Shown here: piece after piece, positions 1 to 64,000 of the stretch
How positions within the stretch are numbered: position 1 is the first letter of the stretch
Layout of the letters: every line of letters begins with the position of its first letter
Source of the DNA: Acidobacteriota bacterium
GTDB taxonomy: Bacteria > Acidobacteriota > UBA6911 > RPQK01 > JAJDTT01
Length of the DNA stretch: 64,000 nucleotides
NCBI GenBank assembly: GCA_965209055.1
Contig: OZ242374.1
Coordinates: 4,064,001-4,128,000, forward strand
Reading direction: 5' to 3'
Notes under the pieces: generated by a model
What the model was told of the DNA's origin: nothing
The model's input: only the letters and a program-made list of their open reading frames with translations
The model's database searches: none
Made by a program: the position numbers and the translations under genes

Positions 1-543
1 TACGACCTGCTCTGGTACGAGGCGCCGACTCTTGGATACCTGGGTCCCGCACCCCTCAAGGAGGTGGCGTCCCGGGTCAATATTCCCATCGGGACCGACG
101 TGGCCGGTATCAGCGACCTGGTCCAGGCCAGCCAGTACCTGCCCGGCCGGGCGGCCGGCGTCTACCAACCCGACGTGGGTTACTCCAGCGGGATCCTGGA
201 GGTGAAGAAGATGTCCGCCCTGGCCGACGCCCTGGGTGTTTTCTTCGCTCCCCACATGTCCCTGGGGCCCATCTGCATGGCGGCTTCGATCCAGGTCAGC
301 TTCACCGCGCCCGCCTTCCTGATCCAGGAGGCGTTCGCCGAATTCGCGTATCCCTCCTGGACCCGGGAACTGGTCACCGGATCAGCCCCCATCCGGGACG
401 GATACATCGAGTTGCCGGAGAAACCTGGCCTCGGTGTGGAACTCGACGTCTCGGTGGCCCGCCAGCACCCACTTAAGGGAGACCGGGTGATCGATCTCCT
501 GGCCGAAGGCTGGGAGGGGCGATCGGACGTGTTGAAGGCGTAA
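1..543 (+). CDS. Mandelate racemase/galactonate dehydratase-like enolase superfamily enzyme (5'-truncated by window edge)
   Basis: Frame open from base 1 (YDLLWYEAP...); QPDVGYSSGILEVKKM...APHMSLGP...FLIQE and GYIELPEKPGLG match the C-terminal barrel of DgoD-like acid-sugar dehydratases. Confidence 0.8.
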   Translation, partial: YDLLWYEAPTLGYLGPAPLKEVASRVNIPIGTDVAGISDLVQASQYLPGRAAGVYQPDVGYSSGILEVKKMSALADALGVFFAPHMSLGPICMAASIQVSFTAPAFLIQEAFAEFAYPSWTRELVTGSAPIRDGYIELPEKPGLGVELDVSVARQHPLKGDRVIDLLAEGWEGRSDVLKA

Positions 544-596
544 CCCTCGGAGGAGCGGAGTTCCGTTTCAAGGTCTAAGGTCGCCAACAGATGCAC

Positions 597-809
597 ATGC
601 GAATCATAGTGGATATCCCGGACCGTGAACTTAACGACGCTATACGATTCACCGACGCCAAGACTGAATCGGAGGCTGTCGTTCGAGCCGTGGCAGAATT
701 CAACCGCCTCTCCCGTTTGGTGGAGCTCACCCGATACTCTGGAACCTGTGTTGACTTGATCACGCCGGAAGAACTTCAGACCTCGCGCCGTGCAACGGAC
801 CACGAATAG
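597..809 (+). CDS. VapB-like (DUF2191-type) antitoxin, no cognate toxin adjacent
   Basis: MRIIVDIPDRELNDAIRFTDAKTESEAVVRAVAEFNR resembles the ribbon-helix-helix DUF2191 pattern; alternative start at 591. Confidence 0.65.
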   Translation: MRIIVDIPDRELNDAIRFTDAKTESEAVVRAVAEFNRLSRLVELTRYSGTCVDLITPEELQTSRRATDHE

Positions 810-877
810 GTCCAACTCCTTGAGGATCCCAACGACCCCACGGACGACGGTATTGCAGGTTTCCTACCTGCTCCTCT

Positions 878-886
878 TGTTATGAT
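878..886 (+). promoter_or_regulatory. Candidate extended -10 promoter (TGnTATGAT) for the MetE-like/SSS operon
   Basis: tgttatgat ~50 nt upstream of ATG 938; GAGGA RBS just before the start. Confidence 0.35.
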
Positions 887-937
887 CCCGCAAAGAAAAT
901 ACAAGGGAACCGGTGTCCAACCAGGCTGAGGATTGAT

Positions 938-1951
938 ATGGGGAAGCCATTTCGCACCACGGTGACCGGGAGCTATCCGCGTCCCGTGCAGCCGGAGGAC
1001 ACTCTGCGCAAGCCGGAACTCAGCCGTGAGGAGGCCGATGAGATCATCCGGTGGGCAGTGCGCGACCAGGTCGATGCAGGTCTGGACGTCGTCACCGACG
1101 GCGAGGGCCGGCGCGAGAACATGTACTACTTCGTCCAGAAGCGGGTGGACGGTATCAGCTTCGAAGAGATGACCTACCGGAAGTTCGGGACCGCCGGGTT
1201 CGGAATCGAGTTGGCGCAGGTGGTCGGTCCCCTCTCCAACCCCAGCGTCGGGCTGGCTCACGACTGGCGGGTGGCCCGGGATGCCGCTCCCGCGGGCGTC
1301 GAGGTCAAGATCACCTGCATCGGCCCGCATATGCTGGCGAAATTCTCGGACAACCGCCGGCCGGATCTGTACCCGGACGATTCCGCGCTCGCGGCCGGCT
1401 ACGCCCGGATCCTGAACCAGGAGTTTCGGGAGGCGGTCCGGGCCGGTTGCGAGTTCATCCAGTTCGACGAACCGGCGTGGACCGCATTTCCTGAAGACGC
1501 GGTCTGGGCGGCGCAAACCCTGAAAATTGCCACCGAGGGACTGGGCATACGATTCGGCCTCCACGTCTGCGGAGGGAACGCGTACCGCAAACGGGTCTAT
1601 TTCGCACGCTATACGGACATGGCCGAAGCCTTTCGCGCCGCTCCCGTCGACCAGGTCTCCCTGGAGCACTGCACCCTGGAATACGACATGATGCCTCTCT
1701 GGGAAAAACTGGACTTTCGGGGGGAGTTCGCCGTGGGAGTGCTGGATCAACGAAGTGACGAGATCGAGCCGCCGGAACTGATCGTCGAACGGACCCGGCC
1801 GGCCCTGGAGCATTTCCCTCCCGATCGCCTGCTGTTGGCGTCGGAGTGCGGCTTTCAGCACGTCCCGCTGGAGATCACCCGAAAGAAGCTGAGGACCCTG
1901 GTGGCGGGAGCCGAACGGGCTCGAAGTGTCCTGGTCCGTCCATCCGGCTGA
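938..1951 (+). CDS. Cobalamin-independent methionine synthase II family (single-barrel core MetE-like Zn thiol-alkyltransferase)
   Basis: TTVTGSYPRP, VVTDGEGRR, IQFDEPA; Zn ligands HVC, E (VSLE) and ECGF; 337 aa with no N-terminal folate-binding barrel. Confidence 0.85.
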   Translation: MGKPFRTTVTGSYPRPVQPEDTLRKPELSREEADEIIRWAVRDQVDAGLDVVTDGEGRRENMYYFVQKRVDGISFEEMTYRKFGTAGFGIELAQVVGPLSNPSVGLAHDWRVARDAAPAGVEVKITCIGPHMLAKFSDNRRPDLYPDDSALAAGYARILNQEFREAVRAGCEFIQFDEPAWTAFPEDAVWAAQTLKIATEGLGIRFGLHVCGGNAYRKRVYFARYTDMAEAFRAAPVDQVSLEHCTLEYDMMPLWEKLDFRGEFAVGVLDQRSDEIEPPELIVERTRPALEHFPPDRLLLASECGFQHVPLEITRKKLRTLVAGAERARSVLVRPSG

Positions 1952-1966
1952 GGAGTCGAGATAACC

Positions 1967-3898
1967 GTGGGCACCGTCTTCACACCTCTGGACACCGGCG
2001 TCTTCTTCGCCGCCCTGGCTCTGGTGATGGGCATCGGCCTGTTGGCGTCGCGGCGCGAAAACACGGCGGAGGCCTATTTTCTGGCGGGCCGCAACATCCC
2101 CTGGTGGGGCGTGGCCGGTTCCATCTACGGCAGCAACGTCAGCGCCAATCACATGATCGGGATGATGGGCATTGGCTTCAGCGTCGGTTTCGCCCAGAGC
2201 CACTTCGAGCTGGGAGCCATCGCCGGCCTCATGCTCCTCTGCTACGGGTTCCTCCCGGTCTATCGAAAGTTGAGGATCTACACCCTCTCCGAATACCTGG
2301 AGCGCCGGTACGACCAGCGCAGCCGGGCCGCCTACGCCATCATCCTGGTCATCACCATGGCTGTGGTCCAACTGGTGCCCGCGCTCTACATCGGCGCCCG
2401 TTCGAGTTGCGTGCTCATGGGCGGAGCCGCGCTCGAGGAGATCGGTCCGGAATCGATTCCTGGAGAGTTGCAGGACGGGGAGGCGGGGTCAGCCGGTTCG
2501 TCCGGCGCGCCGGCCAAGTCGAAGCTGGGCGTGAATCGTTTTCACTACAGCGTCTTCGTTCTGATCCTGGCCGCCATCGCCACCAGCTACACCATTTTCG
2601 GGGGACTCAAGGCGGTCATCTGGACGGACGTGATCCAATCGGTCCTGCTGCTGTTGGGCGGCATTTTACTGGCGATCCTCACCTTTGACCGGCTGGGAGG
2701 TTGGAGCGCGCTGATGGACCTGGATCGAGCGGGGGCGGGAAAGATGCACCTCTATCTGCCCAGCGACCATCCGGACCTGCCCTGGACCGGGGTTCTGACC
2801 GGCCTGATGGCTCTGCACATCTTCTATTGGGGAACGAACCAGTTCATCGTCCAGCGTGCGCTGAGCGCCCGGAGCGACTCGCAGGCGCGGCTGGGCATCG
2901 TAGCGGCGGGGTTCCTCAAGTTATTGATCCCCTTCTTTTCCATCGCCAGCGGAGTGGCTGCCTTCTATCTGTTCCAGTCCGAGCTCCCGAATCGTTCCGT
3001 GGCCCCCGACACCGCCTTCACCGAGTTGATCGTTCTGGTGATACAGCCGCTGGGATTCGGGCTCATCGGCGTGATCGCGGCCGGCGCCGTGGGAGCCATC
3101 CTGTCCTCCATCGATTCCATGATGAACTCGGCCGCCACCATCGTCAGCATGGACCTCTACCGCCGGTATCTCAATCCGCAGGCCAGCGACGCCCAGATGA
3201 TCCGGGTGGGACGATGGTCCATCCTGGGGTTTGTCTCCCTCGCCAGCCTGTTCGCGCTTTTCGTCATCGATCCCAACTCGGAGAAGAATTTCTTCCTTCA
3301 GATCGTCGACTACCAGGGCTACCTGACCCCCGGGCTCCTGGTGGTCTTCCTGCTGGGGTTGTTCTGGCGGCGGACGACGCCCACCGCGGCCTTCGTCACC
3401 ATCGTCCTGGGCGTTTTCTATTCCTGGGCCGTGGAGTGGATCTACGTCGCGTACCTGGCGCCATTGCCCGCGGTGGCGGCGGTGACCGGCGAGGTGCTCA
3501 ACTTCTTTCACCGGGTCGTCGCGGTCGTTGTGCTGTGCACGTTGACAGCGGTCCTGGTGAGCCGCTTGGGCAGTTGTCCCGAGGAAAAAGCGAAGCTGAC
3601 CTGGGCTGGAGTGCTCGCCATTTCCCCCGAAGCAGTCAGGAATCTGCTGGCAGGCCTGGTGGCTTGGCTGGGGATCATGGCGGCTCTGGCGGCGGCTGTG
3701 GCCGGCGGCGGACTGTCCCCGGTAGCGGCGGCCCTTCTCGGTTCGGTCCTGACCCTGGGGATGTTCTGGTTGCTGCTGAGGCGCCGGGCCCGGAGCCGAG
3801 GGCCCGTGAACCTGGTGTCCTGGGCCGTTCGCCAAGACCGATGTTGGGCCGGTTGCCTCTGCGCGGCCGCCGTCTTCTTCCTCTTCTATTTTTATTGA
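1967..3898 (+). CDS. Sodium:solute symporter (SSS, SGLT-like)
   Basis: YFLAGRNIPWW, TLSEYLERRY, GGLKAVIWTDVIQ, YWGTNQFIVQRALSA, ILSSIDSMMNSAAT; many TM helices. Confidence 0.92.
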   Translation: MGTVFTPLDTGVFFAALALVMGIGLLASRRENTAEAYFLAGRNIPWWGVAGSIYGSNVSANHMIGMMGIGFSVGFAQSHFELGAIAGLMLLCYGFLPVYRKLRIYTLSEYLERRYDQRSRAAYAIILVITMAVVQLVPALYIGARSSCVLMGGAALEEIGPESIPGELQDGEAGSAGSSGAPAKSKLGVNRFHYSVFVLILAAIATSYTIFGGLKAVIWTDVIQSVLLLLGGILLAILTFDRLGGWSALMDLDRAGAGKMHLYLPSDHPDLPWTGVLTGLMALHIFYWGTNQFIVQRALSARSDSQARLGIVAAGFLKLLIPFFSIASGVAAFYLFQSELPNRSVAPDTAFTELIVLVIQPLGFGLIGVIAAGAVGAILSSIDSMMNSAATIVSMDLYRRYLNPQASDAQMIRVGRWSILGFVSLASLFALFVIDPNSEKNFFLQIVDYQGYLTPGLLVVFLLGLFWRRTTPTAAFVTIVLGVFYSWAVEWIYVAYLAPLPAVAAVTGEVLNFFHRVVAVVVLCTLTAVLVSRLGSCPEEKAKLTWAGVLAISPEAVRNLLAGLVAWLGIMAALAAAVAGGGLSPVAAALLGSVLTLGMFWLLLRRRARSRGPVNLVSWAVRQDRCWAGCLCAAAVFFLFYFY

Positions 3899-3901
3899 CC
3901 A

Positions 3902-4016
3902 GGAGCGGGGCGGCGGTTTCCCAACCGCCGATTCTCCCAGGGGCGGCGGTTTCCCAACCGCCGATTCTTAGACCGTCAAGGACCGCTGCGCACGGGCGGT
4001 TGGAAATCGCCGCTCC
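3902..4016. repeat. REP-like palindrome cluster (two direct copies and one inverted copy) between convergent genes
   Basis: GGGGCGGCGGTTTCCCAACCGCCGATTCT at 3907-3935 and 3940-3968; inverted GGGCGGTTGGAAATCGCCGCTCC at 3994-4016. Confidence 0.85.
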
Positions 4017-4033
4017 GCACGCTTTCCCCGGCT

Positions 4034-4861
4034 TCACCCCTTGGTCTGTTTCCGGACGGCCCTCCGGACGCCGGCCCGGAGCAGGGACGGAAACAGGAGT
4101 TTGACCAGAGGGAGGAATCCCATGGCCTTGGGGATGTAGAGGTTCCCTCCCGGTCCCGGAAGCGCTCCTACGATTCGGCGCGAACACTCGCGGACGCTCA
4201 CGCCACGCTCCCGCCGGGACCGATGCGAGGCGGAGCCCAGGGGTGACCCGTCGGCCGAGAGGGCGTGAGCCCGGAGCCGGGTGCTCCGGATCCATCCCGG
4301 CATCACGTTCAGAATGCGGACCTGGCCGTGCAACTCGGTCCGCAACGTTTCCAGGAGACCGTCCAGGGCGTGCTTGCTGGCGGTGTAGCCGCTGTGAAAC
4401 GGCACGCCCACCCGGCCCTGGACGGAGGAGATGGCCACGATCATGCCGTGTTGCTCCTTCAAGGCCGGTAGCGCGGGATGGATGCAGTGGACGGCCCCCA
4501 GGTAGTTCACTTCCATGAGCGTTCTGTAAATCTCGACGTTGCGAACCTGGTCGAAGAGGGTCCACATGCTCACGCCGGCGCTGAGGATGAGATAGTCCAG
4601 GGCTCCGAATTCGCCGGTCACCTTCGAGACCATTTCGCGGCACTGCCGGGCGTCGGTGACGTCGGTGGGGACAACGAGGCAGCCGGCTCCGGCTCGCCGG
4701 ACTCCGGCGGCCGTTTCCTGGAGCGAATGCTCCGAGCGGGAACCCAATCCCAGGTTCATTCCCTGGGCGGCCAGATCAAGAGCCAGTCTCTTCCCCAGGC
4801 CGGAGGAGGCGCCGGTGATGAGTCCCGTCTTGCCGTGGAATTTGGATTTTCCTTTTGGCAT
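4034..4861 (-). CDS. Short-chain dehydrogenase/reductase, DHRS7/DHRS7B-like
   Basis: ITGASSGLG cofactor loop; IVAISSVQG (catalytic Ser); YTASK (YxxxK). Confidence 0.9.
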   Translation of the reverse strand: MPKGKSKFHGKTGLITGASSGLGKRLALDLAAQGMNLGLGSRSEHSLQETAAGVRRAGAGCLVVPTDVTDARQCREMVSKVTGEFGALDYLILSAGVSMWTLFDQVRNVEIYRTLMEVNYLGAVHCIHPALPALKEQHGMIVAISSVQGRVGVPFHSGYTASKHALDGLLETLRTELHGQVRILNVMPGWIRSTRLRAHALSADGSPLGSASHRSRRERGVSVRECSRRIVGALPGPGGNLYIPKAMGFLPLVKLLFPSLLRAGVRRAVRKQTKG

Positions 4862-4908
4862 GGATCAAGTCGTGAGGTATCTCGTCCCGGCTGCGCGCGG
4901 GTGGGCAC

Positions 4909-6651
4909 TCAGTCGCCCAGGACGTTGTTTCGAATGCCGAAGATATTGTTGGGATCGGTGGACCGCTTGATCTCCTTCAGGAGCCGAATACCTCGGGAAG
5001 AGAGAGTGTGTTTCATGAACCCACTGCGGAGTTTACCGACTCCGTGGTGGTGGGAAATGGACCCGCCCGCATCGATGATGGCCTGGCGCAGTGAATGCTC
5101 GATCTCGCTGAAAACGGTTTCCGGGTCGTCCACGCCCTTGGCGTAGAAGCCGAACATGAAGTAGATACAGACTCCCGTGTGGTAGACCTGGGTGATTCGA
5201 TAGGAGACATAGGGGCGTCCCGGCAGTTCCAGCTCTTGGTGCCGGGCCTGAGCCCGGGCCACGACGGCGTCGCAAACCTGGTGTATTCGGTTCCAGGGCA
5301 CCGAGGTCTCGAAGGTCTCTCCCAGGATGTGGAAGTCCGACAGGAAGTCCCGGATATAGGCGATGGCGAAGGTGAGCCGATAGCCGCGGCGGCCGTTCTC
5401 GGCGCCGCCCGGCAGGCCTCCGTACTCATTGGCCAGTTTGTAGAGGCCCTTTTCCTGAAAGGCGACCTCTTCCTGGGATCCTTCCATGAGGATGGTGGCG
5501 GCGGACATCTGATGGGGATCGAACCCCTTGACCTTGAGCACAAAGAATTTCTTCAGCTTGTCCAACCAGGCGGCCGATCCGGTGGGCCTCGGCTTCAGGG
5601 CCTGGCCGAAACGGAATTGCACGTTGTCCACCAGACGGATGCTGGCGGGTACGAATCTGGTTTCAGCCAAGCTCCGAAGGAAGGCGACACCCTTGGCAAA
5701 GTCAGGAAAAACGAGGGAGCCATACTTGCGGACCTGGGGCCGGGGATGGATCTTGATGATGGCGCTGGTGATGAGACCCAGGTTGCCTTCGCTTCCAAAG
5801 AAAAGACTCTGGGGTTGCATCCCCATGGAGACGCGGGGAGAGGCCGTCAGATGCTCCACCCGGCCGGTGGGCGTGATCAGTGTCACTTTTTCGACAATGT
5901 CCTCGATGTTGCCGTATCGATTCTTCTTCATCCCGCTGGCATTGGTGGCGATCCATCCTCCCAGGGTGGAGAGTTCGATGCTGTCGGGTTCGTGACCGGA
6001 GACGAAACCGGCCTTCCCGAGCTGGCGTTCCAGTTCCTCCCCCGTGATGCCCGCTTGGACCAGCGCCCGCTGGTTCTCGCGATCGATCCATTCGACGCGA
6101 TTCATCCGCCTCATGTCGACGGAAACGATCATGCGTTCTTCCGAGGCCGGAAGTTTCAATGCGCAACTGACGCTGGTGCCGCCGCCGTAGGGAACGAGGC
6201 AGACATCTTGTGTCCGGGCCAGCGCCACCAGCATCGCACAATCTTTCTCCGCTTCGGGGTAGATGACCATGTCGGCGACACGGTCCAGTTGGGAATAGAC
6301 GACCCGGAAGACTTCGTCGGCACTGGTCTGCCCGTGGCTGTGGATGAGTCTCTCGCGGTCGTCGAAGGTGTATTGATCGGGGCGGTAGAAATTGGCCAGA
6401 CGACGGCAGAACCGGGTGTTCTTTCTGGGGGCGGGCACCGGTTTGGGATCGACCTCGGGTCGTTTTTTCTTGAAATCGGGATCGAGTCCCAGGACTTCTC
6501 TCACGTACGGGAGGAAGTCGCGCATCTTGTAGCCGCACAGCTCGTAACGGTCACCGGTGAGTGTCACCGAGTCGTCGTCGTTGAGCACGAATCGGGTGTC
6601 GGCGAATCCCCAACGGTGCCCCCAGATCGGATCGTTTTCTCGACTGGTCAT
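4909..6651 (-). CDS. Alkyl-dihydroxyacetonephosphate synthase (AGPS/ADPS)-like FAD enzyme
   Basis: PYGGGTSVS, GHEPDSIELSTLGGWIATNASGMKKNRYGNIED, GSEGNLG, ASIRLVDN, CIYF and C-terminal SISHHHGVGKLR, all characteristic of AGPS. Confidence 0.88.
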   Translation of the reverse strand: MTSRENDPIWGHRWGFADTRFVLNDDDSVTLTGDRYELCGYKMRDFLPYVREVLGLDPDFKKKRPEVDPKPVPAPRKNTRFCRRLANFYRPDQYTFDDRERLIHSHGQTSADEVFRVVYSQLDRVADMVIYPEAEKDCAMLVALARTQDVCLVPYGGGTSVSCALKLPASEERMIVSVDMRRMNRVEWIDRENQRALVQAGITGEELERQLGKAGFVSGHEPDSIELSTLGGWIATNASGMKKNRYGNIEDIVEKVTLITPTGRVEHLTASPRVSMGMQPQSLFFGSEGNLGLITSAIIKIHPRPQVRKYGSLVFPDFAKGVAFLRSLAETRFVPASIRLVDNVQFRFGQALKPRPTGSAAWLDKLKKFFVLKVKGFDPHQMSAATILMEGSQEEVAFQEKGLYKLANEYGGLPGGAENGRRGYRLTFAIAYIRDFLSDFHILGETFETSVPWNRIHQVCDAVVARAQARHQELELPGRPYVSYRITQVYHTGVCIYFMFGFYAKGVDDPETVFSEIEHSLRQAIIDAGGSISHHHGVGKLRSGFMKHTLSSRGIRLLKEIKRSTDPNNIFGIRNNVLGD

Positions 6652-6744
6652 CGCTATTTCCCATTTTACTGCTTGTGCCCGGTCACTTGCTGAAGTATGG
6701 CCGTGGATCGGGACACCGATTCCCGTGTTCTCGCGTGCGAGTGG

Positions 6745-6780
6745 TCACACCGAAAGTGATTTTTCACACCGAACGTGTGA
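6745..6780. promoter_or_regulatory. Candidate operator upstream of the AGPS gene
   Basis: Direct repeat TCACACCGAA at 6745-6754 and 6764-6773; second copy is part of palindrome TCACAC-N5-GTGTGA (6764-6780). Confidence 0.4.
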
Positions 6781-6882
6781 TGCGCAACTCCGGGCGCTTC
6801 GAATCAAGAGAGGCCGTCCGGTCTACCATGGTCATCACACTGCCGCCGTCCGCCAGCGCCCGGATCGGCTGGCGCCATGCGT

Positions 6883-7749
6883 TCAACGGACGAATCGAAA
6901 CCGGATTTCCCGGCGGGAGCGCGCGTGCCACCAGGTCTGGAAGTCCTCCGCGGGTCGAATTTCCGGGTTCAGGATACGGGCTCGAAGGGTGACCGGCAGC
7001 GGGTCCTGATCGAAGGGGTACGGGTCGACGGCGACTCGGCGTTCGCCGGTCGGAAGAACACGGAGTGAGACTCGATCGTTCCAACACCTGCGCGGAATCT
7101 CCCGGAGAGTTCGCTCCTTGTCTCCACCGAAACAGAGGTGGAGCGACAGCGCGTCGCAAAGTTGCAGCAGGCGGATGTGAGGGTTCAGGTGGCGCGGCTT
7201 GACGGCGGCGGCCCATTCGGGATCGCGCTTGATGCGTTCCGTGAGCAATCCCTGCAGAGCCTTTTGTTCGGCAACGAACTCCTTGGCTTCTTCCAGTTCT
7301 CTGCCTTTGGGTGGAGGCCACTCAGCGGGGATTCCGAACAGGGGATGGAGGAATGCCGGCGTGTGCCCGGCCTGGACGCGTGGCGCGTGCAGCCAGTAGG
7401 CATGCAAGCTGATGAGCAGGGCGATATAGGGATGGTGGTGCCGGAAGCGGGATACGCCCAAGTGCCACCGCCGGAGGCCGTCGGACTGTTTGAGGCTCGT
7501 CAGATCCAACGGGAGGCCGTCGGAGGGGTCGATTTGGGGGTCGGCCTCCCACTCCCACCAGCCGTTGTCGTGCTCGGCGATGGCGAGGACGGTTTCGGCT
7601 CCCAGCGCTTCGGGGTCGGGGAAGGGTGCGTATCGACCGGGGCGGGCGAATTCGTGGTTGCCCCAGTGGGCGGCCAGGTAGCCGGCGGCCGCAGCGTGCT
7701 CCGGCTGCGAGATGCACCAGAGTTCGCCGCCCACCGTGCGCTTGAGCAT
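6883..7749 (-). CDS. DUF3891 family protein
   Basis: Start refined to ATG 7749 (MLKRTVGG); ISQPEHAAAAGYLAAHWGN, AIAEHDNGW, LLISLH, LQLCDALSLHLC, VDPYPF. Confidence 0.8.
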   Translation of the reverse strand: MLKRTVGGELWCISQPEHAAAAGYLAAHWGNHEFARPGRYAPFPDPEALGAETVLAIAEHDNGWWEWEADPQIDPSDGLPLDLTSLKQSDGLRRWHLGVSRFRHHHPYIALLISLHAYWLHAPRVQAGHTPAFLHPLFGIPAEWPPPKGRELEEAKEFVAEQKALQGLLTERIKRDPEWAAAVKPRHLNPHIRLLQLCDALSLHLCFGGDKERTLREIPRRCWNDRVSLRVLPTGERRVAVDPYPFDQDPLPVTLRARILNPEIRPAEDFQTWWHARSRREIRFRFVR

Positions 7750-7784
7750 GGTTCCTCGGAACGGGTGATCCTGAGGCCGGAAGA

Positions 7785-7988
7785 TCAGCCTTTCGAAAGG
7801 CGGCCGGCCCTCCAGAGCAGGAAGCCTGCCGCTGAGAGCAGGAACAGCGTCAGCAGCAGCTTCACCGGCCAGAGATCGAAAGTGTAGTAAAAGGAGGCCA
7901 ACAACAAGAGGCCCACAAGCAACAGGAGCCAACCGCTGTATCGATATTCGCCGCGCCGTTTCCGCTCCTGGCTATCTCCGGTTTCCAT
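7785..7988 (-). CDS. Small two-TM membrane protein
   Basis: 67 aa with two hydrophobic helices; fills the gap in a co-oriented gene run. Confidence 0.55.
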   Translation of the reverse strand: METGDSQERKRRGEYRYSGWLLLLVGLLLLASFYYTFDLWPVKLLLTLFLLSAAGFLLWRAGRLSKG

Positions 7989-8079
7989 GCCTTTGGCAGC
8001 CTAGCAGCCTGAAGCCCAAGTCTCTACCGCTCCACCGGTGGCGTGGCGACTCCGTTGTCGGAACCGGGATTCCGCCGAG

Positions 8080-8970
8080 TCAGGATCCCGGAACCGGTTG
8101 CAGGCGTTCCCGCGCCACGCCGGTCAGGAGAAGTCGATGCCGGAGCGAGGTCAGCGTCCGCTTCATGGATGTTCGGGCGATGGATCTCACGAGGGGAGCC
8201 ACGATCGGCTTGAAGATGCCGGGGTAGCCGCGGCTCAGGGACAGCGATTCGCATTCCACCACCACGCCGCCGTCGATCTGCTGATATCTCCAGTAGGAAT
8301 TGAGGCCCCACAGGAATCCCCGGTCGTGTCCGGGGACCTTTTCACGCTCTTGGGGAGTGTGGAGTTTCTCCAGCTCGGCGATACGGGTGGCAATGCTCCG
8401 GCATGAGGCCCGGAACGGATCGTGCCAGCGGTAGTGGACCAGGTGTTCCGTGTTGTAGGCGACGGTGACGATTTTCTTGCGAACCAACTTCAGGTAGATG
8501 CGCAGGGAGTTATCGTCCCGTTCCAATATTTTCGTTTCCAACACGTCTTTTTGCGGAGGCACATTGGGGTCCGGATAGCGCAGGCGATGGATGACCTGTT
8601 CCAGACGGACGGAAGGAATCAGAATGGTTCCCCGCCAGTGGTGGATCATTCCACCGGGGACTTTGACGGTTTGGCCCCGGGCATCCTCCGTTTCCATCCG
8701 GGCGACCGTGACCTGGCCCGAACGGACCCGTTGCCAAGTCACCCGCGCTTCGTTCATCCGACCGAATTCGTGTCCGAGGAACCTCTTCTGCGATGCCAGC
8801 TCGTTGCCGATTCTTTCCTCGGTGAGCCGAACGTATTTGTCCCAGGCCAGCAGGGTCTCAGGTTTCAACTCGGCTCCGTGAACCCTTGAGCCCGGGAACA
8901 GGGGGTACCCCGCGGCCAGGACGATGGTTGCCAGCGCCAACCACACCTTGATCGATGAAATTGGTCTCAT
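8080..8970 (-). CDS. Exported hypothetical protein, START/SRPBCC-like (paralog of 12358-13317)
   Basis: Signal peptide; shares LKPET..D.YV, KKI.TV..NTEH, TRIAE, DRGF.W.LN.YW and SLSR with the paralog. Confidence 0.75.
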   Translation of the reverse strand: MRPISSIKVWLALATIVLAAGYPLFPGSRVHGAELKPETLLAWDKYVRLTEERIGNELASQKRFLGHEFGRMNEARVTWQRVRSGQVTVARMETEDARGQTVKVPGGMIHHWRGTILIPSVRLEQVIHRLRYPDPNVPPQKDVLETKILERDDNSLRIYLKLVRKKIVTVAYNTEHLVHYRWHDPFRASCRSIATRIAELEKLHTPQEREKVPGHDRGFLWGLNSYWRYQQIDGGVVVECESLSLSRGYPGIFKPIVAPLVRSIARTSMKRTLTSLRHRLLLTGVARERLQPVPGS

Positions 8971-8971
8971 T

Positions 8972-9397
8972 TCATTTCTCCTTGGCGGCCTGTCCGAAGA
9001 CCAGCCAATGGCTGGAAAAGTAGTTCAACGTGGAGCAGGAAGCGATGGCCATCAGGTTGGCCGGCAGGTAGTGAAAATTCAGGCCGGCCACCAGGAACTC
9101 CATCAGAAACAGGTTTTGGACGATGGAGACCGTGCCGACGGTCATGTTGAAGCGAAGCAACCGGCCCAAGACACTCGTTTCCGCCGTTGCGGTGCGGTCC
9201 GACCACGTCCAACGCTCATGCCACCAGAAGTTGTGCAACACCGCCATCTCCACGGCCAGGGCGGTGGCCGGCAGGTAGTGCAGGTTCCAGACACTGCGCA
9301 CAAACATGAGAACGGTGATCTGAACCAATACTCCCATCAGGCCGACGGCGTTGAATCGGGCCCATCGGATCAAGTGTTCCATCTCGGGATTCCTCAT
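8972..9397 (-). CDS. GtrA family protein
   Basis: RWARFNAVGLMGVLVQ, LHNFWWHERWTW, TLNYFSSHWLVF; four short TM helices; overlaps upstream stop (ATGA). Confidence 0.88.
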   Translation of the reverse strand: MRNPEMEHLIRWARFNAVGLMGVLVQITVLMFVRSVWNLHYLPATALAVEMAVLHNFWWHERWTWSDRTATAETSVLGRLLRFNMTVGTVSIVQNLFLMEFLVAGLNFHYLPANLMAIASCSTLNYFSSHWLVFGQAAKEK

Positions 9398-10170
9398 TTC
9401 CGGTTGCGGTGAGACCCGGTGAAGGCCGATCCCATGGGACCAAATCCGGTGGAGGGGAAACGTGGCAGGCTGATGGGAAGGGGCCGCTGGAAACGTGGCC
9501 TGGGTTCGGCGCGGTGCAGCCTTCGCGTGTGCCGGAGGGCGGAGACGGCGAATGTCAGGGCCAGACCCAGGATGCCGGCCATACCGCCGACGTCGAAGAG
9601 GTTGAAGGACCCCAGCTCTCCAAGTCCGACCACCGGCTTGTAGAAGAGAAAGACCGTGCCTGCGGCCAGCAGGAGTCGCAGTTCCGTCGGTCCGACCTTC
9701 AGGAAGGAGAGCCGAAAAACGCCGAGGACGTGGGTCGCGAGATAGATCTCGGCGGAGACCAGCAGATACGCGATCAGCAGAGCGAGCCCGACGATGGGGC
9801 TCATGAATTCGGATGCCGCCAGGCCCCCCAGCAAAAACAACGTTCCGGCCAGATCCAGGACATGATCGACGTAGTAGCCGTAACGCGGCCTCTGCTGGTT
9901 CCGCACCCGGGCCAGCGTGCCGTCCAGACTGTCACCGAACCAGTTCAGAACGAGGCCTGCCACGACCAGGAACAAGGCCCGCCGGTCCCAGGAAGCCGCG
10001 CAGTAGGAGAGGCCCACTCCCAGCATGGCCAGGACTCCCAGAAGGCTCAGATGATCGGCGTTGACCCAGGCCGGGAGCCGCCGGGCGATCCACACCAGGA
10101 GTCTCCTTTCGGCGGAGGCCAGGATGCTGTCGTGATGCCGTACGTGTTTGAAACCCTTTTGTCTCCTCAT
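9394..10170 (-). CDS. CDP-alcohol phosphatidyltransferase family protein
   Basis: Signature DSLDGTLAR...GYYVDHVLD; start refined to ATG 10170 with GGAGG RBS. Confidence 0.9.
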   Translation of the reverse strand: MRRQKGFKHVRHHDSILASAERRLLVWIARRLPAWVNADHLSLLGVLAMLGVGLSYCAASWDRRALFLVVAGLVLNWFGDSLDGTLARVRNQQRPRYGYYVDHVLDLAGTLFLLGGLAASEFMSPIVGLALLIAYLLVSAEIYLATHVLGVFRLSFLKVGPTELRLLLAAGTVFLFYKPVVGLGELGSFNLFDVGGMAGILGLALTFAVSALRHTRRLHRAEPRPRFQRPLPISLPRFPSTGFGPMGSAFTGSHRNRK

Positions 10171-10274
10171 GAAGCTCCTCCGTGATTCACTTCCGCAGCC
10201 GAAAACCCGCCGGGTGCGTCCCGGCAGATATCGGCCGCACCGAGAGGGAATGTGAGAACGGCGAGAAAAAGGGC

Positions 10275-11795
10275 TCAGGAGGATCGGTCGGATGAAGGTG
10301 GGACCGGTTCGAAGACGGCCCGTTCGGTGGCCGGCTCGACCAACAGGAAGACGACAGTGTAGCTGACGGCTACGGCGGCCAGGCATCCGGCCAGGAGTTG
10401 TTCCTGGGTGACGATGAGGGCGGCGCCGAGGAGGAGGCAGAGGGAGAAGAGTCCATCGACCCGCCGTTTCCATCCGCGGACCCGGTTCAGTTCCGCGTCG
10501 ATGGCGGAACGGTTGAACCTTGCCGTGAACAGGAGGTGGGTGCGGATGGTGCCGTTGCAAAGGGCACAGCCCAGCACCAGAAAGAAAAGACCCAGGGGCA
10601 GCGCCGTGGCGACCGGCGCCTGGGAGGCAGCCTGCTTGAACTTCCAGGCGCCGAAGACCATCACCGCGTAAAAAATGACCACGGCTGACTGGTGGAACAC
10701 CCACCAGCCGCCGTGAAGCGATGCACGGGATCCCAGAGTGTCCCTGGATTTGCCTGTGATCTTCGATTCGAGGCGCTGCACCTGCGCCAGGAGCTCTTCG
10801 GTGGATTGAAAACGGTCGTCCGGATCCTTCTCGAGACAGCGCGCGAGGATCGGTTCCAGCATGGACGGCGGCCCGACGGCGTCGGACCGGCCGGGTCTGC
10901 CCTCCAGGATCCTGGCCACCGTCACCAAAGGAGTCTTGCCTTCGAACGGGTGGCGGCCCGTTGCCAGCTCGTACAACAACATTCCGAAAGAGAAGAGGTC
11001 GGAGCGGAAGTCGGCTTCCTGTCCCTCCAACTGCTCGGGGGACATGTAGACCGGGGTGCCGAGAACGGTTCCTTCCTGCGTCAGGCGCTGGCTGTGGGAG
11101 GGTTCCGGCGTGGGAAGCGCCAGACCGAAATCGACGATCTTCAGATTCCCCTGCGCATCGAGTAAAACGTTTTCCGGTTTGAGGTCCCGATGGACCACTC
11201 CGTTGGAGTGGGCGGCCCTGAGGCCCTGGCACACCTGAGTCGCTACCCGGAAGAGTTCGGGGAGGGGAACAGGCCCCTGCTCGATTCGCGATCGCAGATT
11301 CTCCCCCTCGACGTACTCGCCGGAGATATAGAGCCCACCGTCAATTTCTTCCAAGGCATAGACGGCCGCGATGGCGGGGTGATTGAGGGAAGCCGCGACT
11401 TTGGCCTCGCGGCGGAGCCGCCGCCGTTGTTCGACGTCGCGGCCCACGAGTGGAGAGACTGCCTTGAGAGCCACGGTACGGTCCAGACGCGTGTCGACGG
11501 CGCGGTAGACGACCCCCATGCCACCCCGTCCCGCCTCGCCGAGAATCCGGTACGGGCCCAGTGTGTCCCCTGCCGTCAGGAGACTGGCGGCCGTTTCGAC
11601 GCCGGCTGGTTGAAACAGGTTCCCGTCCAGGAAGGCGGTTTCAGAGTCGTGGTGAGACAGAAGCGACAGGACCTCGCGGGTCAGCTCCGTGTCGGGGGAA
11701 CATTCCCGCCGGACAAAGTCCTCCCGCGATTCCGAATCGTGTTCCAAGGCGGCCTCGAAGATCTCCTTGACTCGCTGAAACGTTCTCGGGTTCAT
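10275..11795 (-). CDS. Hanks-type Ser/Thr protein kinase with C-terminal multi-TM domain
   Basis: GRGGMGVVY, VALK, HRDLKPEN, DFG, GTPVYMSPEQ; N-terminal FQRVKEIFEAALE helix typical of kinases paired with TIGR02999 sigmas; ATG 11795 overlaps sigma stop. Confidence 0.92.
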   Translation of the reverse strand: MNPRTFQRVKEIFEAALEHDSESREDFVRRECSPDTELTREVLSLLSHHDSETAFLDGNLFQPAGVETAASLLTAGDTLGPYRILGEAGRGGMGVVYRAVDTRLDRTVALKAVSPLVGRDVEQRRRLRREAKVAASLNHPAIAAVYALEEIDGGLYISGEYVEGENLRSRIEQGPVPLPELFRVATQVCQGLRAAHSNGVVHRDLKPENVLLDAQGNLKIVDFGLALPTPEPSHSQRLTQEGTVLGTPVYMSPEQLEGQEADFRSDLFSFGMLLYELATGRHPFEGKTPLVTVARILEGRPGRSDAVGPPSMLEPILARCLEKDPDDRFQSTEELLAQVQRLESKITGKSRDTLGSRASLHGGWWVFHQSAVVIFYAVMVFGAWKFKQAASQAPVATALPLGLFFLVLGCALCNGTIRTHLLFTARFNRSAIDAELNRVRGWKRRVDGLFSLCLLLGAALIVTQEQLLAGCLAAVAVSYTVVFLLVEPATERAVFEPVPPSSDRSS

Positions 11796-12352
11796 GCGTT
11801 CAACTCGCGTCGCAACCAAGCTCGGGAGAGCGCCCACCAGCGTTTGGTGGTGGCGGGGGAGATACCCATGACCTCGCTGGTTTCCGCTAGTGTCAGGCCT
11901 CCGAAGAACCTGAGCTCGACGAGTCGGGCCTGTTTTGGATCCAACTCGGCGAGAGCCCGCAGTGCTTGGTCCAGAGCCATGAAATCGATGGATCGCGCAT
12001 TCTGGCCCAGAGTCTCGTCGATGAGAGTCACCGCATGCTGCCCGCCGCCCCGCTTCCGGGCCATTCTCGCTCGTGCCCGTTCCACCAGGATCTGCCGCAT
12101 GGAACGGGCCGCGATACCCAGCAAATGAGCTCTGTCTTTCCAATTCACCTGCTTCTCGCCGAGGAGTCGAAGGTACGCCTCATGGACCAGGGCCGTGGCG
12201 GGCAGCGTCTGGCGGGCCTCCCGGCGCATGTAGTTGCCGGCCAACCTTCTCAGTTCCTGATAGACAATGGGGAAGAGTTGAGAAAGGGCGTTCTCATCTC
12301 CGGATCTGGACTCGTGGATCAGCCGCGCCATTGCCTGGGGATTCTCAGGCAC
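11792..12352 (-). CDS. ECF sigma factor, TIGR02999/ECF43-like (kinase-associated)
   Basis: YQELRRLA, TLPATALVHEAYLRL, MRQILVERAR...KRGGG, VELRFFGGLT..ET..VMGISPAT. Confidence 0.9.
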   Translation of the reverse strand: MPENPQAMARLIHESRSGDENALSQLFPIVYQELRRLAGNYMRREARQTLPATALVHEAYLRLLGEKQVNWKDRAHLLGIAARSMRQILVERARARMARKRGGGQHAVTLIDETLGQNARSIDFMALDQALRALAELDPKQARLVELRFFGGLTLAETSEVMGISPATTKRWWALSRAWLRRELNA

Positions 12353-12357
12353 TACCG

Positions 12358-13317
12358 TTACTCCTGGCCGCCGGGGATCGGTGGCGCATTGCCCCCTTTG
12401 AACCGACGGCCCGCGGGAATCCTATCAACCGGTGTGACCGTCGCAGTCGCGTGGGACCTCGCTTCACGAGGGATATACGCCCAATCGACCCATCGTTTTG
12501 CATTCCGCACTCCGCCTCGGAGTCTGTCCGTCACGGCCTGGCGAGTGCCTCGCAGAGTGTTTCGAAGAGCCTGGCGGGGGACGCTTGTCACGAGCGGTTT
12601 GAGCATCCAGCGGAGCGCAAAGGGAATCTTCCGGGAAAGAGAAACGGCCCAACATTCGGTGGCCACCCCGCCCTCCCGCTCCTCCAGGTGCCAATAGGCG
12701 TTCAGTCGCCACATGAAGCCGCGGTCGTCGCCGACCGGCAATTCCCGCTCCTTGGGTTTTCCCGCATCCTTGACCTCGGCGATTCTGGTGCTCCGCGACA
12801 CACCCCGCCAGCGTTTCGGAGACACCTGCGAATAGACGACCTCGTGTTCGGTATTGAAGATCACGGTCAGGATCTTCTTCATTCTGAGGCGCTGGTAACC
12901 TCGGAGACTGTACCCGTCGCGACTCAGGAGTCTGGAATCCAGAACTTCCGGGTACCATTCCCGGTGGCGGTCGAAATCCATCAGCACCGACAGGACGTCG
13001 GCGGAAACCGCGCCGGGAATGAAGACGGCTCCCAGCCAGACGTTGATCCTGGCGCCTGGGACTTCAGGCAGGTCTTTCAGTTCGTCGATCAGGATCTGGC
13101 CCCGCTTCAGCGCCGCCCGGTTCTCGAGGTCCTGGTCAGACCAGAGGAACGGCATTTCCCCGCTGAATCGCTTTTCAAGACTCGCCTCCAGGTCTTGGAC
13201 ATACCGGTCGTAATCCTGGACTGTTTCGGGTTTCAGCTTGGCCCCGGCTGGCGCCGATTCCCCCAGGGACAAGAGGAGAATGACGGCCGGGAGAAGCCGC
13301 AGACATCTCGAAATCAC
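12358..13317 (-). CDS. Exported hypothetical protein, START/SRPBCC-like (paralog of 8080-8970)
   Basis: Start refined to GTG 13317 ahead of a signal peptide; VLSVLMDFDRHREWYPEV and a C-terminal amphipathic helix resemble the helix-grip fold. Confidence 0.72.
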   Translation of the reverse strand: MISRCLRLLPAVILLLSLGESAPAGAKLKPETVQDYDRYVQDLEASLEKRFSGEMPFLWSDQDLENRAALKRGQILIDELKDLPEVPGARINVWLGAVFIPGAVSADVLSVLMDFDRHREWYPEVLDSRLLSRDGYSLRGYQRLRMKKILTVIFNTEHEVVYSQVSPKRWRGVSRSTRIAEVKDAGKPKERELPVGDDRGFMWRLNAYWHLEEREGGVATECWAVSLSRKIPFALRWMLKPLVTSVPRQALRNTLRGTRQAVTDRLRGGVRNAKRWVDWAYIPREARSHATATVTPVDRIPAGRRFKGGNAPPIPGGQE

Positions 13318-13517
13318 AGAATCCCGCTCCCGAAGACGATGCTGACGTTCTCCTGCCCGCAGCCGGTGCGCCAAGCCTGGGCTTCCAGCGGAGATAGTAC
13401 GATATTCTTCCGAAGCGGGGAGGCAGGATCGACGCCTTACTGCCAGCCGCCGCGTCTCCGCATCCACCATTGGAACGCTTCGGTCGAGTGTGTGATGATT
13501 CCCATTGCGGGTTGCCC

Positions 13518-16500
13518 ATGCCTCTCAGCCGGTTTTTGCCCAGCCTTCCCCTGATTCTCGCTTTGGGGCCCGCGATTGGCGGGTCCCGACCCGAACGAGT
13601 CGATTTCAACCGCGACGTGGAGCCCATTCTCAAGAAGAACTGCCACGCGTGCCACGGGGAGCGCGTCCAGTCGGGTGGGCTGCGGCTGGATTCCCGGAAG
13701 GCGGCCTGGCAGGGCGGAGCATCGGGCCGGGCGCCCATCGTACCGGGGCGTAGCCGGGACAGTTTTCTGATCCAAGTGTTGACCGCAAGCGATTCCTCCA
13801 CGACGCGGCGGATGCCGGCCTTTGCGGATCCGCTTCCCGGAAGCGAGATCGATCTCATCCGGCGTTGGATCGACCAGGGCGCCGAATGGCTCGAGGGGAA
13901 GGAATCCCGGGATCAGAACCACTGGGCCTTCGTCCGGCCGCAGCGTCCGGCGTTGCCCTCAGGCGAACCTCGGGAATGGATCCGGAATCCCATCGACAGT
14001 TTCATTCTGGAACGGCTTGAAGCCGAGCATCTGACCCCGTCTCCGGAAGCGTCGCGGGCGACCCTGGCGCGGCGCGTTCACCTGGACCTGATCGGGTTGC
14101 CTCCCACCCTTGCGGAGCTGGACCGGTTCCTGGGAGACGGCGATCCAGGCGCCTACGAACGGATGGTGGACCGGTTGATGGCGTCGCCCCGTTTCGGCGA
14201 GCGTTGGGCCCGCGACTGGTTGGACGTGGCTCGGTATGCGGATACGAACGGATACGAGAAGGACCGGGTCCGCTCCATTTGGCCGTACCGGGACTGGGTG
14301 ATCCGCGCGCTGAACAGAGACCTGCCCTTCGACCGCTTCGTGGTGGATCAGCTGGCGGGGGACATGCTTCCCGGCCGGGGCCCGGAAGGGCGGATCGCCA
14401 CCGGATTCCACCGCAACACCATGCTCAACGAGGAGGGCGGAATCGACGTGGAGGAATTCCGGTTCGCCTCCGTGGTGGACCGGGTCAACACGACGGCGGC
14501 GGCATTTCTGGGCCTGACGCTGGCCTGCGCCCAGTGCCACGACCACAAGTACGATCCCATCACCCAGACGGAGTACTACGGGTTTCTCGCCTTTCTCAAC
14601 AACGCGGACGAACCGGAAATGAGGGTCCCGGACCGGAGGGTCGGCGAGAAACGGAAAGAGATCCAGGGCCGAATCCGCTCCCTGGAGTCTCAGCTCTCCG
14701 GGAAGTTTCCTCCGTATGGCTTCCGGAGCGTCTGGGACACGACGCCGCCTCGCGTGGTCACGTCGTCGGGAGGTGCGCACCTCACCCGGCGCCCGGACGG
14801 CTCCATCGAAGCTTCGGGTCCCAATCCGGAGCAGGAGGTCTATCGCTGGGTCGTCCGCCCGGCGACTGCGGTGGACCTGATCCGGCTCGAGGTCTTTCAT
14901 GACCCGGACGGCTCACCGCAAGGTCCCGGACGCGGGGTAAAAGGGGAGGCCGTTGTCTCCGAAATCGAGCTGCATGTGAAGGACCGAGGAGGCGGCTCGC
15001 CGCGCCGGTTGGTCCTGGGAGAACCGACGGCGACCTTGTCGCGTGAGGGGTTCGAGGTTTCCAAGGCTCTCGACGGTGATCCCGAGACGGGCTGGGGGCT
15101 GTCCAGGACTTACGGCCACCACAGGGCCGTCTTCCGCCTGGAAGAACCTCTGCGCTTGGCCTCCGGCGAGGATCTGGTCGTCACCGTGAAACAACTGGCC
15201 GGGGCCGGAAAAAACCTGGGCCGTTTCCGGATCTTTCCGGGGCAGGAGCATCGTACCCACGATCGCCCCGATCTTCCGGAACAGGAACAGCGCGGCCGTC
15301 ATATGGTGGCGAAATACGAGGCCTGGAAAAAGGAGGCTCGCCGCCTGGTTCGATCCTGGTCGATGCGCCGTCCTCTGAAACTGGTCTCGGAGAAATCGGC
15401 GACGCTCACCGTGCTCGACGATACGTCGGTTCTGGTGAGCGGAAACCATCCCAACTCGGACACGTATACGTTCGAGGTCGAACCGGGTCTGCCCACCGTC
15501 ACGGGCCTGCGGATCGAATTCCTGGGTCATGAGAGCCTGCCCGGAGGAGGACCGGGCCGCGGGACCGTCCTGGAAGAGGGCAACTTCATGCTCAGCGAGG
15601 TTACGGTCCAAGGCATTTCCGCCTCGGCGCCGGAGGGATCGACCCCATACGCTTTCCGGCGAGCCACCGCAGACTCGTTTTATCGCCATTTGCATCCGGG
15701 CATGACCCTGGACGGAGACACGCAGACCGGCTGGTCTCCCGACCGGGAACGGGGGATGCCGCAGAGCATCGTCTACGAGTTCAAGGAACCGGTCACCGTG
15801 GCCGGTGGCGAGCGGCTCAAGGTGACACTCGTCCAGAACCACATTCACACCCATACCATCGGACGTTTTCGGGTATTCCTGTCGGCCGGAAAATCCCCCC
15901 TGTCGAGTTCGGGTCTGCCGTTGCGCATCGAGTCGATCCTGTCGGCTTCGCCTGATTCCGCGACGCCCGATGACCGGGAGGCTCTCCTCCGGCACTTCCT
16001 TTCGGTGGCTCCGGAACTGCGGGAGGAGCAGCAAGAGATCCAGGCGCTCCGGAAGGCGATGCCGCGCCACCCCACGACTCTGGTCATGGCGGAGCGCGCC
16101 GGTCCGCGGACCACCCGGGTCCGTCATCGCGGGGAATTTCTCGAGCCTCGAGAGCAGGTGAGTCCGGGAGTGCCGGCGGTACTCCATCCCTGGCCGGCGG
16201 ACACGAATCGTGATCGGATCGCCTTCGCCCGCTGGTTGGTCAGCCGGGAGAATCCGCTGATGGCCCGCGTCGTCATGAATCGTCTCTGGTCCAGCTACTT
16301 CGGACGGGGACTCGTGACCACCATCAACGATTTTGGCCTTCGGGGCAGCCGCCCCTCCCATCCGGCATTGCTGGATTGGCTGGCGGACGAATTCATGTCT
16401 CAGGGTTGGAGCATGAAGGCGATGCACCGGCAGATCGTCCTGTCTTCCACCTACCGGCAATCGTCGAGATCGACGCCGGAACTGCTGGGGAAGGATCCGG

Positions 16501-17138
16501 AGAATGCCCTGTACGCACGGGGGCCCCGATTTCGGGTCAAAGCGGAAACGATTCGAGACATCGCCTTGGCTGTGGGTGGACTGTTGAGCCATAAAGTCGG
16601 AGGTCCCAGCGTGTTCCCTCTCCAGCCCGCCGGCGTGGCGGACCTGGTCTTCGGCGAGACGAAGTGGGAGGTGAGCGAGGGCGAGGACCGGTACCGGCGG
16701 GGACTGTATACGTTCTGGAAGCGGACCGTTCCCTATCCGGCCTTCACCACGTTCGACGCACCCCAGGGAGAGACTACCTGTCTCCGCAGGGAACGCTCCA
16801 ACACGCCGCTGCAGGCTCTGACGCTGCTCAACGACCCGGTGTTCGTGGAGGCGGCGCGGGGATTCGCTCTCAGGATTCTGCAAGACGCGCCGGAACCGGG
16901 ACGAATCGACTATGCTTTCCGGCGATGCCTCTCCCGGCCACCGGATCGCTTCGAGTCGGCCCAGATCCGGTCCTACTACGAGGCTCAGATGGAACGGATT
17001 CGGGCCGGTGGACTGACTCCGGCTCAAGGGTCGGAGATGGGACCCGTTCCGGTGGGCGTGAACCGGGAGGAACTGCTGGCGTGGACTGCGGTGGCACGGG
17101 TGCTGTTGAACCTCGACCGGACCATTTCCAAGGAGTAG
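13518..17138 (+). CDS. Planctomycete cytochrome c / DUF1549 / DUF1553 (PSD1) protein
   Basis: VDFNRDVEPILKKNCHACHG, HWAF, WLDVARYADTNGYE, CAQCHDHKYDP, PSHPALLDWLA, NTPLQALTLLNDP. Confidence 0.92.
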   Translation: MPLSRFLPSLPLILALGPAIGGSRPERVDFNRDVEPILKKNCHACHGERVQSGGLRLDSRKAAWQGGASGRAPIVPGRSRDSFLIQVLTASDSSTTRRMPAFADPLPGSEIDLIRRWIDQGAEWLEGKESRDQNHWAFVRPQRPALPSGEPREWIRNPIDSFILERLEAEHLTPSPEASRATLARRVHLDLIGLPPTLAELDRFLGDGDPGAYERMVDRLMASPRFGERWARDWLDVARYADTNGYEKDRVRSIWPYRDWVIRALNRDLPFDRFVVDQLAGDMLPGRGPEGRIATGFHRNTMLNEEGGIDVEEFRFASVVDRVNTTAAAFLGLTLACAQCHDHKYDPITQTEYYGFLAFLNNADEPEMRVPDRRVGEKRKEIQGRIRSLESQLSGKFPPYGFRSVWDTTPPRVVTSSGGAHLTRRPDGSIEASGPNPEQEVYRWVVRPATAVDLIRLEVFHDPDGSPQGPGRGVKGEAVVSEIELHVKDRGGGSPRRLVLGEPTATLSREGFEVSKALDGDPETGWGLSRTYGHHRAVFRLEEPLRLASGEDLVVTVKQLAGAGKNLGRFRIFPGQEHRTHDRPDLPEQEQRGRHMVAKYEAWKKEARRLVRSWSMRRPLKLVSEKSATLTVLDDTSVLVSGNHPNSDTYTFEVEPGLPTVTGLRIEFLGHESLPGGGPGRGTVLEEGNFMLSEVTVQGISASAPEGSTPYAFRRATADSFYRHLHPGMTLDGDTQTGWSPDRERGMPQSIVYEFKEPVTVAGGERLKVTLVQNHIHTHTIGRFRVFLSAGKSPLSSSGLPLRIESILSASPDSATPDDREALLRHFLSVAPELREEQQEIQALRKAMPRHPTTLVMAERAGPRTTRVRHRGEFLEPREQVSPGVPAVLHPWPADTNRDRIAFARWLVSRENPLMARVVMNRLWSSYFGRGLVTTINDFGLRGSRPSHPALLDWLADEFMSQGWSMKAMHRQIVLSSTYRQSSRSTPELLGKDPENALYARGPRFRVKAETIRDIALAVGGLLSHKVGGPSVFPLQPAGVADLVFGETKWEVSEGEDRYRRGLYTFWKRTVPYPAFTTFDAPQGETTCLRRERSNTPLQALTLLNDPVFVEAARGFALRILQDAPEPGRIDYAFRRCLSRPPDRFESAQIRSYYEAQMERIRAGGLTPAQGSEMGPVPVGVNREELLAWTAVARVLLNLDRTISKE

Positions 17139-17142
17139 TCGA

Positions 17143-18573
17143 GTGCGGGATCGTTGGCTGCGAAATCTGACGCGAAGGCATCTGTTCCAGGAATGCGGCA
17201 TCGGCCTGGGCAAGATTGCCCTGGCCGCCCTCTTGGCCGGGCCTCGAAGTCTGGCCTCGGGTGCGGCTCGGTCCCATCCCATGACGCCCCGGAGACCGCA
17301 CTACACGCCCCGTGTGGACCGGGTGATCTTTCTGTTCATGGCAGGGGCCCCGAGCCAGCTCGACCTCTTCGACTACAAGCCCGAGCTCCTCAAGTACGAC
17401 GGGACTTCCGTCCCTCAGGAAGTCGTGCGCGATCAGCGATACGCTTTCATTGAACGGGACGCCAACCTCATGGCCTCCCGCTTTTCCTTCAAACGTTACG
17501 GCCAGTCGGCAGCCGAGCTGTCGGAGATCATTCCCCGCATCGCCGGGATCGCCGACGACCTGGTCTTCATCAAATCCATGACCACCGACGTCTTCAATCA
17601 CGCCCCCGCCCAGATTTTCATGAACACGGGCACTTCACAGCTTGGACATCCCAGCCTGGGTTCGTGGGTCACCTACGGGCTGGGAAGCGAAGCGGAGGAT
17701 CTCCCCGGATTCGTGGTCCTGAGCACGGGGAACGGGACCAGTGGCGGACAGGCCAACTGGAGCTGTGGATTTCTGCCCACGGTGTTTCAGGGCGTGCCCT
17801 TCCGATCCCAGGGTGATCCGGTTCTCAACGTGAGCAATCCACCCGGAATCGACGATCGGCTCCAGCGGGACACTCTGGACCTGCTGCGAAATCTCAACCG
17901 CCACCATGCCGGCATCATCGGCGATCCGGAGATCTCCACCCGCATCAACTCTTACGAATTGGCCTACCGGATGCAGAGCAGCGCCCCCGAACTCATGGAC
18001 CTGTCGCAGGAGAGTCCGGCGACGCTGGAAATGTACGGGGCGAACCCGGGAGAGCCGTCGTTCGCTGGAAACTGCCTGCTGGCACGGCGGCTGGTGGAGC
18101 GTGGAGTCCGTTTCGTCAATGTGTATCATTCCGGCTGGGATCACCATTCGGATGTCAAAGGCGGTCTCATCAAGCAGTGCGGTCTCACGGATCAGGCCTC
18201 GGCAGCCCTGGTCCGTGACCTGAAGCAACGTGGGTTGCTGGAGCGGACGCTGGTGATCTGGGGAGGGGAATTCGGACGGACCCCCATGGTGGAAAGCAAC
18301 GTGGCCCTGGGCCGGAAGATGGGCCGGGATCACCATCCCCAGGCCTTCACCATGTGGATGGCCGGAGGAGGACTCAAGGTCGGCCAGACCATCGGCCGCA
18401 CCGATGATCTGGGATTCCACATCGTGGAGAATTCCATCCATGTCCACGACCTTCAGGCCACGATCCTGCATCTCCTGGGGTTCGACCATACGCGTCTGAC
18501 CTTCCGCTTCAAGGGACGGGACTTTCGCTTGACCGACGTGGGAGGGAGAGTCATCCAAGAAATCCTGGCGTGA
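17143..18573 (+). CDS. DUF1501 domain protein (Tat signal)
   Basis: TRRHLF, VIFLFMAGAPSQLDLFDYKP, GWDHH, WGGEFGRTP, GRDHHP. Confidence 0.92.
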   Translation: MRDRWLRNLTRRHLFQECGIGLGKIALAALLAGPRSLASGAARSHPMTPRRPHYTPRVDRVIFLFMAGAPSQLDLFDYKPELLKYDGTSVPQEVVRDQRYAFIERDANLMASRFSFKRYGQSAAELSEIIPRIAGIADDLVFIKSMTTDVFNHAPAQIFMNTGTSQLGHPSLGSWVTYGLGSEAEDLPGFVVLSTGNGTSGGQANWSCGFLPTVFQGVPFRSQGDPVLNVSNPPGIDDRLQRDTLDLLRNLNRHHAGIIGDPEISTRINSYELAYRMQSSAPELMDLSQESPATLEMYGANPGEPSFAGNCLLARRLVERGVRFVNVYHSGWDHHSDVKGGLIKQCGLTDQASAALVRDLKQRGLLERTLVIWGGEFGRTPMVESNVALGRKMGRDHHPQAFTMWMAGGGLKVGQTIGRTDDLGFHIVENSIHVHDLQATILHLLGFDHTRLTFRFKGRDFRLTDVGGRVIQEILA

Positions 18574-19919
18574 GGTCCGTCGTTCTGTCAGCTATGCCCC
18601 GAACCACCCTGGCGATCTTTTTTCTGCTCCTTTCCGTTGCGTGGGGCGAGGACCGGAAATCGGGAGAGGCGGACCGCTACTGGCCTCAATGGAGGGGGCC
18701 TTTGGGGACCGGAGTCGGGCCTGAAGCCGATCCGCCGGTCGACTGGAGCGAATCCCGGAACCTCCTCTGGAAGAAGGAACTTCCGGGACTCGGTCACTCG
18801 ACGCCCATCGTCTGGGGGAACCGGATCTATGTGACGGCCGCCATTCCCGTGGGAGAGGCGCTTGGCCCCATCTACGATGACGCGCCCGGTTCCCACGGAA
18901 ACCTTCCCGTGACCCACCGCCAAGCCTTCACGGTTCTGGCTCTGGACCGGGGCAGCGGAGAAGTGGTTTGGAAACGGACCGTGCGCACGAGCCTGCCCCA
19001 CGAGGGAGGGCACTACACTGCGAGTCTGGCCTCCGCCTCACCGCTCACCGACGGTCAGCGGGTGCTGGCGTACTTCGGTTCCCAGGGGATCTACTGTCTG
19101 AGCCCGGACGGCGAGGTGCAGTGGAAGAAGCAACTGGGTGTGATGAGGACCAGACACGGCCATGGGGAAGGGAGCTCTCCGGTCCTGTACGGAACAACGT
19201 TGGTCGTCAACTGGGACCATGAAGGCCAATCGTTCGTCGTCGCCCTGGACAAGCGGACCGGAAAAGAACGCTGGAAGATCCCCCGTAACGAGGTGACCTC
19301 GTGGGCGACCCCCATTGCCGTCGAGCAGGACGGCGTGGTTCAGGTCATCGTCGCCGGCACCAGCCGGGTTCGCGGATACGATTTGGAAACGGGCAAGGTG
19401 ATCTGGGAGTGCGGCGGTTTGGCATCCAATATCGTGGCCTCTCCCGTGGCGGGCGACGGAATGGCCTTCGTGGGGAGCAGCTACGAGAAACGTGTCCTGC
19501 TGGCGATTCGCCTGGACGGCGCGCGGGGAGACGTTACGGGAACGGACCGGGTGGCCTGGACTCGGCAACGGACCACACCGTACGTTCCCTCACCCTTGCT
19601 GTATGACGGCACCCTGTATTTCCTGGCGCACTACCAGAGCGTGTTGACACGGGTCGAAGCCCGGACCGGGCAGGATCGGCCCGGTCCCATGCGCCTGGGC
19701 GGGATCGACAACGTTTACGCTTCACCGGTGGCCGCTTCAGGACGGGTTTACGTCACGGACCTGAAGGGGACGACCCTGGTTCTGAGTCATGAGGAGACGC
19801 CCCGTGCCCTGGCGGTCAATCAGTTGGAGGACCGCTTCAACGCCTCGGCGGCACTGGTTGGCCGCCAGCTCTTTCTGCGGGGCGAAAAAAACCTTTACGC
19901 CATCGGTCCTGCGCCTTGA
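18570..19919 (+). CDS. PQQ-like beta-propeller protein
   Basis: WPQWRGPLGTG, LWKKELPGLGHSTPIVWG, repeated ASP/SSP blades, LFLRGEKNLYAI. Confidence 0.88.
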   Translation: MRSVVLSAMPRTTLAIFFLLLSVAWGEDRKSGEADRYWPQWRGPLGTGVGPEADPPVDWSESRNLLWKKELPGLGHSTPIVWGNRIYVTAAIPVGEALGPIYDDAPGSHGNLPVTHRQAFTVLALDRGSGEVVWKRTVRTSLPHEGGHYTASLASASPLTDGQRVLAYFGSQGIYCLSPDGEVQWKKQLGVMRTRHGHGEGSSPVLYGTTLVVNWDHEGQSFVVALDKRTGKERWKIPRNEVTSWATPIAVEQDGVVQVIVAGTSRVRGYDLETGKVIWECGGLASNIVASPVAGDGMAFVGSSYEKRVLLAIRLDGARGDVTGTDRVAWTRQRTTPYVPSPLLYDGTLYFLAHYQSVLTRVEARTGQDRPGPMRLGGIDNVYASPVAASGRVYVTDLKGTTLVLSHEETPRALAVNQLEDRFNASAALVGRQLFLRGEKNLYAIGPAP

Positions 19920-20000
19920 TCTCCTGTCGGAGTATTGGCGGTCCGCCGTGAACTTCGGCTACACTGACGGCGGCAATAGTCTCCAATCATCCAAAGCATC

Positions 20001-21275
20001 GTGAAGCCGTTTCGCTTCGTACACTCTGCCGACCTGCATCTGGACAGTCCTTTCACCGGGTTGAAATCCAGCGTTCCGGAGCATGTCGCCAAGAGCCTTC
20101 GGCAAGCGACATTCGACGCCTACGAAAACATCGTCGATCTCTGCATCACCGAAGGAGTTGACGCACTTCTCATTGCGGGGGACGTCTACGACGGAGCCGA
20201 CCGCAGCCTACGCGCTCAGCGCCGGTTCATCGAAGGGCTCGACCGGCTCCACCAAAACGGGATTCGTTCCTTCGTCTGCCATGGCAACCACGATCCCCTG
20301 GACGGATGGGAGGCTCGGCTCCGGTACCCGCCGAGCTGTCATCGATTCGGCTCCAAATTCCAGGCGGTGGAGGTCTTCGAGAATGAGCCGGGACGCGCCG
20401 TGGTGCACGGAGTGAGTTATCCGACCCGCAACGTCAAGAGGAACCTGGTCCGACGGATGGACCGGGTCGATCCCCTGTTTTTCAACGTCGGCCTGCTGCA
20501 CGCGAACGTGGACAACGACGCGAACCATTTGGCCTACGCCCCCTGCGCTCTGAGCGACCTGGCCGACACGGGGGTCGACTATTGGGCTCTGGGACATGTC
20601 CACACCCGGCGCGTGCTGAATGCGCAGAGCCCGACCGTGGTCTACCCGGGGAATCCACAGGGCCGGCACCTGAATGAGACGGGGGCCCGCGGAGTGTACC
20701 TGGTGACGGTGGACGAATCGGGCCGGATCGAGCTCGAATTCCGTCCCGTGGATACCGTCCGCTGGGAGCGGCTGCATGTCGATATCGCCGAGGCCGAGAC
20801 GGAGCAGAATCTGCTGGATGATCTGCACCGGCGTGTCGGGGAAGCTCTCGAGCAGGGAGAGGGCCGTTCGCTGGTGTTGCGGATGACGCTGAGCGGCCGT
20901 GGAGGCCTGCACCGCTTCCTCCGCCAACCCGGATCCATCGACGACTTGACGGACGAATTGAATCGCGCGTCCGCCGATTTGCACCCCTTCGCCTGGTGCG
21001 AGCGAATCGAGGACCGGACGGCGGGGCCGTTTGATCGGGAGGAGAGGCTTCAGGGCTCCGATTTCGTGGCGGATCTGCTCCGTCTCTGCGACCAGGCCAA
21101 GAAGGATCCCGAGTTGCTGGGGAAGTTGAGGGAGAGCCTCTCGGAACTCTTTCACCATTGGAAGTACCGGCGTTACCTCAAGGATGCCGTTCCGGACGAT
21201 CCCGCTCTCTCCGGCCTGTTGGACGAGGCCGAGTCCATGGCCTTGAATCTGCTGGTCGAGGACGACGTGCCGTGA
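20001..21275 (+). CDS. SbcD/Mre11-like DNA repair exonuclease (YhaO-like)
   Basis: HSADLHLDSPF, AGDVYD, GNHD, LGHVH, YPGNPQGR. Confidence 0.92.
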   Translation: MKPFRFVHSADLHLDSPFTGLKSSVPEHVAKSLRQATFDAYENIVDLCITEGVDALLIAGDVYDGADRSLRAQRRFIEGLDRLHQNGIRSFVCHGNHDPLDGWEARLRYPPSCHRFGSKFQAVEVFENEPGRAVVHGVSYPTRNVKRNLVRRMDRVDPLFFNVGLLHANVDNDANHLAYAPCALSDLADTGVDYWALGHVHTRRVLNAQSPTVVYPGNPQGRHLNETGARGVYLVTVDESGRIELEFRPVDTVRWERLHVDIAEAETEQNLLDDLHRRVGEALEQGEGRSLVLRMTLSGRGGLHRFLRQPGSIDDLTDELNRASADLHPFAWCERIEDRTAGPFDREERLQGSDFVADLLRLCDQAKKDPELLGKLRESLSELFHHWKYRRYLKDAVPDDPALSGLLDEAESMALNLLVEDDVP

Positions 21276-24200
21276 GGATTCAGGGGTTCCGGATCGACGG
21301 CTTCGGGCGATTTGCCGATCACTCCGTGGGGCCGTTGGACAATCCGCTCACGCTGATCTACGGCCCCAACGAAGCGGGTAAGAGCACCTACCTGGCGTTC
21401 ATCCGCACCATTCTCTTCGGATTCCCCCGGCGGCTCGGACACCGCCACTATCCGCCGTTGTCCGGGGGCCGTCACGGCGGAAGTATCGACCTGGTCGGAG
21501 GCGACGGCGGACGCTACGTGGTCCATCGCGTTCAGGGCCGGGGCGCCGGTCCCGTGACGGTCACTGGCGGGAACGGAGAAGTCCTCGACAAGGGAGTCCT
21601 GGCCCAGTTGTTGGGACACCATAGCCGCGACGTCTTCGAAAGTGTCTTTGCCTTCACCCTCGAAGATCTCCACAGCGGCGACCTATTGGGAAAATCCAGC
21701 GTGAACAGCCAGATCTACAGCGCCGGCATGGGAGTCACCAAGCTTCCCCAGGCCGTGAAAAAACTCCAGGCGGAGCGTGCAACGCTGTTCCTCAAAGGGG
21801 GCAGCGTCAACCGGATTGCCCGGACCGCCAGAGAGTTGGATGAAGTCGAGACGAGACTTCGAGACGTCGCCAACAATGCCGTCGAGTTCGGACGCCTCAC
21901 CACCCGTCTCCAGGAGGTCGAGTCAAGACTCTCGGACCTGAAGCGGGTCCGGCGCCAGGGCCAGAGCCGTCTCGATCATCGGCGCCAATTGCAGGATGCC
22001 TGGGAGGATTGGAACGACCTGATCGGCGTCGATCGGCAATTGGTCGAACTTCCGGTCATCGAGGATTTTCCGGTCGACGGGATACGCCGCCTGGAAGCCC
22101 TGGAGGAGCGTTTGAGGGGCGCCAGGCGGGAATACGATTCCGCCCGAACCGGCGTCGAGGAAGCCAGAGCAAAGACGACGGTCCGGATCGAGCATGCCGC
22201 CATCGTTGACAGCGCGGTAGAAATCAGGAACCTGGCACGGCTCCGAGGGGCGTTCGACAAATCGGTGCGCGACCTTCCAAAGCGTCAGGCGGAACTTGAG
22301 AACTACCGGAACGATCTGCTCAAGACCCTTCAGGAGTTGGGACCGGACTGGGACGAACAGCGGCTGGAACACTTCGACCTGTCGCTCGCCGTCCGTGAGG
22401 AGATATCCGAGCACGAAGAACGGCTGCGGCGGGCACGGGAAGGGCTGAGGCGAAGTGAATCGTCCCATGAGCAGGCGGAAGGGCTGCTGAAGGAGGCGTC
22501 CCAATCGGTCGATAGAGCGAAAAAGGAGTTGGAAGCGGACCCCAGGCCGGAGTACGACGCCGACGGGGTCAGGAGGCGCCGATCCGAGGTCCGCAGGGCC
22601 AGGGCGCAGTTGAACCGGTATGAGCGTGAGGTGCAGCGGGCTTCGGACCTGAAGCGGCAACTGGATGGCGTTTATCGAGCGGGTTCACCGGCAGCCGGGA
22701 ACGCCATGATGTGGCTCGCGGTGCTCTGCGCGGCTATTGGCATCGTCCTGGCCGTGGCGGGAGTCATGGGGGGCGGGGCGATTCTGGCCATGGGCGTGGT
22801 CACGAGCCTGATCCTGATCGCCTTGGCCGTCTACTTCCTTGTCCGGAACCGCGCCGGCGCAGGGACGGCGGAATCGCCGATTGCGGATCCGATCCGGCGT
22901 TCGCTGGAAGATGCCCGCCGCCGGCACTTGGACATGCGGGCCGGGCTGGGTAAGACCGCCCTCGAGATGGGGCTCAAGGAGATCAATGAGTCCGTCCTCA
23001 CCGATGCCGAGGAGTCCTTGGATGCAGAGAACCTGCGACTCGCACAACGGGAACGGTTGCGTCAGGCCTTGAAGCGGGCGAAGGAGTCCATGCGGGAGCG
23101 AGCTGCCAGGAAGGACGAAGCGGGAGAGAACGTGGCCCGGGCGCGGGCGCGGGTCGACGCTGCGAGAAAGGACTGGCGCGCCTGGCTTGAAGAGCGCAGT
23201 TTGCACACGACCTTCACGCCGGAAGCCATGGGCGAGCTCCGAGGACAGATCGAGTTGGGGAGAAACCGATTCGCCGAGGTTCGAAACTGGCGCCAGCGCA
23301 TCGCGGGCATTCGCGAGGATATCGATTCCTACGCGGCGATGGTGGGGCCGCTGGCTTCCTCTTTCGATGTCGATTTCGATCCTGGCGACGCCCATGCGGT
23401 CGGCAGGACGGCTGACGCCTTGATCGACCTTGACGAACGGGTCCGCCGGAAGTTGCAGGATCGGGCCAACGCGACCACGGAGTTGCACACGGCGGAGTCG
23501 GAGCTGAAAGAGCGGGAAAAACGGCTCGCTGCCGCGGAATCCGAGTTGAGGCGGCTTCTTGGGTCCGGCGGCGCCACGGATGCCGAACACTTTCGGAAGC
23601 GCGCCGAGCGCTTCCGGCAGCGCGCCGAGCTGGACGAGCGGAGGCGAGAGGTTCTGAGCCGGCTCCAGCGCATCAGCGGCCCCGGAGAACTCCTGGACTC
23701 GCTGATGCAAAGACTCGAAAATATCGACCTTCAGTCGATCCTGGCCCGGATCAACCAGGTCCGGGATGAACTCGACGAAGCCGACAAGGAAATCCAGTCC
23801 CTGTCCACCGAGCGTGGCGGCATCCGCAGCGATCTGGATCGGCTCATCGGAGAGGAACAGTCCTCAGGATGGCGGATGGAACGCCACCTGCTCCTGGAAC
23901 AGATCCGGGGCCATGCCCGGGAATGGGTCATTCGAACGCTGGTCCAACAACTTTTGGAATCGGCGCAGAGCAAGTTCGAGAAGGAGCGGCAGCCCGGCGT
24001 CGTCCGGCATGCGGAGAGATTCTTCGATCGCATCACCGGGAGCCGGTACCCTCAGGTCTACGCTCCCCTGGGCGAAAGGACCATCATCGTCACCGAAGGC
24101 GCGGGTCACCGCAAATCGCCGGACGAGTTGAGCCGGGGCACGCGGGAGCAGTTGTTCCTGTCGTTGCGTTTCGGATTGATCCGGGAACTGGGCCTGCGGA

Positions 24201-24394
24201 CGGAGCCGTTGCCTGTCGTCGTGGACGAAGTTCTGGTGAACTTCGATCCCGACCGTGCCCTGCGGGCGGCCCGGGCCTTTGTGGAGTTGTCGCGGACCAA
24301 CCAGATCCTGGTCTTCACCTGTCACCCCGCAGTCGTTGAATTGTTCCAAGAGGCGGCCGGGGAGAAAAGCCCGGATCTCATCCGGATTGGTTAA
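21272..24394 (+). CDS. YhaN-like SMC/Rad50-type ATPase (AAA_27)
   Basis: GTG 21272 overlaps yhaO stop; Walker A YGPNEAGKST, long coiled coils, central TM hairpin, LSRGTREQL signature, VVVDEVLVNFD, FTCH. Confidence 0.9.
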   Translation: MRIQGFRIDGFGRFADHSVGPLDNPLTLIYGPNEAGKSTYLAFIRTILFGFPRRLGHRHYPPLSGGRHGGSIDLVGGDGGRYVVHRVQGRGAGPVTVTGGNGEVLDKGVLAQLLGHHSRDVFESVFAFTLEDLHSGDLLGKSSVNSQIYSAGMGVTKLPQAVKKLQAERATLFLKGGSVNRIARTARELDEVETRLRDVANNAVEFGRLTTRLQEVESRLSDLKRVRRQGQSRLDHRRQLQDAWEDWNDLIGVDRQLVELPVIEDFPVDGIRRLEALEERLRGARREYDSARTGVEEARAKTTVRIEHAAIVDSAVEIRNLARLRGAFDKSVRDLPKRQAELENYRNDLLKTLQELGPDWDEQRLEHFDLSLAVREEISEHEERLRRAREGLRRSESSHEQAEGLLKEASQSVDRAKKELEADPRPEYDADGVRRRRSEVRRARAQLNRYEREVQRASDLKRQLDGVYRAGSPAAGNAMMWLAVLCAAIGIVLAVAGVMGGGAILAMGVVTSLILIALAVYFLVRNRAGAGTAESPIADPIRRSLEDARRRHLDMRAGLGKTALEMGLKEINESVLTDAEESLDAENLRLAQRERLRQALKRAKESMRERAARKDEAGENVARARARVDAARKDWRAWLEERSLHTTFTPEAMGELRGQIELGRNRFAEVRNWRQRIAGIREDIDSYAAMVGPLASSFDVDFDPGDAHAVGRTADALIDLDERVRRKLQDRANATTELHTAESELKEREKRLAAAESELRRLLGSGGATDAEHFRKRAERFRQRAELDERRREVLSRLQRISGPGELLDSLMQRLENIDLQSILARINQVRDELDEADKEIQSLSTERGGIRSDLDRLIGEEQSSGWRMERHLLLEQIRGHAREWVIRTLVQQLLESAQSKFEKERQPGVVRHAERFFDRITGSRYPQVYAPLGERTIIVTEGAGHRKSPDELSRGTREQLFLSLRFGLIRELGLRTEPLPVVVDEVLVNFDPDRALRAARAFVELSRTNQILVFTCHPAVVELFQEAAGEKSPDLIRIG

Positions 24395-24619
24395 CTTGTT
24401 GACAATCGGTGTCCACAACCTGTTCAATATTGTTCCCGACGAGAACACAGTTGGACAGTCGCGGAGTGGGCGACTCGGAGATTCCGCTGGCAACTGGATT
24501 ATCGACTCGCCGGGCATCTTCGTATTCTCGCGCCGGTCGGCCCCGTTCGGCTTCAACGGTGAATTTCTCTACGCTCGCTACAGTTTTCGGCGGTAACTAA
24601 TCGTACGTGTGCACGTGGA

Positions 24620-25465
24620 ATGGAGTTGAAGCAAATGAAGAAGAAAATCACCTCTCTCGCTATCCTGGTGTTCGGATTTCAGGGAATGGCGGCGGCACAG
24701 GATTCCATCTATTCGGCGGGCGGCGACGTCGCCATGGTCAGCAAGTACCTGTGGCGCGGGCAACGGTTGACCAACGACTGGAGTATGCAACCGGCGTTCA
24801 CACTGGGAATCGGCGGATTCTCCGCCAATATCTGGGGAACCATGGATCTGACCGCCGTGAACCCGGGTGATGCGTTGCCGATCCAGCCGGGTGATGGATT
24901 GAAGGGAAAATTTTCCGAGGTCGATTACACCTTTTCCTACGATCATTCCGTGGAAGGCGCCACCATCAGCGTCGGTACGATCTTATATACGTTTCCCGAG
25001 CGCTCGGCTTCACTGGCGTCGACGACCGAGATCTACGGGGGAGTGACCTTGGACAATGCGCCGCTGGCCCCTTCGTTCACCCTTTACGTCGACGTGGATG
25101 AGACGAGCAACGGCGGCAGTACCGGTCTGTATTTTCAGATGGCTGCCGGACACAGTTTTCCCCTCAATCACGACGTCTTCTCCAGCTTCGATCTGTCGGC
25201 GACGTTGGCGATGGTGAACACCGGATTCACCGACTTCTACTACGGCGTGAGTTCCGGTGGTCTTCATGACGCCAGTCTCACGGCGACCCTTCCCATCACC
25301 ATCAACGACAACTGGTCCGCGGGTTTCTTCGTCACCTACAGCGGCCTCATCGGTCAGGAGATTCGCGACAGCCAGTTTCAGGATCCTCGGGAGGTGCCCA
25401 AGGCGACCGGCGCCGACCTGGCGGACACGCTCTGGGGCGGGTTTACGCTGAGCGTGGCGTTCTAG
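24620..25465 (+). CDS. TorF/Gcw_chp-like outer-membrane porin
   Basis: Signal peptide, SKYLWRG, EVDY, EIYGGV, terminal Phe (SVAF); alternative start at 24635. Confidence 0.65.
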   Translation: MELKQMKKKITSLAILVFGFQGMAAAQDSIYSAGGDVAMVSKYLWRGQRLTNDWSMQPAFTLGIGGFSANIWGTMDLTAVNPGDALPIQPGDGLKGKFSEVDYTFSYDHSVEGATISVGTILYTFPERSASLASTTEIYGGVTLDNAPLAPSFTLYVDVDETSNGGSTGLYFQMAAGHSFPLNHDVFSSFDLSATLAMVNTGFTDFYYGVSSGGLHDASLTATLPITINDNWSAGFFVTYSGLIGQEIRDSQFQDPREVPKATGADLADTLWGGFTLSVAF

Positions 25466-25569
25466 CCACTCCGCATCGTAGCGAACTTCCGTGCGGTTTT
25501 CGGGGGCGGTCCAGTTCCTGCTTGGGGGTCCGGTCTTCCTTCAGGCGCCTGTCGACTCCGTCCCCGCCG

Positions 25570-26403
25570 TCAAAGCTCCAGCTTGCCGTCGAAGACCATG
25601 TCCTTGAGCTTGAACTTCTTGGACACCTTGCGGCCCACGAGCCGGGTGACGAACTCGATGTTCTTTTCCTTCAAGGTGATAGGATTCGACGTGGGGCGCG
25701 GAAAGACGAAGATCAATTCGAAGCCGGACTGCCCGGTTCGTGCATTCAGAAGGTGAACCTGGTCCTTTTGCATCTGGACGGCCTCGAGTGCAATCGGCTC
25801 GCGGCCCTTGATCTTGAGGAAAGATTCGGACCTGAGCCTTTCTACGACGGCCTGTCGCCGGTCGGCCGGAATCCGGGTCATGCGGGCCGGCAGTCCTGAA
25901 ACGCCGATGATGATGTAGTTCACTTCCGGTGCCAGGAGCTCGGCCAGTTCGGCTGTCGACTCCGCCTGTTCGCCGAACCGGGCCCGCGCGAAAGCCTGCT
26001 TGATGGGCAGGGCGCTGTACCAGCGCAGCGTCAAATTCATGGCGGGGGGAAAGCCCCTGCCCATGCCGCGGCCGCCGAACCCTCTGCCACCGCCACGACC
26101 GCCACCGACCCCGCCGCCGCCACCGACTCCCCCGCCGCCGCCGAGACCGCCACCGGACCCGAAACCCCGGCCCGACCGGTTGGGTCCGTCGCGGCGGCCC
26201 GTTCTCATGGTGGTTCCCCTGACGCCCCGCGTCCGCTGCAAGCTGATGGTCATCTCCTTCGCCCAGGGAGACTTGTTGAGCATCCGCATCACTTCCTTCT
26301 CGGACCAATCGGAGTACGCGGATTCCTTCCAGAATTTTCGGGGCCAGACCGGGGCGGTGGTCAGCAACAGGATGCAGGAAACAAGCAGGATCGATTTCCT
26401 CAT
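25570..26403 (-). CDS. Exported hypothetical protein with Gly/Arg-rich insertion
   Basis: Signal peptide; WSEKEVMRMLNKSPWAK, RWYSALPIKQA, KFKLKDMVFDGKLEL; poly-Gly tract. Confidence 0.75.
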   Translation of the reverse strand: MRKSILLVSCILLLTTAPVWPRKFWKESAYSDWSEKEVMRMLNKSPWAKEMTISLQRTRGVRGTTMRTGRRDGPNRSGRGFGSGGGLGGGGGVGGGGGVGGGRGGGRGFGGRGMGRGFPPAMNLTLRWYSALPIKQAFARARFGEQAESTAELAELLAPEVNYIIIGVSGLPARMTRIPADRRQAVVERLRSESFLKIKGREPIALEAVQMQKDQVHLLNARTGQSGFELIFVFPRPTSNPITLKEKNIEFVTRLVGRKVSKKFKLKDMVFDGKLEL

Positions 26404-26438
26404 GAGTGAACCTCGATGATCAACGGACGGCCACGAAT

Positions 26439-28532
26439 TCAGACCCCATCGGGGACGATCTGGAAGTCCTCAGCCAGACGATGGCCCTGAGATTCGGCGA
26501 AGCGCACCTCCACCACGATCCGGTACTTGCCATGACCGAGCTGTTGCAGCGGAAGCCGTGCATTGACGCTGGCGGCACTCTCAAATCCCCCGGGAAGGGC
26601 CTTCCATGCTCCTTCGTATATGTTCGTTCCTCCGGCGTTCAGAATCAAGATCCTGTATTCCCCGCCACGGTCTCCGGCGGTCTCCACCTGACCGTGCACG
26701 TAGAGGGTCTCGTGCCGGTGGAAGCGGGACCCGACCCGGGGAATCAGAACACGGGCTCCGATTTCCAGGGGATTGGCGATCTCGGCCACCTGCTTGCCCG
26801 TCTTGATCCGGTAGCGGGACTGAGTCGTCGATTCCTCCAGCTTTCCGGCCAACACCAGGGAACTGGACCGGACCTCGCGGTGGGACGGAAGGTCCAACCG
26901 GTGGTCCATCTGGGACAACAGCCCGGACCGGTTGTCCCGAAGCAGCACCCGGAGCACGTACTGGCCGGGTCCCAGGACCAGAAGGTTCTGGTAAACGAAG
27001 CGAGTATCCTTCTCTCCCTCGTTGCGGCGCCGGATTTCCACCCGGTCCCGGAGTCCGGCCCGCGCCACGCCCTTCAGGTCGCGCGCCAAGATGATCACTT
27101 CCAGGTTGAGCCGTCCGGATTCCGCGAAGGAGGGGAACTCGGTGCGATCGAACGCCGCCAGGACGGGAACCCGGAACCCTCCCTCGAAGCCGGGGAAGTA
27201 TTCCGCCGAGATCTCCACGGGAAATTCAACCTTGGGTTCCCCCTCCAGGACGGTCTGGAGCAGCTTGAATTCCCTTTCGGGATTGCTCAAGGCGGCGTAA
27301 GGCTTATCCGCATAATAACCCTGCCGGTAGGCCAGGCGGAGCCCGGGACGGCTGACGGTGACCTGGACTTTGCGGAACCGGCCGTCGCGGGGCGGGGCCG
27401 GAGCGTAGTACCCCAGAAGGTAGTAGTGGCTCGAATCCTCCTGGGCCTTGCGGAAGATCTTCCCCAGGTCGTTGTCGTCCAGGAGCACCGCACCGCCGGT
27501 ATCGGCGGCCAGGGTGATCAGCCCCTCGCGCGACTGGCTGAGCCGGACCAGTTGATTGAGGTCCGCCCGGCCCGTGAAGATGCCCTGTCCGCCTCCCGAA
27601 CGCTGCGCTCCGCCCCCGGGGGAGAGGGCCACCAACCCCCGGGCGTCGACGGCGTAGATGCTGATATTGGCCCGATTGCAGAGATCCGCGGTCCAACGGA
27701 GCTGGTCGTCGTTCTCGATTCCGCGGCTGGTGAGTCCGGCAGAGAAATAGACCAGGGCCTTCCTTCCGGGAACGTCCCGGAAGGCGTCGGCGATGGCCTG
27801 GATGGCGCTGAGCTGATGGTTGCTCTCGAACAGGGCGAACTCGGTCTCGTCGGCCAGAAACTCCCCGTCGGCGGCCGCGTCGGAATCATCATCCGGCAAC
27901 GACACGTCGCTTTCCCGATCCCGTTGGGACAGGCCTCCCAGGACCCGGGACAATTCTCCGGGGTCGGAGGTGAAATCCACGAGAAGCTCGAGTCCCTGGT
28001 CGTAGGCCAGGACGGCGACAGCGTCTTGCGGCGTCAATTGCCGGTCCAGGAACCGGAGAGCCGACTCGCGCATCATTCGCGAGTCCTGGATGTTGGCGTT
28101 GGAGAAGTTGAAGAGGACGATCAGGTAACGCTTCTCGGGCGTGGCCGGATAGTCCTCGCCGGGTCCGGTGGGAGAGGTCGCGGGCGCGGTCTCGGATTCG
28201 GCCCGGGCGAAGGCGGCGCGCTCGCTGGTGAGCGGCAGGAAAACCTCCTGAAAGTACCCGATCTTCTGGGAGACTCCCTCCTCGATCAGGGTGAAGTCCT
28301 CCGCCTTCAGGCCCCGGACGGGGCGCCCGTCCGAATCCCTGACCTGGACGTCCACCAGGATCAGATTTGTCCTCACCCGGAAGCGGATGGGGGAGTCCTG
28401 GCTCCACAGGACGTTCCAGGCGAGAAGACAGGCGATGGCGGAAGCGACCAACCGAGCCGGGCGCCGGGCGCCGGACGCGGAACGGTTCGGACATCGCCTG
28501 GTACGAGTTACGGCAGTTCGCTTCATTCGCAC
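26439..28532 (-). CDS. VWA domain protein (acidobacterial VWFA-related type)
   Basis: FRVRTNLILVDVQVRD.DGRPVRGL..EDFTLIEEG, PGRKALVYFSAG, IYAVDARGL, LAADTGG, YYLLGY, DGRFRKVQV. Confidence 0.88.
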   Translation of the reverse strand: MRMKRTAVTRTRRCPNRSASGARRPARLVASAIACLLAWNVLWSQDSPIRFRVRTNLILVDVQVRDSDGRPVRGLKAEDFTLIEEGVSQKIGYFQEVFLPLTSERAAFARAESETAPATSPTGPGEDYPATPEKRYLIVLFNFSNANIQDSRMMRESALRFLDRQLTPQDAVAVLAYDQGLELLVDFTSDPGELSRVLGGLSQRDRESDVSLPDDDSDAAADGEFLADETEFALFESNHQLSAIQAIADAFRDVPGRKALVYFSAGLTSRGIENDDQLRWTADLCNRANISIYAVDARGLVALSPGGGAQRSGGGQGIFTGRADLNQLVRLSQSREGLITLAADTGGAVLLDDNDLGKIFRKAQEDSSHYYLLGYYAPAPPRDGRFRKVQVTVSRPGLRLAYRQGYYADKPYAALSNPEREFKLLQTVLEGEPKVEFPVEISAEYFPGFEGGFRVPVLAAFDRTEFPSFAESGRLNLEVIILARDLKGVARAGLRDRVEIRRRNEGEKDTRFVYQNLLVLGPGQYVLRVLLRDNRSGLLSQMDHRLDLPSHREVRSSSLVLAGKLEESTTQSRYRIKTGKQVAEIANPLEIGARVLIPRVGSRFHRHETLYVHGQVETAGDRGGEYRILILNAGGTNIYEGAWKALPGGFESAASVNARLPLQQLGHGKYRIVVEVRFAESQGHRLAEDFQIVPDGV

Positions 28533-28547
28533 TCGGAAACCATGGCG

Positions 28548-31500
28548 TCAGAACATGAATCTCAGCCGCAACTGGATCCGCCGCATCTGTGAGACCGACG
28601 TGATCTGCCCGAACCCGCGGGAGTTCACGATGGTGTTCAACCCCGTGTAGTTGACATGATTCAGCAGGTTGGTGGCATCGGCCTGCAGGATCAGCCGCAT
28701 CCCTTCGCCTCCCACCGGGATGGACCTGGCCAGGCTCAGGTCGATGGTCCAGGATCCGGGGCCCTGGATGGTGTTGCGTCCGGCGTCCCCGAAGCTCCCC
28801 GGGTCGGGAAGACGGAATGCCGCGGTGTTGAACCAGGCTCCGGTGGAGCGTTGGGAAGCGTCCAGCATGACGGGAAGCCCCGTCACGCTGGCCCGCTCGC
28901 TGGCCTGGGAGGCGCTGCCGCTGTTGTTGATCTGGTTGCCCAGGACGCGAGCCGTCAGGAAACGGCCGCTGTTGACCGTGAGGCTCGTGTTGACAAACCA
29001 GTTGCTGAAGATGGAACTGAGGATTCCCCGGTCGCGGAGCCAACGGTGGCGGTCTCCGAAGGGGAGTTCATAGAAACCGCCCAAGCGCAAGCTGTGGCGC
29101 CGGTCCAAGTTGGAGGGTCCCCACTCCGAGTTCAGGTCGTCGTCGTTTTGGGCCACCACGCGGCCGCCTCCCGAAAGCGTGGCCGCGTTGTCCAGCGACT
29201 TGCCGTACTCGTAGCGGAGGTTCAGCGTGAAGCCGGACCGCACCCGGCGCACCGCCAGCACCTGGAGCCCGTGGAAAGAGGAAGAGGCCCCCGGAGTCAG
29301 AAACAGGAACTGGGCCGTGTCGTGGATCCGTTGAACCCCGTCCAGGAGCCTGTTAGGGGCTCGGAGCAGTTCCAGGCCCGTCCCCCGCGAGCCGGCGTAC
29401 CCCAGGCTGAGGAAGAAGTTGCGGGGGAGCGACTGTTGCAGGCTCAGGTTCCAGGTCTGCACCGTGGGCAGGCGGAAGTGGGGGTCCACCGCGTAGGTAT
29501 TGGGGACGTCCTCCTCAAGATCGCTGGAGAATGCCGATTCGATGGCAAGAAAGTCTTGTCCGGCCACCGTTTCCTGGATCGCGAATCCGAAGGGAGGCTG
29601 CGAGATCAGCTCTCCGGTCAGGGCGGCGTAGGATTCGTGGGGATGGAAGATCCCGTAGTTGGCCCGGAGGACGGACGCCCATTGGCCGGATCTGAGCCGG
29701 AGGGCCAGCGCGACGCGCGGGGCCAGGTTGTTGCGGTCATCCCGGATCAGCGCTCGCGGAACGATTCCCGAATAGGGTCCCCGGCTTCCTGGAAATACGG
29801 TCGCCGCCGCCTGGAACCCGGGCGCCACGTCCAGGTTGGCCATGCGGTCGTACAACTCCACCCAGGGCGCCACGTATTCGTAGCGGAGGCCCCACTGGAG
29901 GGTGAGCCTGGAGTGGATTCTCCAGTTGTCGTTGATGAAGAGGGAGTACTCCGGGGCCCTCAGGTAATGGTCGCTGTTGCCGTACTGAATCCGGCTGCTC
30001 TGGGCCAGGCCGAGCAGGAAGTCGGCGAAGTCGTAACCGGTCCCCGATACGGGGCGGCCCGAACCGTAGGCGCTGGTGGCCACCCCGGCGAAGACCTGGA
30101 CCCCCGCGCCTTCCGGATTGCCCAACTGATTCCGCCGGTTCCAGGCCACCTCCCCGCCGATCCGGAAATGGTGCCCCGCGAAGGTCAACTGAATGGAGTC
30201 GCTCACCGAATGCGTCTCCCGGATGTTCAAGGAGGAGCTTCCATCGGAGAGCGAGGTGTAGTTGGTGAACTGAATCTGGGGGAGCCCGAAATCGACGGGG
30301 GCCATCGACGTGTTCCGGATGCCCAGATCGGAGCTCACGTTGGATTGAAAGGCGAACGGGTTGAGCCGGCGGTTCCGGTTCCGGTTCCAACGAACCCGCA
30401 CGTTGTGCAGCAGGCCGCCCGCCGTGGTTTGGATCAGATTCAGCGAAAGGTTCTGTCCGCGTTCGCTGCCCCGTCCGTAAAGGGCCGGAAAAGCGTTGAA
30501 TTCATCCCGGTCGCTGCGGTTGAAGTTGTAGCCTCCCGTCAGGCGCAGCGAGTCGGAAAGGGAGTGGAAGATCCGGGAATTCAATCGGTTTCCGGCAATG
30601 CCCAAGGGTTCCGTGTTCAAGTAGTTGAGATAGGGATCGCCGCGGTTGGGGAGGGGAAAGAAGGCAAGCAGCGATTGGGATACGGGATTGAGCCGGTCAC
30701 CCGGCAGCGATGCCCCGGCGTAGGCTTGCCCGCTGGAGGGATCGAATATTCGGACCGGTTCGCCCGCCAGTGGACCGGATCGATAAGTGGTTTGGGAGAA
30801 GTCCCCTTGCCGTTCCGCGGCTGTGGGAACCGATGCGTACCGGGTTCTCAGTTCGTCTCCCCAGTTGGCGTTGAAGTCGACGAAGAAAAACGAACGGCGG
30901 CGGCCGAAAAAGGATCTCCTCGACGAATCGTCCTGACCGGAAAGGGGGCCGCCTGCGGACACGCCCGCGTTCCACGAAACGTAGTCCGGGTCCGGCGTTT
31001 CTCCACCGTCCAGGGAATAGGGTTTCGCGTCGAGCGCCGATCCGGAGAAACCCATGGAAACGGAGCCCTGAACCCGGTTGACGCGGCCGCCGGCGATGCG
31101 GGCACCGCGGAATCCGCCCCGGCCGCCGCGCCCCCCGCGGCCCATGACGGCGCCCATGATCTGACTCTCGCTGGCGCCGAAGCCGCCTCCCTGGCGGAGC
31201 GAAGCTCCTTGGATCAACACTTCCTCGGTGGTTTCCTGCAGACTCCGGTCCTGGCCGCCGAAGCTCTGCTGATCCCCGATGCGGATCTCTTCGAAGGGAT
31301 CCTCTTCGAGAGCATTCCGGCGTCCCGGCCGGCGCTGCCTGGAAAGCGCGGGACCGGCCTCCGCCTTGAAGAAGTCCTTCTCGAACTCCAGGCTCCACTG
31401 ATATCCCTTCCAAGTCTGGGAGGTCTCGATCTCGATTCCTCCGCCGAAGCCCATCCTGCCGCCGCCTCCTCCTCCACGGCCCGGGCGGTCTCCTCTTCCA

Positions 31501-32180
31501 AACCCACCCCGCCGGCCGAAGCCGCCCATGGTGACTGTGGCCGTCTGGAACCGCGGCACGGTGATTCCCTGGTTGGAGTCGAGAGCCAGATTCAGGGTGA
31601 GGCGGGCGTCGCTGATGAACACGCCGGCCGAGAAACGCATCCGGACCCGGAGCGGCATGGCGGTCTCAGGGTCGATCCAGATGCGGGCCTCCCGAACCTT
31701 CAGGCCACGGATCTTGGGCTCCGTCTTCACCTCGACGGCGGGCCGATCGTCCACCTGCCCGGGTCCTACGATCTCCGCCTTCCTGAGGAAATCCCGAGAG
31801 GTGAGGATGTCGAGGCCTTCCAGCGGACCGAGCGCATTCATGAAACGGCCGCCCCGGCGGCGGCGGGAGGTTGGGTCCATGGGCTGGCCGTTGCGCGTCA
31901 GGCTCAGGATCTCCTTCTTGAACTCTTCCGTGCTTCCCAGGTAGTGGCGTTCCCGGGAATCGAACCGTTGATTTCCGAAGGGGGTGTTGGCAACGGTCCG
32001 GTTCTCCACCTCCACCGAGTATCCCGACAGGAGTTCCTTTCTCAGCTCGAGCACGCGGGCGAGGCGTTGCAGGAGGTCCGGGTCCGGAGCTCCGGAACAG
32101 GGAATCAAGCAGAGCAGCGCCGCCACCGCCGGAACCACCCAGCGGTGGCGTTGCGTGTTGGATGAAGGGTTGCCCATCAT
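28548..32180 (-). CDS. Oar-like TonB-dependent-type outer-membrane barrel with N-terminal LolA-like domain and RGG-rich linkers
   Basis: VPTAAERQGDFS, FADFLLG, FINDNWRI..RLTLQWGLRYE, DRNNLAPR, FGDAGRNTIQGPG, terminal RRIQLRLRFMF. Confidence 0.8.
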   Translation of the reverse strand: MMGNPSSNTQRHRWVVPAVAALLCLIPCSGAPDPDLLQRLARVLELRKELLSGYSVEVENRTVANTPFGNQRFDSRERHYLGSTEEFKKEILSLTRNGQPMDPTSRRRRGGRFMNALGPLEGLDILTSRDFLRKAEIVGPGQVDDRPAVEVKTEPKIRGLKVREARIWIDPETAMPLRVRMRFSAGVFISDARLTLNLALDSNQGITVPRFQTATVTMGGFGRRGGFGRGDRPGRGGGGGGRMGFGGGIEIETSQTWKGYQWSLEFEKDFFKAEAGPALSRQRRPGRRNALEEDPFEEIRIGDQQSFGGQDRSLQETTEEVLIQGASLRQGGGFGASESQIMGAVMGRGGRGGRGGFRGARIAGGRVNRVQGSVSMGFSGSALDAKPYSLDGGETPDPDYVSWNAGVSAGGPLSGQDDSSRRSFFGRRRSFFFVDFNANWGDELRTRYASVPTAAERQGDFSQTTYRSGPLAGEPVRIFDPSSGQAYAGASLPGDRLNPVSQSLLAFFPLPNRGDPYLNYLNTEPLGIAGNRLNSRIFHSLSDSLRLTGGYNFNRSDRDEFNAFPALYGRGSERGQNLSLNLIQTTAGGLLHNVRVRWNRNRNRRLNPFAFQSNVSSDLGIRNTSMAPVDFGLPQIQFTNYTSLSDGSSSLNIRETHSVSDSIQLTFAGHHFRIGGEVAWNRRNQLGNPEGAGVQVFAGVATSAYGSGRPVSGTGYDFADFLLGLAQSSRIQYGNSDHYLRAPEYSLFINDNWRIHSRLTLQWGLRYEYVAPWVELYDRMANLDVAPGFQAAATVFPGSRGPYSGIVPRALIRDDRNNLAPRVALALRLRSGQWASVLRANYGIFHPHESYAALTGELISQPPFGFAIQETVAGQDFLAIESAFSSDLEEDVPNTYAVDPHFRLPTVQTWNLSLQQSLPRNFFLSLGYAGSRGTGLELLRAPNRLLDGVQRIHDTAQFLFLTPGASSSFHGLQVLAVRRVRSGFTLNLRYEYGKSLDNAATLSGGGRVVAQNDDDLNSEWGPSNLDRRHSLRLGGFYELPFGDRHRWLRDRGILSSIFSNWFVNTSLTVNSGRFLTARVLGNQINNSGSASQASERASVTGLPVMLDASQRSTGAWFNTAAFRLPDPGSFGDAGRNTIQGPGSWTIDLSLARSIPVGGEGMRLILQADATNLLNHVNYTGLNTIVNSRGFGQITSVSQMRRIQLRLRFMF

Positions 32181-32788
32181 TCCTTGTCGTAGACCAGAGT
32201 ATGGTCCATGTCACCCCGGGGCGTCTTGAGCGTGACTTTCGTGGTCAGGGTCCTGCCGTCGTCCGAAAGGCTCCACCGCGTCTTCTGCTCGATCTTGAAG
32301 TTGCCCCTGGGAGTCTCGCGTTCCTGGACCTGATTGACTTCCAGTTCCGAGCCCTTCCACTTGGCCTCCACGGTCCCCACCCCCATGAAGGAGGAGACCT
32401 CCTGAGGGCCGGAGCCGGGCTTGAGAGTCATCTCCCGGGACTGGCCTCGTCTGCCTTCATGGACGACGGTCAGAGTATCGCTATCCTGCTGAACCGACAA
32501 TCGCGACGGGGCCATTGCGGCCCCCCGGCCGCCGCCGCGCCGGCCGCCTCGAAAGCCACCCTCCCGGCCCCCATCGCCTCGACCGCCGCCACCGCGGCCG
32601 CCGCCACGGAATCCGCCGTCCCGGCCCCCGCCGCGGCCGCGGCCGAAACGCGGCATCTCGCTCTTGTCCTCGTTGAGAATCCAGTTCCCCGAGAAGTCCG
32701 GAGCCTGGGCCGCGAGGGATTCCGTGCCCATCCAGAACAACCCTGCAACCGCGGCAAACAATGGGACGATCCGACACTGTTGAAACAT
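32177..32788 (-). CDS. Exported lipocalin-like hypothetical protein with RGG-rich insertion
   Basis: Signal peptide; PDFSGNWILNEDKSE (GxW motif), WSLSDDGRTLT, LVYDK. Confidence 0.7.
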   Translation of the reverse strand: MFQQCRIVPLFAAVAGLFWMGTESLAAQAPDFSGNWILNEDKSEMPRFGRGRGGGRDGGFRGGGRGGGGRGDGGREGGFRGGRRGGGRGAAMAPSRLSVQQDSDTLTVVHEGRRGQSREMTLKPGSGPQEVSSFMGVGTVEAKWKGSELEVNQVQERETPRGNFKIEQKTRWSLSDDGRTLTTKVTLKTPRGDMDHTLVYDKE

Positions 32789-32851
32789 TTCCGATCTACC
32801 TCCTGGAAGTTTTTCGAATGCGCGTCTTTCTCATGACTTTCACCCATCCAG

Positions 32852-32877
32852 TACGCGAACGGGCGCGGATTGTTTCG
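32852..32877 (-). promoter_or_regulatory. Candidate ECF (SigW-like) promoter for the 32788-25570 operon
   Basis: Minus strand reads CGAAAC-N16-CGTA, close to B. subtilis SigW consensus TGAAAC-N16-CGTA; AGGAGG RBS downstream. Confidence 0.45.
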
Positions 32878-32942
32878 CGCTGCCGCTCCGCCAAGCCGGA
32901 TTGACCGGTTCCGTCAGCCGGTGTTATTAGAGAGTTGCGGCT

Positions 32943-35276
32943 ATGACCCCGGAAATCGGCTTCCTCTTTGTTCTCTTGGCGGTCATGGCCTACCTGTTCC
33001 TGACCGAAAAGCTTGCCATCGATCTGACGGCCTTCCTGGGTCTCGTGGTCCTCACTTTGGCGGGATATGTGACTCCGGCCGAAGCGTTCACCGGATTTTC
33101 GTCGCCGGCGGTGATCACCATGATGTCGGTTTTCATCGTCAGTGGCGCGCTCCTGCACACCGGTGTCGCCGATCGTGCTGGAGGGTTCATCCATACGCTG
33201 GTCGGTAGCCGGGAGATTCCACTGACCGTGATCCTGATGGCGATTGCGGGATTGCTTTCCGCCTTCATGAACAACATAGCGGCGACGGCGGTTCTCATGC
33301 CGGCTGTCGGCAGCATCGCCTACCGGAGCGGAATTCCCGCGTCCAGGCTCTTCATGCCCCTCGCCTTCGGGGCCATATTGGGAGGCACCACGACCCTGGT
33401 CGGCACGCCCCCCAATATCCTTGCCGGGACCATCATGCGGGAACGGGGCCTGGAGCCTTTCGGTCTCTTCGACTTCACTCCCGTCGGCTTGGCCCTTCTG
33501 GCGGCCGGGATCCTGTTCATGGTGACCCTGGGCCAGAAGTTGCTGCCCCGGCGCGAGGTGGGACCGGTCACCACCGAGTCGTCTCATTTGTCCCAGGTCT
33601 ACCAGTTGCACGAGCGATTGTTCTCAATTCGAATTCCTACCGAATCCCGGTTGGATGGAATATCCCTGGGAGAGTCGAGGCTCGGGACCGCTCTGGGGAT
33701 CAAGGTGGTCGCCATTTTGCGGCGCGGCAGGAAACGGCTGGTTCCGGAACCGGCCACCGTTCTCAGGGGTGGGGACGTGCTGCTGGTGGAGGGGGACCGG
33801 TCGGATCTGCGGGATCTGATGAAAGTTCGGGACCTGACGATTCAGGAGACCACAGCCGGCCAACTGCCCCGGCCGGTCAAGGGGGTGACGGGGGTTCGTC
33901 TCCAATTGCCGCATGGCTCCGACTTGCCTGGACGGAGTCTGCGGGAGGTTCGTTTCCGGAAGCGCTTCGGCGCCGTCGTGGTGGCCATCCACCGGGGTGA
34001 CGAGTATCTGAAGGATGACCTGGCGAAGAGGAAACTGCGCCCGGACGACGAGTTGTTGGCGCTGGGCGCCCGATCCGAACTCGAGAGGATGCGTTCCCAA
34101 AACGCCCTGCGGGTCAAGGAAATGGGATTGTCGGTGCTGAGAGACTTCTGGGATCACCTTTTTGTGATCCGGGTTCCCAAGGCGTCCGCCCTGGTGGGTT
34201 CGACGGTCGGCAACAGCCGGATCGGCGAGCTGGCGGGTGTCACCGTGGGCGCCATCATCCGAGGGGGCATGACCCATTTGGGGGTGTTTGCGGACGCCGA
34301 GATCCGGGAAGGCGATGGGTTGTTGGTTTCGGGAGACCCGGAACAGATCGTTCGCCGTCTCGGGACCGGAGACGTGGAACTCGATCCCGGTATCGGTGGA
34401 ATCTCACTGGAATCGGACGACGTGGGCCTTGCCGAAGCCGCACTCGCGCCGCGCTCGTCCCTGGTGGGCCGCACCCTCAATGAAGTGAAATTCCGGGATC
34501 GATTCGGTCTTCAGATCCTGGCCGTCTGGCGGGAAGGCCGGCCCATCCATTCGGGATTGGCGGATCTTGCGTTGCGTTTCGGAGACGCGCTGCTGCTGCA
34601 AGGACCCTGGGACCGGATTCGGCATCTGGAGTTGGACGCCGATCTGGTCCTGTTCTCCAGGCCACAACGCCGGTCTCGGCGCACCCACAAGGCGCCCTTC
34701 GCCTTGGCGGGATTGTTGGTGATGGTGGCGATGGTGCTCAGCGGCTTTCAGCCGATCCACGTCGCGGCGTTTACGGCGGCGAGCCTGGTTCTCCTGTTCG
34801 GGACCCTGACCATGGAGGAGGCGTACCGCGCCATCGAGTGGAGGGCGATCTTTCTGGTGGCGGCGGTGTTGGCGTTCGGGTCGGCCATGGAGCGCACGGG
34901 GGCGGCGCTGTTGCTGGCCAATGCCGTGACCGGGTTGGCAGGGTCCTGGGGCGAATATGGGATCCTGGCGGCGTTGGTGTTGCTGACGAGTCTCATGAGC
35001 CAGGGTCTGGACGGGGCCCCTGCGGTGGTGCTGCTGGCGCCCGTGGCGTTGAATGCCGGCGCGCAAATGGGGATTGACCCGTATAAGGTCATGATGTGCG
35101 TCAGTCTGGCCGCATCGGCCGCTTTCATGACGCCGTTCAGCCACAAGGCCAACCTCCTGGTGATGGGGGCAGGCGGGTATCGAAGCATGGACTACATCCG
35201 GGTCGGGACGCCACTGACGGTGGTGATTCTGATTCTGTTGGTCTTTTTGGTGCCGCTCTTTTCTCCTGCGGGGTAG
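32943..35276 (+). CDS. SLC13/DASS-type permease with four TrkA-C (RCK-C) domains
   Basis: SAFMNN, LGGTTTLVGTPPNI, four S.L.G..L repeats ending in (G)D.LL..G, FMTPFSHKANLLVMGAGGY. Confidence 0.9.
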   Translation: MTPEIGFLFVLLAVMAYLFLTEKLAIDLTAFLGLVVLTLAGYVTPAEAFTGFSSPAVITMMSVFIVSGALLHTGVADRAGGFIHTLVGSREIPLTVILMAIAGLLSAFMNNIAATAVLMPAVGSIAYRSGIPASRLFMPLAFGAILGGTTTLVGTPPNILAGTIMRERGLEPFGLFDFTPVGLALLAAGILFMVTLGQKLLPRREVGPVTTESSHLSQVYQLHERLFSIRIPTESRLDGISLGESRLGTALGIKVVAILRRGRKRLVPEPATVLRGGDVLLVEGDRSDLRDLMKVRDLTIQETTAGQLPRPVKGVTGVRLQLPHGSDLPGRSLREVRFRKRFGAVVVAIHRGDEYLKDDLAKRKLRPDDELLALGARSELERMRSQNALRVKEMGLSVLRDFWDHLFVIRVPKASALVGSTVGNSRIGELAGVTVGAIIRGGMTHLGVFADAEIREGDGLLVSGDPEQIVRRLGTGDVELDPGIGGISLESDDVGLAEAALAPRSSLVGRTLNEVKFRDRFGLQILAVWREGRPIHSGLADLALRFGDALLLQGPWDRIRHLELDADLVLFSRPQRRSRRTHKAPFALAGLLVMVAMVLSGFQPIHVAAFTAASLVLLFGTLTMEEAYRAIEWRAIFLVAAVLAFGSAMERTGAALLLANAVTGLAGSWGEYGILAALVLLTSLMSQGLDGAPAVVLLAPVALNAGAQMGIDPYKVMMCVSLAASAAFMTPFSHKANLLVMGAGGYRSMDYIRVGTPLTVVILILLVFLVPLFSPAG

Positions 35277-35283
35277 TGCAGGA

Positions 35284-35823
35284 ATGTCCGCTAGAGATTC
35301 GCAAACCCGGCTGACGTGGATGCTCCTGGTCCTGCTGGCCTTGCTGAGCCTGGTCCTGGGAGCCCTCATTCTGAATGGCGCCAGGAGCAACTGGGGACCC
35401 GTCGATCATCCCCAATTTTCCACCATGGAGCGGAGCGGGTGGAGTTGGGAGAACAATGACCCCCTCCTGGCCGGTGTCTGGCTGGTGGGGGCGCTGCAGA
35501 TCGCCGTGTTTCTCTGTCTCCTGGGTCTGGGCCTGGCGGGACGAAAGGGATCGGGCCTGCTGCGAGTTTCCCTGTTGCTGGGCGGTCTCCTCCACGCCGG
35601 AATCTTTTCCTGGATGATTCTGGCGCACGTCCATCCCGTCGCGCCTTCTCTCTGGTCCTTCCCTCCGCCGACCGTGGTGATGGTTTTCTTCCTCTGGATC
35701 CTGCCGCCCATCTACTTCGTGATCCTGTACGTCGTCGGCTTCGACCGTTGGATCCTGACGGAGGAGACCCACCGCGATTTTCTCCGGCTGGTCCGATCCC
35801 GAAGAGGGAAGGGGAGAAGGTGA
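35284..35823 (+). CDS. Hypothetical ~4-TM membrane protein coupled to the SSS transporter
   Basis: Hydrophobic helices; stop overlaps the next start (GTGATG). Confidence 0.65.
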   Translation: MSARDSQTRLTWMLLVLLALLSLVLGALILNGARSNWGPVDHPQFSTMERSGWSWENNDPLLAGVWLVGALQIAVFLCLLGLGLAGRKGSGLLRVSLLLGGLLHAGIFSWMILAHVHPVAPSLWSFPPPTVVMVFFLWILPPIYFVILYVVGFDRWILTEETHRDFLRLVRSRRGKGRR

Positions 35824-37304
35824 TGGATCTCTCCAGAAGCTCGGTGATCCTGCTCTTTGTGGGTTTGTACATGGTGATGTGCATCGCCGTCGGCCTTTGG
35901 GCTCTGAGCCGGACACGCTCCACCCGGGACTTTTTCATGGCGGGGCGGGATCTGGGCGTCTGGGTCACCGGCCTGGCCGTCTTCTCCAGCACCATGAGCG
36001 GGTTCGGATTCGTGGGCGGCCCCGGGCTGGTCTACCGGATGGGAATGACCTCCGTCTGGATGGTGATGTCCATTCCCCTGGGCTACGTCCTCTGTTTCGC
36101 GCTGCTGGCCAAGCGGATCCGGCTTCTGGCCGAGCTCAGGGAGCCGGTCTCGCTGCCCGATGCGGTGGCGGCGCGATACGGCAGCGAGGGATGCCGTTTC
36201 CTGGCCGCTCTCGCCATTCTCCTGGGAGTCATGGGATACCTGGCGACCCAGATCCTGGCCATGGCCACGGTGCTCCGGGACCTGGTCGCAGGCGCCGGCC
36301 TCGGCGTTTTCAGCATGGAGGCCTGCGTGGCCTTCTCCTGCGCGGTGCTGGTCTTCTATTGCGTGACGGGGGGCATCATCGCCTCGGTCTATACGGACCT
36401 GGTCCAGGGACTGGTGATGGTGGCCGCCGCCGTTCTGGTTTTCCTGGCGACGGCCAACGTGGCTCCCGGGGGTTGGAACGGGATCGTCTCGACCATCTCG
36501 GCCGACGACGCCGGTTCCATGAGCCCCTGGGGAACCCTGGGAGCGTTCCAGGCGCTGTCCTGGTACCTGCTCTTCATCCTGGGAGTCGCCGGCCAACCCC
36601 ACGTCGTCACCAAGATGATGATGAACCGGCGGATCCGGGACGCCAAGTACATCCTGCCTGTGGCCGCCCTCGGATACGCCGTGTCGGCGCTGCTCTGGGT
36701 CAGCATCGGCCTGGCCATGCGGGCCCTGGTGATCCGGGGGATGCATCCGGAACTGGAGGGGGCCGATTCGGCTGCTCCGCAGTTCCTCGCGCACTACGTG
36801 CCCCCGGTCCTGGCCGGGCTGGTCTTCGCGGCCCTCTTCGCGGCCATCATGTCGACGGCCGACGGCTTTCTGAACATCGGCGCGGCCGCCGTGGTCCACG
36901 ACATTCCCCGGGCGCTCCGGGGACGGTCGCTGGTAAACGAGCTGTTCTGGGCCCGGACGGCCACGGTGATCATCGCCGCCGTGGCTTCGGTTTTCGCCCT
37001 CTACAGCGGTGACCTGGTGGCCATTCTGGGCGCCTTCGGTTGGGGCACCTTCGCCGCTGCCCTGGTCCCGGTCGTGGCCCTGGGATTGAACTGGAAGCGG
37101 GCCACGGCGCTGGCGGCCAAGACCGCCATTCTGGTCAGCCTGTCCATCAATTTCGCGTTTCGCCTGCTCGACGTCCAAGTTCCCTGGGGCATCGACCCGG
37201 GCGCAATTTCGCTGCTGGTATCCCTGACCCTGTTCGTCGGGATCTCTCTGGCATCGCCCCGGCCTGTACTCGACCCGGACATCGACCGGCTGCTGGACAC
37301 GTAG
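35823..37304 (+). CDS. Sodium:solute symporter, PutP/PanF-like
   Basis: DFFMAGRDLG, SSTMSGFGFVGGPG, GGIIASVYTDLVQG, GQPHV, AAIMSTADG. Confidence 0.9.
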   Translation: MDLSRSSVILLFVGLYMVMCIAVGLWALSRTRSTRDFFMAGRDLGVWVTGLAVFSSTMSGFGFVGGPGLVYRMGMTSVWMVMSIPLGYVLCFALLAKRIRLLAELREPVSLPDAVAARYGSEGCRFLAALAILLGVMGYLATQILAMATVLRDLVAGAGLGVFSMEACVAFSCAVLVFYCVTGGIIASVYTDLVQGLVMVAAAVLVFLATANVAPGGWNGIVSTISADDAGSMSPWGTLGAFQALSWYLLFILGVAGQPHVVTKMMMNRRIRDAKYILPVAALGYAVSALLWVSIGLAMRALVIRGMHPELEGADSAAPQFLAHYVPPVLAGLVFAALFAAIMSTADGFLNIGAAAVVHDIPRALRGRSLVNELFWARTATVIIAAVASVFALYSGDLVAILGAFGWGTFAAALVPVVALGLNWKRATALAAKTAILVSLSINFAFRLLDVQVPWGIDPGAISLLVSLTLFVGISLASPRPVLDPDIDRLLDT

Positions 37305-37729
37305 GAGGAGCGGCGGTTTTCCAACCGCCGAACGCCGGAGCGACAATCTGCCACCAATCGAATGGGCGATTAGAAATCGCTCCTCCTCAAATGCCACCAA
37401 TCGAATGGGCGATTAGAAATCGCCCCCCCTCGACTGCTACCAATCGAATGGGCGATTGGAAATCGCCCCCCCTCGACTGCCACCAATCGAGTGGGCGATT
37501 AGAAATCGCCCCCCCTCAAATGCCACCAATCGAATGGGCGATTAGAAATCGCCCCCCTCGACTGCCACCAATCGAATGGGCGATTAGAAATCGCCCCTCC
37601 TCAACTGCCACCAATCGAATGGGCGATTAGAAATCGCCCCCCCTCGACTGCCACCAATCGAACGGGCGATTAGAAATCGCCCCCCCTCGACTGCCACCAA
37701 CGAACGGGCGACTGGAAATCGCCCCTCCT
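37304..37729. repeat. Tandem array of nine ~43 bp hairpin units preceded by one inverted REP-like copy
   Basis: Units start at 37349, 37392, 37435, 37478, 37521, 37563, 37606, 37649, 37692; consensus TGCCACCAATCGAATGGGCGATTAGAAATCGCCCCCCCTCRAM; inverted GGAGGAGCGGCGGTTTTCCAACCGCC at 37304-37329. Confidence 0.95.
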
Positions 37730-37778
37730 TCAGACCGTCTTGACCGGTTGCCGACGGGGGAATAGGCTCGCCGGTATC

Positions 37779-39926
37779 ATGAAGAAAACGCTCGGAATAG
37801 CATCACTCGTTCTCATTGTTGGCCTCGTCACCACTTCGACGGACGGGCACGAAGGGCCGCCCAACACCTTGGTTCCGTTCACCGCCCCCGATTTCATCGG
37901 GGATCCGGCCATCGGCCGCGAGCTCTCCGATCTGGCCGAATTCGCCATTCACTTGTTGCAGTGGACCGAGACCGACCGGAGCGTTGCCCGGTTGCAGCGA
38001 ACCCTCAAGGGCAAGGTCGGGGGGTTTTTCCCGCGCTGGAACGGCACCTCCACCGAAGCACCGGCATTGGAGGAGATCCTCCGGTTCACCAACGAGAGCT
38101 ACGAAGCCCTCTCCTGTCCTCAGCTCACCAAGATCGAGGTCGGTTCCGCAGTGACCCTGATCGAGGCGCCCGCGGCACTGGATCTGTTGGGGAAGGAAGG
38201 AACGGAAATTCCGGTGATCATTCGTAACGCCGGCGCGGCGGACGTGGCGGTGACCATCGGTTCCGGATCCGAAGACGTGGAAGTGGAGCCCCGGATCGTC
38301 CGTCTCAAAGGAGGGGAAACGACAGGTGCATGGCTGATCGTCTCCGCCATCCGGAAGGAGGCCTCGGCGCTTGTGCTCAGGGTGGAAGCCGGTGCCGTCA
38401 CGGGAGCGGTCTCGGTCCCGGCGCGGGTCAGAAATATGAGTCTGCTGCGGGTGAAGGTCGTGGACGAGTCGGGTCTCGCGACGCCCGCCCGCGTCTATCT
38501 CACCGGTGCCGACGGGAAGCGCCATACGCCGAAAGAGATCATTCCCCGAATCACCAGCGCCGACTACGGTCAGCCCTACGGCGGCGAATACTATTTCTAC
38601 ACCGACGGTGGTTTCTCAGTGAGTATTCCCCAAGGGGAGACGCAGCTCGAGGTGATCAAGGGATTGGAGTATGCGCCCTTTAAAACCACCTTTCAGATGC
38701 CGGCGTCCGGCCTGAAAGAAGTCGTGGCCCGTCTGGACCGGCCCTTCAACATGGCGGCCAAGGGCTGGTTCTCGGGAGATACCCACATCCACCCCAACCT
38801 CTTTTCCGACACCCGGATCCGGCCTCAGGACGTGCTGCGGATCACCAAGGCCGAAGATCTGAACGTGCCCCACCTTCTCGCCTGCAACGACACCGACGGA
38901 TTCATCACCGACCTGATCTATTTCGAAGGCAAGCCCAACCGCCTCTCGGAGAAGAACTACATCCTCTACTGGAACCAGGAGATGAGGAACCTGCGGGTTT
39001 ACGGGCACATGGCGTTTTTGAAGCTCAAGGAATTCGTGCACCCCTCTTACACCGGTTGGCCCCGGACCGAGGAGGTTTACGACTATCCGCCGAATCACCA
39101 TTTGGCGGTTGCCGCCAAGCAGCAGGGAGCGGCCGTCGTCCAGGTGCATCCGGGGTTGCCTCAGGAATATCCGGTGAACTTCGCCCTGGGTGCGATGGAC
39201 ACCATCGACGTCATGTGCCAGGGGAACGAGGAGAAGAACACGGCGGACTGGTACCGGTTGCTCAACTCGGGTTTCCGCACCGGAATCTCGGCGGGGACCG
39301 ACTGTTTTCTGAACGTCCCCTACCACTTGCTGGCGGGCGCGGGCCGGGTCTATGTGAAAACCGGGCCTCAACTGACCTATGACAAGTGGATCCAGGCCTA
39401 TCTGGAGGGCAGGAGCTTCGCTTCCAACGCTCCTCTCGTCGAGTTCAGCGTCGACGGCAAGGGGGCGGGGGAGGAGATCCGCTGGAGTTCCGGTTCCAGG
39501 ACGGTTCGGGTGGAGGCCAGCGCGGTCTCCCATGTCCCCATGAAGACCATGGAGGTGGTGGTCAACGGGAAACCGGTCTATACGGTGGAGGCCACCGATG
39601 ACGGTAGGAGGGCGGCTCTGTCACGGGAGATCCAACTGGAAGAGAGCGCCTGGGTCGCCGTTCGGGTCCGTGGCGAAGCCCATCGCCTGGTGCCCAACGA
39701 CACGGAACTCTACGCCCACACCAGCCCGGTCTATTGCTACCGGGACGGGTCCCGCATCCATTTCCGGGAGGATGCGCTCTATTTCGTGGAGCAGATCGAC
39801 CGGCTTCTGGACCGGGTCGACCGCAACGGGGTTTTCAAGGACGCAGCCCAGAAACAGAAGGTCGTGGACCTGTTTCGAAAGGGTCAGGACGTCTACCGCA
39901 AGATCGCCCGCGAGGCGACGCGGTAG
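37779..39926 (+). CDS. CehA/McbA-like PHP-fold metallohydrolase, exported
   Basis: Signal peptide; TPARVYL, KGLEY, GWFSGDTHIH, YGH, HP, AGTD, GRSFASNAP, AHTSPVY. Confidence 0.8.
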   Translation: MKKTLGIASLVLIVGLVTTSTDGHEGPPNTLVPFTAPDFIGDPAIGRELSDLAEFAIHLLQWTETDRSVARLQRTLKGKVGGFFPRWNGTSTEAPALEEILRFTNESYEALSCPQLTKIEVGSAVTLIEAPAALDLLGKEGTEIPVIIRNAGAADVAVTIGSGSEDVEVEPRIVRLKGGETTGAWLIVSAIRKEASALVLRVEAGAVTGAVSVPARVRNMSLLRVKVVDESGLATPARVYLTGADGKRHTPKEIIPRITSADYGQPYGGEYYFYTDGGFSVSIPQGETQLEVIKGLEYAPFKTTFQMPASGLKEVVARLDRPFNMAAKGWFSGDTHIHPNLFSDTRIRPQDVLRITKAEDLNVPHLLACNDTDGFITDLIYFEGKPNRLSEKNYILYWNQEMRNLRVYGHMAFLKLKEFVHPSYTGWPRTEEVYDYPPNHHLAVAAKQQGAAVVQVHPGLPQEYPVNFALGAMDTIDVMCQGNEEKNTADWYRLLNSGFRTGISAGTDCFLNVPYHLLAGAGRVYVKTGPQLTYDKWIQAYLEGRSFASNAPLVEFSVDGKGAGEEIRWSSGSRTVRVEASAVSHVPMKTMEVVVNGKPVYTVEATDDGRRAALSREIQLEESAWVAVRVRGEAHRLVPNDTELYAHTSPVYCYRDGSRIHFREDALYFVEQIDRLLDRVDRNGVFKDAAQKQKVVDLFRKGQDVYRKIAREATR

Positions 39927-39944
39927 CAGGGCCGGTCCGGCGCC

Positions 39945-40340
39945 TCAACCCTTCTTGTCGAGGCTCCAGATTCCCGCGCCCTTGGCCGCGATGAACAGAA
40001 AGACAAAGGCGTAGATGGCCGCCAGCTCGCCCTTGTTTTCGATGGGCCACAAGCCGTGAGGCTGATGGGCCATGAAGTAGGCCACGGCCATCTGGCCGCT
40101 GGAGATGAAGGCGGCCCAACTGGTCAGGAACCCCACGGCGATCAGCAGGCCTCCCACCAGCTCGATGATTCCGGCCAGGCCCATGAGGCTGACCAGGGGC
40201 GCCGCCGCACCCGAATCTCCGCCGGCGCCGCCGAAGAGGCCCAGCACCTTCTGGGCTCCATGAAACGCGAACAGAAACCCTGAGACGATCCGGACCAGAG
40301 CGTAAGTCTCATTCGAGTACTTTGAGAGAATACCTTGCAT
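39945..40340 (-). CDS. DoxX family membrane protein
   Basis: RIVSGFLFAFHGAQKVLG, IELVGGLLIAVG, AVAYFMAH, NKGELA, GAGIWSLD. Confidence 0.92.
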   Translation of the reverse strand: MQGILSKYSNETYALVRIVSGFLFAFHGAQKVLGLFGGAGGDSGAAAPLVSLMGLAGIIELVGGLLIAVGFLTSWAAFISSGQMAVAYFMAHQPHGLWPIENKGELAAIYAFVFLFIAAKGAGIWSLDKKG

Positions 40341-40602
40341 AAATCCCCCTAAATAAATACTAATCTATCGGATCAGACACCGGATCCACCGTCCGGCTCC
40401 GGCCGAAGTGGAATCATACCCAAATCGAGGGAATGAGGAAACAGGACAAAAACCGGAAGCGTGACCAGAACCTACCGGGAGCGGGGACCCAAGATGAATG
40501 ACGTGGCGACTTGCTCCGTGTGCTGGTATAGTGCGCGCCCAATCGGGCGGCCGGATGGACGTTGGTGGTTGAGGCCCTATCATGAACCGGGCCGGAAAGG
40601 AA

Positions 40603-41385
40603 ATGATGCTTCAGAATCGGATCAAGAAACTTCTGGGGGAAGGCAGGGCGGCCTGGGGATCGGCCCTTTCGGACGCCTCCGAATTGTTGGCCAAGGCCAC
40701 CCTCAAGCAAGGCATCGACTTCCTCTGGATCGACACGGAACATCGGCCCTTCGGGATCAACGAAGTCCAGATGGTGCCCATCATCTGCCGCCTCGAGGGG
40801 CGGGACGCCATGCTGCGGGTTCCGAATCTGGATCCGGGCCTCATCAAGAAGGGTCTGGACATGGGCTGCAGCAGCATCATGGTGCCGCAGGTGGACAATG
40901 CGGAGCAGGCTCGCCTGGCCGTTGAGTACTGCAAGTTTCCGCCCGAGGGAAGCCGGGGTGTGGGTCCGGTCTGGCCGATGCTGCTGGATGTGGACATCAA
41001 CGACTACCTTGAGTCGGCCAACCGGGAGACCTGCGTCATCGTCCAGGTGGAGACGGCGGAGGGGCTGGACAACCTGGAACGGATCGCCGAAGTCGAGGGG
41101 GTCGACGTCGTGTTTGCCGGTCCCGCCGATATTTCGGCGTCGATGGGGCACCTGGGGAACATCGGTCATCCGGAAGTTCAGAAATGCCTGGAGGACTTTC
41201 CCGCCCGTGCCGCCTCCTGCGGCAAGCCCAGCGGCATCACATACCCCGGGTTCGACGCCTGTTGGAAAGCCTATGAACAAGGCTACCGGTTCATAAACGT
41301 CGGCAACCTCATGCACTTCGGCCAGGTCGGCCTGGGCGAGTGCCTGGGCAAACTGCGGCAACTGGAGGACTCCGCCTCCGGCTGA
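40603..41385 (+). CDS. HpcH/HpaI aldolase family protein
   Basis: IDTEH, LDMG..IMVPQV, FPPEGSRG, QVETAEG, FAGPADIS; start could be 40582 or 40606. Confidence 0.9.
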   Translation: MMLQNRIKKLLGEGRAAWGSALSDASELLAKATLKQGIDFLWIDTEHRPFGINEVQMVPIICRLEGRDAMLRVPNLDPGLIKKGLDMGCSSIMVPQVDNAEQARLAVEYCKFPPEGSRGVGPVWPMLLDVDINDYLESANRETCVIVQVETAEGLDNLERIAEVEGVDVVFAGPADISASMGHLGNIGHPEVQKCLEDFPARAASCGKPSGITYPGFDACWKAYEQGYRFINVGNLMHFGQVGLGECLGKLRQLEDSASG

Positions 41386-41406
41386 ATCCCACCGTTTCGG
41401 AGATCT

Positions 41407-42492
41407 CTACCGAATCCCGGGGGTTGACCGAGGGACGGTCTCGGACCCGGTGTCCGGACGTGCGCCATCGGGCGCGGGACCACCCCCAGAGGCTTCGCCG
41501 GTTCGTTCCGATACGGCCGCCGTATCGGAAAACCCCTGTTGCAGACCGCGGTCCAGGACGGGCAAGCCGATCGCCAGCGCGACGCTGACCGCCAACCCGA
41601 TCGCCGCCTTCCCCACGTCCTTGCCGGCGAGAAGGATCGACGCCGAAATCGTGCGGTGCCGGAGCCGGAAGGCCAACGCCAGCTCGCGGCCCGCCAGCAA
41701 TCCCAGGAAGACCCAGGTCGTGCTCATGGGCATATTGGACATCTCCTTGAAATACATCAGGATGGACGCATAGATGAAGTCGATGAGGGTCGCCGTGCGG
41801 ATGTCGGTGGTATTGGTCTTGGAGGTGACGATGCCCTGAATCCGGCCCCCCCGGTTCTTGAAGATGACGGCGCTCAGCACCAGCATCACGACGGCGGCAA
41901 AAATGAGCACGTCGAGTTCCGCGGTGCGCGGCAGGTAGACGAAGATGTTGGCCAGGTCCTGGATCAGCCACTGGCTCCACAGAAAGGCGGTTGCGAGCCA
42001 CTGTAGAGCGATGGCGTAGGGTCGGGGCGGCCGGTTCTTCGTCGCCATGAAGCGGGATTCGAGGAGGTTGGCGACGATCAGGTAAACGACGAAACCGGCG
42101 CCGATGGCGACGCCGTAGCCCAGCAGCGACTTGGTCAGGATCTTCAGCAGATTCGTGGGAGCGAAGACCGTCAACACCAGGAACGTGGTGCTGACCGGCA
42201 CGCCGTACCGGGTCAACAACAGGATGAACACGGGAGGAATGGCGTGCAGCCAGGTGATGCCTCCCTTGGGCTCCGGGAACTGCTCAAGGCGCCCGTAGGC
42301 GATGTCGCCCTCGTTGGTCAGCCATCCGTACACCAGGACCGCCAGGAGGATCAGGCAGGCGTAGATCCACAACAACCACCAGGGCCGGCGGGAATTGGAG
42401 CTGAGAAACGTCCCCAGGGTCTGGATGGCGTCGTTGGCCACGATGGAGTAGGCCGCCAGGATAAACCCGACGAGCATGAACATTTCCGTCAA
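41407..42492 (-). CDS. Divergent PiT/PHO4-like inorganic anion transporter
   Basis: ANDAIQT and QDLAN resemble the duplicated GAND motif; PVSTT and PMSTT repeats; multiple TMs. Confidence 0.6.
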   Translation of the reverse strand: MTEMFMLVGFILAAYSIVANDAIQTLGTFLSSNSRRPWWLLWIYACLILLAVLVYGWLTNEGDIAYGRLEQFPEPKGGITWLHAIPPVFILLLTRYGVPVSTTFLVLTVFAPTNLLKILTKSLLGYGVAIGAGFVVYLIVANLLESRFMATKNRPPRPYAIALQWLATAFLWSQWLIQDLANIFVYLPRTAELDVLIFAAVVMLVLSAVIFKNRGGRIQGIVTSKTNTTDIRTATLIDFIYASILMYFKEMSNMPMSTTWVFLGLLAGRELALAFRLRHRTISASILLAGKDVGKAAIGLAVSVALAIGLPVLDRGLQQGFSDTAAVSERTGEASGGGPAPDGARPDTGSETVPRSTPGIR

Positions 42493-42718
42493 AAGGAACG
42501 CTCCTTACGCCGCTCCCCCGTTTCTCTGTCGACGGCCATTCTGTCGTTCATCGGCGGACCCGCCCCGCAGATATTAGCGGACACTGCCCAAGGATTCACG
42601 GGAGGCGCGCCCGTGGACTCGACCTGCGGGACCCGGAATGCATCGGCGCCGGCGATGCGCCGGTTGAGATTTCGCTTTTTGGTGTGTCAGTCTGAGACCG
42701 TCTTGAAGGAGGCGGGAA

Positions 42719-43831
42719 GTGCCTGAACATGTCGTGCTCTGGGGTCCGCCGGACGTGGACGGATCCCCGGAAGGAACCGAGGACAGCCGCCTGTTGTCGG
42801 CCTGGATGAAGAAATGCGCCGATCACGGCGTCACCAAGATCATCGACGGCAGCGCCAGGGTCCTGCCGGCAGGCGAGCGGACATTGGCCCGCCCCCGGGC
42901 CGCACGGCGGGCGGGGATGAAGTTCGACACCTATGTGGACTACAACGGCTTTCCCCGGCATGGCGGCGCCCGGATGACGTACGGCTGGTCCCTGGACTTT
43001 CTGCGTCCCCCCGTGAATTCGGCTGAGGCCCGGGCGATTCTGGACCAGCACCGGCCCATTTATCACGGCCCCTACGTGACGACCGAGATGTCCGGCTTCG
43101 CCGCCCGGCATCCGGAATACCGGAGCCTGACCCGCAACCGTTCCTATGTGGTGGAGCCGGGGAAGGACGTCTACCTGAGCGCCTCGTTTCCCGAGGTGCG
43201 GGACCACCAGGCGCGCCTGTTCGTCGAAGCCCTGGAGGTGACCCGCGCCGACGGTCTTCAGGTCGAGTTCGTTCTGGGGAATGAAGACGAAAACGGCGTC
43301 GTGCCCTACGGCTACGAGGACCGGACCGTGTCCGAGTTTCGAGCCAGGTTCGGCAAGGACCCTTTCGACCTGCCCAATGACGACCCGGACTGGATGCGGT
43401 TCCGCGCCGAATACGTCACGTTGTTCCTCTCGGAGGTCCGGGCGAGGATCAAGCAGTCATCGCCCCAGGCGGTTCTTTCCACCACCATCATCGCCGGAGA
43501 GCCGGAGGACTACATCAAGGTGCTGCAGGACTGGCCGGCGTGGATCGAGCAGGGTCTGTTGGACGAGTTCTGCCTCTGGTTCCGGACCGACTCCGACCTG
43601 GAGGCGGTCCGCCGTCAGGTCCGGCACGTTGTGGACGTGGCCGCCGGCCGCGTTCCCGTGATCGCCGAGCTCTCCTGCTATCACCCGGGAAGCTTTCAGG
43701 ATCCGGAATCCATGCTGACCGCCGGCAGGATCGCCGTCGACAACGGAGCTTCCGGAGTCGGCATCTACCGCAGCCATTCCGTCCGGCAACTGGACTTCTG
43801 GCCGGTCCTGGAAGCCTTGAGCAAGCTCTGA
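42719..43831 (+). CDS. GHL10/DUF187-like TIM-barrel glycoside hydrolase-like protein
   Basis: ARHPEY, YLSASFPEVRD, ADGLQVEF, WMRFRAEYVT, QDWPAWIEQGLLD. Confidence 0.7.
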   Translation: MPEHVVLWGPPDVDGSPEGTEDSRLLSAWMKKCADHGVTKIIDGSARVLPAGERTLARPRAARRAGMKFDTYVDYNGFPRHGGARMTYGWSLDFLRPPVNSAEARAILDQHRPIYHGPYVTTEMSGFAARHPEYRSLTRNRSYVVEPGKDVYLSASFPEVRDHQARLFVEALEVTRADGLQVEFVLGNEDENGVVPYGYEDRTVSEFRARFGKDPFDLPNDDPDWMRFRAEYVTLFLSEVRARIKQSSPQAVLSTTIIAGEPEDYIKVLQDWPAWIEQGLLDEFCLWFRTDSDLEAVRRQVRHVVDVAAGRVPVIAELSCYHPGSFQDPESMLTAGRIAVDNGASGVGIYRSHSVRQLDFWPVLEALSKL

Positions 43832-43832
43832 A

Positions 43833-45416
43833 ATGGGGCAGGAGGGACCGGTTCCCAGGCATTTCAGGCGTGCTTCGAGTCTCAAACAGCTCCGCCGGAG
43901 TCCTTTCTCCCGGGTCGCCAATCCACTGGCATTGCTCTTCCTGATGGTGGTCCCTCTCTTCGGGGAAGGGAACCGGCCCGTCGAACTGGGCGACCGGCGC
44001 GAGTTGATGCTGGACGACACTTTATTCGAAACGATTCGAGACCTGGAGTTCCGTCAGCACTCCCCCCGCGACGCCGAAAAGATCCTGGATCTGGATGCCC
44101 CGTGGGAGGGCCGGAAATACCACGGTTTCACCGTCTGCGGCTACCCAGTGGTGTTGGAGGACGGAGGCAGATTTCGCCTCTACTATGCTTCCTATCTGGG
44201 ATTGCGATTCCGGCCCAGGGACCCTGAAACCCAATTCACCTGCTACGCGGAAAGCAGCGACGGAGTGACCTGGGACCGAATCCGGCTGGGCCGTGTCGAG
44301 TTCGAGGGGTCGTCGGACAACAACATCCTGCTCCAGGGGAGGACCTCGCACAATTTCGCTCCCTTCATCGACACGAGGCCCGGCACGCCGGCGTCGGAAC
44401 GCTACAAGGCCGTCGGGGGAAATCCGGAGGCCTATGTCTTCGCTTCCGCCGATGGGCTCGAATGGCGAAAACTCAGGGAGGAACCCATTCTGGACGGAGA
44501 GGAACCGGCCTTCGACCGCCACGGAGCCATCCGTTGGGGGAACGATCCCAGCCGCAGAAGGGCGATCCTGGACTCTCTCAACGTCAGCTTCTGGGACCCG
44601 GGGAACGGGCAGTACGTCCTGTTCTTCCGGGCCTATCTGCCGTGCCTGTCCCGGGACGGAAAGCGCCGGCTTCCCGAGACCCGGTCGGTGATGCGGGCCA
44701 CTTCACGGGACTTCCTGAATTGGGGAAACATCGAGCCCATCGAGTATGGGGAACCGCGCCGGGAATGGAAGCACTCCCTCTACACCAGCGGGCTGAAACC
44801 CTACCCTCGGGCGCCGCACATCGTGCTGGGTTTTCCTCTGCGCACGGCGCCTCGCAAACCTTTCCACGGCACCTCCTACGGTCTGAGCGAGACGGCCTTC
44901 ATGTACAGCCGCGACACGCTGAATTTCGTGTTGGTCGACGAGCCCTTCCTGCGCCCGGGGCGCGACGCCAGGAACTGGAGCAAGCACGGGAACCTCATGG
45001 CCTGGGGCATGCTCCAGACGGCTCCGGACGAACTCTCCTTCTACTACCTGCAGCATGACCATCAGCCGGACACCTTCATTCGGCGGGGAGTGCTGCGGGT
45101 CGACGGCTTCCGGTCGCTGCACGCCGGGGGGTTTCCGGGCGGAACGGCCATCACTCGTCCGCTCGTTTTCCAGGGAGCCCGCTTGGAGATCAATGCCGCC
45201 ACCGGAGCGGGAGGCGGCATCCGGATCGCCATTCTGGATGCGGCCACGAAGCGGCCGGTCCCGGGGTATGAATCCAGCAAGGAGTTCTTTGGCGACGAAA
45301 TCCAGCACTTCGTCGAGTTCAGTGGGGGCAGAACGCTGGCGCCCCTGTCGGGAAAACCGGTCCGGCTCCGCTTCCAAATGGTCGACGCGGACCTCTACTC
45401 CCTGAAGTTTCATTGA
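43833..45416 (+). CDS. Exported hypothetical protein, beta-propeller glycosidase-like with C-terminal beta-sandwich
   Basis: RRELMLDD, CYAESSDGVTW (Asp-box-like), ERYKA, SADGLEW, LRVDGF.SL, GKPVRLRF...ADLYSLKF; start uncertain. Confidence 0.65.
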   Translation: MGQEGPVPRHFRRASSLKQLRRSPFSRVANPLALLFLMVVPLFGEGNRPVELGDRRELMLDDTLFETIRDLEFRQHSPRDAEKILDLDAPWEGRKYHGFTVCGYPVVLEDGGRFRLYYASYLGLRFRPRDPETQFTCYAESSDGVTWDRIRLGRVEFEGSSDNNILLQGRTSHNFAPFIDTRPGTPASERYKAVGGNPEAYVFASADGLEWRKLREEPILDGEEPAFDRHGAIRWGNDPSRRRAILDSLNVSFWDPGNGQYVLFFRAYLPCLSRDGKRRLPETRSVMRATSRDFLNWGNIEPIEYGEPRREWKHSLYTSGLKPYPRAPHIVLGFPLRTAPRKPFHGTSYGLSETAFMYSRDTLNFVLVDEPFLRPGRDARNWSKHGNLMAWGMLQTAPDELSFYYLQHDHQPDTFIRRGVLRVDGFRSLHAGGFPGGTAITRPLVFQGARLEINAATGAGGGIRIAILDAATKRPVPGYESSKEFFGDEIQHFVEFSGGRTLAPLSGKPVRLRFQMVDADLYSLKFH

Positions 45417-45432
45417 GCCGGGAGATTCCGGC

Positions 45433-47706
45433 CTATCGCTCCAGGACCATGGCCTTCCGGGCCAGTCGAACGAACTCGCCCCGGTAGCCGTGAGGATCGT
45501 CTCCTGCGGCGTCCTGAGCCCAGCCCAGGACCTGTTGCAGATTGGCGGTTCCCCGGTGAGGCGAATCGCGAAGAATCATGCCGAAGGCGGCCACGGCGGA
45601 GGCGAACCGGAAATCGGGCGCGGCATCCGCGAAGCTGGCCGGGGACCCGCTGTGGGTGAACTCCAGCAACCGGCTCTCGTCCTGATCGGGCGGCTTGTAC
45701 CGGATCTTCAGCGTCAGCCACTCATCGGCATCGCCGGAGCGATTCGGTGAAGGGGGAGTCTGATACTTGAGGGGATCGACGCTGCCGGCCGAATACCCGG
45801 TTCCGGCGGGAACGATCTCGTAGAGGACGGTCACCTGGTGGCCGGCTCCGATCTCTCCGCCGTCCCGGGTGTCGTCGTTGAATTCCTCGTGCCGCAGCGC
45901 CCGGTTCTCGTACCCGATGAGACGGTAGGAATCGACCCGGGCCGGATTGAACTCGATCTGGATCTTGGCGTCCTTGGCCACGGTGACCAGCGTGGCGCCC
46001 AGTTCCCTGACCAGGACTTTTCGCGCCTCCTCCAGGCTGTCGAGATAGGCAAAGTTGCCGTTTCCCCGGTTGGCCAGGGATTCCAGGGCGGCGTCCTTGT
46101 AGTTGCCCGTTCCGAGACCGAGAACGGTCAGGAAGATACCGCTTCGAGCCTGATTCCGGATCAACCGGATCAGGCTTCCCTCGTCCGTCAGCCCCAGGTT
46201 GAAGTCCCCGTCCGTCGCCAGAATCACCCGGTTGGTTCCGCCGGGGATGAAATGGGCCGCGGCGGTGGCGTAAGCGTCGCGGATGCCGGCCTCTCCGTTG
46301 GTGGGACCGCCGGCCATGATGTGCTCCAGCGCCTGCAATATCTCCTCTTTCCGGTCACACGGTGTCGAGGGAAGGACCACTGCGGACTCTCCGGCGTAAG
46401 TGACGAAGGCGACCCGGTCCTTTTCGCCCAGGTTCTTGATCAGGAGCCTCATGGCCCGTTTCAAAAGCGGCAGCTTGTCGGCGGGCCGCATCGATCCGGA
46501 GACGTCCAGCAGGAACACGAGGTTTCCGGGAGGACGCTCGGCGGGATCGATGGCCTCGGACTGGATCCCGACGCGGAGCAGAAGATGCTCCTGCATCCAG
46601 GGCGCCCGGGCCAGTTCCATGAGAACCGCGACGGGGTCCTCTCCGCTGGGCGCGCCGTAGGCGTAGGAGAAATAGTTGACCATCTCCTCGATGCGCACGG
46701 CATCCCTCGGAGGCAGCGAACCCTGGCGGAGAAAGCGGCGGACGTTGGAGTAGGACGCGGTGTCCACGTCGATGCCGAAGGTGGAAAGAGGTTCCCGGAC
46801 CACCTTCCGGAACGGGTTCTCCTCCTGGTACCGGTAGGCCTCGGTGCTGGACCGGCTGGGGACCGGCGCCGGCATGGCCGGTCGCTCGTCAAGGTTGGCG
46901 CGCACCGCCACCGATGGAGCAAAGGGAACCGACGGCGGCATCCGTAGCCTTCCGCGGCGCATTTGCGATCTTTCCCGGCGAGCGTATCGTTTCCCAAAGA
47001 TTCCTTCGGGAAGCGCTCCGGGCTCGATGACCCTTCCGCCCGACTTCTTGGATATCAGTGATGCGCCGGAACCGGTACTGCCGCTCAGGTTCTCCGAAAC
47101 CACAGGCGTCTCGGAAGGAACCGGGAGCGACGACCCGGAACTGTCTCGGACGGCAGGAGGCGCCGGCGACACTGCCTTCGGTGGCTCGGCAGCAGTTTGG
47201 ACCATGTCTTGCGGGGGAGCCGCGGCATCTGGAACCCGGCTGATCTGGTCACCAGCTTGCTCCATGGTCCTTCCCGTGTCCGGAGGAGCCTCGTCCGCGA
47301 CAGCTTCCGGCCGCTGGAGACCGGCGGAGAGACGCGGCTCTTCCGCCTCCTGAAGGAAGAGGACCGCGGCGGAGACCATGACTGCGAGCGCCGCGGCCGC
47401 CGCCAGTCCGGCGGGAAACCACCAGGACCCGTTCCCGCGACGGACCCGCGGCCACAGGCCCCGGGAGCGCGGCGGTTCGCCCAGGTTGGCGAGCTGGTGG
47501 GGAGCGAGGGAGGGACATGGTTCCTGCTCCAACTCGTGTTGGATCAGTTCCGCCGTGGCTCGCAGCGATTCCACTTCCTGCCTGAGTGCGGGAGAACCTT
47601 GCAGGAGGGTTTCCACCGCTCGGATCTCCTTCGGGTCGGTCAATTCGCCGAGGGCATAAGCCATCAGCCTGGGGTCCTGGGCAGGGTCTTGGAAATCTGA
47701 CTTCAT
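45433..47706 (-). CDS. Anti-sigma-like N-terminus + TM + YfbK-type vWA (DUF3520) protein
   Basis: ATG 47706 overlaps sigma stop; LMAYALGEL, TM, PLSTFGIDVDTASYSNVRR, MIDAS DVSGSM, ATDGDFN, YRLIGYENR. Confidence 0.88.
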   Translation of the reverse strand: MKSDFQDPAQDPRLMAYALGELTDPKEIRAVETLLQGSPALRQEVESLRATAELIQHELEQEPCPSLAPHQLANLGEPPRSRGLWPRVRRGNGSWWFPAGLAAAAALAVMVSAAVLFLQEAEEPRLSAGLQRPEAVADEAPPDTGRTMEQAGDQISRVPDAAAPPQDMVQTAAEPPKAVSPAPPAVRDSSGSSLPVPSETPVVSENLSGSTGSGASLISKKSGGRVIEPGALPEGIFGKRYARRERSQMRRGRLRMPPSVPFAPSVAVRANLDERPAMPAPVPSRSSTEAYRYQEENPFRKVVREPLSTFGIDVDTASYSNVRRFLRQGSLPPRDAVRIEEMVNYFSYAYGAPSGEDPVAVLMELARAPWMQEHLLLRVGIQSEAIDPAERPPGNLVFLLDVSGSMRPADKLPLLKRAMRLLIKNLGEKDRVAFVTYAGESAVVLPSTPCDRKEEILQALEHIMAGGPTNGEAGIRDAYATAAAHFIPGGTNRVILATDGDFNLGLTDEGSLIRLIRNQARSGIFLTVLGLGTGNYKDAALESLANRGNGNFAYLDSLEEARKVLVRELGATLVTVAKDAKIQIEFNPARVDSYRLIGYENRALRHEEFNDDTRDGGEIGAGHQVTVLYEIVPAGTGYSAGSVDPLKYQTPPSPNRSGDADEWLTLKIRYKPPDQDESRLLEFTHSGSPASFADAAPDFRFASAVAAFGMILRDSPHRGTANLQQVLGWAQDAAGDDPHGYRGEFVRLARKAMVLER

Positions 47707-48266
47707 CGGACCTTCCTCGATGCTGTAGCGGCCGGCTCGGAGCGCTTCTCCAGCTCGGCGCGCACCTTTTTCACGGCGGTATGGATGAGGTAACCGACGT
47801 TGCTCACCGAAATGCCGACGGTGGAGGCGATCTCCCGGTAGCTGAGGCCGTTCTGGAACTTCAGCCGCAACACCTCCTGCTCTCTGGGGGGCAGGCTCTC
47901 CAAGGCCAGAAGCACGCGGCTCAGGGTCTCCCGGCGCTCCAGCAACTGGGCCGGCCCGGGCGCGGTGCTGGCCGGTTCCAGGTTTCCGGTCCCCGTCATC
48001 CGGGTCATCCGGTTCTCCTTGCGTAGCAGGTCCAGAGCCCGGTTCCGGCACACCGTAAAGAGCCACTGGGCCAGGTGCCCCTCCACCTTTCCCCTTTTCT
48101 GTTTCCAGAGGCGCAAGAAAGTGTCCTGGACCACGTCCCGGGCCAGGTCCAGGTCACCGGTGAGGTGCGCGGCGTATCGGACCAGCGGGCCCTGATATGA
48201 GTCCAGAACGGATCGCATCCAATCGGCCTCCTCAAGCGTTCGAGAGTTTCTCCCCGAATCGGTCAT
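47703..48266 (-). CDS. ECF sigma-70 factor
   Basis: ARDVVQDTFLRLW, WLFTVCRNRALDLLRKE, LPPREQEVLRLKFQNGLSYREIA. Confidence 0.92.
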   Translation of the reverse strand: MTDSGRNSRTLEEADWMRSVLDSYQGPLVRYAAHLTGDLDLARDVVQDTFLRLWKQKRGKVEGHLAQWLFTVCRNRALDLLRKENRMTRMTGTGNLEPASTAPGPAQLLERRETLSRVLLALESLPPREQEVLRLKFQNGLSYREIASTVGISVSNVGYLIHTAVKKVRAELEKRSEPAATASRKVR

Positions 48267-48342
48267 CCTCTATCAGGTTAACGCTCGAGCCGGGTTTTTC
48301 TTAGGAAAAGGGGGGCGAATTAAATTGCGGAGGCGGATGGGG

Positions 48343-48819
48343 TCAGTGGCCGGTCCGGCCCTGGAGGAGGTCCACGGCGTGGGGAAGCAACTTGAGGACG
48401 GCGTCCAGCGACTCGGTGGCGCCTTTGGGGCTGCCCGGGAGGCAAAGGATCAGAGTCTGGTTGCGGGCTCCGGCCAGGGACCGGGAGAGAGCGGCGAATG
48501 GGGTCTTCTTCAGCCCCTCCAGGCGCATGAGCTCCGCCAGGCCGGAGGCCTCCTTGCTCAGAAGAGGCCGCACGGCCTCCGGGGTCACGTCCCGGGGGCC
48601 GAGTCCCGTGCCACCCGTCATGACCATGAGATTGGTGTCGCCGGAGTCGCAGCAGGCGAGGACCTGTTCTTGAATGTCGGCCATCTCATCCGGGACGATG
48701 CGGTTTGCCGTCACCTTCCATCCCGCCTCCAGGAGCTGCTTCGTCAGAGCCTGTCCGGAAAGATCGGGCCTTTGGCCGTGAAAACAGCCGTCACTGACGG
48801 TCAAGACGATGGCCTTCAT
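48343..48819 (-). CDS. mog: Molybdopterin adenylyltransferase MogA/MoaB family
   Basis: [39 protein letters not shown]. Confidence 0.88.
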
Positions 48820-49229
48820 GCTCCGTAACCCTCGATCCAGACCTCGCCGTCCCGGTAATGCTCCTTCTTCCAGATGGGCACCGACGTCTTCAGCGTGTCG
48901 ATGGCGAAACGGCAGGCCTCGAACGCGTCCGCGCGATGGGCCGAGGCGACGGCGATGAAGACGCTGCTCTCACCGATCTCGAGCCGTCCGGTTCGATGGA
49001 CGATGGCCAATCCGTGAAGCGGCCACCGCTTCAACGCCTGCTCGCGGATCCGGGTCATTTCGGTTTTGGCCATTTCCGGGTAGGCCTCGTAGTAGAGATG
49101 GGTGACCGACTTGCCCCGGGCGTGATCCCGGACGACGCCGTCGAAGGTGACGACGGCGCCCGCCTGGGGAGAAGCGACGCTGCGGACCACCTGCTCCCGA
49201 TCGATGGGAGTTGCGACCAGCTCGATCAC
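48816..49229 (-). CDS. moaE: Molybdopterin synthase catalytic subunit
   Basis: GTG 49229 with GGAGG RBS; [36 protein letters not shown]...ID.LK..VPIWKKE. Confidence 0.93.
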
Positions 49230-49480
49230 GCGGCTCCTCCGCTGACGGGGGGAAAGAAAGCGATCTCGTCCCCGGGCGAAACCTCCTGGTCCCAGTCCGA
49301 GTACTCCTGGTTGACGGCCACCAGGAGCGCCTTCCGGTAACGCCGCAGGCCGGGGAACCGGCCTGCCAGCCGTTGGAATACCTGGCGCGCCGTGTTTCCG
49401 GGCGGGACCGAGTCGAGGAGGATCTCGGACTGGCCCACCACGTCCCGGAGAGAGGCGAAGAGGCAGATCTTGACGACCAC
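49226..49480 (-). CDS. moaD: Molybdopterin synthase sulfur carrier with C-terminal GG-AA extension
   Basis: [32 protein letters not shown]-stop; start refined to GTG 49480. Confidence 0.88.
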   Translation of the reverse strand: MVVKICLFASLRDVVGQSEILLDSVPPGNTARQVFQRLAGRFPGLRRYRKALLVAVNQEYSDWDQEVSPGDEIAFFPPVSGGAA

Positions 49481-49486
49481 GCATGA

Positions 49487-49495
49487 AGTATAGCA
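49487..49495 (-). promoter_or_regulatory. Extended -10 element (TGcTATACT) 6 nt upstream of moaD GTG; possible leaderless transcript
   Basis: Minus strand gctgcTATACTtcatgcGTG; no SD sequence before the start. Confidence 0.45.
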
Positions 49496-49548
49496 GCCGC
49501 ATCCGGAGCAGGGATTCGCTCCGGGAATCAACCGAGAAGGCTCAATAT

Positions 49549-49595
49549 TTACTATAAATAGTGAAAAATAGATCAGATATTACTATGTATAGTAA
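49549..49595. promoter_or_regulatory. Two copies of a 16 bp palindromic operator in the divergent moaD/nfeD intergenic region
   Basis: TTACTAT-AA-ATAGTGA (49549-49564) and TTACTAT-GT-ATAGTAA (49580-49595), 31 bp apart in an AT-rich patch. Confidence 0.65.
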
Positions 49596-49718
49596 ATATC
49601 CATCCATTTGCCCCAATATAGGGCCCCGTCGACCGCGTATTCTCGACCCCGGACCAGGTCCGGGGCCGTCCGGTTCCCTTGGCGACTTTCGTTCGGGACT
49701 GTTAAAATCACGGGCCTG

Positions 49719-51026
49719 ATGAAGAGGGTTCTGGGCCTGCTCTTGCTCCTCTCGACACCGGTCGCGCAAGCCGAGATCCTCAAGGTCGAGATTGACGGAC
49801 CCATCGATCCCATTACCTCCGAGTTCATTACTTCCGCCATCAAACAGGCTGAGGATTCGAATGCCGAATTCCTCTTGATCCGCCTGGCGACGCCGGGCGG
49901 CCTGGGCATCTCCATGCAGGAGATCATCCAGAGCATCCTGAATTCGCCGGTTCCCGTCGTCTGCTTCGTCGCTCCCCAGGGGGCCCGCGCCGCGTCCGCC
50001 GGCTTCTTTATCCTGCTCTCGGCAGACGTCGCCGTCATGGCCCCCGGTACCAATACGGGGGCGGCGCATCCCGTGTTCCCCTTCGGCATGGAGAACAAGA
50101 TCATGCTGGAGAAGGTGAAAAACGACGCCGTGGCGGGTTTGAGGGCCATCGTCCAACAGCGGAAGCGCAATTACGAGCTGGCCGAGAAGGGAGTCCTGGA
50201 GAGCAAGTCCTATACGGCTCGGGAAGCCCTTGAGGGGGGACTCATCGATCTGGTCGTGGGCAACGAGAGCGAACTCATGGCGACGCTGGAGGGAAGGCAG
50301 ATCGAGCGTTTTTCGGGTGCTTCCCAGGTTCTGACGACCGCAGGGCAGGAGGTTCGGGTCGTCGAGATGACATTCCGCCAGAGGGTCCTCAGCTCAATCG
50401 CCAATCCAAACGTCGCTCTCATCCTGGGCGTGATCGGCCTGCTGGGGCTCTACCTGGAGTTTTCGAACCCGGGCCTGATTCTTCCGGGAGTGTTGGGCGG
50501 GATCAGCCTGCTCCTGGCCCTTCTCGGATTCTCGCTGCTTCCCGTGAACTACATCGGGATTCTGCTCATCCTTTTGGCCCTGGGTCTGTTCGTGGCCGAG
50601 GTGACGGTTCAGGGATTTGGAATTCTCGGTGCCGGAGGAACCGTCGCTATGATTTTGGGCATCCTGTTTCTGGTGGACTCTCCCTTTCCCGAACTCCGGA
50701 TCAGCTACGGGCTGGCCGTAGCGGTCGCCATTCCCTTCGCCCTGATTGCCATCCTCCTGCTGCATCTGACCGTGAAGTCGGTGCGCTTGAGAGTCACCAC
50801 CGGGACGCGGGGGATGGTGGGATTGTATGGAGTGTCCCAGACACTCATCGAAGGGGATGAGGGTTGGGTTCTGGTCGCCGGGGAACGATGGAAGGCGGTG
50901 TCGGCGACGTCGATTCCCCAGGGCGCCCGGGTCAAGGTGGTGGCTTCCAAGAATCTGGTCCTGGTCGTTGAGCCCTACACCGGGTCGGGAGTATCTTTGG
51001 CCACGGCTGTAGAGGAAAAGGGGTGA
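49719..51026 (+). CDS. nfeD: NfeD-type membrane-bound ClpP-class serine protease
   Basis: Signal peptide; LATPGG, RAASAG, PGTNTGAAHPV, TM bundle, C-terminal OB domain (VLVAGERWKA). Confidence 0.9.
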   Translation: MKRVLGLLLLLSTPVAQAEILKVEIDGPIDPITSEFITSAIKQAEDSNAEFLLIRLATPGGLGISMQEIIQSILNSPVPVVCFVAPQGARAASAGFFILLSADVAVMAPGTNTGAAHPVFPFGMENKIMLEKVKNDAVAGLRAIVQQRKRNYELAEKGVLESKSYTAREALEGGLIDLVVGNESELMATLEGRQIERFSGASQVLTTAGQEVRVVEMTFRQRVLSSIANPNVALILGVIGLLGLYLEFSNPGLILPGVLGGISLLLALLGFSLLPVNYIGILLILLALGLFVAEVTVQGFGILGAGGTVAMILGILFLVDSPFPELRISYGLAVAVAIPFALIAILLLHLTVKSVRLRVTTGTRGMVGLYGVSQTLIEGDEGWVLVAGERWKAVSATSIPQGARVKVVASKNLVLVVEPYTGSGVSLATAVEEKG

Positions 51027-51086
51027 GCAGCCCCATTCGATTCGGCCGAAAAAATTCCGGGTCTTCCTGCAGGAGTGGAGGTTTCC

Positions 51087-51884
51087 ATGTTTGAAGGTAT
51101 TCCGTTTTCAACCATAGTGCTGGTGGGCATCGTCATTCTCTACGTGCTCTCCGTCGTCAATGTGCTGAGGGAGTATGAGCGCGGAGTCATTTTCCGTCTC
51201 GGAAGACTCCTGCCCGACTCGAAGGGTCCCGGCTTGATCCTGGTCTTCTGGCCCATCGACCGCATGGAACGGATCAGTCTGAGGATGGTGGCCATGGACG
51301 TCCCGTCCCAGGACATCATCACCAAGGACAACGTCTCGGTCAAAGTCAACGCCATCGTCTATTTCCGTGTCATCGAGCCCAACAGCGCCGTGGTGTCCGT
51401 GGAAAATTATCTGTACGCCACCTCACAGCTTTCCCAGACCACCCTGCGCTCGGTCCTGGGCCAGGTCGAGCTGGATGATCTGCTGAGCAAACGGGAAGAG
51501 CTCAACGATCGGCTGCAGTCGATTCTCGATCAACACACGGACCCGTGGGGAATCAAGGTTTCCCTGGTGGAGATCAAGACCGTGGATCTTCCGGCGGAGA
51601 TGCAGCGGGCCATGGCCCGGCAGGCCGAAGCCGAGCGGGAACGGAGAGCCAAGGTGATCCACGCCGAAGGCGAGTACCAGGCGGCGACGCGACTGCAGCA
51701 AGCGGGCGGCATGCTTGCCTCGGAGCCGGTGTCGGTGCAATTGCGGTATCTGTCGACTTTGTCGGAGATCGCCACCGAGCAGAATTCCACCATCGTGTTT
51801 CCCCTCCCCATGGATGTCCTGTCTCCCCTGATTCAGATGGTCAAGAAGGCCGGGGCTCAAAGTGGCGGTGATTCCGAAGATTGA
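51087..51884 (+). CDS. Slipin/stomatin SPFH domain protein
   Basis: [62 protein letters not shown]. Confidence 0.93.
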
Positions 51885-52422
51885 TTGGAGAGAGATCGTT
51901 TACCTTTATGGGCTCACTCTCCTGACGGTCACCGGGTTTTTCCTCCTCGGCCTCTACGTGGGCCGAAGTTTCCCGGTGGAAGCGGAGCCAGCACGTTTTA
52001 CGGCGCCGTCCGGGAGCAGCTCCTCCAGTTCCCAAACGAAGCCACAGTTGGAGTTCTACGGGCGTCTGAACGACCCGGCCAGCCGGGGTGCGGACGCACC
52101 CGGCGCCGAAATTTCTCCCGAACCGTTGGAGGGCGCGGCAGGTCCCGGCTCCCAGGCCAACGCGCAGGGCCCACCGTCCGGCGCTCACCGTTTCACCGTT
52201 CAGATCGCCGCCATGGAGCGTGAAGCGGAGGCGCGGAAAGAGTTGGTGAAGGTTCGGTCCCGGGGATACCTGGCCGAGATACGCCGCCTGGGGCCAAACG
52301 ATCAATTCTTTCGAGTCTGGGTTGGAGACTTCCCGACCAGGCAGCAAGCGGATCACTTGGCCAATCGGTTGTACGAGGACGGGTTCCCGACGTTCGTCCG
52401 GAGCATGGCCGAGTCTCCATGA
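51862..52422 (+). CDS. Membrane-anchored SPOR domain protein
   Basis: N-terminal TM (FFLLGLYVG), LEFY, C-terminal FTVQIAA...FRVWVGDF. Confidence 0.8.
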
Positions 52423-53909
52423 CAGGCTGGGCGCTGCGTCCCCTGGTCTCCGGGATCGGGATCTGCCTGGCCTTTCCCGGATTTTCTCTCTTTCCTCTGG
52501 CCTGGGTGACGCTGGCCCCCTACCTTCAATTCCTCCTGGAGACCGGTTCCCGCCGCCGGATTCTGGCGGGACATCTGATCTTCTCGTCCCTCTACTTCGG
52601 CGGAGTGCTCTACTGGATTCCGCGTGTCCTGGTCGAGTTCGGCAATCTGGACTGGTTCACGTCCGCTCTCATCTTCGGACTCATGATCCTGCTGCTGGAT
52701 CTGTTCCTGCTTCCTTTTTCCCTCCTGACGCACGCGGTGGCCCGGCGGTCCGCCGCCGCCGCTCTCTGGTCGGTTCCGGGCCTGTGGATCCTGACCGAGC
52801 TGCTGCGCAACTACTACACGGTCAACGGATTTCCCTGGGCGTTGGTGGGACATACACAGTTCGCGTACCACTGGATCGCGCAGGTGGCGGACCTGAGCGG
52901 CGTCTACCTGATCTCCTTTCTGGTGCTGTTGGGCAATGCCGCCCTGGTCGCGGTCCTTCGAAACCGGAGTTGGAGAATCCCGGCCGTGTTTGCACTCTGC
53001 TTTGCCGGAGCCAATCTCTACGGGATATACCGCTGCCACGTTTGGACCCCGCCTCCGGGAATGGAATTGCGCGTCGCGCTGGTGCAGCCCGATGTGGGGC
53101 TCTTTGCCGATGGCCGGCACTATGCAAAAAAGTACTTCGACGACCTTCCCCGGCACTACGCGAGGGCGGTCGAAGCGGGAGTCGACTGGGTGATCTTCCC
53201 GGAGGCTCAGAACCCCTACCTGTTTACGGCAGACTCCGAATTCCGGACGTTCTGGCGGCGTCAGGTCCAGGCGGCGGGGGTTCCCCTGGTAATGAACGTC
53301 ACCTCCATCGAACGGCCTCCCTCGAACCGCTATTTCAACAGCGCCTACCTCCTGGAGGGCGGGGAAACGGTGTCCTACCGCTACGACAAGATCCACCTGG
53401 TTCCATTTGGGGAGTACGTTCCGATGGCGGAGTGGCTGGCATTCGCCTCACCTCTGGTTCAGGAGGTGGGCGGGTTCCAACCAGGACAGGAATATGTCCT
53501 GGGTCAGGTCTCCGGGGTCCGGTTCGCGACGCTGATCTGCTTCGAGGGCATTTTCCCCGAGTTGGCCCGGGACTTCGTCCGAAACGGGGCCGAGATCCTG
53601 GTCAACATCACCAACGACACCTGGTACGGAAGGACGGCGGCTCCGATGCAACACTTCCAGTTCGGCGCATTTCGCGCCATCGAGCAGCGCCGTCCCCTGC
53701 TGCGTTGCGCCAACAGCGGCTATTCTTCCCACATCGACGCCACGGGCGCCGTTCGCAGCCGGACCGGCCTCTTCGAGGAGAGACTTCTGATCGACACGGT
53801 GCAGTCCAGTTCCTACCGGTCCGTTTACTCCCGGGTGGGCGAATGGATTAATATGTGTCTGGCCGGTTTGGCGCTTCTCGGCCTGGTTTTTCCGCGCGGA
53901 CGGCGATAA
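52419..53909 (+). CDS. lnt: Apolipoprotein N-acyltransferase
   Basis: GFPW, catalytic E-K-C in IFPEA, YDKIHLVPFGEYVP and LICFEGIFP; NITNDTWYG, RAIE. Confidence 0.93.
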   Translation: MTGWALRPLVSGIGICLAFPGFSLFPLAWVTLAPYLQFLLETGSRRRILAGHLIFSSLYFGGVLYWIPRVLVEFGNLDWFTSALIFGLMILLLDLFLLPFSLLTHAVARRSAAAALWSVPGLWILTELLRNYYTVNGFPWALVGHTQFAYHWIAQVADLSGVYLISFLVLLGNAALVAVLRNRSWRIPAVFALCFAGANLYGIYRCHVWTPPPGMELRVALVQPDVGLFADGRHYAKKYFDDLPRHYARAVEAGVDWVIFPEAQNPYLFTADSEFRTFWRRQVQAAGVPLVMNVTSIERPPSNRYFNSAYLLEGGETVSYRYDKIHLVPFGEYVPMAEWLAFASPLVQEVGGFQPGQEYVLGQVSGVRFATLICFEGIFPELARDFVRNGAEILVNITNDTWYGRTAAPMQHFQFGAFRAIEQRRPLLRCANSGYSSHIDATGAVRSRTGLFEERLLIDTVQSSSYRSVYSRVGEWINMCLAGLALLGLVFPRGRR

Positions 53910-53996
53910 GGCGCCGCCGTGAATTCCGACCGAACCGCACCGTCGGGAAGGCGCCGGCACCGGAATTCGGACGCTGAACGTAGGGAGGCCGTCGTC

Positions 53997-55149
53997 ATGG
54001 AGGATTTCCAGGAGCGCTATCGCGATCTGAGGACCAGGATCGGCAACCTGTGGGAGTATCTTTGACGTCGAGGCCAAGGAAAAGGAACTCGAACAGATCG
54101 AGAAGGTGATCTCGGACCCGTCCTTCTGGACCCGGGCCCGGGAGTCCCAACACGTTCTCCGCCGCCGCCGTTACCTGCACCGGAGCCTGGAGCTGTCCCG
54201 GGAGTGTGGGAACGGGCTGGAGGATCTGGAGGTGTTGATCGAGCTGGAGCGGGAAGGGGAGGAGGTCCTCGACGATATCCGGCAACAGGTGCGAGACCTG
54301 GAGGATCGGCTCTCCAAAGCCGAGATGAACACGCTTCTCTCGGGCCGGCACGACGCCTGCAACGCCATCGTCACCATCCACCCCGGCGCCGGCGGCACCG
54401 AGAGCCAGGATTGGGCTCAGATGCTCCTGCGCATGTACCTGAGATGGACCGAAAAGCAGGGCTACAAGGCGGAGATCGTGGACTTTCAGGAGGGTGAGGA
54501 AGCCGGGATCAAATCGGCGACCTTCCTGGCTCAGGGAGACTACGGGTATGGGTACCTGTTGAGCGAGATCGGCGTCCATCGCCTGGTCCGCATCTCGCCT
54601 TACGATGCCGCCGCCAGGCGCCACACCTCGTTCGCCTCGGTCTTCGTCTCGCCCGAGATCGACGACAGCGTCGAGATTGTCATCGACGAGAAGGATCTCA
54701 AGATCGACACCTACCGGTCCTCCGGCAGCGGCGGGCAGCACGTGAACGTCACCGATTCGGCCGTCCGCATCACCCATTTGCCGACGGGAATCGTCGTGCA
54801 ATGCCAGAACGAACGGTCCCAGCACCGGAACAAGGACACGGCAATGAAAGTCCTCCGCGCCAAGCTCTACGACTATGAAATGGAGAAGCGGCGGAAGGAA
54901 CTGGACGAGGTCGAGGATTCCAAGGCCGACATCGCATGGGGCAGCCAGATTCGTTCGTATGTGCTGCACCCGTATCGCCTGGTCAAGGACCATCGGACCC
55001 GGATCGAAATCGGAGACGTGGATTCGGTGCTGGACGGGGGAATCGGCCTCTTCATCGAAGCCTACTTGAAACGGCGCAGCCGGGAGAAGAGCCGGCGCGG
55101 GAGAATCTCAGGTAAAGAATCCAATAATAACGATTTCAAAGCTGTTTAA
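53997..55149 (+). CDS. prfB: Peptide chain release factor 2 (programmed +1 frameshift)
   Basis: ATG 53997 MEDFQERY...LWEYL, CTT-TGA-C, then DVEAKEKE...; GAGGTESQDW, SPY anticodon-mimic, GGQHVN, WGSQIRSYV. Confidence 0.95.
54052..54066 (+). promoter_or_regulatory. prfB autoregulatory frameshift site
   Basis: GGGAG-TAT-CTT-TGA-C: internal SD, slippery CTT-T and in-frame UGA. Confidence 0.93.
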
Positions 55150-55158
55150 GGATCATAG

Positions 55159-55893
55159 GTGAAAGAAGACTCTGAATCCCTGGAGAACGACTCTCCGGAG
55201 GAGATTGCGGATTCCGAAAGTCAGGCTCCGGCCGAAGAGCTGCAGGAACAGGCCCGGAGACTCCGGGTAGCGGTTCGACGGGACAGAACCGGTCCATCGG
55301 GTCCGTCGGGTCCGTCTTTCCTCGGCAAAATCCTCTATCTGGCGTTCTTCATGGGGGTAATGGGAAGCACCATCTATCTCCTCATGTTCCCCGCGGTTCG
55401 TCATGATCTGGTCCGCCAGGTATCGGAGGTGTGGATCGCCGCTTCCCGCGACGTCACCAGGTCCCACATCTATCGCCTGCCTCCCCCGCCTCCCAAACCC
55501 GCCGAGCAGAAGGTGGTCTTTCAGGCGCCGGTCCCAATCGTGTCCGGTTCCAACGTGCCGGAGGCTGGAACGGCCTCTTCCGGGGAGGACCCGGACGGAG
55601 GACCCCGCCAAACCCCGGCTCTGAAGAAGACTCGAGACTCCGAGACCGCCTACCGGCTGCTGCTGGACAAGTCGGCCGCCGCCAAGGATCTCACGGAGGG
55701 AAAGATCCCCGGCCAGGCGTTCAAGGAGTGGAGGTTGGTGAAGGACGATGTTCCTGTCTTGTGGATCGATCTCGTGGTGGCCGGGGACGCCAGCCCGGAA
55801 GTCCACTTTATCTGGTCGGTGGACCTGGAGACACGAACCGTGACCGCATTGAGCCAGGCGGCGCGGGATCTGGACCAGCCCCGGTCCGATTGA
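55159..55893 (+). CDS. Hypothetical single-TM protein
   Basis: Acidic N-terminus, one TM, Pro-rich linker, C-terminal HFIWSVDL...ALSQAARDL domain. Confidence 0.65.
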   Translation: MKEDSESLENDSPEEIADSESQAPAEELQEQARRLRVAVRRDRTGPSGPSGPSFLGKILYLAFFMGVMGSTIYLLMFPAVRHDLVRQVSEVWIAASRDVTRSHIYRLPPPPPKPAEQKVVFQAPVPIVSGSNVPEAGTASSGEDPDGGPRQTPALKKTRDSETAYRLLLDKSAAAKDLTEGKIPGQAFKEWRLVKDDVPVLWIDLVVAGDASPEVHFIWSVDLETRTVTALSQAARDLDQPRSD

Positions 55894-55900
55894 ACTCCAC

Positions 55901-57145
55901 TCAGTCGATGGATTGCAGACCGCCGGCGGGGCTCGTTCCCCCGTCGCCGAGGTAACGCCGCCGGAGATCCCGGGCCAGAACCCGTCCCGCGACCCGGTTT
56001 CCCTCGCCGGTGAGATGAGCCAAATCGAAATAGAGTTCCGGTCCGCCGGCCTGCCGCAGGTCGTGGGACGGATCCAGAAACGGAATCCGCCGGGATCGAC
56101 ATTGTTCGATGGCTCGGTCCATCAGCTTTCGGGCAAAGAGGGCATGCTCCGGAGCCTCTTTCTGGAACACGAAACGGGAGGGAATCAACAGCAGCAGAAA
56201 CGGAATCCGCTCTCGCTCAAGAAGATCCCGGATGCCTCCCAAGGCTCCGAAAAGCCTTTCCCAGCCGGCTTCGATCCGATCCCGGTCCAGAAGAAACTTT
56301 TCGTAACCCATGGCGTAGTAGGTCAGTCCCCGGGCGCTGCGGAACGGCTCGCTGGGGCTGATCCGGTACAACGACTCAAGTGATTTACGAAGAAGGACCG
56401 TGTAAGTATAGGTCTTTTCGAAGAAATAAGGTCCTCGAGACCAGGTCCCCAGAAGCTGGCCGTCCCAACCTACCACGTACCGGCCGCCGCGGACCCGTTC
56501 CGGCAGGCTCGCTTGGACTCCCGACGGCCAGCCGAGCAACGCCTCGTCGGTGACGTCGTTGCAGAGTTCGATCTGGACCAGCACCAGGTCGGGGTTCAGT
56601 TCCAGACCCTCCTGATAGAGGTAGGCCGCGTAACTGGAGGGGCTGTAACCTTGCCCCGAAGCGTTGACGACCCGGAAGCGGACGGCCCCCGGCGGATGAT
56701 TGAGTTCCCGCTGCAGAACCCTTCCGTAGCGGTCCCGGGACGCGACTCCGAGGCCGAATCCGATGGAGTCTCCCAGAGAGAGGATTCGGAATTCACCCTC
56801 CGGGGGAACGGGATCCAACGGCGGCTCGTCCCGGAAACCGTAGGCGTTGGTGACGAAGGGAATGTCCCAGAAGACCCCCTCGTAGTCTCCCTTCATGCGA
56901 ACCGGCAGATACCAGGATTCTTCGGCGTGATCCCGGGGTTCCGCGGATTCCCCGAGAAAGGAATGGCGGAGCCAGAATTCGACCGCGAGGAGAATCAGGA
57001 CGGCCAGAAGGCCGAAGAAGATCAATGCCAGGAGAAGGAGTCGACACCGCAATTCGTTTCCTGCCTTCGCCGGTGGGATTTCAGGCCTGGAAGTCCGCTT
57101 TCGCTTACGAATAGTCAAGATAGGGGTTCCCCAGGGACGATTCAA
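55901..57145 (-). CDS. Membrane-anchored SGNH/GDSL hydrolase
   Basis: Blocks LGDSIGFG, VNASGQGYS, CND and DLAH; N-terminal TM; start uncertain. Confidence 0.82.
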   Translation of the reverse strand: MNRPWGTPILTIRKRKRTSRPEIPPAKAGNELRCRLLLLALIFFGLLAVLILLAVEFWLRHSFLGESAEPRDHAEESWYLPVRMKGDYEGVFWDIPFVTNAYGFRDEPPLDPVPPEGEFRILSLGDSIGFGLGVASRDRYGRVLQRELNHPPGAVRFRVVNASGQGYSPSSYAAYLYQEGLELNPDLVLVQIELCNDVTDEALLGWPSGVQASLPERVRGGRYVVGWDGQLLGTWSRGPYFFEKTYTYTVLLRKSLESLYRISPSEPFRSARGLTYYAMGYEKFLLDRDRIEAGWERLFGALGGIRDLLERERIPFLLLLIPSRFVFQKEAPEHALFARKLMDRAIEQCRSRRIPFLDPSHDLRQAGGPELYFDLAHLTGEGNRVAGRVLARDLRRRYLGDGGTSPAGGLQSID

Positions 57146-57198
57146 GGCAACCCGCCGGGCGTCCCGTCGGCGTCAGCAGACGCTGATAAGATCCGGCC

Positions 57199-58929
57199 AT
57201 GCAACGCAGATGGACGCTGCGCGACCCGGAGCCGGAGGCGGAGGCGGTTCGGACGCTGAGTTCCGAGCTGGACATTTCGTCGCTGACGGCTCGCCTGCTG
57301 GTCAACCGCGGCATCCGGGATCCGGATGAGGCCCACCGTTTTCTCCATCCCCGATTTGAAGATCTCCACGACCCCTATCTGATGAAGGACATGGACCGGG
57401 CGGTCCCGCTCCTCTGGCAGGCGCTGCAAGATAAGAAACGTATTGTGGTCCACGGCGACTACGACGTGGACGGCATCACCTCAAGCCTGATCCTGAAACG
57501 GGGGCTTGAAATGCTGGGCGGCCGCGTCGGCATCCATATCCCCGGACGGCTCACCGACGGATACGGAATTCAGACCGATTTCGTGGAACGGTGCCACCGG
57601 GACGGGGTGGACCTGCTGGTGACCTCGGACTGTGGAATTCGGGCCTTCGAAGCTTGCGGCCGGGCGCGCGAGTTGGGCCTCGACGTTCTGATTTGCGACC
57701 ATCACCTGCCCTCCGCGGAACTTCCGCCGGCGCGGGCCATCCTCAATCCGCACCGGGCCGACTGTGACTACCCGGGCCGGAACCTGTCGGCGGCTGGCGT
57801 CGTTTTCAAGCTGGTGCAGGGACTCTTCGAAACAGCCGGGCGCACCCGGGTGCTTCCCCATTTTCTGAAGGTCGTGGCCTTGGGAACGGCGGCCGACATG
57901 GTCCCCCTGACCGGAGAGAACCGGATCCTGGTCAAGCTGGGGTTGGAGGGCCTGGCCCAACCGCACAACGTGGGCCTGCGGGCCCTGCTCCACGGCGCCG
58001 GAGTCTCCGGAGAAGTGGAGATCGAGGACGTGGCTTTCAGGATCGCTCCACGCATCAATGCGGTGACCCGCATGGGGGGCGGACCCGAGGTATTGGATCT
58101 CTTCGATACCCGCGACAGGTCGCGGGCCCAGGCGATCGTCCGGGACATGAATGCGAGGAACCGGGAGCGGCGGCGGCAGGAGGAGGCCATTCTGGCGGAG
58201 ATCCGCGAGTGGGAGGAGAACCGGCCGGAACTGTTCCGGAAAGCCTTCATCGTCCTGGCTGGGAGAAACTGGCACCGGGGGGTCATCGGGATCATTGCCT
58301 CGAGGGTGGCCAGGCGTTTCTTTCGCCCCACGCTGGTGTTCTCGATGGGAGAATCCGACTGCCAGGCTTCGGGGCGGAGCATCCCCGGCTTCCATCTGCT
58401 GGAAGCACTGGAAGGGTGCGGAGACCTCCTGGATCGATTTGGCGGGCATGCTCAGGCGGTAGGTTGCGCCATGGAGGGCAGCGATTCTTTGGATGACCGC
58501 CTCCGGACCCTTTCGGATCGTCTCGATTCCCACGCCCGGACGGTCCTGTCCACAGAGGATCTGACTCCCGTGGTCCCATTGGACTCCTATTTGAGGCCGG
58601 GCCTCCTTTCGTTGTCGCTGTACCGGGAGATTCAACGGCTGGCGCCATTCGGGGTAGGGAATCCGGTTCCCGTATTCGCCAGCCGCGGGTTGGATGTGAC
58701 CGGCGGTCCCTGGGTATTGAAGAACAGGCATCTGAAGGTCCGTCTCGGCGCCAACGGAGCCGGCGTCGACGCCATCTGGTGGAAGAACGGGGATGCCGCT
58801 GATACCATACCGAGAGGATCGAAGATCGATGTGGCGTACACCTTGAACCGGAACCAGTACCGGGGCGTGGAGAGTCTGCTCATGACGGTCCAGGATCTGC
58901 GCAAGCACCCGGTCTCGACCGATTCCTGA
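57199..58929 (+). CDS. recJ: Single-stranded-DNA-specific exonuclease RecJ
   Basis: HGDYDVDG, SDCG, DHH, PRINA..R, WHRGVIGIIASR, FGGHAQAVG, PFGVGNP. Confidence 0.95.
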   Translation: MQRRWTLRDPEPEAEAVRTLSSELDISSLTARLLVNRGIRDPDEAHRFLHPRFEDLHDPYLMKDMDRAVPLLWQALQDKKRIVVHGDYDVDGITSSLILKRGLEMLGGRVGIHIPGRLTDGYGIQTDFVERCHRDGVDLLVTSDCGIRAFEACGRARELGLDVLICDHHLPSAELPPARAILNPHRADCDYPGRNLSAAGVVFKLVQGLFETAGRTRVLPHFLKVVALGTAADMVPLTGENRILVKLGLEGLAQPHNVGLRALLHGAGVSGEVEIEDVAFRIAPRINAVTRMGGGPEVLDLFDTRDRSRAQAIVRDMNARNRERRRQEEAILAEIREWEENRPELFRKAFIVLAGRNWHRGVIGIIASRVARRFFRPTLVFSMGESDCQASGRSIPGFHLLEALEGCGDLLDRFGGHAQAVGCAMEGSDSLDDRLRTLSDRLDSHARTVLSTEDLTPVVPLDSYLRPGLLSLSLYREIQRLAPFGVGNPVPVFASRGLDVTGGPWVLKNRHLKVRLGANGAGVDAIWWKNGDAADTIPRGSKIDVAYTLNRNQYRGVESLLMTVQDLRKHPVSTDS

Positions 58930-59134
58930 CGGCCTTCGACACACGTCGTCACAGGCCCGTGAACGATCCTTTTCGGCTTTCCGTCCAATTGGGAGACGGG
59001 CCGGGCGGCCTTTCGTCTCGTTGAGCGGGGCGATTCGATGACCCCTCGGGGACGGCCTCGAATCGCGGCCGGAGCCGGGCCGCCCGCCGGCGCATTTCGA
59101 CGGGCCGAAAGGACTGCTGCAGACCGGACTCTCT

Positions 59135-61468
59135 ATGCGTCCCCGTTCCCTCAAGCTCATCCGGCTGTTCCTGATCGTGGTCCTGGTGACGGCCATGGGA
59201 GCCGTGGTCTGGAGCTTCCTGACCCGGCGGGACGCCCGGCCCCCCTTGGCGCGGGAACGCCTCCTCTCTCCCGAGTTGCTCCAGCAGAGCACCGAATTCG
59301 AGCATACCCATCACGAGGAAGGACGAACCGTCTACAAGGTGGAGGCCGGGACCGGCACCGAAACGGTCAAGAAAATCCATCGTCTTTTCGGCGTGAAACT
59401 GACCCACTTCGGTCCGGACGGGAGTTCTGTCGAGGAGATCTCGGGAGACGAAGCGATTTACCGGGTGGTCGAAAACCGGATCGAGTTCACCGGCAAGGTT
59501 CGTATCGAGCTATCGGATGGAACGACCATTGACGCGGATCGTCTGAAGGCCGACCTGGCCCGGAACGTAGTGGCCATCGAGGAGGGTTTTCGCTTCGGAA
59601 TGGAGAAGCTCTCCGGTCACGGCCGGTCTCTCAGCTACGAGATCCGGCAGAGCCGGCTTCGGATCGACGACGAGTTCGAGCTGAACATCACCCAAGGCGC
59701 CGATCGCCTCCAGGTGACGGCGTCACGGGCTTTGTACGATCTGGAGGACCGCAGGGTCGATCTGTTGGACGGGGCCCGGATCCAAGGTCCCCAGGGGGAC
59801 CTCGCCGCCGGGTACGTCCGTGTCTTTCTGACCGACGACCGGGCCGTGGAGAGGATGTTCACCTCGCGCGGCGTGCGACTGGTGCTGGATTCGGACCGGA
59901 CCTTCACCGGGGAGTCCATCCATCTGTTCGCGGCTGCCGATGGGGGGAGGATCCAGAGCTTCTATGTCTACTCGGGCAAAGCCACACCCGATTCTCCTGA
60001 ACAGCGCGCCGTGTACGAAGACCCCGAGACCTATCTGGAAGCGGATCGCATCGATGGGTTGGCCGGATCTCCAGGCGCGGAGGAGACACGGTTTCTGGCG
60101 CACCGGCGCGTCGTCTTCCGTTCCCGGAATCTGGGTCTGGAAGAAGGGCGCGCCGACGAGTTGACAGCTCATCTGAGTCTTGAACATCACCGGCTCAAGT
60201 GGCTGGAAATGCGGGGAAAGACGGCACTGGTCGGTCGGCTTCGAGAGCTCGACGATTCTCGCGAGTCGATCCAAGGAGACCTGCTGGTTCTGGATCTTGG
60301 CGCTGACGGAGTCTTGGATCGCGCCACCATTTCAGGGAACACCGTAGCCCGGTCCCGAACCGGAGAGGGGACTTCGGCCCAGCTTCGAGCCGGACGAATG
60401 GACGCATTTTACCGGGGTGGAATACTGAAGAGGCTCGTGGCCACGCAAAACCCGGTTCTGCGCCAGCAGGTTCCCGAGGGGGAACGGACTGTGGAGTCGG
60501 ACCGCATGGAGGCTGTTTTCGAGGAGGAGGGCGTGCTGAGTGTGGCGGCGGTGGGCGGGGTCCGTTGGACCATGAATTCGGAAACCACGAAACGGGACGG
60601 GGAAAGCGGGCGGCTCGATCTTGGATTCCTCGGCGAGCAAATCCACGAAGCCCGGGGGGAGGGCCAGGTGGTCTACCGGGAAGAAAGTTCTTCCGGACGC
60701 GTCACCCTGAAGGCGAGCAACGCTGAGTTCGACGCCGGACAGAACTTGTTTTCCTTTTCGGACCCGGACGGCGCCCACCTTTACTACTCCGAAGATACGA
60801 TGGAAGGCGCAGGCGGGGTGGAGTCGCGGACCCGGGCGGACGGATTTCAGGTGGACGCGGGCGGGGAAGAACTGTCTGCGGCCGGGAGAGTCCAGACCCT
60901 CTTCAGTCGTCCCGGGAAAGAACCGGTTCTGATCCAGGCCGATCGCCTGGTGTTGGATTCCGGTGCCAAATCCCTCTCCTATGCCGGCAATCCGCGGATC
61001 CTCCGGGAATCCCACCTGATCGCGGGAACGACGATTCGCTTGGACTCGGCCGGTGAACGGCTGGAGGTCCAGGACGTGGACAGCACCTTTTGGGACCCTG
61101 GGGAAGTATCGGGCCGCCAATACCGGATCCAGGCGCCCCAGCTCGTCTACCAGCGGAGCTCCGGAAGGGCGGCCTACCGAGGCGGCGTCCGGATGCAGTC
61201 CGGTCACTTCCAGGTGAAATCCTCCCATGTGGACTTCCAGTTGGAGGATTCCCCTGCGAGCACCATTCAGAGCATTGCCGCGGGAGGAGAGGTCGAGATC
61301 CGGCAGGGAGATCGAAGGGCCCGGGGCGATCATGCCGTGTATCATCCCCGGGAGGGCCGCGTGGAGTTGACCGGGGAACTCGCCGAGGTGATGGAGCCGC
61401 TGCGCGGCAGCGCGTCCGGGCGGAGGGTGACGTTGTTCGTGGAAACCGACAGGATCGTCATCGACTAG
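59135..61468 (+). CDS. Extended LptC/LptA-type (OstA beta-jellyroll repeat) LPS transport protein
   Basis: N-terminal TM then ~740 aa of repeated beta-jellyroll-like segments, ending IAAGGEVEIRQGDRRARGDHAVY...VELTG; directly upstream of lptB. Confidence 0.78.
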   Translation: MRPRSLKLIRLFLIVVLVTAMGAVVWSFLTRRDARPPLARERLLSPELLQQSTEFEHTHHEEGRTVYKVEAGTGTETVKKIHRLFGVKLTHFGPDGSSVEEISGDEAIYRVVENRIEFTGKVRIELSDGTTIDADRLKADLARNVVAIEEGFRFGMEKLSGHGRSLSYEIRQSRLRIDDEFELNITQGADRLQVTASRALYDLEDRRVDLLDGARIQGPQGDLAAGYVRVFLTDDRAVERMFTSRGVRLVLDSDRTFTGESIHLFAAADGGRIQSFYVYSGKATPDSPEQRAVYEDPETYLEADRIDGLAGSPGAEETRFLAHRRVVFRSRNLGLEEGRADELTAHLSLEHHRLKWLEMRGKTALVGRLRELDDSRESIQGDLLVLDLGADGVLDRATISGNTVARSRTGEGTSAQLRAGRMDAFYRGGILKRLVATQNPVLRQQVPEGERTVESDRMEAVFEEEGVLSVAAVGGVRWTMNSETTKRDGESGRLDLGFLGEQIHEARGEGQVVYREESSSGRVTLKASNAEFDAGQNLFSFSDPDGAHLYYSEDTMEGAGGVESRTRADGFQVDAGGEELSAAGRVQTLFSRPGKEPVLIQADRLVLDSGAKSLSYAGNPRILRESHLIAGTTIRLDSAGERLEVQDVDSTFWDPGEVSGRQYRIQAPQLVYQRSSGRAAYRGGVRMQSGHFQVKSSHVDFQLEDSPASTIQSIAAGGEVEIRQGDRRARGDHAVYHPREGRVELTGELAEVMEPLRGSASGRRVTLFVETDRIVID

Positions 61469-61629
61469 CCGGCCCCGCCAACGGCGCCGTGACCCGTCGT
61501 CGCCGGGCCCGGAACCGGCGGTTGTGCCGGTCTGGCGTCGGTTACCGTCGTTCGCAGTCTTTTGCTTGACATGGGGAATCCCGCGCCGAGTTGGACACGG
61601 TCCGATACCGTCCTGTTTTCCCGTTTCAA

Positions 61630-62376
61630 ATGAGCAAGGGGGACATTCTGGAGAAGGTTCTCAAGGCACGGAGCCTCTATAAATCATATCGGAGCAGGCA
61701 GGTGGTCGGTGACGTGAGCCTCACCATCTCATCGGGTGAGGTCGTTGGCCTGCTGGGTCCCAACGGCGCCGGAAAGACCACCACCTTCTACATGATCGTC
61801 GGTTTGCTGGATCCGGACAGGGGCGAGGTGTTTCTGGACGGCGAGGACATCACTCCCCTGCCCATGTACGTTCGGGCGCGAAGAGGGATCAGCTACCTCT
61901 CCCAGGAACCTTCCGTGTTTCGCCGGCTCTCGGTGGAGGACAATCTGTACGCCATCGCCGAAACCCTGGATCTTCCCCACGGGGAATCGGACCAGTTGGT
62001 CAGCGAGCTGCTGGAGGAATTTGGGATCGCTGCCCTGAGGGACCGTCCGGCCTATACCCTTTCCGGCGGCGAGAGGCGGCGTCTGGAAATCGCTCGCGCG
62101 CTGGTGATCCGGCCCGATTTCATCTTGCTGGACGAGCCGTTCGCCGGAATCGATCCCATTGCCGTCCTGGATATCCAACGCATGGTCACCCGGCTCCAAG
62201 CGCGGAATATCGGTGTGTTGATCACTGATCACAACGTTCGCGAAACTCTTCGGATCACGGATCGGGCCTACATCATCACCGAAGGCAGGATCTTTCGAGC
62301 AGGCACCCCGGACCTGCTCTCCGCCGATCCGGACGTCCGCAAAGTTTACCTGGGAGATCACTTCCAGCTATACTGA
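61630..62376 (+). CDS. lptB: LPS export ABC transporter ATPase
   Basis: [62 protein letters not shown]. Confidence 0.95.
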
Positions 62377-62591
62377 GTCCAGTGGGCGCCGGTTGGACTG
62401 GCCTGAAGCTTCCCGTCGTACTGCAGGGATTCATCCGGAAAAGACGGCGCCAGGAAGCATTCTCGTTCGGAGGGAAACGAGGGCCAGCGAAGTCCAACGG
62501 GATGCTGGCCGGGCCAAATCCGGACCAAATGACGTGCCGACTTTTGCTTCGGGCCGCCAAGGGACCCTGAACCGGAACACTCCGGAGTGCC

Positions 62592-64000
62592 ATGAGTCGA
62601 CGCGCTCAATTGAAACCCTCCCTGGTACTCGGCCTGTCGCAACGGCTGGCCATCACCCCCTCGCTCCTCCAGAAGATTGAACTCCTCTCCGTAAACCAGT
62701 TGGAACTCTCGGAGATTCTCCAACAGGAGCTGGAGGAGAACCCCTTGTTGGACGACGTTTCGGATCATTTCGAAGCCGGCCCGGAGGTTTCGGAACCGGC
62801 CCGGGAATCGGAGCAGGACGCGGACCCGCCGGAGGAGGGAAGCCACCTGGAAGACCTGGACTTCGAATATTTCTTCGGAGACTACCTGGGATCGAGTTAC
62901 GAGCGCCAGGAATTCGAACCGGTGGAACAGAAGGCTTCATTCGAGCAGTTCCTCTCATCCGCCGATACTTTGTGGGATTACCTGAATTGGCAGTTGAATC
63001 TGAACGGTATGGATCCGGACCTGCGGGAGATTGCCCATTTCATCGTGGGAAATCTGGACGAGGACGGTTACCTGACCCTCACCCCGAAGGAGATCTGCCA
63101 GCAGTTGCAGGTTCCTTCAGGTCGAGTCGACGATGCTCTGGCGGCGGTGCAGTCCCTCGATCCGGTGGGCGTCGCCTGCCGCGACCTGCGCGAATGCCTC
63201 TTGCTGCAGGCGAGAGCTGCGGGTCTGGAGGACTCTCTGGTCGGCGCACTGATTCGGGACTGCCTGCCGCTGATCGAAGGCAGGAAATATTCCAGGATTC
63301 TGAATCACCTGGCATGCGATCCCAAGGATCTCTCCCGCGCTCTCGAACTGATTCGAGGCTTTTCGCCGCGCCCGGGGCAGAAATTTGCCTCCGCCCAACC
63401 GGTTTACGTCCGGCCGGACGTGCACATTCGAAAGATTGAAGGCGAATACCAGGTCAGCCTCAATGACGATGGGCTGCCCAAGCTGAAAATCAACCGTGCC
63501 TACCGGAAGCTGCTTCGCAAGCACGGCGTCTCCAAGGAAACCAAGAGCTTCATCCGCGAGCGATTCCGGTCGGCCATCGAGTTGCTGCGAGGGGTGGATC
63601 AACGGCAGGAGACCATCTTTAGAGTCTGTCGCGTCATCGTCCGGCACCAGTACGACTTCATGGAATCGGGCATCCGGAAGTTGAGGCCGTTGTTGATCAA
63701 GGATGTGGCCGATGAACTGGGTGTTCATCCGTCCACCATCAGCCGCGTCGTCGCCAACAAGTATGCCCACACCCCGCAGGGCATGATGGAGTTGCGCCGA
63801 TTTTTCTCCGTGGGCGTGGGGCACGCCAATGGAGAGAACGTCTCCACCATGCAGGTGAAGGACCGGCTCAAGACCCTGATCCGGCGCGAGGATCCCAAAA
63901 AGCCCCTGTCCGACCAGAAACTCACCAACCTGTTGAACCGGGACGGGATCCGCATCACCCGTCGCACCGTCGCCAAGTATCGGGATCAGATGAGAATTCC
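62592..64000 (+). CDS. rpoN: RNA polymerase sigma-54 factor (3'-truncated by window edge; absent from ORF track)
   Basis: ATG 62592 MSRRAQLKPSLVLGLSQRLAITPSLLQKIELL; GNLDEDGYL, DPVGV, HPSTISR, PLSDQ, RpoN box TRRTVAKYRD in frame. Confidence 0.95.
   Translation, partial: MSRRAQLKPSLVLGLSQRLAITPSLLQKIELLSVNQLELSEILQQELEENPLLDDVSDHFEAGPEVSEPARESEQDADPPEEGSHLEDLDFEYFFGDYLGSSYERQEFEPVEQKASFEQFLSSADTLWDYLNWQLNLNGMDPDLREIAHFIVGNLDEDGYLTLTPKEICQQLQVPSGRVDDALAAVQSLDPVGVACRDLRECLLLQARAAGLEDSLVGALIRDCLPLIEGRKYSRILNHLACDPKDLSRALELIRGFSPRPGQKFASAQPVYVRPDVHIRKIEGEYQVSLNDDGLPKLKINRAYRKLLRKHGVSKETKSFIRERFRSAIELLRGVDQRQETIFRVCRVIVRHQYDFMESGIRKLRPLLIKDVADELGVHPSTISRVVANKYAHTPQGMMELRRFFSVGVGHANGENVSTMQVKDRLKTLIRREDPKKPLSDQKLTNLLNRDGIRITRRTVAKYRDQMRI

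Follow-up and report, generated by a model that had tools for sequence, protein, structure and literature searches.

The window analysed here is a stretch of 64,000 nucleotides from the genome of an acidobacterium (contig OZ242374.1, positions 4,064,001 to 4,128,000), and it carries two neighbouring genes on its minus strand. The first, agps (P0001, 4909..6651, minus strand), is an open reading frame with an ATG start that encodes an AGPS homologue of 580 aa, recognised by Pfam domains and a structure match. The second (P0002, 4034..4861, minus strand), likewise an open reading frame with an ATG start, encodes a classical NADP-type SDR of 275 aa, which is a candidate acyl/alkyl-DHAP reductase. 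Direct reading places a spacer of 47 bp between them (4862..4908, minus strand), and both the co-orientation and the gap are as the first-pass annotation had described them. A simple scan of positions 3700-7100 gave no promoter-like sites and no more terminator-like sites than were present in shuffled sequences, and neither kind of site was located in the spacer; we infer from the sequence that agps and the SDR gene are probably co-transcribed. In the sponge metatranscriptome X20, eight short contigs covered parts of both genes (90-95% and 95-99% alike), and none of the eight, which are contigs only and for which DNA carry-over is possible, bridges the spacer. Moreover, sponge metagenome contigs from three further studies hold DNA near-identical to the locus, and the acidobacterium that carries the pair is sponge-associated.

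When characterizing the product of agps, we found matches to FAD_binding_4 (PF01565, 2.8e-36, residues 127-268) and FAD-oxidase_C (PF02913, 1.3e-38, residues 304-571), and the AGPS motifs that had been read in it are present from end to end (GHEPDS at 219, ASGMKKN at 238, YGNIED at 246, CIYF at 495 and SHHHGVGKLR at 533). P0001 aligned with guinea-pig AGPS (4bby) at E 1.2e-165 and 555.8 bits, query residues 10-575 against chain residues 93-656 with the N-terminal domain included, with 2uuu at 6e-88 and with Dictyostelium AGPS at 299 bits, and the next family, D-lactate dehydrogenase, followed at 1e-21 and 80.6 bits. Residues H534-H536, R339 (the Arg of ASIRL) and Y497 (the Tyr of CIYF) align with the guinea-pig HHH loop 615-617, Arg419 and the CIYF Tyr, respectively. 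To Arg419 and the CIYF Tyr we presumptively give active-site roles, following the AGPS structural literature. His616/617 of AGPS have been named active-site residues (PMC13019191). P0001 is an AGPS homologue, and its predicted activity is that of an acyl-DHAP/fatty-alcohol exchange enzyme. A flavoprotein of the YgcU/D-lactate-dehydrogenase kind, AGPS-like and acting on a small phosphorylated compound beside an unrelated SDR, would account for the GlcD matches that exist in NCBIfam, but these lie below the cut-off (TIGR00387, 147.9 bits against 567.9), the match to mammalian AGPS spans the full length and far outscores that to D-lactate dehydrogenase, no kinase, GlpABC or Fe-S partner occurs among the neighbours of agps, and at other loci the conserved companions of AGPS are an SDR, an acyltransferase and a FAR-type reductase. 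We consider such an enzyme very improbable, and the earlier choice of a true AGPS over a lactate/glycolate oxidase is upheld. The label 'eukaryote-type' or 'peroxisome-like' that came with it is misleading, since close relatives occur in at least 571 bacterial species genomes. AGPS homologues of Acidobacteria are already in print (PMC11868695; preprint 10.64898/2026.06.23.733905), and AGPS sequences were reported to hold too little phylogenetic signal (PMC13012113).

The SDR partner P0002 matched adh_short in Pfam (149 bits) and, over residues 7-273, the NCBIfam family NF004825 (PRK06181; 252.1 bits, cut-off 215), which is without assigned function. The two SDR motifs quoted in the first-pass annotation are present (IVAISSVQGRVGVPFHSGYTASKHA at 141 and HALSADGS at 199), and TGASSGLG (T16-G23), R42, N119, S145, Y159 and K163 are invariant across 16 AGPS-linked SDRs; an Arg after the second SDR strand, the position of R42, is tied to NADP preference. 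In the AF2 model (pLDDT 90.9) the first strand begins at residue 12, and the alignment together with the model gave conserved C-terminal helices at 245-274 in the bacterial AGPS-linked SDR clade. Clavaldehyde dehydrogenase was first in a PDB profile search with P0002 (E 1.3e-46) and held rank 1 in Foldseek, where 11beta-HSD1 took nearly all of ranks 2-50. These ranks are a weak hint only, because 11beta-HSD1 has very many PDB entries, and the single-sequence and profile searches of the PDB with P0002 did not set 11beta-HSD1 above FabG-type or other SDRs. The window's own genome contains 44 tblastn matches to P0002, and the best paralogue among them is 32% identical, versus 39-57% for the AGPS-linked SDRs of other phyla.

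We built the SDR tree under LG+G4, with paralogues of the own genome as the only outgroups and without DHRS7B, 11beta-HSD1 or other eukaryotic SDR families. In this tree 15 AGPS-linked SDRs form one clade (UFBoot 100 / SH-aLRT 99), which is sister to 12 animal DHRS7 (UFBoot 97 / SH-aLRT 94) and apart from 25 own-genome SDR paralogues, and under PMSF the same split received an SH-aLRT of 93. The SDR, which had been compared with DHRS7B, appears to group with animal DHRS7 rather than with the paralogues of its own genome, within a limited sampling in which DHRS7 alone represented the eukaryotic SDRs. Reverse BLAST with 12 DHRS7 queries returned P0002 first for five, second for five, third for one and fourth for one, which favours the relation only weakly. 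Among the best 120 of 5312 matches to P0002, the near-length homologues were bacterial SDRs only, the Atlas search gave bacterial clusters only, and a 'longer' homologue search reached DHRS7 and not DHRS7B. The N-terminal extension of animal DHRS7, a membrane anchor, is absent from P0002 (in the alignments DHRS7 enters at residues 33-50 of the query). Both DHRS7 and DHRS7B have been described as acyl/alkyl-glycerone-phosphate reductases (PMC13200781), and P0002 is a concrete candidate acyl/alkyl-DHAP reductase, with NADPH as its predicted cofactor.

The pairing itself is conserved. Of the 80 best bacterial AGPS loci, 41 have an SDR relative on the same strand, directly downstream and no more than 400 bp away; these 41 belong to Acidobacteriota (27/29), Neomarinimicrobiota (7/7), 'uncultured bacterium' (3/3), Poribacteria (1/1), Trueperaceae (1/1) and cyanobacteria (2/8). 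No downstream SDR was present in the 27 Chloroflexota loci, the two Eremiobacterota loci and two of the 29 Acidobacteriota loci; therefore AGPS either can do without the SDR or has another reductase in its place. Within the window's order, AGPS and the SDR orthologue occur together in 17 genomes and are adjacent in every one, and 11 genomes have neither gene. In the phylum-level sample of 401 genomes, SDR-like matches (37-42% identity) occur in nine that lack AGPS, and AGPS occurs in four that lack the SDR. We estimated the chance of an SDR at a given neighbour position at about 1% (from the 44 matches, assuming about 5000 genes), and the adjacency in both sets is far above this value, so the pairing is not a product of chance. 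The SDR-linked loci are confined to one half of the AGPS tree, which indicates few independent origins. Conservation of the neighbourhood, put forward for checking in the first-pass annotation, thus extends from relatives in the order (17/17) to other phyla (41/80 loci overall).

As had been noticed from the sequence, the window contains no DHAP acyltransferase or FAR, since all matches of the genome to PF01553 and PF07993 lie outside 4064001-4128000. An ElbD-like protein of 1481 aa, assigned by domain matches, is encoded 2.6 Mb from the pair (P0123, G000:C1:1434995-1439437), and it consists of NAD_binding_4 (40-381), Sterile (485-558), AMP-binding (588-993), PP-binding (1163-1229) and Acyltransferase (1280-1413) domains, the ElbD set of FAR, acyl-activating, ACP and acyltransferase parts on one chain. 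Genes elsewhere and host-derived fatty alcohols had both been offered for the missing steps; the former stands, and the latter need not be invoked because the ElbD-like protein encodes FAR and acyltransferase functions. This protein probably accounts for the fatty-alcohol and acyl-DHAP steps. In Poribacteria an ElbD-like fusion, 38% identical to P0123 over the full length, is located directly before AGPS-SDR. Within the same order the ElbD-like, AGPS and SDR genes are contiguous in genome G112 and all lie within 2.3 kb in G353, and by coordinates the ElbD-like gene is within about 3.3 kb of AGPS-SDR in G336 and G159. The AGPS-SDR cassettes of other phyla are accompanied by a reductase, of the FAR or the HMG-CoA-reductase type, and by an acyltransferase of family PF01553. 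A 1238-aa open frame in G268 had the appearance of a FAR-AGPS fusion and was rejected, as it is really two genes in different frames, a 556-aa FAR followed by AGPS. An elb-like cluster around the P0123 gene was also rejected, because the ten flanking ORFs had no Pfam match apart from F420 genes. Genome-wide domain searches found neither a PlsA/Ger-type HGD-D domain nor an HMG-CoA_red-family (FcrA-type) gene in the own genome.

The ElbD-like protein was present in 61/61 genomes of the order (counts that take in the unpublished G049) and is not dedicated to AGPS, because families without AGPS have it too. This distribution, with or without AGPS, and the distance of 2.6 Mb would suit a pair that uses fatty alcohols or ether-lipid intermediates imported from the sponge host and makes nothing de novo, with the ElbD-like protein in a separate route. 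The near-identical DNA in sponge metagenome contigs points the same way, as do the richness of sponges in ether lipids (preprint 10.64898/2026.06.23.733905) and the description of ElbD and AGPS in M. xanthus as two pathways (PMC9131029). Against an imported supply, ElbD-like orthologues stand beside AGPS-SDR in G112, G353 and Poribacteria and close to it in G336 and G159, and cassettes with their own reductase and acyltransferase also occur in free-living marine and cyanobacterial lineages. We regard dependence on host substrates as quite unlikely.

We consider it fairly probable that the pair makes 1-O-alkyl-glycerol-3-phosphate and represents a two-step cassette that covers the committed section of an ether-lipid route of the AGPS type. 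The flavoenzyme P0001 would act on 1-acyl-DHAP, replacing its acyl chain with a fatty alcohol to give 1-O-alkyl-DHAP, the SDR P0002 with NADPH would reduce the C2 keto group to give 1-O-alkyl-sn-glycerol-3-phosphate, and this product would then enter ordinary phospholipid assembly. Both substrates of AGPS would most likely be provided in trans by the ElbD-like P0123. Further, we predict alkyl (plasmanyl) lipids rather than plasmalogens as the products, because no CarF/PEDS1-type desaturase was found (PF10520 had no match in the genome, and the control genomes gave no match either). Gene identities, conserved adjacency, co-occurrence and phylogenetic position support the earlier proposal of consecutive AGPS-type steps in an acidobacterium, and from them we infer the substrates, cofactor, co-transcription, ElbD link and lipid products of the pair. 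The SDR could also serve a different step next to a true ether-bond synthase, for example the reduction of fatty aldehyde to alcohol, with another enzyme reducing alkyl-DHAP. The substrate of an SDR is not fixed by sequence alone, the best solved match of P0002 is the aldehyde-reducing clavaldehyde dehydrogenase, at the E value and Foldseek rank given above, and the 1670-aa protein upstream in Planktothrix ends in a NAD_binding_4 domain, a kind of terminal reductase domain that may release aldehyde. We hold an aldehyde-reducing role to be unlikely, however, since the SDR is kept beside four-electron reductases that yield alcohol directly (the FAR with Sterile in ElbD-like proteins and the HMG-CoA-reductase-like type; PMC11948995), a keto-reductase is needed in every AGPS route and no other candidate is conserved beside AGPS, and the clade is sister to DHRS7, for which acyl/alkyl-glycerone-phosphate reductase activity was shown (PMC13200781).

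What is new in the preferred two-step cassette is the DHRS7-like SDR as a conserved partner of AGPS, together with its link to ElbD. AGPS homologues had been described in Acidobacteria before, as had similar operons elsewhere. To our knowledge, an acyl/alkyl-DHAP reductase has yet to be named in bacteria, and the DHRS7-like SDR conserved beside AGPS is a concrete candidate for it. The steps that convert fatty acid into alkyl ether lipid in M. xanthus were called unknown (PMC9131029), and the ether-lipid producers and routes in Acidobacteria and sponge holobionts were stated to be unresolved (PMC11868695; preprint 10.64898/2026.06.23.733905), a question on which a sponge-metagenome genome with AGPS, SDR and ElbD-like protein bears directly. 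The bacterial-origin account of eukaryotic plasmalogen synthesis covered FAR, GNPAT, AGPS and PEDS1 and not the reductase step (PMC13012113); the sister position of the SDR clade to DHRS7 in the tree built here suggests that this step belongs in such an analysis. Tentatively, and with the balance of probability against it, the AGPS-SDR cassette might correspond in bacteria to two successive steps of the eukaryotic route and could be their source, with the SDR a true DHRS7/DHRS7B orthologue and ElbD-type proteins a bacterial 'FARAT' feeding AGPS. In that case a bacterial origin would be common to AGPS and the alkyl-DHAP reductase step, ElbD would be no separate pathway, the two routes now called independent would merge, and the missing bacterial alkyl-DHAP reductase would be named.

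Compared with the animal peroxisomal route, in which AGPS (EC 2.5.1.26; PDB 4bby, 2uuu) is followed by DHRS7B/PexRAP and DHRS7 (EC 1.1.1.101), the window encodes the same two enzyme types: its AGPS is alignable near full length with the HHH loop kept, its SDR belongs to the clade that is sister to DHRS7 in our tree, and fatty alcohol and acyl-DHAP are required in both. Unlike in animals, agps and the SDR gene stand side by side here and are probably co-transcribed, the AGPS lacks ~90 residues present at the start of the guinea-pig chain (alignment from chain residue 93), and in the SDR two C-terminal helices are found instead of the N-terminal extension (~35-45 residues) that animal DHRS7 has. 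FAR and acyltransferase reside here on one ElbD-like multidomain protein with ACP, and no PEDS1/CarF was found. The AGPS operon of M. xanthus comprises AGPS, FARAT and a NAD epimerase-type protein, and its MXAN_1676 is ~42% identical to human AGPS (PMC9131029). It shares with our locus a bacterial AGPS with a nucleotide-dependent reductase-type gene, and an ElbD protein in the same genome (PMC9131029, PMC13012113), whereas by the operon description the partner there is of the epimerase/dehydratase type and not a classical DHRS7-like SDR, and the window has no adjacent FARAT gene (no PF07993/PF01553 match). P0123 is likened by its domain set to the ElbD route (elbA-E of M. xanthus; elb-like clusters in Acidobacteria SD4 and sponge symbionts), and poribacterial and acidobacterial elbD homologues have been described in sponges (preprint 10.64898/2026.06.23.733905). 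Published work treats ElbD and AGPS as independent routes, whereas ElbD-like orthologues directly beside AGPS-SDR in some relatives suggest one joined ElbD-AGPS route. Finally, the cassette of Marinimicrobia and other phyla, in the order HMGR-like reductase (FcrA type), acyltransferase, AGPS and SDR, has the AGPS-SDR core in common with the window, its SDRs being 44-57% identical to P0002, and FcrA was described as a fatty acyl-CoA reductase with a possible role in supplying AGPS (PMC11948995). The genome of the window differs in having no HMG-CoA_red-family gene and no acyltransferase next to AGPS, and we presume that the ElbD-like protein provides the alcohol and acyl-DHAP here.

The gene pair lies on the minus strand, where the 580-aa ORF of agps (P0001, FAD_binding_4 and FAD-oxidase_C) occupies 4909..6651 and the 275-aa ORF of the adjacent SDR (P0002, adh_short) occupies 4034..4861, with a 47-bp spacer at 4862..4908. 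Thus the two co-oriented genes 47 bp apart that the first-pass annotation had described were confirmed, and all the motifs it quoted were found in their places. When all PDB chains were searched with P0001, guinea-pig AGPS (4bby) matched residues 10-575 with 555.8 bits (E 1.2e-165) in an alignment spanning the AGPS-specific N-terminal part, followed by Dictyostelium AGPS (2uuu, E 6e-88); the next family was D-lactate dehydrogenase (E 1e-21), and the NCBIfam GlcD models scored far under their cut-off (147.9 vs 567.9 bits). Also conserved in the alignment with AGPS were R339 (the Arg of ASIRL), Y497 (the Tyr of CIYF) and the three histidines of the HHH loop, H534-536. PMC13019191 lists His616/617 of AGPS as active-site residues. 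Judged from its sequence, P0001 is a true AGPS, as had been proposed for the first gene. Neither a kinase partner nor an Fe-S partner was present in its neighbourhood.

The term "eukaryote-type" proved to be a misnomer, because a scan in which each prokaryotic species was represented by one genome yielded at least 571 confirmed relatives. The best 80 of these at least 571 had 58-97% identity and came from Acidobacteriota, Neomarinimicrobiota, Cyanobacteria, Chloroflexota, Poribacteria, Eremiobacterota, a Trueperaceae MAG and others. Within Acidobacteriota, AGPS was patchy: at E <= 1e-100 it was found in 21 genomes of the 401 sampled, 17 of them in the window's order. The window corresponds to G000:C1:4064001-4128000, and its own genome is a single contig of 6.08 Mb. 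Since the nearest relatives among public genomes were titled Acidobacteriota MAGs and near-identical contigs were found in sponges, its source is most likely a sponge-associated acidobacterium; the whole locus was present in sponge metagenome contigs of three further studies, which differed from it in 33-101 letters over 3943/4013-6900 (~96.6-99% identity). Eight short contigs of one sponge metatranscriptome run, 90-99% alike, covered parts of the agps and SDR genes; none of that run's contigs bridged the spacer between them, and DNA carry-over is possible. The gap between the SDR stop and a convergent symporter gene contains, at 3906-3975, a ~33-nt GC-rich hairpin element twice in tandem. Many unrelated metagenome contigs stack on this element, and the genome has 51 occurrences of its 18-nt core, 23 on one strand and 28 on the other. 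This element looks like a REP-like dispersed palindrome and possibly acts as a terminator.

In 41 of 80 loci, AGPS was followed within 400 bp by a same-strand relative of P0002; 40 of these 41 are among the 78 loci whose sequence extends 700 bp or more downstream, and the other is a partial locus. The 80 loci are not a random sample, being the best matches out of at least 571. The SDR directly followed AGPS in 27/29 loci of Acidobacteriota, 7/7 of Neomarinimicrobiota, 3/3 of "uncultured bacterium", the single loci of Poribacteria and Trueperaceae (1/1 each), and 2/8 of Cyanobacteria (another four cyanobacterial loci had a weaker SDR match at a different place in the locus), and in 0/27 loci of Chloroflexota, 0/2 of Eremiobacterota and 0/1 each of a Burkholderiales MAG and a "Rhizobium sp." MAG. 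SDR-linked loci were confined to one half of the AGPS protein tree (FastTree, midpoint-rooted), which argues for few independent origins of the pairing. In the 401-genome sample, the 17 genomes of the window's order with AGPS were the same 17 with an SDR orthologue at E <= 1e-45, and by coordinates the SDR came directly after AGPS in 17/17; the remaining 11 genomes of the order, a count including the unpublished G049, had neither. Outside the order, AGPS without this SDR occurred in 4 genomes (48-52% identity), and SDR-like matches without AGPS, weaker at 37-42%, occurred in 9. The pairing is thus kept in relatives, across several phyla as well as in every sampled AGPS-bearing genome of the order.

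The first-pass annotation had likened the SDR to DHRS7B/PexRAP. P0002 had 44 tblastn matches in its own genome, the best paralogue being 32% identical, and shared 39-57% identity with AGPS-linked SDRs from other phyla. Sixteen AGPS-linked SDRs had TGASSGxG, R42, NAG and N119/S145/Y159/K163 invariant and a conserved C-terminal segment, with two helices at 245-274 in the AF2 model (pLDDT 90.9). P0002 passed NCBIfam NF004825, a family without assigned function. Clavaldehyde dehydrogenase came first in the PDB profile search and in Foldseek, where 11beta-HSD1 took nearly all of ranks 2-50; in the PDB single-sequence search FabG and 11beta-HSD1 tied, and the sequence searches pointed to no one relative. 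Among longer proteins, the ostracod Darwinula had one with tandem SDR domains (38% identity over 175 residues), and a search with its second domain led to the animal "dehydrogenase/reductase SDR family member 7" proteins. When 12 DHRS7 proteins were blasted against the own genome, P0002 was the top hit of 5 and the runner-up of 5 others, and came third once and fourth once, with mostly small margins. An IQ-TREE analysis (LG+G4, 1000 ultrafast bootstraps) covered 53 proteins, namely the 16 AGPS-linked SDRs, the 12 DHRS7 proteins and the 25 best own-genome paralogues, a sampling that excludes DHRS7B, 11beta-HSD1 and other eukaryotic SDRs. Fifteen AGPS-linked SDRs, all except that of Planktothrix, formed one clade (UFBoot/SH-aLRT 100/99) and DHRS7 another (100/100), the two being sisters (97/94), and a quick PMSF mixture-model search recovered the same split (SH-aLRT 93). 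In this tree P0002 is thus closer to DHRS7 than to any other protein encoded by its genome, which is nearness and not proof of orthology. PMC13200781 reports both DHRS7 and DHRS7B to be acyl/alkyl-glycerone-phosphate reductases.

Domain searches found no acyltransferase or FAR domain within the window, in agreement with the earlier remark that a DHAP acyltransferase and a fatty acyl-CoA reductase were absent from it, and, in line with the suggestion of genes elsewhere, the same genome has a 1481-aa protein of ElbD architecture at C1:1434995-1439437 (NAD_binding_4 + Sterile (FAR), AMP-binding, PP-binding, Acyltransferase). In Poribacteria (L073), a protein of ElbD build, 38% identical to it over the full length, stood directly before AGPS and SDR; within Acidobacteriota, ElbD-like, AGPS and SDR genes were contiguous on one strand in G112, a genome of the window's order, the ElbD-like gene was convergent with the pair 1.4 kb after the SDR in G353, and the two were ~3.2-3.3 kb apart by coordinates in G336 and G159. 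The ElbD-like protein was present in 61/61 genomes of the order (G049 included), with or without AGPS, which argues against strict dependence. Genome domain searches gave no HGD-D (PlsA/Ger-type) and no HMG-CoA_red match in the own genome, and none for PF10520 (CarF/PEDS1), a search equally silent in all control genomes. Elsewhere in this genome, an 834-aa protein (G000:C1:4817580-4820129; 581-3085 of the extracted stretch L101, minus strand) fuses a FAR-type NAD_binding_4 to Sulfotransfer_3, a domain pair that suggests fatty alcohols, or lipids related to them, in sulfated form.

For the pathway we propose, what was observed is the identity of the genes, their adjacency and co-occurrence, and their position in the tree; its other points are inferred. 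A fatty acid would be activated onto the ACP of the ElbD-like protein, whose FAR domain would turn part of the pool into fatty alcohol and whose acyltransferase domain would acylate DHAP; AGPS would exchange acyl for alkyl, the SDR would reduce alkyl-DHAP with NADPH to 1-O-alkyl-G3P, and ordinary PlsC/CdsA-type steps would be next. Upstream of agps, a minus-strand run encodes a DUF3891 protein (6883-7932), a 296-aa protein with no Pfam family (8080-8970), GtrA (8972-9397), a CDP-alcohol phosphatidyltransferase (~9394-10240) and a Ser/Thr kinase (10275-12143). It is only in the nearest relatives that these genes (6883-12143) go together with AGPS-SDR: 6 of the 80 loci had all of them and 7 had DUF3891.

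Other lineages had their own AGPS neighbourhoods. Neomarinimicrobiota and Trueperaceae loci (L078 4044-8531; L087 3546-8597) carried, in one direction, an HMG-CoA-reductase-like gene, a 250-aa acyltransferase, AGPS and SDR. The first is probably an FcrA-type fatty acyl-CoA reductase; PMC11948995 describes the HMGR-like FcrA as reducing fatty acyl-CoA and possibly supplying AGPS. A seven-gene-scale cluster in Planktothrix (L034 225-10107) had a 1670-aa AMP-binding/ACAD (acyl-CoA-dehydrogenase)/ACP/NAD_binding_4 protein and an acyltransferase before AGPS, and SDR, CdsA and CDP-alcohol phosphatidyltransferase after it; its SDR belongs to another subclade, 30% identical to P0002 in the alignment and grouping in the tree with two P0002 paralogues of the window's genome. 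G268, from a different acidobacterial lineage, had no SDR at its AGPS locus (L105 5708-9878), where AGPS came right after a divergent acyltransferase and a separate 556-aa FAR; the 1238-aa open frame there was not a FAR-AGPS fusion, the two genes being in different frames. In 8 Chloroflexota loci, a conserved ~257-aa protein with no Pfam family lay ~30 bp downstream of AGPS (e.g. L080 7848-8621), in the position that the SDR takes in other phyla.

Our literature search found no paper on conserved AGPS-SDR adjacency and none naming a bacterial alkyl-DHAP reductase, although supplementary tables may list such neighbours; "DHRS7B" had 0 occurrences in the accessible part of PMC13012113, as had "short-chain dehydrogenase" in that of the sponge preprint 10.64898/2026.06.23.733905. 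The observation of the first-pass annotation was confirmed and the core of its interpretation was supported. The AGPS-linked SDR is a concrete, testable candidate for a missing bacterial enzyme, the alkyl-DHAP reductase, and an evolutionary lead. A bacterial AGPS route by itself is no longer a surprise. AGPS homologues have been published for Acidobacteria subdivision 4 and sponge-symbiont MAGs, with a role called unproven (PMC11868695; preprint 10.64898/2026.06.23.733905; PMC13159169), and the M. xanthus operon MXAN_1676-1675-1674 encodes AGPS, a FAR-GNPAT fusion and an NAD-epimerase-type protein (PMC9131029; PMC13012113).
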